A stretch of DNA of 32,000 nt, taken from assembly GCF_000406145.1 (NCBI RefSeq), contig NZ_CM001976.1, forward strand, positions 3,883,177 to 3,915,176, in the 5' to 3' direction. Position numbers and translations under genes: made by a program. Under the pieces are notes generated by a model, which worked only from the letters and a program-made list of their open reading frames with translations, did not search any database and was not told the origin of the DNA. The stretch comes from Dickeya dadantii NCPPB 898 (GTDB lineage Bacteria > Pseudomonadota > Gammaproteobacteria > Enterobacterales > Enterobacteriaceae). Below are positions 1 through 32,000 of this stretch, piece after piece; the stretch's first letter is position 1; the number at the start of each line of letters is the position of its first letter.

Positions 1-453
1 GGCGCGGTAAATAAACGGCAGCGCGATGGTGAAATAGCAGCCGACCAGAATCCAGGGGGTGCCGGTCAGCGCCAGCGGTTCGGCGGAGTAAAGCTGTAGC
101 AGCCCCACCGACGACACCACCGGCGGCACCGCAAACGGCAGCAGAATCAGCACGTTCATCAGCCCGTCCAGCTTCGGAAACGCCCAGGCGATCACGAACA
201 TCGCCGGCAACACCAGCAACAGCGAAAACAGTAATGCGCCGAAACAGATCAGCAGCGAGTGGCCCAGCGCCACCAGAAAACGGCTGTCGCTCCACAGTTG
301 CGTAAACCATTTCAGGGTCAGCCCCTGCGGCAGAATGGTCGCGCCCCACTCGGTGGCGAGCGCGTAACCCAGCGTCGCCAGCAGCGGCAACATCAGAATC
401 AGTAACACCAGCCACACCACCAGCAGGTGGTAACGGCGTTCAGCACGAGACAT
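1..453 (-). CDS. ABC transporter permease, 5' part only; the gene runs off the left edge of the window
   Basis: Not in the ORF track because no stop lies in the window. ATG at 453-451 opens a frame reading MSRAERRYHLLVVWLVLLILMLPLLATLGYALA..., hydrophobic and permease-like. It starts 21 nt after the stop of the upstream permease gene. Confidence 0.7.
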   Translation of the reverse strand, partial: MSRAERRYHLLVVWLVLLILMLPLLATLGYALATEWGATILPQGLTLKWFTQLWSDSRFLVALGHSLLICFGALLFSLLLVLPAMFVIAWAFPKLDGLMNVLILLPFAVPPVVSSVGLLQLYSAEPLALTGTPWILVGCYFTIALPFIYRA

Positions 454-473
454 GGCGGCCTCCGGCAACAGGA

Positions 474-1316
474 TTAGCGGGCAGCATGGAGATAACTCCG
501 GCTTAGCAGCCATTGGTGAACCACGGTAATCAGCGCCATCAGCAATACCAGCAACATGGACAGCGCGCTGCCCAGGTTCGGATCCAGCGAGATATCGCCG
601 GACACCAGCGCCGCGATGCGGATCGGCACCACGTTGAAGTTACCGGTAGTGAGCGCGTAAATGGTAGCGTAGGCGCCCAGCGCATTCGCCAGCAGAATGA
701 CGAAGGTGCCGAGCAACGCCGGCGTCAGCACCGGAATGCCGATGTGCAGCCAGTAACGCCAGCGGCTGGCGCCCAGCAGCGCCGCCGACTCCTGCCATTC
801 GCTGCGCAGCCCGTCGAAGGCCGGGTAGAGCAGCAGGATGCCGAGCGGAATCTGGAAATAGGTATAAATCAGGATCAACCCGTCACGGGAGTAGAGATTA
901 AAGCCGTCGATCAGCCCATTCTGCCTGAGCAACAGGGTGATAAAACCGTTCAGCCCCAGCATGATCACGAAGGCAAACGCCAGCGGCACACCGGCGAAAT
1001 TACTGGTCATGTTGGCGAACGACATCACAAAACGCCGCAGCCGCCCTTCCCCCAGCTGTTGCAGCGAATAGCCGCCGACCAGCGCGATGACAAGGCCATA
1101 CAGGCTTGACCAGAACGAGATATCCAACGAAAAGCGCATCGCCTGCAAATAAAACGGCGACGTCAACAGGTCACGGTAGTTCGCCAGCCCCCAGGCGCTG
1201 TCCATGTCGCTGTAAAAACTGTTGATCGCCATCCACACCAGCGGGGCTACCTGAAACGCGATAAACACCACCAAAAACGGCAGCAGAACCAGCGCCGCCA
1301 GCCATCGATTCCTCAC
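474..1316 (-). CDS. ABC transporter permease (binding-protein-dependent transport inner membrane component)
   Basis: Multi-TM hydrophobic protein. I place the start at GTG 1316-1314 (VRNRWLAALVLLPF...). This forms a GTGA overlap with the stop of the upstream gene at 1313-1315, suggesting translational coupling. The longer track ORF would overlap that gene by about 90 nt. Confidence 0.75.
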   Translation of the reverse strand: MRNRWLAALVLLPFLVVFIAFQVAPLVWMAINSFYSDMDSAWGLANYRDLLTSPFYLQAMRFSLDISFWSSLYGLVIALVGGYSLQQLGEGRLRRFVMSFANMTSNFAGVPLAFAFVIMLGLNGFITLLLRQNGLIDGFNLYSRDGLILIYTYFQIPLGILLLYPAFDGLRSEWQESAALLGASRWRYWLHIGIPVLTPALLGTFVILLANALGAYATIYALTTGNFNVVPIRIAALVSGDISLDPNLGSALSMLLVLLMALITVVHQWLLSRSYLHAAR

Positions 1317-2137
1317 GCCCGCCCCTCCGTGATGCCTTTCACCAACAGATCGCGGCTCACGGGCTTGTCGTGCGTCACGCCAAGCAACTGGCACACCGTA
1401 CCGCACAGCTCGGTTTGCTGCGGCGCGGCATCCGGTTGCAGCGAGAAACCATCGCCGAATACGTACAGCGGCACCTGACGTTCTTCCGGCAAAATGCCGC
1501 CGTGACTGCGGTCATCGTTCATGCCGTGATCCGCCGTCACCAGCACCTGATACCCCTCCGCCAGCCAGCGCGGCATCCAGTGCGACAGGTAGCCGTCCGC
1601 CATGCGCGCCTTGTTGCGGTACTGCGGGGTGGACAGGCCGTGCCGGTGCCCGGCGTCGTCAATGTTCATCGGGTGGATCAGCAGAAAGTCCGGCTGATAG
1701 CGCCGGCGCAGGCTTTCCGCGTCTTCAAACAGATGGGAGTCGGGATAGCCGTCGTCATGGTAGAAGTGGCCGTACTGGATCGGCAGCGACGGCTCGACGG
1801 TATGACGATCGCGCGCCGCGTCAAACGGCGTGCGGTTGTACAACTCGCTGACCCAGTGATACGCCGCGGCAGCCGTGGTTAATCCGGCGTCGCGGGCGTA
1901 ATGGAAAATGCTGCGCTCGCGGCTCAGCCGGTCGACGCCGTTGTGGATGATGCCGCTCTGCACCGGCGTTATACCGGTGAGAATGCACTCATACAACGGG
2001 CGCGACAGCGACGGCAGCTCGCACTCCAACTGGTAGAGGCAACCGCGCCCGGCGGCGCACTCCGCCTGCAGGTAGCCCATCGCCTCACGCCCGACCTGAA
2101 AGCTCAGCCCGTCCAGTATCACCAGAATCGTTTTCAT
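1313..2137 (-). CDS. Alkaline phosphatase superfamily protein (type I phosphodiesterase / nucleotide pyrophosphatase-like)
   Basis: MKTILVILDGLS... N-terminus and DAGHRHG / TADHGM metal-ligand-like motifs typical of the alkaline phosphatase/NPP fold. Embedded in the ABC operon. Confidence 0.65.
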   Translation of the reverse strand: MKTILVILDGLSFQVGREAMGYLQAECAAGRGCLYQLECELPSLSRPLYECILTGITPVQSGIIHNGVDRLSRERSIFHYARDAGLTTAAAAYHWVSELYNRTPFDAARDRHTVEPSLPIQYGHFYHDDGYPDSHLFEDAESLRRRYQPDFLLIHPMNIDDAGHRHGLSTPQYRNKARMADGYLSHWMPRWLAEGYQVLVTADHGMNDDRSHGGILPEERQVPLYVFGDGFSLQPDAAPQQTELCGTVCQLLGVTHDKPVSRDLLVKGITEGRA

Positions 2138-2158
2138 CCCACACTCCCGCCTGCGTCG

Positions 2159-3214
2159 TTACTGCTTCATGTTGATGATGACGTTTTCCTGCCACAGACG
2201 CGGCAGCGCTTTCACCGTCTTGTCCCAGGCTTCGGCGTCGGCGATCGGATGCGCGTTTTTGTACTGTTCCTGCGGCAGCAGTTTGGCCTTCACGTCATCC
2301 GGCAGGGTAATGTGCTGGGCGCGGATCGGGCGGGCATAACCGCGCGCCAGATTGATCTGACCGGCGTCGGAGAAGATGTACTCGCGTGCCAGTTTGGCGG
2401 CGTTCGGGTGTTTGGCGTATTTGTTGATGATGGTGGTGTAGCCGGAGATCACCGAACCGTCAGAGGGGATCAATACGTCGAAACGATCTTTGTTGATCTT
2501 GTCGCGGTAGTTCAGGCCGTTGAAATCCCACACCACGCCCACCTGCACTTCGCCTTTCTCGATATTGGCGATAGCCGGGTTGGTCAGGCCGAGACGACCT
2601 TCTTTCGCCAGTTTGGCGAAGAAATCCAGCGCCGGTTTCAGGTTCTTCTCGTTGCCGCCCAGCGCGAAGCTGGCCGCCAGCACGCCGCTGGACGCCTGAG
2701 ACGCGGTGCCGACGTCGCCGATGGTCACCACGTAGTTGCCTTTTTGCAGATCCGCCCAACTATGCGGAATCTCTTTTACCTGCTGTTTATCGACGATAAA
2801 CGCAATGGTGCCGGTGTAGGCCATCGCCCAGTGGCCGTCCTTGTCTTTCGCCCAGTCCGGCACCTGTTCCCAGGTGGTCGGCTTGTACGGCTGGCTCACC
2901 CCTTTTTGTACCGCCACCGGGCCGAAAGCGACGCCCACGTCGCCGATATCCGCGCTGGCGTTCTCTTTCTCGGCGGCGAACTTGGCGATCTCCTGCGCGG
3001 AAGACATGTCGGTATCGCTGTGTTTCAGGCCATATTTGGCGCTCAAATCGTCCCAGGTATCTTTCCAGTTGGCCCAGCTGTCCGGCATGCCGACGCTGTT
3101 AACTTCGCCTTCGGCGCGGGCGGCTTTTTCCAGCGCCGCCAGATCCTGCGCCATGGCAGCGGTCGAAAACAACGCGCTGCTGATTAACACAGAAGACAAC
3201 AATTTTTTCATCAT
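2159..3214 (-). CDS. Periplasmic substrate-binding protein of the ABC transporter (PotD/AfuA-like family)
   Basis: Start moved to ATGATG at 3214/3211, preceded by GGAG. Signal peptide MMKKLLSSVLISSALFSTAAMA. Overall binding-protein-like composition. Confidence 0.8.
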   Translation of the reverse strand: MMKKLLSSVLISSALFSTAAMAQDLAALEKAARAEGEVNSVGMPDSWANWKDTWDDLSAKYGLKHSDTDMSSAQEIAKFAAEKENASADIGDVGVAFGPVAVQKGVSQPYKPTTWEQVPDWAKDKDGHWAMAYTGTIAFIVDKQQVKEIPHSWADLQKGNYVVTIGDVGTASQASSGVLAASFALGGNEKNLKPALDFFAKLAKEGRLGLTNPAIANIEKGEVQVGVVWDFNGLNYRDKINKDRFDVLIPSDGSVISGYTTIINKYAKHPNAAKLAREYIFSDAGQINLARGYARPIRAQHITLPDDVKAKLLPQEQYKNAHPIADAEAWDKTVKALPRLWQENVIINMKQ

Positions 3215-3478
3215 TATGCTCCATAAGAGGGGGAGTGATACGCTGTTGGTCTGATACTCTGCTGGTCTAGTCCAGCAATAAGTACGCCAATTCAGCACAC
3301 GGCGATGAAGTTTTCATGTCGGCAGCATGACGAAAAGGTTTCAGCGCCGGTCTGCCAACGCCTGCGGGCGGCGTCTGACGCCGGTCGGCTGGCGATTTGC
3401 ATCATCCCGACAGACCGGCAACCTAATAGTCAAAAATCCCTGCTATGGTGCAGGCTGCACAACATCAAGGCTCTAACA

Positions 3479-4186
3479 ATGATGAAAATACAACCGACCG
3501 CCATCGCCCAGATTGCCGATGCGCTGATCGAACGGATTCACCAGGGCGAGTTCGCCAGCGGGCGGCTGCCGTCCGAGCGGGCGCTCAGCGAGCAATTTTC
3601 CACCACCCGCATTACCCTGCGCGAAGCGCTCACCTTGCTGGAATCGCAGGGCATCATTTATCGGGAACTACGGCGCGGTTGGTTCATCTCACCGCCGCGG
3701 CTTAGCTATAATCCGCTGCACAGAAGTCACTTTCATGAAATGGCGGAAAAACAGGGGCGTAAAGCCGCCACCGAGGTGCTGGACGCCGGCGTCGTCGCGG
3801 CGAATGCGGCGATCGCCCGTCATCTGGAACTGGAGGAAGGCGCGGATATCTACCGTATCCGCCGTTTGCGGCGCCTCGACGGGCGCGCGGTGCTGTACGT
3901 GGAACACTATTTGAACCCGGCCTGGTTTCCGGATTTACTGCGCAGCGACCTGACGCGTTCGCTCACCCAGCTTTACCAGTCGCAATACGACATTCGTTAC
4001 GGCCGGGTGCGTTTTACCATGCTGCCGACGCCGCTGCCGCCGGTCGCCGCCCCGGCGCTAAAGCTCGCGCCCGGCAGTCCGGCGCTGTTCATCACCCGCA
4101 TTAACCGCGATCAGCACGACCGCATCATCGACTGCGACTGCGAGTACTGGCGCTACGACGCGCTGTATATTGATGTGGAAGCGTGA
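3479..4186 (+). CDS. GntR/HutC-family transcriptional regulator with UTRA effector domain (PhnR-like)
   Basis: Start at ATG 3479 (MMKIQPTAIAQIADALIERIHQGEF...). LPSERALSEQFSTTRITLREAL is the GntR winged-helix signature. Divergent from the ABC operon. Confidence 0.75.
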   Translation: MMKIQPTAIAQIADALIERIHQGEFASGRLPSERALSEQFSTTRITLREALTLLESQGIIYRELRRGWFISPPRLSYNPLHRSHFHEMAEKQGRKAATEVLDAGVVAANAAIARHLELEEGADIYRIRRLRRLDGRAVLYVEHYLNPAWFPDLLRSDLTRSLTQLYQSQYDIRYGRVRFTMLPTPLPPVAAPALKLAPGSPALFITRINRDQHDRIIDCDCEYWRYDALYIDVEA

Positions 4187-4249
4187 CGGCCTGCCAGAGT
4201 TACAGCAGGCGGAGAACTCATCAGACGGAAAACTACTGTGGATGAAGAA

Positions 4250-4708
4250 CTACAGCAGGCGGGAATCGAAATAGAACGGCACCACCTGCAGCGTGGATAA
4301 CACCTGTTGCGCCTCCGGGTGTTCAGGGTTGAACAGCGCGTTCCATTCGCCGGTCAGCGTGCTCGGCACCTTCAGCACCAGACTGACGCGCGACGCCAGC
4401 CACTCATCACCGATCTGCCGGGTGGCGTCCGGCGGCGGATCCTGTTGCCAGTCGGCGGGCAACGCGTCCCGGCTTAACTCCATCACCAGCGTATCGGGCA
4501 CCTCTACCGATAGTAGCGAAAACGCCGGCAGCATAGCCACTTCCCGCAGGTGTACCAGCGTCTCCAGCAGGCACAGCGCAATGGTGCCGCCCAGATAGAC
4601 ACAGGGAACGCCCTTGCTGTTCCAGCGCCCGCCGTACAGTTTTGCGCCCGCGCCATCAAACGCCTGTGACACAAATGTCTGCTTCACCAGTCGGTAAAAC
4701 GTCGCCAT
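4250..4708 (-). CDS. RES-domain toxin of a RES-Xre type II toxin-antitoxin pair
   Basis: GGRWNSKGVPCVYLGGTIALCLLE (R...E) and later S motifs typical of RES domains. ATGA start/stop overlap with the upstream antitoxin at 4706-4710. Confidence 0.8.
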   Translation of the reverse strand: MATFYRLVKQTFVSQAFDGAGAKLYGGRWNSKGVPCVYLGGTIALCLLETLVHLREVAMLPAFSLLSVEVPDTLVMELSRDALPADWQQDPPPDATRQIGDEWLASRVSLVLKVPSTLTGEWNALFNPEHPEAQQVLSTLQVVPFYFDSRLL

Positions 4709-5160
4709 CAGCTGATGACGCCGTGGCCGATGCGGCCAATCAGATCCAGCACCGCTTCGGTGCCGGCCGGGGTTTTCAGCATCGCGGCCGGCGGTTGCCC
4801 GCCCAGCGCCTTCGCCGGCTGATTCAGCCAGTCGACCGCTTTGACGTAATCGCGATCGAACAACCGCGCGGCGGCGTCCAGCACCCGAACGCTGGCATAA
4901 ATTCTGGCGCCCTGCTCCACCGACCAGGTCTTCTCCGGATGCTTGAGCCGGCGGTGGTAGGTACTGCGATCGACGCCGACCAGCCGCAACAAATAGCCTT
5001 CATCCAGCTGCGCCTTATTGGCGGCCTCGCGGATGATGCTGACCGGCAAACCTTCGCTGATCTGTTCATGTGCCCGCACCAGTGAAGAAGACAGAGACAG
5101 AGCGGCTAAAATCCCCTCGTGCTCCTGTACACGGACGGTCGGCGTAAACAGCGATGTCAT
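4708..5160 (-). CDS. Xre-like antitoxin with C-terminal toxin-binding domain (DUF2384 / MbcA-ParS-like)
   Basis: C-terminal ...AVDWLNQPAKALGGQPPAAMLKTPAGTEAVLDLIGRIGHGV matches the antitoxin domain that pairs with RES toxins. AGGAGGGGA RBS. A GTTGCAAC palindrome lies just upstream at 5183-5190. Confidence 0.8.
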   Translation of the reverse strand: MTSLFTPTVRVQEHEGILAALSLSSSLVRAHEQISEGLPVSIIREAANKAQLDEGYLLRLVGVDRSTYHRRLKHPEKTWSVEQGARIYASVRVLDAAARLFDRDYVKAVDWLNQPAKALGGQPPAAMLKTPAGTEAVLDLIGRIGHGVIS

Positions 5161-5519
5161 GATCCCCTCCTGATTCGTTGCGGTTGCAACATCAGTTTAT
5201 TGCAGTCGCACAAAAAACGCAAAAATACCTATTTCGGTGATGGCATGTGGGCAAAACATAGCGAAAGTCCCTGAAAATACTTGATGCCTCGAATAACATA
5301 TCCTGACCGCACATTGCCCATTCCACGACAAAGCGAAGAATTACGCTGATACAACGCATAGTTGTTATATGACTTAAAGTTTTTATTACGCCATTGAGTT
5401 TCATATGGCGCATCTGAGATGTGCGTTTCTGTAGCTCTCGCGATTATAAGATACATATTGACGCATTGATTTAATTGAGATTAGTATACTTTCGCCTTTT
5501 TTATTGAGTCATAGGGACT

Positions 5520-7448
5520 ATGCGCACTTTCCTCTTATTTTTGGGCGTTCTACTGTTTTCATCATCGGTTTTATCGGCAGAACCATCCCATGTAAATTTC
5601 ACAGAACAAAATCAGCAAATTACATCATTAATTGGGCAACTCATTCAGTTACACCGAGAGCAAGCAAAACTGGAAGAGCAGGTCAAATCCAACACCAATG
5701 ATATTCAGGCCCTCGCCGATAAAAATAAAGATGTATTAAAAAATGAGATCGCGACCCTTTCCAGAGAAATTTCATTCACTGAAAAAACAGTGGAAATACG
5801 GATTGCCAATATCGAAAAAAGCAGCGATTACATTAATAAATTATATGGTGTAGGAAGCATTATTATTACATTGATGATCTTTGGATTTGGTTTCATTGGT
5901 TATCAAAGAGCCAAGACTGATGCAAAATCAGCCGCTGAAACCGCGATGAAAGAATGGATTAAGAAGAATGAAAACGCGGTATTATCCACCATTGATGAGC
6001 ACACAAGAGCACAAGAAGCGTTATTACGAGATCATACCGATAGCTTGCTTCAGGAGCTAAGAGATACGGTGCAAAATGCACAAAAAGATGGCGAAAAGCT
6101 GGCAGGTTTCCTGAGAAAAGTTCAGGAAAATAAAGGCGCCACGATTGAAGAAAAACAGTTTATTCCCCAGGAAGCAGATAAAGCCGCAGGCTCAGTTCAT
6201 CAGGAAGACAAAGGGCCTCATGCCCCTTCGGTAAAAAAAGCCAGAGGCTTATTCAATCAAGGCGTCAGTCTTGGGCAGCAGGGTAAATCGGACCAGGCAA
6301 TACAAATTTATAACCAGTTAATCACTGAATTCCAGGACAGCGATGATCCGATATTACAGGAGCTGGTTGCCAAAGCCATGGGCAACAAAGGCTTCAGGCT
6401 TGGGAAAAAAGGCGAACTGAGCGACGCAATCCAGACCTACGATCGGTTGATAACCCGTTTCAAAAACAGTGATAGCCCTGTCATTCTGCAATGGATTGCC
6501 ACCGCGATGCTGAATAAAGCCATCAATATTGGGCAACAAGGCCAATCGGATGAAGAAATCCAGGCCTACGACCAGTTGATCGATAAATTCAAAGACAGCA
6601 CAACGCCGGCAATACAGGAATTGGTAGCCAAAGCCATGGTCAACAAAGGCGTCAGACTTGGGCAACAGGATAAATCGGACGAAGCCATCCACAACTATGA
6701 CCAACTGATAGACATGTTTGAAGGCAGTGATAGCCCCGCCGTACTGAAACAGGTCGCTATGGCTATGCTCAATAAAGGCGTCAGACTGGGGCAACAAGGC
6801 CATGCTGACAGCGCTATCCAGAACTATGATCTGCTGATTGCCCGGTTCAAAGACCGCGATGAACTTGAACTCCAGGAGCAGGTTGCCAAAGCCATGCTGA
6901 ATAAAGGCGTCAAATTTGGGCAACAAAACGCACAGGATGAGGCCATTCAAATTTATGACCAGTTGATTGCCCAGTTCAATGACCACAGTGAACTCGTATT
7001 CCAGGAACTGGTGATCAAGGCTATGCTGAATAAAGGCGTTAGGCTTGGGAAGCAGGGAAAACAAGAAGAAGAGATCAAAATCTACGACCAGCTAATAGCC
7101 CGGCACAAAGACAGCGACGAGCCAGTGCTGCTAAATCAGGTCGCCATGGCCATGGTCAATAAAGGCATCAGCCTGCGGCAGCATGGTCAGCCAGAAGAGG
7201 CCATCAAGATCTATGACCAACTGATCGCGACGTTCCAGGACAGTGAGGTGCCGACAATACAGGAACGTGTTGTCAGCGCTATGTTTTATAAAGGATTCGC
7301 GCTTGGAAAGCAGGGCCAGACGGACCAGGCGGTGCAAACCTACGATCGACTGATAACCACATTCCAGAGCAGTGATGATCCCGCAATACAAGCCATTGTC
7401 GCCAAAGCGAGGAAAGAGCATAAAACGCTGACAACATCTAAAGAATAG
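5520..7448 (+). CDS. Membrane-anchored coiled-coil protein with nine tandem 43-aa TPR-like repeats; function unknown
   Basis: N-terminal signal-like segment MRTFLLFLGVLLFSSSVLSA, coiled-coil-like stretch, TM segment GVGSIIITLMIFGFGFIGY (about aa 108-128), then nine units of the form NKGxxLGQQGKxDEAIQxYDQLIxxFxDSDxPxxQExVAKAM. AGGGA RBS. Markedly lower GC than the flanks. Confidence 0.7.
   Translation: MRTFLLFLGVLLFSSSVLSAEPSHVNFTEQNQQITSLIGQLIQLHREQAKLEEQVKSNTNDIQALADKNKDVLKNEIATLSREISFTEKTVEIRIANIEKSSDYINKLYGVGSIIITLMIFGFGFIGYQRAKTDAKSAAETAMKEWIKKNENAVLSTIDEHTRAQEALLRDHTDSLLQELRDTVQNAQKDGEKLAGFLRKVQENKGATIEEKQFIPQEADKAAGSVHQEDKGPHAPSVKKARGLFNQGVSLGQQGKSDQAIQIYNQLITEFQDSDDPILQELVAKAMGNKGFRLGKKGELSDAIQTYDRLITRFKNSDSPVILQWIATAMLNKAINIGQQGQSDEEIQAYDQLIDKFKDSTTPAIQELVAKAMVNKGVRLGQQDKSDEAIHNYDQLIDMFEGSDSPAVLKQVAMAMLNKGVRLGQQGHADSAIQNYDLLIARFKDRDELELQEQVAKAMLNKGVKFGQQNAQDEAIQIYDQLIAQFNDHSELVFQELVIKAMLNKGVRLGKQGKQEEEIKIYDQLIARHKDSDEPVLLNQVAMAMVNKGISLRQHGQPEEAIKIYDQLIATFQDSEVPTIQERVVSAMFYKGFALGKQGQTDQAVQTYDRLITTFQSSDDPAIQAIVAKARKEHKTLTTSKE
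6240..7409 (+). repeat. Nine tandem 129-bp (43-codon) coding repeats inside the TPR-like gene
   Basis: The NKG motif recurs at aa 246, 289, 332, 375, 418, 461, 504, 547 and 590, exactly 43 aa apart. Confidence 0.85.
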
Positions 7449-7687
7449 CGCCCCCAATCGAGAGCCGATAGCGACAGCGCAATCTGTAACATACAGATTG
7501 CCGGCTACATCTCCCACGCGCCGTCTATCCAAGGTATACTTCTTCCTTTCAAATACGAAAATGACGGTGACGGTGCCAACCACCCTCACCGTGTTGTGGT
7601 TCTTACAGGTCGAATCTCGCCTAAGCGCTTTATCAATCTTTATCCCTGTAAGTGTTAAGGTTAACTCCCAGAACATCCTTCCCCTTG

Positions 7688-8692
7688 ATGAAAGAGAAAG
7701 AAAGTACAGAAACGCTACGTAGCAATTGGCACGGCCGCTTTAGCGTTGCCCCCATGCTGGACTGGACGGACCGCCACTGCCGCTACTTTCACCGGCTGCT
7801 GAGTCACAACGCGCTGTTGTACACCGAGATGGTGACCACCGGGGCGATTTTGCACGGCAAAGGCGACTATCTGGCCTACAGCGACGAGGAGCATCCGCTG
7901 GCGTTGCAGCTCGGCGGCAGCGACCCGGCGGCGCTGGCGCAGTGCGCCGTGCTGGCGGAACAGCGCGGCTATGACGAAATCAACCTCAACGTCGGCTGCC
8001 CGTCCGACCGGGTGCAAAACGGCCGTTTCGGCGCCTGCCTGATGGCGGAAGCACAACTGGTGGCGGACTGCGTAACAGCGATGCGCGAACGCGTCGACAT
8101 TCCGGTGACGGTCAAAACCCGCATCGGCATCGACGATCAGGACAGCTACACGTTTCTGTGCGATTTCATCCGCACCGTCTCCGAACAGGGCGGCTGCGAT
8201 ACCTTTATCGTACACGCCCGCAAGGCCTGGCTGTCCGGCCTTAGCCCGAAAGAAAACCGCGAGATCCCGCCGCTGGACTACCCGCGCGTCTACCAGCTCA
8301 AGCGTGATTTCCCGTCGCTGACGCTGGCTATTAACGGCGGCGTCAAAACGCTGGCCGAGGCGCGGCAGCATCTGCAACACGTGGATGGCGTGATGGTGGG
8401 CCGTGAAGCCTATCAAAATCCCGGTATGCTGGCGCAAGTCGATCGCGAACTGTTTGGCGCGGACTCGGTTGCGCCGGATCAGGCCGACGTGGTACGGGCG
8501 ATGTATCCGTATATCGAACGCGAACTCTCCGCCGGCGCATCGTTAGGCCACATTACCCGCCATATGCTCGGCCTGTTTCAGGGTCTGCCCGGCGCGCGTC
8601 AGTGGCGGCGTTACCTGAGCGAAAATGCCCATAAACCCGGTGCGGATGCCGCCGTGGTGGAGCGCGCGCTGGCGTTGGTTAAGTTGGCCTAA
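7688..8692 (+). CDS. dusA: tRNA-dihydrouridine(20/20a) synthase DusA
   Basis: [24 protein letters not shown]...[20 protein letters not shown]...[34 protein letters not shown] is near-identical in pattern to E. coli DusA as I recall it. Start chosen at ATG 7688. Confidence 0.9.
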
Positions 8693-8782
8693 AAAAACCA
8701 ACTATTGGTCTTTTTGACCAACACATTCTCTCCGCCTTCCTGACCGTCGCTGATAAATCAATCAGTTATCAGCGACGCATTC

Positions 8783-8798
8783 TGGCACGGTTCTTGTA
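8783..8798 (+). promoter_or_regulatory. Candidate sigma-54 (-24/-12) promoter for pspG
   Basis: TGGCAC-GGTTC-TTGTA has the GG-N10-G(C/T) spacing of sigma-54 promoters and sits about 85 nt upstream of pspG, a known PspF/sigma-54-dependent gene in E. coli. Confidence 0.5.
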
Positions 8799-8882
8799 AT
8801 AAACCTCCTGTAAGCATCATGCGGCACACGGAATACGCTATTCCCCTGCGCAAGACGCGGTTTAACGGCTAAGGAGCACACC

Positions 8883-9158
8883 ATGTTGGAAATTTTCTTC
8901 GTTATTGGCTTTTTTATCATGCTGCTGGTCACCGGCGTTTCACTGCTGGGAGTGATGGTGGCGCTGGTTGTCGCGTCGGTGGTTATGCTGATTGGCGGAC
9001 TGTTTGCCGTGGCGATCAAGGTGCTGCCGTGGCTACTGTTGGCGGTCGTGGTGGTGTGGCTGTGGCGCCGGTTTCAGGGCCGACCGCTCTCCCGTATGCA
9101 TCGCTACGCGTACCGTAAAAAATATACCTTTCGTCACCGTCGGGGCGGGGAGTGGTAA
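8883..9158 (+). CDS. pspG: Phage shock protein G
   Basis: MLEIFFVIGFFIMLLVTGVSLLG...LPWLLLAVVVVW resembles E. coli PspG. Conserved position next to dusA. AAGGAG RBS. Confidence 0.85.
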   Translation: MLEIFFVIGFFIMLLVTGVSLLGVMVALVVASVVMLIGGLFAVAIKVLPWLLLAVVVVWLWRRFQGRPLSRMHRYAYRKKYTFRHRRGGEW

Positions 9159-9567
9159 GCCTGAAAAATGACAAAATCTGAATGAGATACGGAAATGACA
9201 GGCCGCGCCGTACCTGATGCAAAATTGTGCGCCAGCAGATATTTTTTCCTTATCGTGGCTGCTAGGATGTCGCTCACTGTCTGGCTTCCCCCCTTTCATG
9301 AGAGCGCCGGCAAATGACACGGTTTCATCATCGTCAGGAAAATAATAGCCGCCCAGCGGCGCCTTCGTGACGAGCACCACACTGTACCCTACATACAGTG
9401 GATGAAATTAGCGTAATGGCAAAAGCCGTCCTGTGGAATAATACCGACTCGCTGAGAGTCGGTATTATTACCCGGCCCTATCGCACCGCAGAAAAATCCC
9501 CGTCATCACGATGTTTCCCTCCCTCCGCCAGGGCGGCGCCGTACGTCAAAAACGCAACCTACGGTGC

Positions 9568-10974
9568 TCAAGCCTCATGCCGGGCGATATCGGATTGGTG
9601 CCGTTTATGTAGCCTGACGTAAAAACCGGTCGGGGTCACGGTAAAGGCAAAGCTTTCCATCACGTCCGACGCGGGCTGCTGCGCTTCAACGCGAAATCCG
9701 CTGCACAACGCATGAAACCCCAGCTTGATTTCCATTAATGCCAGCGATCGTCCGGGACACATGCGCGGACCGCCGCCGAAGGGCTGAAGGTCGGAAAATG
9801 ACGCCTGCCCGCGCTCCAGCCATCGATCAGGCATGAAATCGTGCGGGTGGTGAAATAAAGTCTCTTCAAATCCGTTCGCGTGCAGAGTCAGCAACAGAGG
9901 CGTACCCTTCCTGATAAGGAAATCGGCAATGACGGTGTCCTTAACCGGCTCAAGGTAAAGCAGCGGAGCCACCGGTTTAAGCCGCATGGACTCATACATC
10001 ACGGCGGTGAGCAACGGCATGCGGGGCAAGGGCCACGGCAGAAAGCCTCCTTCGCCCCCAGAAGCCTGCCTACACTCATCAACGACGTTCTCTTCCATCA
10101 AGGGTGCGGAGCAAAGCAGGAAACTCATCCAGGTCAGCGTATTCGCGGTTGTATCTTCCCCCGCCAGCAGTAGCGTAAACGCATTAGCCAGAATGTCTGC
10201 ATCCGTCAGCGTCCCGTCCTTTTGCTGCTCGGCAAGCATGATTTGCAGCATATTCTCAGGGGCATCCAGTAGCTGAGGGTTCTGCCGGATTCGCTCCCGC
10301 TGATGATCAATAAAGGCGTTAAGATGGTCGTCAATCAGGCTCAGGCTGGCGTCAAATTGCTTATCCCGCGCTCTCTTGATGTAACGCCATAAAGGAATGG
10401 GAGAGCCGCAGCGTTCATTAATCACAGGAAACATGCGGCGTAGACTTTGCGATAGCGGATTCTCACCTTGCTCAAGGGTATTGATGTCCTCGCCAAAGGC
10501 TAGCAACGATGTGATATCTACCGTATAGCGCTTAAATTCTTCCACCAGAGAAACCACCTCCCCGGTTTCAGCCAGCCTTGCGAAACGTGCGGATAAGCGT
10601 GCGGTGATCGTTCTGAGGCTGGGGTAGAAATACTTCAGATGTGCGGGCTGAAACATCGGTTCCGTCAGTTTCCGCTGATGTCCCCATCGTGCCCCTTCTG
10701 ATGAGAAAACGCCGTTCAGCCCGGCTTCCTGGAACACGGATTCAATACTGCTTCTGCGCCGGAACTCATCGGGGCGGGCTTTCATAATGGTGCGAATCCA
10801 TTCCGAATCGGCGATCACCATCGCCGACGTGAGCCCCAGCCTTAACCGGTAAAAAGGGCCATAGCGTTCCTTCCATTGCAACAACTGTAAGTGGACGTCA
10901 TGCCGTTTTAAATAGTGCACATGTCCGAGGAGGCCTCTGGTCGGAGGCATTGGCAACCGATTGATCGATCTCAT
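9568..10974 (-). CDS. Cytochrome P450 monooxygenase
   Basis: Heme-thiolate loop FGGGPRMCPGRSLA, I-helix-like LLLAGEDTT and an ESMR (ExxR) motif. Start set at ATG 10974 (MRSINRLPMPP...), preceded by AGGAAGGA. Confidence 0.85.
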   Translation of the reverse strand: MRSINRLPMPPTRGLLGHVHYLKRHDVHLQLLQWKERYGPFYRLRLGLTSAMVIADSEWIRTIMKARPDEFRRRSSIESVFQEAGLNGVFSSEGARWGHQRKLTEPMFQPAHLKYFYPSLRTITARLSARFARLAETGEVVSLVEEFKRYTVDITSLLAFGEDINTLEQGENPLSQSLRRMFPVINERCGSPIPLWRYIKRARDKQFDASLSLIDDHLNAFIDHQRERIRQNPQLLDAPENMLQIMLAEQQKDGTLTDADILANAFTLLLAGEDTTANTLTWMSFLLCSAPLMEENVVDECRQASGGEGGFLPWPLPRMPLLTAVMYESMRLKPVAPLLYLEPVKDTVIADFLIRKGTPLLLTLHANGFEETLFHHPHDFMPDRWLERGQASFSDLQPFGGGPRMCPGRSLALMEIKLGFHALCSGFRVEAQQPASDVMESFAFTVTPTGFYVRLHKRHQSDIARHEA

Positions 10975-11329
10975 ACGCGATATCCTTCCTTGCTCAGGTG
11001 ATAAGTGACCCGCGAAAAAGCAACCATTGAGAGATCCCGAAGAGATAAAGAGAGAAGGAATGGCAAACGACACCGCTAAAAACGACGGCAAGGCGCGTAC
11101 TCCCGGTTTACCGGGGCATCATTTACGATGTTATAAACAAAAACAGGGTACAAGACCTGATTCTGAATCTGCGTCACATCCTACCGAGCGGAAGATTAAA
11201 AAATATACATTGCGTTGTGGCTTTTTTGTTAACAAGTAATACATCGGGGAAGGAGAAGGTGTGGCAGGCGCGCCTTTCCCCGTCTTGCCGCACGGGGGAA
11301 GGCGCCTGTTCTGACAGAGCACGGGTTAC

Positions 11330-12319
11330 TTAGCCATGAGGGATCAGCAGGCATGACCCTTGTGTACTGCGGCTTTCCAGCGCACGGTGGGCGGAGCGGG
11401 CGTCTTCCAGCGCAAACTTCTGGCTGTCCGGCACGTCCACCTTGATGGCGCCGCTGGCGATCAGCGCGAACAGTTCGCGGCTGGCCAGTTCCAGTTCCTG
11501 ACGGGTGGTAATGTAGCTGAACAGCGACGGCCGGGTAACGTACAGCGACCCTTTCTGATTGAGAATGCCGAGATTCACCCCGGTGACCGGGCCGGACGCG
11601 TTGCCGAAGCTGACCATCAGCCCACGCCGTTTCAGGCAGTCGAGCGAGGCTTCCCAGGTATCTTTCCCCACCGAGTCATACACCACCGAGACTTTCTCTT
11701 CGTGGGTCAGCTCCAGTACCCGATGGACGATGTCTTCCTTGCGGTAGTTAATGGTGGCCCAGGCGCCCGCCTGTTTTGCCAGTTCCGCTTTGTGGTCGGA
11801 ACCGACGGTGCCGATCAGTTTCGCCCCCAGCGCCTTCGCCCACTGGCAGGCAATCAGCCCCACGCCGCCGGCGGCCGCATGGAACAAAAACACCTCGCCC
11901 GGTTTCACTTCATAGGTTTGGCGCAGCAGGTAATACACCGTCAACCCTTTCAGGAACGAGGCCGCCGCCTGCTCAAAGCTGATGTCGTCCGGCAGCAGCG
12001 CGACCTTGTCCGCCGGCACGTTATGCCGTTCGCTGTAAGCGCCCAGCGCCGACTGGGCATACACCACGCGGTCGCCCACCTTGAGATGTTTTACGTTAGC
12101 CCCGGCTTTCACCACCACGCCGGCCGCTTCGGTGCCCAGGCCGGAGGGAAACGACGGCGGCGAATACAGCCCGGAACGGAAATAGGTATCGATAAAGTTG
12201 ATGCCGATGGCGCGGTTTTCCACCTGAACGTCGTTAAGACCCGGCTCGCGCGGCGTGTAATCCACATACTCCAGCACCCCCGGCCCGCCGTGGTCGCTGA
12301 ACTGAATACGTTTTGCCAT
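11330..12319 (-). CDS. qor: NADPH:quinone oxidoreductase (zeta-crystallin family)
   Basis: IGINFIDTYFRSGLY...FHAAAGGVGLIACQWAKALGAKLIGTVG matches E. coli Qor. Conserved position divergent from dnaB. Confidence 0.9.
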   Translation of the reverse strand: MAKRIQFSDHGGPGVLEYVDYTPREPGLNDVQVENRAIGINFIDTYFRSGLYSPPSFPSGLGTEAAGVVVKAGANVKHLKVGDRVVYAQSALGAYSERHNVPADKVALLPDDISFEQAAASFLKGLTVYYLLRQTYEVKPGEVFLFHAAAGGVGLIACQWAKALGAKLIGTVGSDHKAELAKQAGAWATINYRKEDIVHRVLELTHEEKVSVVYDSVGKDTWEASLDCLKRRGLMVSFGNASGPVTGVNLGILNQKGSLYVTRPSLFSYITTRQELELASRELFALIASGAIKVDVPDSQKFALEDARSAHRALESRSTQGSCLLIPHG

Positions 12320-12441
12320 GATGATCTCCTCGCTCTATCGTGTATGCCCGGTGATGTCATCGGACAATATGTCATTCCTGAGTTTAGGATATACAATGCT
12401 CCCACCCCTAAAGGTAAATCAACCAGTAAAGAACGCGTTTC

Positions 12442-13845
12442 ATGGCAGAAAAAAAACCAACTAAACCGGCAGAATCCCGCGACCGTCAGGTAGAAGGGCT
12501 AAAACTTCCGCCCCACTCCATCGAAGCGGAACAGTCGGTGCTAGGGGGGTTGATGCTCGACAACGAGCGTTGGGACAACGTCGCCGAGCGCGTCTGTGCC
12601 AACGACTTTTTCAACCGCGCCCACCGACTGATCTTTAACGAGATGCAGCGCCTGCTGGAAATGAGCAAACCCATTGACCTGATCACCCTGTCGGAGTCGC
12701 TGGAGCAAAAAGGCGAGCTGGAGTCCGCCGGAGGGTTCGCCTACCTGGCGGAACTGGCGAAAAACACCCCCAGCGCGGCCAATATCGGCGCGTATGCCGA
12801 CATCGTGCGCGAACGCGCGGTAGTGCGTGAAATGATCGCCGTCGCCAACGAAATCGCCGACGCCGGTTACGACCCGCAGGGCCGCAGCAGCGAAGACCTG
12901 CTGGATCTGGCCGAATCGCGCGTGTTTCAGATAGCGGAAAACCGCGCCAGCAAGGATGAAGGCCCCAAAAGCATCGACCGCATTCTGGAAGACACCGTCT
13001 CGCGCATCGAACAGCTTTATCAGCGCCCGCACGACGGTGTGACCGGGGTATCCAGCGGATATCAGGATCTGGACAAGAAAACCGCCGGTTTGCAGAAATC
13101 GGATCTGATTATCGTTGCGGCGCGTCCCTCCATGGGGAAAACCACCTTCGCCATGAACCTGTGCGAAAACGCCGCCATGACGCAGGAAAAACCGGTGCTG
13201 ATTTTCAGTCTGGAAATGCCCGGCGAGCAGATCATGATGCGTATGCTGGCGTCGCTGTCGCGCGTGGACCAGACCCGCATCCGTACCGGTCAGCTCGACG
13301 ACGAGGACTGGGCGCGCATCTCCAGCACCATGGGGCTGCTGCTGGAAAAGCGCAACATGTACATCGACGACTCCTCCGGCCTGACGCCGACCGAAGTGCG
13401 CTCCCGCGCCCGCCGGGTATTCCGCGAGCACGACGGCCTGAGCCTGATCATGATCGACTACCTGCAGTTGATGCGGGTGCCGTCGCTGTCCGATAACCGA
13501 ACGCTGGAAATCGCCGAAATTTCACGCTCGCTCAAAGCGTTGGCAAAGGAATTGCAAGTGCCGGTCATCGCGCTGTCGCAGCTCAACCGCAGTCTGGAAC
13601 AGCGTGCCGATAAACGTCCGGTTAACTCCGACCTGCGTGAATCCGGCTCCATCGAGCAGGACGCCGACCTGATCATGTTTATCTACCGTGACGAGGTATA
13701 TCACGAAAACAGCGATCTGAAAGGCATCGCTGAAATCATTCTAGGGAAGCAGCGTAACGGGCCGATCGGCACCGTGCGCCTGACCTTTAACGGGCAGTGG
13801 TCGCGTTTCGACAATTACGCCGGGCCACAATATGATGATGAATAA
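12442..13845 (+). CDS. dnaB: Replicative DNA helicase DnaB
   Basis: PPHSIEAEQSVLGGLMLDNERWD, Walker A ARPSMGKTTFAMN and C-terminal GQWSRFDNYAGPQYDDE are essentially colinear with E. coli DnaB. Confidence 0.95.
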   Translation: MAEKKPTKPAESRDRQVEGLKLPPHSIEAEQSVLGGLMLDNERWDNVAERVCANDFFNRAHRLIFNEMQRLLEMSKPIDLITLSESLEQKGELESAGGFAYLAELAKNTPSAANIGAYADIVRERAVVREMIAVANEIADAGYDPQGRSSEDLLDLAESRVFQIAENRASKDEGPKSIDRILEDTVSRIEQLYQRPHDGVTGVSSGYQDLDKKTAGLQKSDLIIVAARPSMGKTTFAMNLCENAAMTQEKPVLIFSLEMPGEQIMMRMLASLSRVDQTRIRTGQLDDEDWARISSTMGLLLEKRNMYIDDSSGLTPTEVRSRARRVFREHDGLSLIMIDYLQLMRVPSLSDNRTLEIAEISRSLKALAKELQVPVIALSQLNRSLEQRADKRPVNSDLRESGSIEQDADLIMFIYRDEVYHENSDLKGIAEIILGKQRNGPIGTVRLTFNGQWSRFDNYAGPQYDDE

Positions 13846-13880
13846 GTCATGATGATGAATAAACGCACTAAGGACGCAGA

Positions 13881-14957
13881 ATGAAAACGGCAACCGCCGT
13901 CATTGACCGTCAGGCTTTGCGCCACAATCTGCAACGTATCCGGCAGATGGCGCCACAAAGCCGACTGATTGCCATAGTCAAAGCCAATGCCTACGGGCAC
14001 GGCGCCGTGGAAGCCGCCCGCGCCTTTTCCGACGCCGACGGTTACGGCGTCTCCCGCCTCAGCGAAGCGCTGGCGCTACGCGCCGCCGGCATCACCAAAC
14101 CTATCCTGCTGCTGGAAGGCTTCTTTGCCGCTGACGAGTTGCCGCTGCTGGCCGAACACCAGTTGGAAACCGCCGTACACTGCGAAGAACAGTTGGCGGC
14201 GCTGGAGCAGGCGCGCCTGCCGCACCCGCTAACGGTGTGGATGAAACTCGACACCGGCATGCACCGCCTCGGCGTGCTGCCGGAAAAGGCTGAGGCCTTT
14301 TATGCCCGGTTAAGCGCCTGTGCCAACGTGGTGCAGCCGGTGAACATCATGAGTCACTTTTGCCGCGCCGATGAACCACAAGCGGGCACCACGCAACATC
14401 AGCTCGACTGCTTCGACGCCTTTGTGCAAGACAAACCGGGCCGCCAGTCCATCGCCGCCTCCGGCGGGATTTTGCTGTGGCCGCAGACCCATCGCGATCA
14501 GATCCGCCCCGGTATTATCCAGTACGGCGTCTCGCCGCTGGCACAGGGCGACGCCAGCCAATGGCAGCTCAAACCGGCAATGACCCTGACCTCGCACCTG
14601 ATTGCGGTACGCGAGCACCACGCCGACGAGCCGGTAGGTTACGGCGGCACCTGGACCAGCCCGCGCGCAACCCGGATGGGAGTGATCGCGATTGGCTACG
14701 GCGACGGCTATCCGCGCGACGCTAAAAGCGGCACGCCGGTGTGGATCAACGGCCGCGAAGTGCCGCTGTCCGGCCGGGTATCAATGGATATGATTACCGT
14801 CGATCTGGGGCCAAACGCGCAGGACAAGGTCGGCGATGAGGTGATTTTGTGGGGCGGCCCGCTGCCGGTGGAAAAAGTCGCCGCCCACAGCGGCATCAGC
14901 GCCTATGAACTGATTACCCGACTGACCAGCCGCACCCGGCTGGAGTACATCGGCTAA
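13881..14957 (+). CDS. alr: Alanine racemase (biosynthetic)
   Basis: PLP-lysine motif [11 protein letters not shown]. Conserved dnaB-alr synteny. Confidence 0.9.
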
Positions 14958-15000
14958 CCCCAACGTTCATTATTCAACACAGCACCTCCCCATACGCAAA

Positions 15001-15035
15001 AAGCCCGAACCTCGGATCATCCGGGATTCGGGCTT
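15001..15035 (-). terminator. Rho-independent terminator for the BhsA-like gene; the same hairpin also follows alr on the plus strand
   Basis: AAGCCCGAA...TTCGGGCTT stem. On the minus strand it is followed by TTTTTGCG. On the plus strand there is no U-tract. Confidence 0.5.
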
Positions 15036-15072
15036 TCTCGCTCACCGCTGAAGATATCAGCAGTTAAAAATC

Positions 15073-15124
15073 AGCGATTAAGCAATCAGCGATTAGCGAT
15101 TAGCGATTAGCGATTAGCGATTAG
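15073..15124. repeat. Heptanucleotide tandem repeat (AGCGATT)n
   Basis: Five perfect tandem copies at 15088-15122 plus two degenerate copies upstream. On the minus strand it reads (TAATCGC)n and starts exactly at the TAA stop of the BhsA-like gene. Confidence 0.9.
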
Positions 15125-15369
15125 TTGTACAGTTCAGCAACACCGCGAATCTGGTCATCACCGATAGCGGAGATGATGCGGAAAGATTTGGCGCCAGCGG
15201 CATCGGCTTTGGCAGACAGCTGAGCCTGCAAATCGTCCAGGCTACGGCCAGTAGCGGAAACGGTGCCCAGGTCACGGCTCTGTACCGATTGCACTTCAGT
15301 GGCAGCCAGCGTGCCGAAAGAGATAGTGGCCAGAGCGACGGCAGCAACAACAGTTTTGATCGATTTCAT
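15121..15369 (-). CDS. YdgH/BhsA/McbA-family (DUF1471) small periplasmic stress protein
   Basis: MKSIKTVVAAVALATISFGTLAA signal peptide and C-terminal ...AKSFRIISAIGDDQIRGVAELYN typical of DUF1471 proteins. Start at ATG 15369 after a GAAGAGG RBS. Confidence 0.7.
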   Translation of the reverse strand: MKSIKTVVAAVALATISFGTLAATEVQSVQSRDLGTVSATGRSLDDLQAQLSAKADAAGAKSFRIISAIGDDQIRGVAELYN

Positions 15370-15612
15370 AGTAAGCCTCTTCACGTTAATCAGGTCGGGA
15401 AGGCGTAACTGCCTTCGATGTGAAGCAGGATAGCGCTGTTAGCGGGCTGTTAAAATCTAGTTAATTTGCCGACAACGCTCAAAAAAGTTGAATAAAAAAA
15501 GCACCAAAAGATAAGCAAAAACTATCTCGTGGTGCGCAATGTCGGGATATTGTCCCAGCCTATACCTATAATGATATTGACTTACGTTAGTTTACATAAA
15601 AATAGCCAACTT

Positions 15613-16380
15613 TTATTCTGCTTTACCCAACCATTCAGAAATTATCTTCCGGTATTCCCCGGTTGATTTAGCCAGATGCAGCCATTGATCCACATACAGC
15701 TTCCAGCTCATATCGTCACGCGGCAGCATATAGGCTTTCTCGCCATACTGCATCGGCGAGGACGGATTGACCGCGCACAGTTGCGGATAGCGTTGCTGCT
15801 GGAACAGCGCCTCCGACGCATCCGTAATCATCACGTCTGCCTGCTTGTCCACCAGTTGCTGGAAGATGGTCACGTTGTCATGCAACGCCAGACGGGCGTT
15901 AGACAAGTGGGCGTGAACAAACGCCTCGTTGGTACCACCCGCCGGTTCGATCACCCGCACCGACGGCTGATTGATCTGCGCTATCGTCTGGTACTTATCT
16001 TTGTCGTCGCAGCGCACCAGCGGGATCTTGCCATCCACATCCAGCATGCTGGAGAAAAACGCCTTTTTCTGACGTTCCAGCGTCACGGAAATCCCGCCCA
16101 TGGCGATATCGCACTTGCCGGACTGAAAATCCGGCATCAGGGTTTTCCAGCTGGTTTTTACCCACTCCACTTTCACGCCCAGGCTTTTAGCCAGCGATTG
16201 CGCCATAGCGATATCGATCCCTTCATAATCACCATCGGCGCGCAGCGATGTGTACGGCTTATAGTCGCCGGTGGTGCAAACCTTCAGCACCCCTTGTTCC
16301 TGCACCTGATCAAGATGAGACGCGGCGCTAGCGCCGCCGGCCAGCCCCAACAACAGAATGAGTGAAAACCGTTTTTTCAT
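15613..16380 (-). CDS. pheC: Periplasmic cyclohexadienyl (prephenate/arogenate) dehydratase, family-3 solute-binding fold
   Basis: GVLKVCTTGDYKPYTS...DIAMGGISVTLERQKKAFFS...NVTIFQQLVDKQADVMITD...YVDQWLHLA parallels Pseudomonas PheC as I recall it. Signal peptide MKKRFSLILLLGLAGGASA. Start at ATG 16380. Confidence 0.75.
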   Translation of the reverse strand: MKKRFSLILLLGLAGGASAASHLDQVQEQGVLKVCTTGDYKPYTSLRADGDYEGIDIAMAQSLAKSLGVKVEWVKTSWKTLMPDFQSGKCDIAMGGISVTLERQKKAFFSSMLDVDGKIPLVRCDDKDKYQTIAQINQPSVRVIEPAGGTNEAFVHAHLSNARLALHDNVTIFQQLVDKQADVMITDASEALFQQQRYPQLCAVNPSSPMQYGEKAYMLPRDDMSWKLYVDQWLHLAKSTGEYRKIISEWLGKAE

Positions 16381-16425
16381 GAGAGTTCCTTGCAAGCCTG
16401 TCAGGCAAAAGCGCCACTGTATCAT

Positions 16426-16580
16426 GCCGTTTCTACGGCTGCCGGTTTTGACCCTTTTTTTTCGCCTTGTTATAACTCATTGATTTTTAATGACGACAAT
16501 GATCGACGTTAAAAAAGGGTTTTCCAGGAAAAATCCCGACTTCCCTTTCAAAATCAGGTAATAGGCGATAAATTGCTACG
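16426..16580 (+). promoter_or_regulatory. CRISPR1 leader
   Basis: AT-rich sequence directly 5' of the first repeat. It shares with the other two leaders an AAAAAAGGGT motif ending about 60 nt before repeat 1 (16511-16520), an IHF-like WATCAANNNNTTR match (16473-16485, minus strand) and a (C/T)TACG junction. Confidence 0.6.
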
Positions 16581-16852
16581 GTTCACTGCCGTATAGGCAG
16601 CTTAGAAAGGCCAGCACATCCGTGCGAGGATTGCGAGGAAGTTCACTGCCGTATAGGCAGCTTAGAAATATGCGACAGGATACTTGGGCGTGGAGGTCGT
16701 GTTCACTGCCGTTTAGGCAGCTTAGAAAGTAGTTGTAGCTGTTATCGTGATTGGCACTGCTGTTCACTGCCGTGTAGGCAGTTTAGAAAATTCTGCTGCA
16801 CATGTGACTTACTCTGCCGACGATGTTCACTGCCGCACAGGCAGCGGTTGAC
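16581..16852 (+). CRISPR. CRISPR1: type I-F array with 5 repeats and 4 spacers, separated from the cas genes
   Basis: Repeats start at 16581, 16641, 16701, 16762 and 16825. Consensus GTTCACTGCCGTATAGGCAGCTTAGAAA. Repeats 3-5 are progressively degenerate (loops GTTTA, GTGTA, GCACA; the last ends CGGTTGAC). Spacers are 32, 32, 33 and 35 nt. Confidence 0.9.
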
Positions 16853-17172
16853 CGGTTTTTTGGCGTTAAAAACTACGCTGAGGTGGGCGACTTCGCCGGA
16901 TGCACGGCATGAATGCCGTGCAAGCCCATTCCGCGTCTGACAAAAACGCTGGGAGCGTTTTTGAACAGCGTTTACGCTGGCCCGAAGGGCGAGCCCCAGG
17001 GATGGGGCGAGTAAACGCGTAATGGGCGGTCCGAACGCCGAAGGCACCGCGTAGCGGCGTAGTTTAGCCTCCAGCCAGTGGTCAAGGAGAGGTGGCACCT
17101 GAACCTCTCCTTGTCGTGCGTGCGACGAAGTTGCAAAGAGAATATCGTGGTCATCACGCACGAAATATTTCA
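16853..17172. repeat. Left copy of a roughly 300-bp hairpin-rich non-coding trailer element, inverted relative to 21733-22069
   Basis: The reverse complement aligns almost base-for-base with 21780-22069. Differences are a few substitutions, a 1-nt indel and a 13-nt indel. Similarity is weaker out to about 17172 / 21733. Confidence 0.85.
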
Positions 17173-17252
17173 CTGCACTGACATCTATTCGTTAATCAAT
17201 AACAAAACAACCCTGCTGTTTATCAACAGCCCCTCGCAGCAGCGATTAACCC

Positions 17253-18626
17253 TTATTCCGCCGTCAGAGCCGACACCGTCCCTTTTCGCTTTTTGATGGC
17301 ATAGCCGGCGGCCAGCGCCAGCAGCCAGAACGGAATCAGCCACACGGAAATCTGAATGCCCGGCGTCATCGCCATGATCACCAGAATCCCGGCCAGAAAC
17401 AGCAGGCACAGTATGTTGGTGAGCGGATAACCCAGACTTTTGAAGCGGGTTTCCTGCTGTGCGCGCTGTTTGGCCTGACGGAATTTCAGATGGGTGATGC
17501 TGATCATCGCCCAGTTAATCACCAGTGCAGACACCACCAACGCCATCAGCAGTTCAAACGCTTTGCCCGGCATCAGGTAGTTGAGCAGCACGCACAGCGC
17601 CGTCGCCAACGCCGAGACGCCAAGCGACACCAGCGGAATGCCGCGACGGTTGACCGTCAGCAGCGCGCGCGGCGCGTTGCCCTGCTGCGCCAGCCCGAAC
17701 AGCATCCGGCTGTTGCAGTACACGCAACTGTTATAGACCGACAGCGCGGCGGACAACACCACCAGATTCAGCACGTTCGCCACCAGATTGCTATCCAGCG
17801 CATGGAAAATCAGCACGAACGGGCTGCCGCCTTCCACCACCTTCTGCCACGGATACAACGACAGCAGCACCGCCAGCGCCCCCACATAAAACAGTAGAAT
17901 GCGATAAATCACCTGATTGGTGGCGCGCGGAATACTCTTTTGCGGGTCATAGGCTTCGGCCGCCGTAATCCCCACCAGCTCCAGCCCGCCAAAGGAAAAC
18001 ATGATCACCGCCATCGCCATCACCATGCCGCTGACGCCGTTCGGGAAGAAACCGCCGTGCTGCCACAGGTTGGCGACGCTGGCGTCCGGCCCGCCGGTAC
18101 CGCTCAACAACAGATAACCGCCAAACACGATCATGCCGATAATCGCCGCTACCTTGATAATGGAGAACCAGAATTCCAGTTCGCCGTAGACCTTGACGTT
18201 ACTCAGGTTGATGGCATTAATGGCGACAAAAAATACCGCCGCCGATACCCAGGTCGGCACCGCCGGCCACCAATACTGGATGTAGATGCCCACCGCGCTC
18301 AGTTCCGCCATGCTCACCAGCACATACAGCACCCAATAATTCCAGCCGGACATGAACCCGGCAAAATTACCCCAGTATTGATTGGCGAAGTGGCTGAACG
18401 AACCGGCCACCGGCTCCTCCACCACCATTTCGCCCAACTGACGCATAATGAAAAAAGCAATCACGCCGGCAATGGCGTAACCGAGCAGGACCGATGGCCC
18501 GGCCATGCGAATCGTCTGTGCGATGCCGAGAAACAACCCGGTGCCCACCGCCCCGCCCAGCGCAATGAGCTGGATATGCCGGTTCTTCAGCCCCCGTTTT
18601 AATTGGCTGTTTTGCTGTGTGTCCAT
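17253..18626 (-). CDS. aroP: Aromatic amino acid:H+ symporter AroP
   Basis: LKRGLKNRHIQLIALGGAVGTGLFLG...MRQLGEMVVEEPVAGSFSHFA...NSCVYCNSRMLFGLAQQGNAP is colinear with E. coli AroP. Confidence 0.85.
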   Translation of the reverse strand: MDTQQNSQLKRGLKNRHIQLIALGGAVGTGLFLGIAQTIRMAGPSVLLGYAIAGVIAFFIMRQLGEMVVEEPVAGSFSHFANQYWGNFAGFMSGWNYWVLYVLVSMAELSAVGIYIQYWWPAVPTWVSAAVFFVAINAINLSNVKVYGELEFWFSIIKVAAIIGMIVFGGYLLLSGTGGPDASVANLWQHGGFFPNGVSGMVMAMAVIMFSFGGLELVGITAAEAYDPQKSIPRATNQVIYRILLFYVGALAVLLSLYPWQKVVEGGSPFVLIFHALDSNLVANVLNLVVLSAALSVYNSCVYCNSRMLFGLAQQGNAPRALLTVNRRGIPLVSLGVSALATALCVLLNYLMPGKAFELLMALVVSALVINWAMISITHLKFRQAKQRAQQETRFKSLGYPLTNILCLLFLAGILVIMAMTPGIQISVWLIPFWLLALAAGYAIKKRKGTVSALTAE

Positions 18627-18996
18627 CCCCTTCCCCCAGAAAAATGGTTTAATTCATTTTAAGTAATCACACACAGAGCAATTATCAGGCCAACCGCGGT
18701 CATCGCCGATCGCCACCGCGTGTTTAAGAGACTTAACAATCTGAATCGATTTGAAAAAAGTTTCACATTCACATTTCTTGCAACAAAGCCGCCATCATGT
18801 CGATTTAGTGTAAGAATCATTCAAAATCTGCATGCAACCGACAAACAGTCCGCCCGACATACACTAAAATGAACCAGGATGGTGCAGCCGGTCAGATGGA
18901 AAAACGCGCTGGCGGCATAAGATGGCAAACAACAAACTTCCGGAAGCAAAAAAAGCTGATAGTCTGTAACTTTTGTACTTCTGGCAAGGCAGGGCT

Positions 18997-19473
18997 ATGT
19001 ACAACATTGATGATTTCGATCTGAAGATCCTCACACTGCTGCAGGCAAATGGACGCCTTACCAATCAGGAACTCAGCGATCTGGTTGGGCTGTCTGCCTC
19101 ACAGTGTTCTCGTCGTCGTATTGCCCTTGAACAGGCGCAACTGATTCTTGGGTATCACGCCCGGCTGGCGCCGGATGCGGTCGGGCTGGAAGTGATGGGT
19201 CTGATTGAAGTACGGCTGATCAATCACACTCAGGAGTGTGTAGACAGCTTTCACCAGATGCTGGGCGAAGTCGACGCGATTATCGACGCCTACAAAACCA
19301 CCGGCGACGCGGATTACATGCTAAAAGTGGCGGTGGCGGACCTGCACGGCCTGAGCGCGCTGATCAGCCAGATTCTGGCGCGCAACAAAAGCGTGGCGCA
19401 CCTGAAAACCTCGGTGGTGCTCAACCGACTGAAAGAGAACGGGCTGATGGCGCCGGCGACCGTGTCGCCCTAA
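18997..19473 (+). CDS. Lrp/AsnC-family transcriptional regulator
   Basis: MYNIDDFDLKILTLLQANGRLTNQELSDLVGLSASQCSRRR is the AsnC-type HTH, followed by a RAM-like domain. Start at ATG 18997. Confidence 0.8.
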   Translation: MYNIDDFDLKILTLLQANGRLTNQELSDLVGLSASQCSRRRIALEQAQLILGYHARLAPDAVGLEVMGLIEVRLINHTQECVDSFHQMLGEVDAIIDAYKTTGDADYMLKVAVADLHGLSALISQILARNKSVAHLKTSVVLNRLKENGLMAPATVSP

Positions 19474-19723
19474 ATTGGTGCGAACGCTGCTTCCACACGG
19501 TGCAAGATTACCTATTCCTTGCGCCATAACCAAAAAAACGCACGATACAACCAATAAATACACAATAAACGCATAAGATACGCATAAAAAATTCATCCTG
19601 TGCATTCAATGCCTTAACACTCCCTGCGTACAAAAAATCTTCACACAACACTTACCATCATAACGACTGGTGTGCTTTTTGCTTGAAAAGACAGGTATTC
19701 CTTCTTTAATCAGGCGCTTTTTC

Positions 19724-20338
19724 ATGGATAACGTCATTACGCCACAACCGGTTTCCCACACGCTGCTGGAAGATATTCTGGCGCTGCTCATCGGCACCCT
19801 GATGGTGTCATTTGGCGTTATTCTGCTGCGTCAGGCTGGCGCGCTGACCGGCGGCACCGCCGGGATGGCATTTTTGCTGCATTACGCCACCCACATCTCG
19901 TTCGGCACCGCGTTCTTCCTGATCAATCTGCCGTTTTATTACCTCGCCATCCGACGTATGGGCTGGCCATTCACCATCAAAACCTTCTGCGCGGTGGCGA
20001 TGGTGTCGCTGTTTTCCGACCTGCACCCGTTGTTCATCCACTTTGATCACCTACAGCCGATTTACGCCACGCTGTTTGGCAACCTGATTATGGGGCTGGG
20101 GTTCATTGTGCTATTCCGCCACCGCGCCAGTCTGGGCGGGGTAAATATTCTGGCGCTCTATTTACAGGACAAAAGTGGAATCCGCGCCGGAAAATTCCAG
20201 ATGGCGGTGGATGTAACCATTGTGCTGACTTCCCTGTTCGTGGTAAGCATACCGATGCTGATCGCGTCCGTGCTGGGCGCGGCGGCGCTGAATCTGATTA
20301 TCGCCATGAATCATCGACCTGGCCGTTATACAGCCTAA
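19724..20338 (+). CDS. YitT-family integral membrane protein (DUF161-type)
   Basis: Multi-TM protein with GGTAGMAFLL and ASLGGVNILALYL motifs typical of YitT-like proteins. Start at ATG 19724 (MDNVITPQ...). Confidence 0.6.
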   Translation: MDNVITPQPVSHTLLEDILALLIGTLMVSFGVILLRQAGALTGGTAGMAFLLHYATHISFGTAFFLINLPFYYLAIRRMGWPFTIKTFCAVAMVSLFSDLHPLFIHFDHLQPIYATLFGNLIMGLGFIVLFRHRASLGGVNILALYLQDKSGIRAGKFQMAVDVTIVLTSLFVVSIPMLIASVLGAAALNLIIAMNHRPGRYTA

Positions 20339-20386
20339 GCCCTGCGCAAACAGCTTGACCCTTTATACTCAGGAGAGTTACCGACC

Positions 20387-21580
20387 GTGTTCCAGAATGT
20401 TGACGCCTACGCTGGCGACCCTATCCTGTCCCTGATGGAGCAATTCAAGCAGGATCCCCGTACTGATAAAGTGAATCTCAGCATCGGGTTGTATTACGAC
20501 GGACAGGGCGTTATTCCTCAATTGCAGGCGGTCAACGCCGCGGAAACACAGATGCAGGCTGCGCCGCAGCAGGCATCGGTCTACCTGCCGATGGAAGGCC
20601 TCTCCTCTTACCGCAGCGCGGTGCAGACGCTGCTGTTTGGCGAACGTCACCCGGCATTAACCTCACAGCGCATCGCCACCATCCAGACGCTGGGCGGTTC
20701 CGGTGCGCTGAAAGTGGGCGCGGATTTCCTCAAACGCTATTTCCCGGATTCCGAAGTCTGGGTCAGCGACCCAACCTGGGAAAACCACATCGCCATTTTC
20801 TCCGGTGCGGGTTTTCAGGTGCACACCTACCCGTACTTCGACGCCGACACGCTGGGCGTCAACGTCGATGGAATGATCAGCGCCCTGAAACAACTGCCGC
20901 CGCGCAGCATCGTGCTGCTGCACCCGTGCTGCCACAACCCGACCGGCTCAGACCTGACCCACGCCGAGTGGGACCGCGTGATCGAAGTACTGATCAAAGG
21001 CGAACTGGTGCCGTTCCTTGATATCGCCTATCAGGGTTTTGGCGGCGGCATGGACGACGACGCCTATGCCATCCGTGCTATCGCCGGTACCGGCCTGCCT
21101 GCGCTGGTCAGCAATTCGTTTTCCAAAATCTTCTCGCTGTATGGCGAGCGCGTGGGCGGGTTGTCGGTCGTGTGCGAAGATCAGGAAGCGGCGAACCGCG
21201 TGCTCGGCCAGTTGAAAGCCACCGTGCGCCGCAACTACTCCAGCCCGCCGAACTTCGGCGCACAGGTGGTATCGCGCGTGCTGAACGATAGCGCGCTCAA
21301 CGCCAGCTGGCATGCGGAAGTGGAAGCCATGCGCCTGCGAATTCTGGAAATGCGCCAGACGCTGGCGGACGAACTGAAAAAAGCGCTGCCGAATCGCAAC
21401 TTCGACTACCTGCTGACCCAGCGCGGCATGTTCAGCTACACCGGCTTTAGCGCCGCACAGGTGGACCGCCTGCGGGAAGAGTTCGGCGTCTACCTGATCG
21501 CCAGCGGCCGCATCTGCGTCGCCGGTTTAAACCATCACAACGTACAGCGCGTGGCCGCCGCCTTCGCCGCCGTACAGTAA
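20387..21580 (+). CDS. tyrB: Aromatic-amino-acid aminotransferase TyrB
   Basis: GTG start after an [35 protein letters not shown]...[17 protein letters not shown] (PLP lysine)...[16 protein letters not shown] is colinear with E. coli TyrB. Confidence 0.9.
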
Positions 21581-21609
21581 GTTATTCCTTTCACTTTTTT
21601 ACGCCTTTT

Positions 21610-21641
21610 CCCCCTACCGGTAACGGTAGGGGGATTTTTTT
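21610..21641 (+). terminator. Rho-independent terminator of tyrB
   Basis: CCCCCTACCG-GTAA-CGGTAGGGGG stem-loop followed by ATTTTTTT. Confidence 0.85.
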
Positions 21642-21732
21642 ATTCCTGCGCAGGAAACGGCGAAGCCCGCCGCGGGGCTGAGGCTGTTGACAAACAGCGG
21701 GGGGTTTTAGTTATTGGCGGATTTATGCCGGA

Positions 21733-22069
21733 GCGGTGAATGATTTCGTGCGGGATAAGCTATGGTGCTTCCTTGCCACTTCATCGCACGCACGACAAGG
21801 AGAGGTTCACGTGCCACCTCTCCTTGACCACTGGCTGGTGGCTAAACTACGCCGCTGACGCGGTGCCTTCGGCGTTCGCCTTCGCTGTTCGGACCGCCCA
21901 TTACGCGTTTACTCGCCCCATCCCTGGGGCTCGCCCTTCGGGCCAGCGTAAACGCTGTTCAAAAACGCTCCCAGCGTTTTTGTCAGACACGGAATGGGCT
22001 TGCACGGCATCCATGCCGTGCATCCGGCGAAGTCCCCACCTCAGCGTAGTTTTTAACGCCAGCACACCG
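21733..22069. repeat. Right copy of the hairpin-rich trailer element, inverted relative to 16853-17172
   Basis: See the left copy. Carries a 13-nt insertion (agcgaaggcgaac in CRISPR2-sense orientation; seen reverse-complemented on the plus strand near 21868-21880) relative to the left copy. Confidence 0.85.
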
Positions 22070-22516
22070 GTCAACCGCTGCCTGTGCGGCAGTGAACAGT
22101 GGGTGGAGTAAGTCACATGGCCGGAGACTTTTCTAAACTGCCTACACGGCAGTGAACATTCAGTATTCAAAAGACAGCGTTTTGAGTTTTTTCTAAGCTG
22201 CCTACGCGGCAGTGAACCCGTGCCGGGGCGAAGTTCACCCCGCAATACTTTTCTAAGCTGCCTACGTGGCAGTGAACCAGCTCATTGACAAGGCGACCAA
22301 CCCGCCAATTTTCTAAGCTGCCTACGCGGCAGTGAACGAGATATGCCTAAAATAAAACCGGGGACAGTATTTCTAAGCTGCCTACGCGGCAGTGAACGAA
22401 CAGAGCCAATGATTGGAATAAGAGTTATTTTCTAAGCTGCCTACGCGGCAGTGAACACCACGTCAAACGCCCCTGATCATCCCATGTGTTTCTAAGCTGC
22501 CTACGCGGCAGTGAAC
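22070..22516 (-). CRISPR. CRISPR2: type I-F array with 8 repeats and 7 spacers, directly downstream of cas6f
   Basis: Plus strand shows TTTCTAAGCTGCCTACGCGGCAGTGAAC, the reverse complement of GTTCACTGCCGCGTAGGCAGCTTAGAAA. Repeats start at 22070 (degenerate terminal), 22130, 22190, 22250, 22310, 22370, 22429 and 22489. Spacers are 32 nt except one of 31 nt. Confidence 0.95.
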
Positions 22517-22646
22517 CGTAGCGAACATTCGCTTATCACCTGATTAATAAAGAAAAATCGTCATTTTGACGAAAAAAACCCTTTTTTCTGGCGGCCAGAT
22601 TGCGGTATTAAAAATCAATACGTTAACGCTGGCCGCAAAAAAAGGG
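22517..22646 (-). promoter_or_regulatory. CRISPR2 leader
   Basis: Between the cas6f stop and the first repeat. AAAAAAGGGT motif (plus-strand 22578-22587) about 61 nt from repeat 1. IHF-like AATCAATACGTTA at 22613-22625. GCTACG junction. Confidence 0.6.
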
Positions 22647-23201
22647 TTAAAACCAGGGGATGGTGGCGACCGCGCTTAACCCGTAGCTGGAGAACGCCCC
22701 GGCGACCGGTTTATCCTGCAACGGACAGTGTTCGACGAACAGCAGAAACGTTTGTCCGTTGGAAAGGCTTCGCAGCGGCAGATACGGCAGCGAGGTGCGT
22801 TTTTCCACCGTATAGGGAATGCGCGCGTCTGCCTCATCTACGGTCATCCGGCCTTTGTTCACCGCGCGACGGCGCAGCCGCTCGGCGCTGCTTTTCACCT
22901 GCACCCGACGTACCGTGCGGTACTTCACGCCCGCCGGCACCGGCAGCGCTTCGGTGATGACGGTATAATCGCGCAGTCCTTTCAGCCAGCCGGTCTGCTC
23001 CAGCGCCGCCAGCTCCTGCACGCTGCCGTGCAGCCGCAGGCGCTCCCCCAGCGTTTTGCCCGCATCAGGAAAGCTCACCCCGATGGCGCCCGTCGCCCGT
23101 TGCCCCAGCGCCCGGTGCAGCTTGGCGAACAGCGCGCTCAGCAACTGCACCCCGCTGAATTCCGGGTCGGGCAGCACCCGAATCTCGATATAGTGGTCCA
23201 T
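22647..23201 (-). CDS. cas6f: Cas6f (Csy4) CRISPR repeat endoribonuclease
   Basis: [15 protein letters not shown]...GVSFPD...[15 protein letters not shown]...SYGLS...IPWF is colinear with P. aeruginosa Csy4. Confidence 0.95.
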
Positions 23202-23207
23202 AGCGCG

Positions 23208-24215
23208 TTACTCGCCTTTTTCGCCGAACACCCCGCCGCGAATCAGCGTGGCGATAACGTAGTGCTGCTGCTCCACCGCCGGCGCACTGCCCTTGATCAC
23301 CCAGTTATCCAGCAGGGTGTAAAAATCCATCTTGTCTTTCGGCTGACGGTAGGCTCGGCCACGGCTGGTCACCGAACCGTAGGGTTCGACCGCGATCGGC
23401 CCGGTTTCCGCCGCTTCCGGGTGCCAGTCGTCCACGGTGCGCAGCGCGTTGCCGATTTTCTGTGAATGGATCGCCGCCACGTCGTTGACCTGATACAGGA
23501 TTTTGCTCTTGCCGCTGCGCGCCCGCTCATCCAGCACCAGTTCCTGCGACGGAAACACCTCCTGGCCGTTGCCCAACTTCACCTGCGCGTCCACGCGGAA
23601 AAACGCAGAGTCGTTGCCCGCCAGCGCCAGCTCAATGGCGTGCGTCAGCTCGGCCAGCGCGCCGTTGGGCTGGCTAAACTGGCGCAGCGAATGGTCTTCG
23701 CCGTTGAATTCCCAGCGCTTATCGTTATGCGTCACCACTACCAGCACCGCTTCCGCGCCGATACGGTTACGCCACAGGAAGCGGCCGCTGGCGATATTCT
23801 CGGCGTAACGCGCCGCCAGCACGCCAAAGCCCTGATCGCGGGCGTAACCGTTAATCACCTCGGTCAGCGCCTGCTGATAATCCTGATCGTTGCACACCGA
23901 CGGCTGCGCCAGATTGCCCAGTACCCGCAGCGTGAAGGCCACTTTCAGCGTATCGGCGTCAAACGGCAGCGCCGCCACATCCACCGTTTGCAGGTTGGCT
24001 TTCTGAATTTCGGCATCCAGTTTGGCCGGGTCGCTGCTGATGGCGTTTTTTAACCGGTTGGAGATGGTGCCGCGTACCGATTTTTCCTGAATTATCACCG
24101 GCGCCCACTGATCCTGCTGCCAGTTGCCCGCGAACATCAGCGCATCGGAATTCGCCAGCTTGCGCTCAAACGCCAGTACCGATGCGGTTTTCAACGTGGT
24201 TGCTGCTTTTGCCAT
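23208..24215 (-). CDS. csy3: Cas7f (Csy3) Cascade backbone subunit
   Basis: Start moved to ATG 24215 ([20 protein letters not shown]...) after an AAGGA RBS, which removes the overlap with csy2. [38 protein letters not shown] and [16 protein letters not shown] match Csy3. Confidence 0.9.
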
Positions 24216-24231
24216 GTTCTTAATCCTTGTC

Positions 24232-25170
24232 TCAGTAATTGAATTCGAGTTCGTCGTAGTCATCCGCCGCGCGGTTCAGATCGTCTGCGGTTTGCAGGCA
24301 GCGGTAGGTGCCGTGTTGATAGTGGTAACGCCAGAGGATGCGGTTGATATCATTAATCCGGTGCGCGCCGCGCCACTCGCCGACGCCGTAAATGGCCTCG
24401 GCGAAACAGAACGGGGTGGACAAGTCGCGGGTTTTCTCCACCTCGCCGGGGGTATACAACGGCGAAATGGCGCGGTAGCCGGTCATCAGCGGCACCAGAT
24501 AGCCGCCTTCAGGTTTGGGCAACGCCTGCCAGTTCACCTCATCGTCAGGTGAGCGCACCGCCTGATGTTTAAGGGCGGCGAAATCCAGCCAGGCATCCAG
24601 CATCTCCGCCTGCGGATTGGCCTGCTGCAAGTCCTGAAAATGCGACTGCAACAGCGGGGTGCGATCCAGCAGCACAAACCCCGGCAGCAAACGGCGCATC
24701 AGGCCGCGCGTGCTGCCGTCGTCGGCGGGCATGTCATCGATGCTTACCCGTTCGATGTCTACAATCAGCCCGCCCGCCAGCCGCTGGCGCAGCGACAGCT
24801 GTCGCAACTGCTGTTTCAGCGTGTCGAGGCCGTCTTCACCGGGCAACATACCGTGACACTCGATAAGCAGCGACACGGTGAGATGCATCCGCCCTTCCTC
24901 GTTAAAGGCGGCGGTTTTTTCCTCTTTGGTCAGCGGGTTGCGCGTGAGGGCGAAGCTGCGGTTCCAGCCGCTGCCGTAAGCATGCAACTGGTGCTGATGG
25001 CACACCACGCCGCAGCCTTCCAGCGTCAGGCCATGCGATGCCTGCAACTGACGCGACAGCGCGTGAGTAAAGCCGAGAAAATGGCTGATGGCCGGAAAGC
25101 CGTAGGTGTGCCCGGCGATGGCGTTGGCGTTTTCCACCTGAATACGCCGCAGAATAATCAGGCTGCTCAT
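24232..25170 (-). CDS. csy2: Cas5f (Csy2) Cascade subunit
   Basis: Position between csy1 and csy3. ATGA overlap with the csy1 stop. N-terminal [13 protein letters not shown]... is Csy2-like. Confidence 0.85.
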
Positions 25171-26504
25171 GCCAATTCTCCCTTCAATGCACGCTCGGTT
25201 TCACGCAGGCGCTGTTTGAACAGCGCGGCGGTTGACCATTCGCGGCGTTCCACCTCGCCGAAAATCAGTTTCTCATGCTGTAACCGCGCATTCAGCCAGC
25301 GGCCAAATTCATGGGCTACCTGCTCCTTCCAGTCACCGGCGTCGCGTTCACGCAGAAAATCCTTGTCCTGCAAGCCGCGCCACGGATCAAGCCACAATTG
25401 CAGATGGCGTTTCAGACGGGAATCCACGCTCCAGCCCGCCGGACGCAGGTTTTGTACCGTAGCGACATAGCCAAATAAGGTGTCGATTAACTGGTCGAGG
25501 TAACGCCGGCGCTGGTTACGAATCTCGCGGTTGTTTTCCACCTCTTTTACGCTGAGCAGGAATTGCCGCATCTCCCGACGGTCGGCATAGGTCAGTGCGT
25601 CCACCTCGCCCCGTTCACGAAAGATGGTGTCATGCTCGACGGGCGGTTTGATGTGGCTGCGCCACTGCGGCGGCGCACTACTCAGCAGATAAGAACGGCC
25701 GCTGCGGGCGCTGTTCAGCGCAGAGATATTTTGCGGCTTGGTGCCGCCCATGTTTTGCACCGCGACACCGGGGTAGCTGACCAGCACCTCACCGTGCCAG
25801 CGTTTTTCCCGCCGGGCCTCACGGATGGCTTTGGCCTGCTCGCCGAAGCGCACCGCCGTCAGGCGTTGGTCCAGCGCCTGCGACAGTGAGGACGAATAAA
25901 GCGGGCTGAGTAAGTGGTATTCCCCGTCCCCCAGCGGAAAGTAGATCTGCTTGGCGAGTTTATGGGAACTGGGCTGTTTATCGGTCAGCACCAGCCCGAA
26001 CCCGGCCAGCCACTGGGTGAGCTGCTGCGGGCTTTCCGCCAACGCTTCCAGCGCGCGGTGGTCGCCCCGTTGCAGCGCCGCCAGCAGTGAATCGCCGTGA
26101 TGTTCGGTTTGCAGCAGTTTGGCCACGTCCAACGCCGCCGCGTTGCCGACGGCATCAATCGCCGGTTGCGCCAGCGTCGCGGTAGACAACACCGCACTGT
26201 CAGCAGCGGGTTTAGTGCTGAACACGCTGCTGCCTTTAGCGTCGCTGTGGGTGAATTTCAGCGCGTGGGTCACCAGGCTAATCTGCCCGGCCCGGCTGGC
26301 GGCGTCGGTCAGCCAGTTGCGCACCTCGTAGGCTTGTTCTATCTCACGCCGCGCTTGCGCCAGCGTCAATTCCGCTTCGGCCAGCGCCTCACCGCTTAAC
26401 GCCGCCCGCTGCTTATCGGCGGCTTTATCGAAGGCGTCGAGCTTGGTCTGAAGCCGGTTACTGATATACGAGAGGATGAACGCTTGCAAACCTTCACTAC
26501 TCAT
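25167..26504 (-). CDS. csy1: Cas8f (Csy1) Cascade large subunit
   Basis: First gene after the cas2/3 gap, about 445 aa. [10 protein letters not shown]...KLDAFDK N-terminus typical of Csy1. AAGGAA RBS. Confidence 0.85.
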
Positions 26505-26537
26505 TGTCGATTCCTTGAGCGTGTTATCAGTTACTGA

Positions 26538-26717
26538 TTAATTACGGTTAATGTTAAGGAAGAAAATTGTGAACCACTGCGTTGTTACTGACGAATCGGG
26601 TGGATTGTTAACAGTCAGAGATACTGGCTTCATCAGCAATCCAGCAGCCATACAAAGTACAGCGATACAGAATAACCTTAAGTTAGCTGGCCTCGTTTCA
26701 TTAGAATCTCTCATCAT
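26538..26717 (-). CDS. Hypothetical 59-aa small hydrophobic peptide on the cas strand, upstream of csy1; coding status uncertain
   Basis: ATGATG at 26717/26714. MMRDSNETRPANLRLFCIAVLCMAAGLLMKPVSL... has one predicted TM-like segment. No convincing SD. It almost fully overlaps an ORF on the other strand. Confidence 0.25.
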   Translation of the reverse strand: MMRDSNETRPANLRLFCIAVLCMAAGLLMKPVSLTVNNPPDSSVTTQWFTIFFLNINRN

Positions 26718-26748
26718 TATCCGAACGAAGGCCATCATAGAACATTGA
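26569..26748 (+). CDS. Hypothetical 59-aa small soluble protein (65 aa from ATG 26551) on the strand of the mini-CRISPR; coding status uncertain
   Basis: GTG 26569 is preceded by AGGAAG with a 6-nt spacer, a good SD geometry. No recognisable domain. A 60-plus-codon ORF in about 40% GC DNA is unlikely by chance, but only one of the two antisense ORFs is likely real. Confidence 0.3.
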   Translation: MNHCVVTDESGGLLTVRDTGFISNPAAIQSTAIQNNLKLAGLVSLESLIIIRTKAIIEH

Positions 26749-26765
26749 ACACTCGTTGATCAACA

Positions 26766-26808
26766 CCTATATATATCACCTATATTTATCACCTTTTGCC
26801 TTTAATCC
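26766..26808 (+). promoter_or_regulatory. Two tandem CC-PAM-flanked partial protospacers for the mini-CRISPR pseudo-spacer, in TATA-rich promoter-like DNA
   Basis: Site A: CC 26766-67 plus 26768-26795. Site B: CC 26779-80 plus 26781-26808. Both begin TATATnTATCAnC, matching pseudo-spacer positions 1-5, 7-11 and 13. Site B also matches 16 and 18-23. Confidence 0.6.
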
Positions 26809-26826
26809 AATAACCCGATACAATTT

Positions 26827-26910
26827 TTCGTACTGCCGACTGGCAGCTTAGAAATATATGTATCAGCCATAGCCTTTCTGTTGTTAACTGCCGCATAGGC
26901 AGCGACGCAC
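26827..26910 (+). CRISPR. Degenerate mini-CRISPR (psiR1 - 28-nt pseudo-spacer - psiR2) in the cas2/3-csy1 gap, antisense to the cas genes; CreA/CreR-like
   Basis: psiR1 ..GTACTGCCGACTGGCAGCTTAGAAA keeps the CTGCC/GGCAG stem and a perfect 8-nt CTTAGAAA handle. Pseudo-spacer 26855-26882 is TATATGTATCAGCCATAGCCTTTCTGTT. psiR2 (26883-26910) GTTAACTGCCGCATAGGCAG-CGACGCAC keeps the 20-nt hairpin part only and abuts the cas2/3 stop. Confidence 0.75.
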
Positions 26911-29900
26911 TCATTTGAGTGCGCCAAACACCCCCAACAGCGGGTGCCAGAACCATTCGTTATCTCTTTTACTCAGGCTGATTTCACCGAAGCGGTCACT
27001 GACCCACGCCAGCTCCCACTGTTTTTCCTCCGCCAGTTGCGAATAGCGTGCGGTACAGTCCATCTCCACCCAACCGCTGACGCCCTCGGCCAGCGTCAAC
27101 GTCACAGGCCGGATCGCCTCGCTGGCTTTCCAGCCGCTTGGGCCGTCGTCCGGCACCATAAAACGCGGCGCATCGCTTTCGTCGTCCAGCCACAGACAGT
27201 AACGTTGCTGTGGCTCCGACTGGCGAAACGGCGTGCGCCGTTGCAGTTCGCCGTTCCAGTGCAGCGGTTTGCGCCACCACAGCACCGCCGTCGCCTGCGA
27301 AGGCGACGTGCCTTTCGGCCCAAACAGTTTCCCTGCCAGCGCCGCATGTTCCAGCGTTACCAGCGTTAACGGTTTTTTGAATACCGGCGGCTGAATACGC
27401 GGCGCGGCGCTGATCGCGCGGTAGTCTTCCGGTTTAAGCAGTTGGTGCAGATCGTGGCTGGTCAACAGCCGATCGTTGGATTCAAAACCGGGACGGCAAA
27501 ACGCCACCGGTTCCCCTTTAAGCGCCCGCACGTTATGGCTCAGCAGATAAAAATTGGGCGACGTCGGCACAAACTCGTCACGCTGACGGTGGCGCAAAAT
27601 GCGCCCGGCCAGTTGGATTAATGAACGCATCGAGCTGGGTTCGGCGATGGCCCAGTCATAGTCATGGTCCCTGCCGACCTCAGCCACCGACGTCGCCAGC
27701 ACCACAAACAGATGATGCCGTTGCGGTTGCTGCTCGATGGCCTCGCGGATTTCCGTCACCTGCCACAGCGCGTCCGGGTGTTTGCGCATCAGCGCCGTAT
27801 CCAGCCGCGCTTCGATATGGGAACGCATCACCAGCGGGTGCTGGCTGTGATAGACGCAGTAGTGCACGCAGCAATCCGGCGGCGACGGCATCGCCATCAG
27901 CGCACGCGCCACCGCCGCCAGCGGGTTGATGTTCGCCATGCGAATCAGCCCCAGCGACACGGTTTTTCCCGATGGGTGAGTCTGGTGATGCTGCTCATGC
28001 AGGCTAAACAGCCGTTGATGCAGCGTCTGCGCCACCGCGCGGCACACCGCGTCGGCATCCGGCGCCGGGCTTACCACCGGCTCAATCTCCGCCCAGCGTA
28101 ACGTCAGTTCCTGCTGTTGCAGCTTGTCGATACGCCCGGCGACAAACGCCTGATGACGTTCGGAAAACGCTTGTGCATCGGCGAATGGCTGACACTGGCT
28201 GTCGAATTCATCAAACCAGCCGCAGCAAACATTCAGCGGCGTATCCGGCTCGCCGTACGCCTGCTGCCAGGCGGCGCGGCCATCCAGGTAAGCGTCGAAC
28301 AAGGCGCGGATCAGCGCCGGCGGCAGCGTGGCGGATGACAGCAGCACCCGCGAGCCGAGCATCCCCGCCCAGTTCACCAGCCGACACAGCGCGGGCAGGT
28401 CTTCCAGCCCGAAATCGTCCGGCTCGTCCAGCACCAGATCAGCGGTCAGCAGCCGCAGCATCGGCGCAATCTGGTGGCCGCCGCGCAGGCTTTCGGTGGC
28501 CGGCATCAGGTGATCAATGGTGGTGACCAGCACCGGCGCGCTCAGCAGTTGATGCAGCGTCGGCGATTTCTCCAGCCAGGTTTTCAGCCGACCGTCATCC
28601 AGCGAGCCCTGGTAGCTGACGTACTGATGTTCGGCAAACAGCGCCTCGGCGGATTCGCTGCCGGTCTGCGCGGCGCGTTCCGCCTGCTGGCGTCGTTCAT
28701 GCAGTTCCTGCACCGCCTGCGAGCCGATCAACACCGCCAGATCGTCCTCATCCAGCGTCAGGCGCTGACGCAGCGCGTCACCGGTTTGCAGCGTCAGGGT
28801 GCGCAGGCCGAGCGCCACGGAGAAGCGGCACCCGCGTGATTCATCCGCCAGCCCGTACATGATACGGGCGTTGGCCAGCGTCTTGCCGCGCCCGGTGGAC
28901 GCCATGTTGACGCCAAAGAAGCCGTGGCGAGCCGTCTGCTCACGAATGGCGCACACCTGATCAAACGCCTTGTCCTGCCAGCGGAAACGCGCATCGGCGC
29001 TGCGTTGACGAAAGCCTTTGTGCCGGGTGATGGCGGGCAGCGTATCGCGCAGGTGCGGCAAGCTGCGCCCCAGCAGCAATGCATTCTGCCCGACGCCGAC
29101 GCAGTGTTCGTCCAGTTGCTGCTTGAGCGTGCCGGTCTGACGGTCGGTATTGGCCCATACCGGATAACGCGGGTCTTGCCAGCCGCTGGTCGCCGGGGAG
29201 GATGAATAGTGGTGGTCCGCCAGCATCAGCACCAGCCGCGCCAGATGCGCCGTCAGGCGTTGATCCAAGTGACCGAAGGTCGGCAGCGACGGCAATTTCA
29301 GCGCACGGGCAGCGAACTTGCGCGCCTTTTCGCACCAGACGCGGCTTTGCAGCGGCGTACCGTGCGGGAACTGCCACACCTGTTCCCACTGCGTGTCGTC
29401 GCCATCAAAATTCAGGTGGTTGACGGCATTCCAGCGCGGTGAAAGCTGCCCGGTAAGCCAGCGTTCGGCGCACGCCAGATCGGGCGAAACGCTGTCGCCA
29501 TCTGGCTTTTCCCACGTCTGAAACAGCGGCAAACGGTGATGCGACACAATCAGCCAGCCCACCACCTGCGCCAGCGGCGGCAAATCGCGAAACGGCGACG
29601 CCCAGGACTCCGGATCATCCTGCTGCAACCGCGCCAGCAGCGCGGTGTCGTCATCCGGGCTGATGCCGCCGAGCGCCGTCAGCCAGCTGGTGTCATCTCG
29701 CTCGCCGACAAACTCCTGAAACAGCCGCAGCGACACCCACTCATGGCGATAAGGCTGACTGCGCGGCCCGTCGCCCTGCAAACCGGCCTGAAATAATCCA
29801 TTGGCCTTGCCGATGTCATGAAACAGGCCGGCAATCGCCGCCAGCAGGCTGAAAGCTTCGGCGCTATGCCACGGGTTTTCATCGTTGCTGCGCAGAATAT

Positions 29901-30186
29901 CGCGTTCGGTACGATTGGTCGGGACGCTGCCCTGCCGGTTGAAACGCCGCAGATTGCCGACAATCCACAGCAGTTCGGTGTGGTTGGCGCTGCGAATCCA
30001 GTGACAGGCGACGGCGGTGTTGCGTCGCGCGGTTTTACGCAGCAACTGGCGTAGCGTTTTCAGCCCTTCTTCGGTGATGGCGGTCTGCCAGGTGCGTTCC
30101 CCCTTGCGTTCGGCGAACTGATCCAGCACCCGGCGGGTTTCTACCAGCGCCCGCTTGTTGCATTCGGAAATCAGCAGGATGTTCAT
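26911..30186 (-). CDS. cas3f: Cas2/3 fusion (Cas2 domain + HD nuclease + SF2 helicase), type I-F signature protein
   Basis: 1091 aa. N-terminal Cas2-like MNILLISECNKRALVETRRVLDQF, HD motif LFHDIGK, helicase motifs (GRGKT, LDEPD). ATGA overlap with the cas1 stop. Confidence 0.95.
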   Translation of the reverse strand: MNILLISECNKRALVETRRVLDQFAERKGERTWQTAITEEGLKTLRQLLRKTARRNTAVACHWIRSANHTELLWIVGNLRRFNRQGSVPTNRTERDILRSNDENPWHSAEAFSLLAAIAGLFHDIGKANGLFQAGLQGDGPRSQPYRHEWVSLRLFQEFVGERDDTSWLTALGGISPDDDTALLARLQQDDPESWASPFRDLPPLAQVVGWLIVSHHRLPLFQTWEKPDGDSVSPDLACAERWLTGQLSPRWNAVNHLNFDGDDTQWEQVWQFPHGTPLQSRVWCEKARKFAARALKLPSLPTFGHLDQRLTAHLARLVLMLADHHYSSSPATSGWQDPRYPVWANTDRQTGTLKQQLDEHCVGVGQNALLLGRSLPHLRDTLPAITRHKGFRQRSADARFRWQDKAFDQVCAIREQTARHGFFGVNMASTGRGKTLANARIMYGLADESRGCRFSVALGLRTLTLQTGDALRQRLTLDEDDLAVLIGSQAVQELHERRQQAERAAQTGSESAEALFAEHQYVSYQGSLDDGRLKTWLEKSPTLHQLLSAPVLVTTIDHLMPATESLRGGHQIAPMLRLLTADLVLDEPDDFGLEDLPALCRLVNWAGMLGSRVLLSSATLPPALIRALFDAYLDGRAAWQQAYGEPDTPLNVCCGWFDEFDSQCQPFADAQAFSERHQAFVAGRIDKLQQQELTLRWAEIEPVVSPAPDADAVCRAVAQTLHQRLFSLHEQHHQTHPSGKTVSLGLIRMANINPLAAVARALMAMPSPPDCCVHYCVYHSQHPLVMRSHIEARLDTALMRKHPDALWQVTEIREAIEQQPQRHHLFVVLATSVAEVGRDHDYDWAIAEPSSMRSLIQLAGRILRHRQRDEFVPTSPNFYLLSHNVRALKGEPVAFCRPGFESNDRLLTSHDLHQLLKPEDYRAISAAPRIQPPVFKKPLTLVTLEHAALAGKLFGPKGTSPSQATAVLWWRKPLHWNGELQRRTPFRQSEPQQRYCLWLDDESDAPRFMVPDDGPSGWKASEAIRPVTLTLAEGVSGWVEMDCTARYSQLAEEKQWELAWVSDRFGEISLSKRDNEWFWHPLLGVFGALK

Positions 30187-31184
30187 CGCGCCACCTGGCT
30201 GCCGGTTTTCGCCACCTGGCTGCGCTGCTGCGCCACCTGTTGCAGGCTGTCGATCATCACATCCAGCGCCTCAGCCTGACGAAACGCCGTCAGGCAGCGC
30301 TGACGGAAATCCTGCTCCTCTTCGCCTTCCATCGCGGCGATAAACGCCTGTGGCAGAATCAGCGCGTCTTTAATCAGGTCGGCCACATCGAACACCAACC
30401 CGCCGCGCCGGGTTTTGCCGTGCAGCACCGCCAGCCCATGCGGCAGCCCCAACACCCACAGCGCCACCGCCGCCACCCCGTAGGCCAGATAGTTGCCGTG
30501 ATCGAGAAAACGGTTCGCCAGATCGGTGCCGCCGCCGCGTTTGGCGCGGGTAAACTCGCCGTAACTCACCGCGTTGGCCGCCAGCCGGTATAGCGCTTTG
30601 GTCATCATCGCTTCCTGCACCAGCACATCGTTGCTGGTGCGGCAACCGCTCAGCCCTTGCTGATAGCGGTTAAGCAACGCTTCCACCTGTTCCGGTTTGA
30701 TGGCGAAACGCGATTCGCGCGCCAGCCGCCCTTCCAGCCAGTGCTGACGAATCTGCCCGATGCGCACCTGCTGAAAGGCAATCGCCGCCGCCAGCCGCTG
30801 TTCTTCGTCAAACCAGAAGCTGACCCAATCCTGCAAATATTCGGTGGGGCGGTATTCGCTCTGCGGCGACAGCCACGACACCGCCACTTCGGCCTCATTA
30901 GCGGCGAACAATGGCGTACCGCCACCGCCGCAAAACCCGACCATCACCCCGGCGCGGGCAAATTCCCGCATCGCCGCCTGCGTTACCGAGGTGCCGGTGC
31001 CGAGCATCACCACGCTGGTATTAGCAATCGGGATATTCCAGTACAGCGACTGATTCCCTTCTTCGGTGACATATTCCACCCGTCCGCCATTCACCAAAAT
31101 ACGGCAATGCTGGAGGTAATAAATATTGGCGCGTTTGGAATGCAGAATGGTTTTTAAATCCGACGGGCTGAATACGTTATCCAT
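30183..31184 (-). CDS. cas1: Cas1 integrase, type I-F
   Basis: ILHSKRANIYYLQHCRILVNGGRVEYV...GTSVTQAAMREFARAGVMVGFCGGGG...LDHGNYLAYG is colinear with I-F Cas1. Confidence 0.95.
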   Translation of the reverse strand: MDNVFSPSDLKTILHSKRANIYYLQHCRILVNGGRVEYVTEEGNQSLYWNIPIANTSVVMLGTGTSVTQAAMREFARAGVMVGFCGGGGTPLFAANEAEVAVSWLSPQSEYRPTEYLQDWVSFWFDEEQRLAAAIAFQQVRIGQIRQHWLEGRLARESRFAIKPEQVEALLNRYQQGLSGCRTSNDVLVQEAMMTKALYRLAANAVSYGEFTRAKRGGGTDLANRFLDHGNYLAYGVAAVALWVLGLPHGLAVLHGKTRRGGLVFDVADLIKDALILPQAFIAAMEGEEEQDFRQRCLTAFRQAEALDVMIDSLQQVAQQRSQVAKTGSQVAR

Positions 31185-31265
31185 AAAACAGACTCCCTGC
31201 CGTAGCGATAGACAAACACCACCCGCGCAATAAAACGCAGGCTAATAATTAATTGAAAAATACGG

Positions 31266-31400
31266 ATACCCTAAATAATTCGAGTTGCAGCAAGGCGGCG
31301 ACGCAGCGAATCCTCGGGAGCTTACTCAAGTAAGTGACCGGGGTGAGCGAGGAAAGCCAACGCACCTGCAACTTGAAGAACTTGAAGTATGACGGGTATA
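31266..31400. repeat. ERIC (enterobacterial repetitive intergenic consensus / IRU) element
   Basis: ATACCCTAAATAATTCGAGTTGCAG...GGAGCTTACTCAAGTAAGTGACCGGGGTGAGCGAGGAAAGCCAACGCACCTGCAACTTGAAG...TATGACGGGTATA matches the ERIC consensus as I recall it, including the terminal inverted repeats. It carries a small internal CTTGAAG duplication. Confidence 0.85.
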
Positions 31401-31615
31401 ATCAACTGGAAAGTAACGAAAATCAGCCTATCACAGCCCAAACAGGAAAGTGAATGACGCCCGAAATACTTTTCCCGCCGCCATACCCTTTTTTTCAACC
31501 GTCTTTTTCGGCATTTAAAAATCAATAAGTTACAGGTAGCCGAGAAAAAAGGGTCTAACGGTGAAAATCGCCAATTGCGGGTCAGAATACAAAGGGTTAG
31601 AGTCAATTCGTTACG
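31401..31615 (+). promoter_or_regulatory. CRISPR3 leader
   Basis: AAAAAAGGGT at 31545-31554, about 61 nt before repeat 1. IHF-like AATCAATAAGTTA at 31520-31532, in the opposite relative orientation to the other two leaders. GTTACG junction. Confidence 0.6.
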
Positions 31616-32000
31616 GTTCACTGCCGAGTAGGCAGCTTAGAAAGTGGCAATGCAGCAGCGGATCAGCGCCGGGTGGTTCACTGCCGAGTAGGCAGCTTAG
31701 AAAGCACCACCACCGGGGTCTTTAGGTAATACAACGTTCACTGCCGAGTAGGCAGCTTAGAAATGGCGGGCCATCTGCCAGTTGGTTGTTGAGATGTTCA
31801 CTGCCGAGTAGGCAGCTTAGAAACGCGGCGGTGCCTACTGTGGCATTGGCATGTGGTTCACTGCCGAGTAGGCAGCTTAGAAATGCATTATGAAGCGTGC
31901 CGTGATTCAGTGCTGGTTCACTGCCGAGTAGGCAGCTTAGAAAGGAGGGGCAAACAGTTAACATCCTCTCAGATGGTTCACTGCCGAGTAGGCAGCTTAG
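31616..32000 (+). CRISPR. CRISPR3: type I-F array upstream of and divergent from cas1; runs off the window
   Basis: Perfect 60-bp periodicity. Repeats GTTCACTGCCGAGTAGGCAGCTTAGAAA start at 31616, 31676, 31736, 31796, 31856, 31916 and 31976 (the last truncated by the window edge). Six 32-nt spacers are visible. Confidence 0.95.

Follow-up and report, generated by a model that had tools for sequence, protein, structure and literature searches.

Mini-CRISPR arrays situated between cas3 and csy1 of type I-F systems have been published previously; they lie antisense to cas3, and their targets carry the PAM CC and mismatch the guide at positions 6 and 12 (Shmakov et al., 10.1101/2023.03.03.530964). 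For the mini-array of Pseudomonas aeruginosa strain YL84, repression was independent of Cas3 (10.1101/2023.03.03.530964). This element, first reported as an I-F1 regulatory mini-array in YL84 (10.1101/2023.03.03.530964), is now described as P. aeruginosa CreTA1/CreTA2 (Wang et al., bioRxiv 10.64898/2026.06.02.729485), and further published I-F modules include CreTA of Acinetobacter (PMC10097628) and CrePA (10.1101/2024.01.05.574328). The window analyzed here, a stretch of 32,000 nucleotides of Dickeya dadantii NCPPB 898 DNA taken at its full length, carries a comparable element between cas2/3 and csy1, and from comparison of sequences we consider this gap likely to be a CRISPR-repressed cargo module of the CreA type. 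An earlier interpretation made from the letters of the window (the sequence-only reading) had proposed a CreA/CreR-type guide at this place and knew of no such module in this lineage. The kind of module is not novel, I-F cas3-csy1 mini-arrays being already published in P. aeruginosa and Acinetobacter; in the literature searched, what appears to be undescribed is its cargo and its occurrence in Pectobacteriaceae and other Enterobacterales.

The cas2/3-csy1 gap (26505-26910) measures 406 bp and has a GC content of 40.6% (0.406), compared with 0.60-0.64 in the six cas genes, all of which are intact by Pfam (Cas1, Cas2/3, Csy1, Csy2, Csy3 and Cas6f/Csy4). The AT-rich gap of about 41% GC in the sequence-only reading agrees with these values, and each of its other sequence statements on the gap was checked and holds. 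The AT-rich gap contains low-complexity sequence of TATA type. The features of the gap and its flanking genes are as follows:

25167-26504, minus strand: csy1 (cas8f), beginning 33 nt past the stop of the small ORF
26538-26696, minus strand: small ORF of 52 codons plus stop, its product being basic at the N-terminus and having a single hydrophobic helix and a conserved motif of the QWFSIFSININRN type at the C-terminus
26734-26763, minus strand: predicted promoter toward the small ORF and csy1, TTGATC-18-TATGAT, from a consensus scan
26766-26795, plus strand: target site A, the putative ancestral site, with PAM CC at 26766-26767 and protospacer at 26768-26795, matching guide positions 1-5, 7-11, 13 and 15-17
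26779-26808, plus strand: target site B, with PAM CC at 26779-26780 and protospacer at 26781-26808, matching 18 of the first 24 positions
26796-26824, plus strand: predicted mini-array promoter TTGCCT-17-TACAAT, from a consensus scan only, its -35 within site B and directly after site A
26827-26854, plus strand: psiR1, a degenerate I-F repeat TTCGTACTGCCGACTGGCAGCTTAGAAA with a stem CTGCC/GGCAG (5 bp), a 4-nt loop and an intact 8-nt 5' handle CTTAGAAA
26847-26902, plus strand: predicted mature CreA-like RNA of 56 nt, placed by the Cas6f cleavage rule
26855-26882, plus strand: psiS, the pseudo-spacer (guide) TATATGTATCAGCCATAGCCTTTCTGTT, 28 nt, with its seed at positions 1-5, 7-11 and 13
26883-26910, plus strand: psiR2 GTTAACTGCCGCATAGGCAGCGACGCAC with a canonical stem-loop CTGCCGCATAGGCAG and CGACGCAC in place of the 3' handle, adjoining the cas2/3 stop codon
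26906-26923, no strand assigned: hairpin GCACTCA-TTTG-AGTGCGC, in which the psiR2 tail pairs with the last cas2/3 codons across the stop codon
26911-30186, minus strand: cas2/3, convergent with the mini-array

The order psiR1, 28-nt pseudo-spacer, psiR2 on the strand opposite the cas genes, which the sequence-only reading had described, was recovered at 26827-26910 (+). In a canonical CRISPR array, the 28-nt repeats are nearly identical, spacers are 32 nt long and the leader is AT-rich; this element instead has degenerate repeats, a single unit and a 28-nt spacer (13-34 nt in homologues), whereas the genuine spacers of the three arrays in the window are 32 nt long. Its organization is that of a CreA-type element, with two degenerate repeats flanking one spacer-like sequence and psiR1 retaining the Cas6 hairpin and the 5' handle. 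Rfam CRISPR-DR4 matched both pseudo-repeats on the plus strand with scores below the gathering threshold, and the hairpins of the mini-array are present in the predicted centroid fold. The predicted 56-nt RNA would comprise the 8-nt handle, the 28-nt guide and 20 nt of psiR2 up to the hairpin base.

Alignment of 18 homologous loci showed covariation in the psiR1 stem, which is 100% paired (90 of 90 cells) with double changes at four of its five pairs. The six stem variants are all Watson-Crick, and double-change cells number 14 where 3.3 are expected. The alignment thus indicates that a Cas6f substrate is maintained by compensatory changes in the psiR1 hairpin. The psiR1 handle CTTAGAA(A/G) is conserved among the homologous loci, and the psiR2 hairpin with its CGGCGCAC tail shows almost no variation across 15 enterobacterial loci; in the window, a G-to-A change gives CGACGCAC instead of this conserved tail. 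The psiR1 loop in the window has 4 nt rather than 5, which is probably tolerated since the Dickeya zeae locus L058 has the same loop. The guide seed is also identical in D. zeae L058, and the PAM-distal part of the guide differs there by a 6-nt indel (34 nt in L058).

Both targets named in the sequence-only reading are present with their CC PAMs, site A at 26768-26795 matching positions 1-5, 7-11, 13 and 15-17, and site B at 26781-26808 matching 18 of 24 with mismatches to the guide at positions 6, 12, 14, 15, 17 and 24. The two sites share matches at spacer positions 1-5, 7-11 and 13, and they arose from a 13-bp tandem duplication (26764-26776 and 26777-26789). Elsewhere in the 32-kb window, with both strands counted, no CC-flanked site pairs with the guide at more than 5 contiguous positions, compared with 11 at sites A and B. 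The comparison of loci indicates that, of the two targets, site A is the ancestral one, because its distance to psiR1 (59 nt) is close to the approximately 60 nt of most homologous loci and its PAM adjoins the predicted -35 element, and because the duplication that gave site B is shared only with D. zeae L058.

The search of other I-F cas2/3-csy1 gaps proposed with the sequence-only reading was carried out, and it returned 19 gaps with a mini-array and its own target, from Dickeya, Pectobacterium (including a P. atrosepticum-type locus), Brenneria, Erwinia, Serratia, Photorhabdus and distant taxa. The spacers of the 19 loci are unrelated to one another, and each matches a CC-flanked site on the same strand of its own gap at 9-11 of the 11 seed positions. 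In cross-locus controls with foreign spacers (n = 318) the maximum was 8 of 11 seed positions and the mean 5.9, and only 3 of 3800 shuffled seeds reached 10. Each of positions 1-5 and 7-11 is matched in 16 or more of the 19 loci, whereas positions 6 and 12 match in six and three of them, respectively, no better than chance. Freedom to mismatch at positions 6 and 12 is the signature of the bases flipped out in type I Cascade. A guide complementary in its seed to a nearby target with the I-F PAM CC, as in CreA-type elements, was found in the window and in the 19 loci. The covariation shows, at the level of sequence, that the match between guide and target is functional, and it indicates that the pairing is under selection, because unrelated guides each match their own target, foreign guides reach 8 positions at most and positions 6 and 12 are free. 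Together with the compensatory changes in psiR1, this 19-locus pattern strongly supports, as a prediction, the earlier reading of a Cas6f-processable guide of CreA/CreR type. As in silico evidence for seed-only Cascade binding in vivo, this set of 19 independent guide-target pairs, in which positions 6 and 12 are free, is unusually clean.

The promoters of the gap are consensus matches only (9/12). The minus-strand promoter of the sequence-only reading, TTGATC-18-TATGAT, was returned by the consensus scan at 26763-26734, and its -35 hexamer begins at a distance of 2 nt from the PAM complement of site A. The plus-strand promoter TTGCCT-17-TACAAT was absent from that reading. In six of six Dickeya loci (the window, L001, L041, L043, L044 and L047), a predicted -35 of the form TTGAT(C/A) begins 0-2 nt after the PAM complement and is followed by a TAnnAT -10 element, and loci of the P. 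atrosepticum, Brenneria and Serratia types have a target that overlaps the predicted -35. Site A itself lies upstream of the leftward -35 and not over the -10 or the transcription start, so repression would depend on the Cas8f-side footprint. No terminator-like site was found between the small ORF and csy1 in the window, nor any terminator in the long insertion of the Dickeya locus L044 (an insertion also present in L001). In P. atrosepticum, transcripts that start at the cas1 promoter extend through the csy genes (PMC4499141), and thus the internal promoter would not be the sole source of csy mRNA.

A conserved small ORF (26538-26696) between the target and csy1 had been missed in the sequence-only reading and is added here. 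It was found in 15 of 15 enterobacterial module-bearing loci analyzed and in D. zeae L058, and its pairwise dN/dS of 0.09-0.53 indicates that the family is under purifying selection. Every small protein has a 15-residue segment with a mean Kyte-Doolittle value of 2.25-3.19 preceded by 2-5 Lys/Arg, and the AlphaFold2 model places a helix at residues 11-28 with low confidence (pLDDT 65). The gene sits between cas2/3 and csy1 in nine of nine contexts (L041-L047, L050-L053), which were chosen by small-protein identity or via P0003, and in the contexts examined it is always within a module-bearing gap. Its stop codon precedes csy1 by 31-40 nt in most loci (33 nt in the window) and by 280-390 bp in L001, L044 and L047. 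Sequence searches of Pfam, NCBIfam, PADLOC, PHROGs and PDB gave no credible match to the small protein; Pfam had no match for the window protein or seven homologues, and PHROGs none below E = 0.01 for 11 members of alignment A3. Among 1.84 billion representatives, a profile search gave only 7 matches, comprising the family itself and two repetitive, false-looking matches. By these searches the small membrane protein is an orphan family, and its ORF is most likely the repressed gene. A plus-strand 65-aa ORF at 26551-26748 was rejected as a gene, because it lies opposite the small ORF and L041, L043 and L001 lack an open frame there.

In the window, the small ORF begins with ACG (26696-26694) and not with the ATG of six other Dickeya loci (L058, L001, L041, L043, L044 and L047). 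The Shine-Dalgarno sequence is GAGAGA where D. zeae has GAGGGA, and the protein departs uniquely, at five residues, from what is otherwise invariant among the six other Dickeya proteins, compared with at most three such substitutions in other loci. On account of the start codon, the weakened Shine-Dalgarno sequence and these substitutions, the putative toxin gene of the window looks attenuated, with guide, targets and promoters intact, and since the canonical ATG is missing its product may not be made at all in this strain. The ORF is still open with a pN/pS of 0.34 against L058, which is not neutral, and in-frame ATGs occur upstream of the ACG at 26717 and 26714. The seed, targets, PAMs, promoters, handle and hairpins are identical to those of D. 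zeae L058, the PAM-distal part of the guide excepted. The mini-ORF ATGAAACGAGGCCAGCTAACTTAA was considered as a CreT-like RNA toxin and rejected, since six of six other Dickeya loci carry ATG at the start-codon position, and the upstream out-of-frame ATG in L058, L001, L043 and L047 reads ATG AAA TGA, with a stop after two codons. A T-to-C change specific to the window created the out-of-frame mini-ORF of 7 codons at 26701 as a by-product.

The module occurs in 7 of 27 enterobacterial species loci and is absent from close relatives, namely L040 (Csy1 94% identical) and D. dianthicola. P. aeruginosa CreTA is likewise present or absent among close strains, in approximately 26% of loci (10.64898/2026.06.02.729485). 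Searches for phage-borne mimics of the guide (Cracr-type) gave no exact-pattern match in viral contigs and no blastn match in GenBank phages, and the sole match in plasmids was a Legionella I-F repeat region. A 365-bp cas2-3/csy1 gap in P. atrosepticum was reportedly flagged by the Fineran laboratory in 2015 as possibly holding another promoter, a puzzle that a CRISPR-repressed module would account for.

In the mechanism that we propose, a sigma-70 promoter at 26796-26824 would transcribe the mini-array rightward, and Cas6f would cleave at the bases of the psiR1 and psiR2 hairpins to release a crRNA-like RNA, about 56 nt long, that carries a normal 5' handle and a 3' hairpin. Assembled with Csy1-3 and Cas6f into a Csy complex, this RNA would direct reading of the CC PAM and seed pairing with site A and the duplicated site B, amid two back-to-back promoters. 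Because complementarity is partial and the guide is shorter than 32 nt, binding would not license cleavage by Cas2/3. The bound complex would cover the -35 of the leftward promoter (26763-26734), which is predicted to drive the gene for the approximately 52-aa single-helix membrane protein and, as there is no terminator in between, csy1-csy2-csy3-cas6f. It may also stop read-through from cas1-cas2/3 and, via site B, transcription from the promoter of the mini-array itself. The level of the small protein, and partly that of Csy, would then be an inverse read-out of Csy DNA-binding activity, and loss of Csy or its block by an anti-CRISPR would derepress the small protein. By analogy with CreT or CreP, this protein is most likely a growth-arresting membrane toxin, a suggestion drawn from the architecture of the locus and the membrane-peptide character of the product, with the attenuated allele of the window as an indirect hint. 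To our knowledge, P. atrosepticum strains with Acr plasmids and cas mutants have been handled without reported lethality, which would favour a mild or conditional toxin.

Other explanations of the gap differ in what they make of the guide. That the mini-array is a non-functional relic, its likeness to nearby DNA due to chance or local duplication, might be suggested by the degenerate repeats, the AT-rich TATA-type surroundings and the duplication of sites A and B themselves. This explanation is effectively refuted by the 19 unrelated guides that each match their own CC-flanked target (cross-locus controls reaching 8 of 11 at most), by the clustering of mismatches at positions 6 and 12, by the compensatory changes that keep the hairpin and by a next best PAM-flanked seed match of 5 positions in 64 kb. 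An RNA decoy titrating Cas6f like the solitary repeat units of Racr, or an antisense regulator of cas2/3, would fit the convergence of the mini-array with cas2/3, the pairing of the psiR2 tail with the last cas2/3 codons and the ability of repeat-like RNAs to sequester Cas6f (PMC10651486). Neither would need guide-target complementarity or a PAM, yet both are conserved, and the element is in a host cas operon rather than a mobile element, with no phage matches found; we regard a role other than that of a DNA guide as very improbable.

Two further alternatives accept the guide and differ on the small ORF. In pure CreR-type autoregulation, the guide would repress only the Csy operon, through the internal promoter and a block of cas2/3 read-through, and the small ORF would be a harmless leader or accessory peptide. 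The distance of 31-40 nt to csy1, which in the window holds no terminator-like site, means that any repression would lower csy transcription too; furthermore, the distant loci L034 and L038 have the target directly upstream of csy1 and no small ORF, the window strain lives with a start-less small ORF beside an intact guide and targets, and the YL84 mini-array was read in this way by Shmakov et al. (10.1101/2023.03.03.530964). However, a dispensable leader is not expected to persist in 15 of 15 enterobacterial module loci, at a dN/dS of 0.09-0.53 and always inside the module-bearing gaps examined, three loci (L001, L044 and L047) have 280-390 bp between the ORF and csy1, and in P. aeruginosa a module initially taken for an autoregulator was subsequently found to control a toxin (10.64898/2026.06.02.729485). 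Autoregulation as the whole function is therefore unlikely in our view. We consider it only somewhat unlikely that the family is functional and the copy in the window decaying or defused, with a translationally silenced toxin, a drifting guide and at most residual regulation. The ACG start, the GAGAGA sequence, the five substitutions at otherwise invariant residues and the change from CGGCGCAC to CGACGCAC in the psiR2 tail argue for such decay, but the open ORF with its pN/pS of 0.34, the upstream in-frame ATGs (26717 and 26714) that could still initiate translation, and a seed, two targets, PAMs, promoters, handle and hairpins that are intact and, bar the PAM-distal guide, the same as in D. 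zeae L058 argue against it.

A CRISPR-repressed cargo module thus remains our preferred reading of the gap. Its broadest form, which we advance tentatively and would put somewhat short of an even chance, is that roughly one in four enterobacterial I-F loci, that of the model strain P. atrosepticum SCRI1043 among them, encode a hitherto unrecognized CRISPR-repressed orphan membrane toxin or abortive-infection effector of about 50 aa that is freed on loss of Csy or block by an anti-CRISPR, and that its co-transcription with csy1-cas6f would let one guide combine CreTA addiction with CreR autoregulation. If true, the small membrane protein would add a third class to the Cre toxins, mechanistically distinct from the RNA toxins and the KilAC proteins, and the recent concept of CRISPR effectors re-aimed by degenerate mini-arrays at toxins or at their own genes would extend to plant-pathogenic and other Enterobacterales. 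If toxic, the protein would shape which phages and plasmids with anti-CRISPRs Dickeya and Pectobacterium tolerate, and it could yield a compact kill-switch part.

Among known systems, P. aeruginosa CreTA1/CreTA2 resemble the Dickeya module in their position in the cas2/3-csy1 gap, in a psiR1 with 5' handle and a psiR2 that is a hairpin only, in a guide shorter than 32 nt (20 or 26 nt in P. aeruginosa), in a CC PAM, mismatches at positions 6 and 12 and a target just upstream of the -35 of the repressed promoter (predicted in Dickeya), and in the sharing of promoters with the adjacent cas genes (at least one module in P. aeruginosa, predicted in Dickeya). The gaps of the two have no sequence homology. 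CreT of P. aeruginosa is a small RNA toxin that comprises a Shine-Dalgarno sequence, a mini-ORF of 15 nt in which two codons specify proline, and a hairpin, whereas the Dickeya cargo is a gene for a membrane protein of about 52 aa with selection at the protein level; its 52 codons, dN/dS of 0.09-0.53 and conserved protein motif place it outside the RNA toxins of CreTA. The I-F CreTA of Acinetobacter sp. WCHA45 (PMC10097628) is similar in its cas3-csy1 gap of about 400 bp, absent in most relatives, its psiR1-psiS-psiR2 creA and its PAM-flanked target. [quoted passage not shown]

CrePA of A. baylyi ADP1 (Shu et al., bioRxiv 10.1101/2024.01.05.574328) also has a creA mini-array in the cas3-csy1 gap, a CC-flanked partial target and divergent promoters of creA and cargo (predicted in Dickeya), and its cargo is a protein, not an RNA. 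CreP is a phage-derived cytoplasmic protein of 103 aa with a KilAC domain that blocks cell division; the Dickeya cargo, in contrast, has about 52 aa, one hydrophobic helix, no match in Pfam, NCBIfam, PHROG or PDB, and a presumed toxicity, and its homologues likewise gave no Pfam or PHROG match that would indicate KilAC. In CreR of types I-B, I-E and V-A (bioRxiv 10.1101/2023.03.10.532045), as is predicted here, a degenerate mini-CRISPR guide aims the effector at the promoter of its own genes, and csy1-cas6f of Dickeya lie, as in CreR, downstream of the predicted repressed promoter with no terminator-like site between. CreR modules are without an intervening cargo gene, whereas Dickeya has a conserved ORF between the promoter and csy1.

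A complete type I-F1 CRISPR-Cas locus lies on the minus strand of the window; all its genes were confirmed by Pfam, and its Csy1 is nearest to Dickeya proteins (94% identity to the best match and 91% to D. fangzhongdai). The 406-bp gap between cas2/3 and csy1 is GC-poor, at 40.6% GC vs 60-64% in the cas genes. On the plus strand of this gap the sequence-only reading had placed a mini-array (two degenerate repeats, psiR1 and psiR2, around a pseudo-spacer or guide) that would act as a CreA/CreR-type repressor, and all of the features it listed were present where it had located them.

30183-31184, minus strand, cas1 (Pfam)
26911-30186, minus strand, cas2/3 (Pfam)
26883-26910, plus strand, psiR2, canonical hairpin with degenerate tail
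26855-26882, plus strand, pseudo-spacer (guide), 28 nt
26827-26854, plus strand, psiR1, stem CTGCC/GGCAG, 4-nt loop, perfect CTTAGAAA handle
26796-26824, plus strand, predicted promoter TTGCCT-17-TACAAT (consensus scan)
26763-26734, minus strand, predicted promoter TTGATC-18-TATGAT (consensus scan)
25167-26504, minus strand, csy1 (Pfam)
csy2, csy3 and cas6f, minus strand (Pfam)
16481-16520, 22608-22647 and 31515-31554, leader-like blocks

The three genuine arrays (28-nt repeats, 32-nt spacers) each adjoin one of the leader-like blocks, a conserved stretch of ~40 nt (TTAAAAATCAATA...AAAAAAGGGT), and their repeat loops differ slightly (GTATA, GCGTA, GAGTA). At 6239-7348 a 129-nt (43-codon) unit is repeated nine times in tandem with 60-77% identity; it looks like a TPR/Sel1-type repeat protein with no relation to the mini-array.

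The Rfam CRISPR-DR4 model matched both psiR1 and psiR2 on the plus strand, in both cases below threshold. The two CC-flanked targets, at 26768 (site A) and 26781 (site B), both agree with the guide at positions 1-5, 7-11 and 13, and site B additionally at 16 and 18-23; the next-best PAM-flanked match on either strand of the whole window reached 5 contiguous pairing positions. Both sites derive from a 13-bp tandem duplication (26764-76 / 26777-89, CACCTATATATAT / CACCTATATTTAT). The duplication creating the second target is shared with the D. zeae locus (L058, CP033622), and two tandem targets arose independently in Marinomonas.

A Csy1 profile scan with one genome per species yielded 39 loci, and further Dickeya and Pectobacterium loci were added through protein-identity look-ups. 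Most species have 14-31 nt between cas2/3 and csy1, and 7 of the 27 enterobacterial species loci have a gap of ~380-750 bp, which in each case opens with an antisense repeat-like hairpin directly following the cas2/3 stop. No long gap was present in the closest relative (L040) or in D. dianthicola, and the D. zeae module was near-identical to that of the window (94% column identity over the gap). A search of other type I-F gaps, suggested by the sequence-only reading, recovered the same architecture, with psiR1, guide and psiR2 delimited in 19 loci. These loci have guides of 13-33 nt (34 nt in the later-added D. zeae locus) that show no sequence relation to one another, and every one of the 19 has a CC-flanked same-strand site in its own gap, usually ~60 nt upstream of psiR1, where 9-11 of the 11 pairing positions within 1-13 are matched. 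Guides compared with the gaps of other loci reached at most 8/11 (mean 5.9, n = 318), and only 3 of 3800 shuffled seeds reached 10. Positions 1-5 and 7-11 were matched in 16-19 of the 19 loci, and positions 6 and 12, which are the flipped-out bases in type I complexes, in 6 and 3, respectively. Six variants of the psiR1 stem were seen (CTGCC, CTACC, CTGTC, CAGCC, CTATC, CTGCT), all perfectly paired, with double changes in 4 of the 5 pairs and a covariation score that no shuffle reached. The covariation of guide with target and within the psiR1 stem excludes both a chance resemblance and a dead relic, and supports the CreA/CreR-type reading; what selection maintains is a guide that Cas6f can process and that seed-pairs with adjacent PAM-flanked DNA.

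The 8-nt tail of psiR2, compared between the window (26903-26925), L001, L003, L018, L022, L023, L039 and other loci, is CGGCGCAC and almost invariant across Enterobacterales (CGACGCAC in the window), unlike the guides and psiR1 stems, which vary. By pairing with the final codons of cas2/3 (GGCGCAC...GTGCGCC) it forms a hairpin spanning the stop codon, which could be a 3' end or stability element of a creA RNA or a structure of the cas mRNA. The mini-array part of the gap (26832-26903) also has 78% identity to an unannotated stretch of Legionella I-F plasmids (matches H1/H2, L. pneumophila Lens plasmid NC_006366, 44003-44079).

The consensus scan of the gap returned exactly two promoter-like sites, which flank the targets back to back, and one of them is the minus-strand site pointing at csy1 that had been noted from sequence. 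The predicted plus-strand promoter would put the transcription start a few bases upstream of psiR1. In the six Dickeya loci examined, the minus-strand -35, TTGAT(C/A), starts 0-2 nt past the PAM complement, with a TAnnAT -10 downstream of it; targets of the P. atrosepticum, Brenneria and Serratia types overlap the -35.

Downstream of the minus-strand promoter, a small ORF (26538-26696, minus strand, in the window), overlooked in the sequence-only reading, was present in 15 of 15 enterobacterial module-bearing loci and in D. zeae L058. Its stop lies 33 nt from csy1 in the window with no terminator-like site between them, and therefore the predicted repressed promoter probably also feeds csy1-cas6f. 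Some Dickeya loci carry a GC-rich, palindrome-rich insertion of ~360 bp at this position (L001, about 3610-3990; L044/L045, about 1660-2050), with a weak sub-threshold Rfam match to TwoAYGGAY RNA (31 bits, the gathering score being 43); a search of it for terminator-like or promoter-like sites found none.

The encoded protein has 49-59 aa, with 2-5 Lys/Arg followed by a 15-residue hydrophobic stretch (Kyte-Doolittle mean 2.25-3.19) and a polar tail. This tail closes with a conserved motif, which reads QWFSIFSININRN in the Dickeya and Pectobacterium proteins and SIFTININ in those of Serratia. Among the Dickeya copies, pairwise dN/dS was 0.09-0.53, a substitution pattern that identifies a protein-coding gene and not an RNA toxin. 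AlphaFold2 predicted a helix at residues 11-28 with moderate confidence and little else. No match was found in Pfam, NCBIfam, PADLOC, PHROGs or PDB, and a profile search of 1.84 billion representatives found only its own family. The gene sits between cas2/3 and csy1 in the 9 contexts examined (L041-L047, L050-L053), chosen via small-protein identity or P0003. In D. fangzhongdai CP193488 (L047, 1297-1949) a tandem duplication of ~255 bp takes in target, promoter and small ORF as one unit; the first ORF copy is altered at its C-terminus and the second is intact. A plus-strand ORF of 65 aa (26551-26748) lies antisense to the small ORF; as its frame is not open in L041, L043 and L001, it is probably a shadow ORF. 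Its D. zeae counterpart (L058 957-1154) was annotated by a gene caller instead of the cas-strand ORF; evidently, annotation pipelines miss or mis-strand the real small gene. The distant I-F locus of Marinomonas pollencensis (L028, gap 3511-4000), with its mini-array and two CC-flanked targets, carries a different 67-aa ORF with a hydrophobic segment near the C-terminus, which may be an independent small membrane cargo.

The window and D. zeae L058 are identical in seed, both targets, both PAMs, both promoters and the 4-nt-loop psiR1. The small ORF in the window starts with ACG (26696-26694, minus strand) vs ATG in six other Dickeya loci, its Shine-Dalgarno is weakened from GAGGGA in D. zeae to GAGAGA, and its product carries five substitutions of its own at positions that are constant in the six other Dickeya copies, each of which has at most three of that kind. 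Together, these changes make the cargo look attenuated in this strain, a single observation that might fit a costly or toxic gene. The T-to-C change in the start codon also turns a 2-codon upstream mini-ORF (ATG AAA TGA) into a 7-codon one (ATGAAACGAGGCCAGCTAACTTAA).

Sequence comparison shows a conserved guide, with PAM-flanked seed targets and hairpins suited to Cas6f; the target adjoins a promoter-like element that is itself conserved, as is the membrane-protein gene downstream. In the proposed mechanism, Cas6f would process the mini-array transcript to a ~56-nt RNA that assembles into a Csy complex, and this complex would bind by PAM and seed without Cas2/3 cleavage and occlude the predicted promoter. 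We infer these steps from well-established features of type I-F systems and from experiments done directly on this architecture in P. aeruginosa and Acinetobacter (10.64898/2026.06.02.729485; 10.1101/2024.01.05.574328; 10.1101/2023.03.03.530964; PMC10097628). By inference only, the small protein could be a toxin, in which case the module would combine the role of an autoregulator with that of an addiction or anti-anti-CRISPR device.

Repeat-like sequences beside cas3 occur in 25-29% of I-E, I-D and I-F1 loci, and the I-F1 mini-arrays, which run antisense to cas3, use a CC PAM and show position-6 mismatches (Shmakov et al., 10.1101/2023.03.03.530964). The Li laboratory described CreTA (RNA toxins) and CrePA (KilAC protein) in the cas3-csy1 gap of Acinetobacter and P. 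aeruginosa. Patterson et al. (PMC4499141) noted a 365-bp cas2-3/csy1 gap in P. atrosepticum and speculated on an extra promoter; a locus encoding the SCRI1043 Csy1 sequence (L048) has a 365-bp gap with a homologous mini-array that has a 13-nt guide, its target and a small ORF. The main texts consulted on these modules do not mention Dickeya, Pectobacterium, Serratia or Erwinia, and full-text searches pairing these genera with CreTA or crRNA-like RNAs returned nothing relevant. The type of module is thus already known, and the published type I-F modules share the architecture found here. However, their cargo is an RNA toxin (CreTA) or a KilAC protein (CrePA), whereas that of the window module is an orphan membrane protein; this cargo and the lineage are the new parts, together with the probable co-transcription of the cargo with csy1-cas6f.
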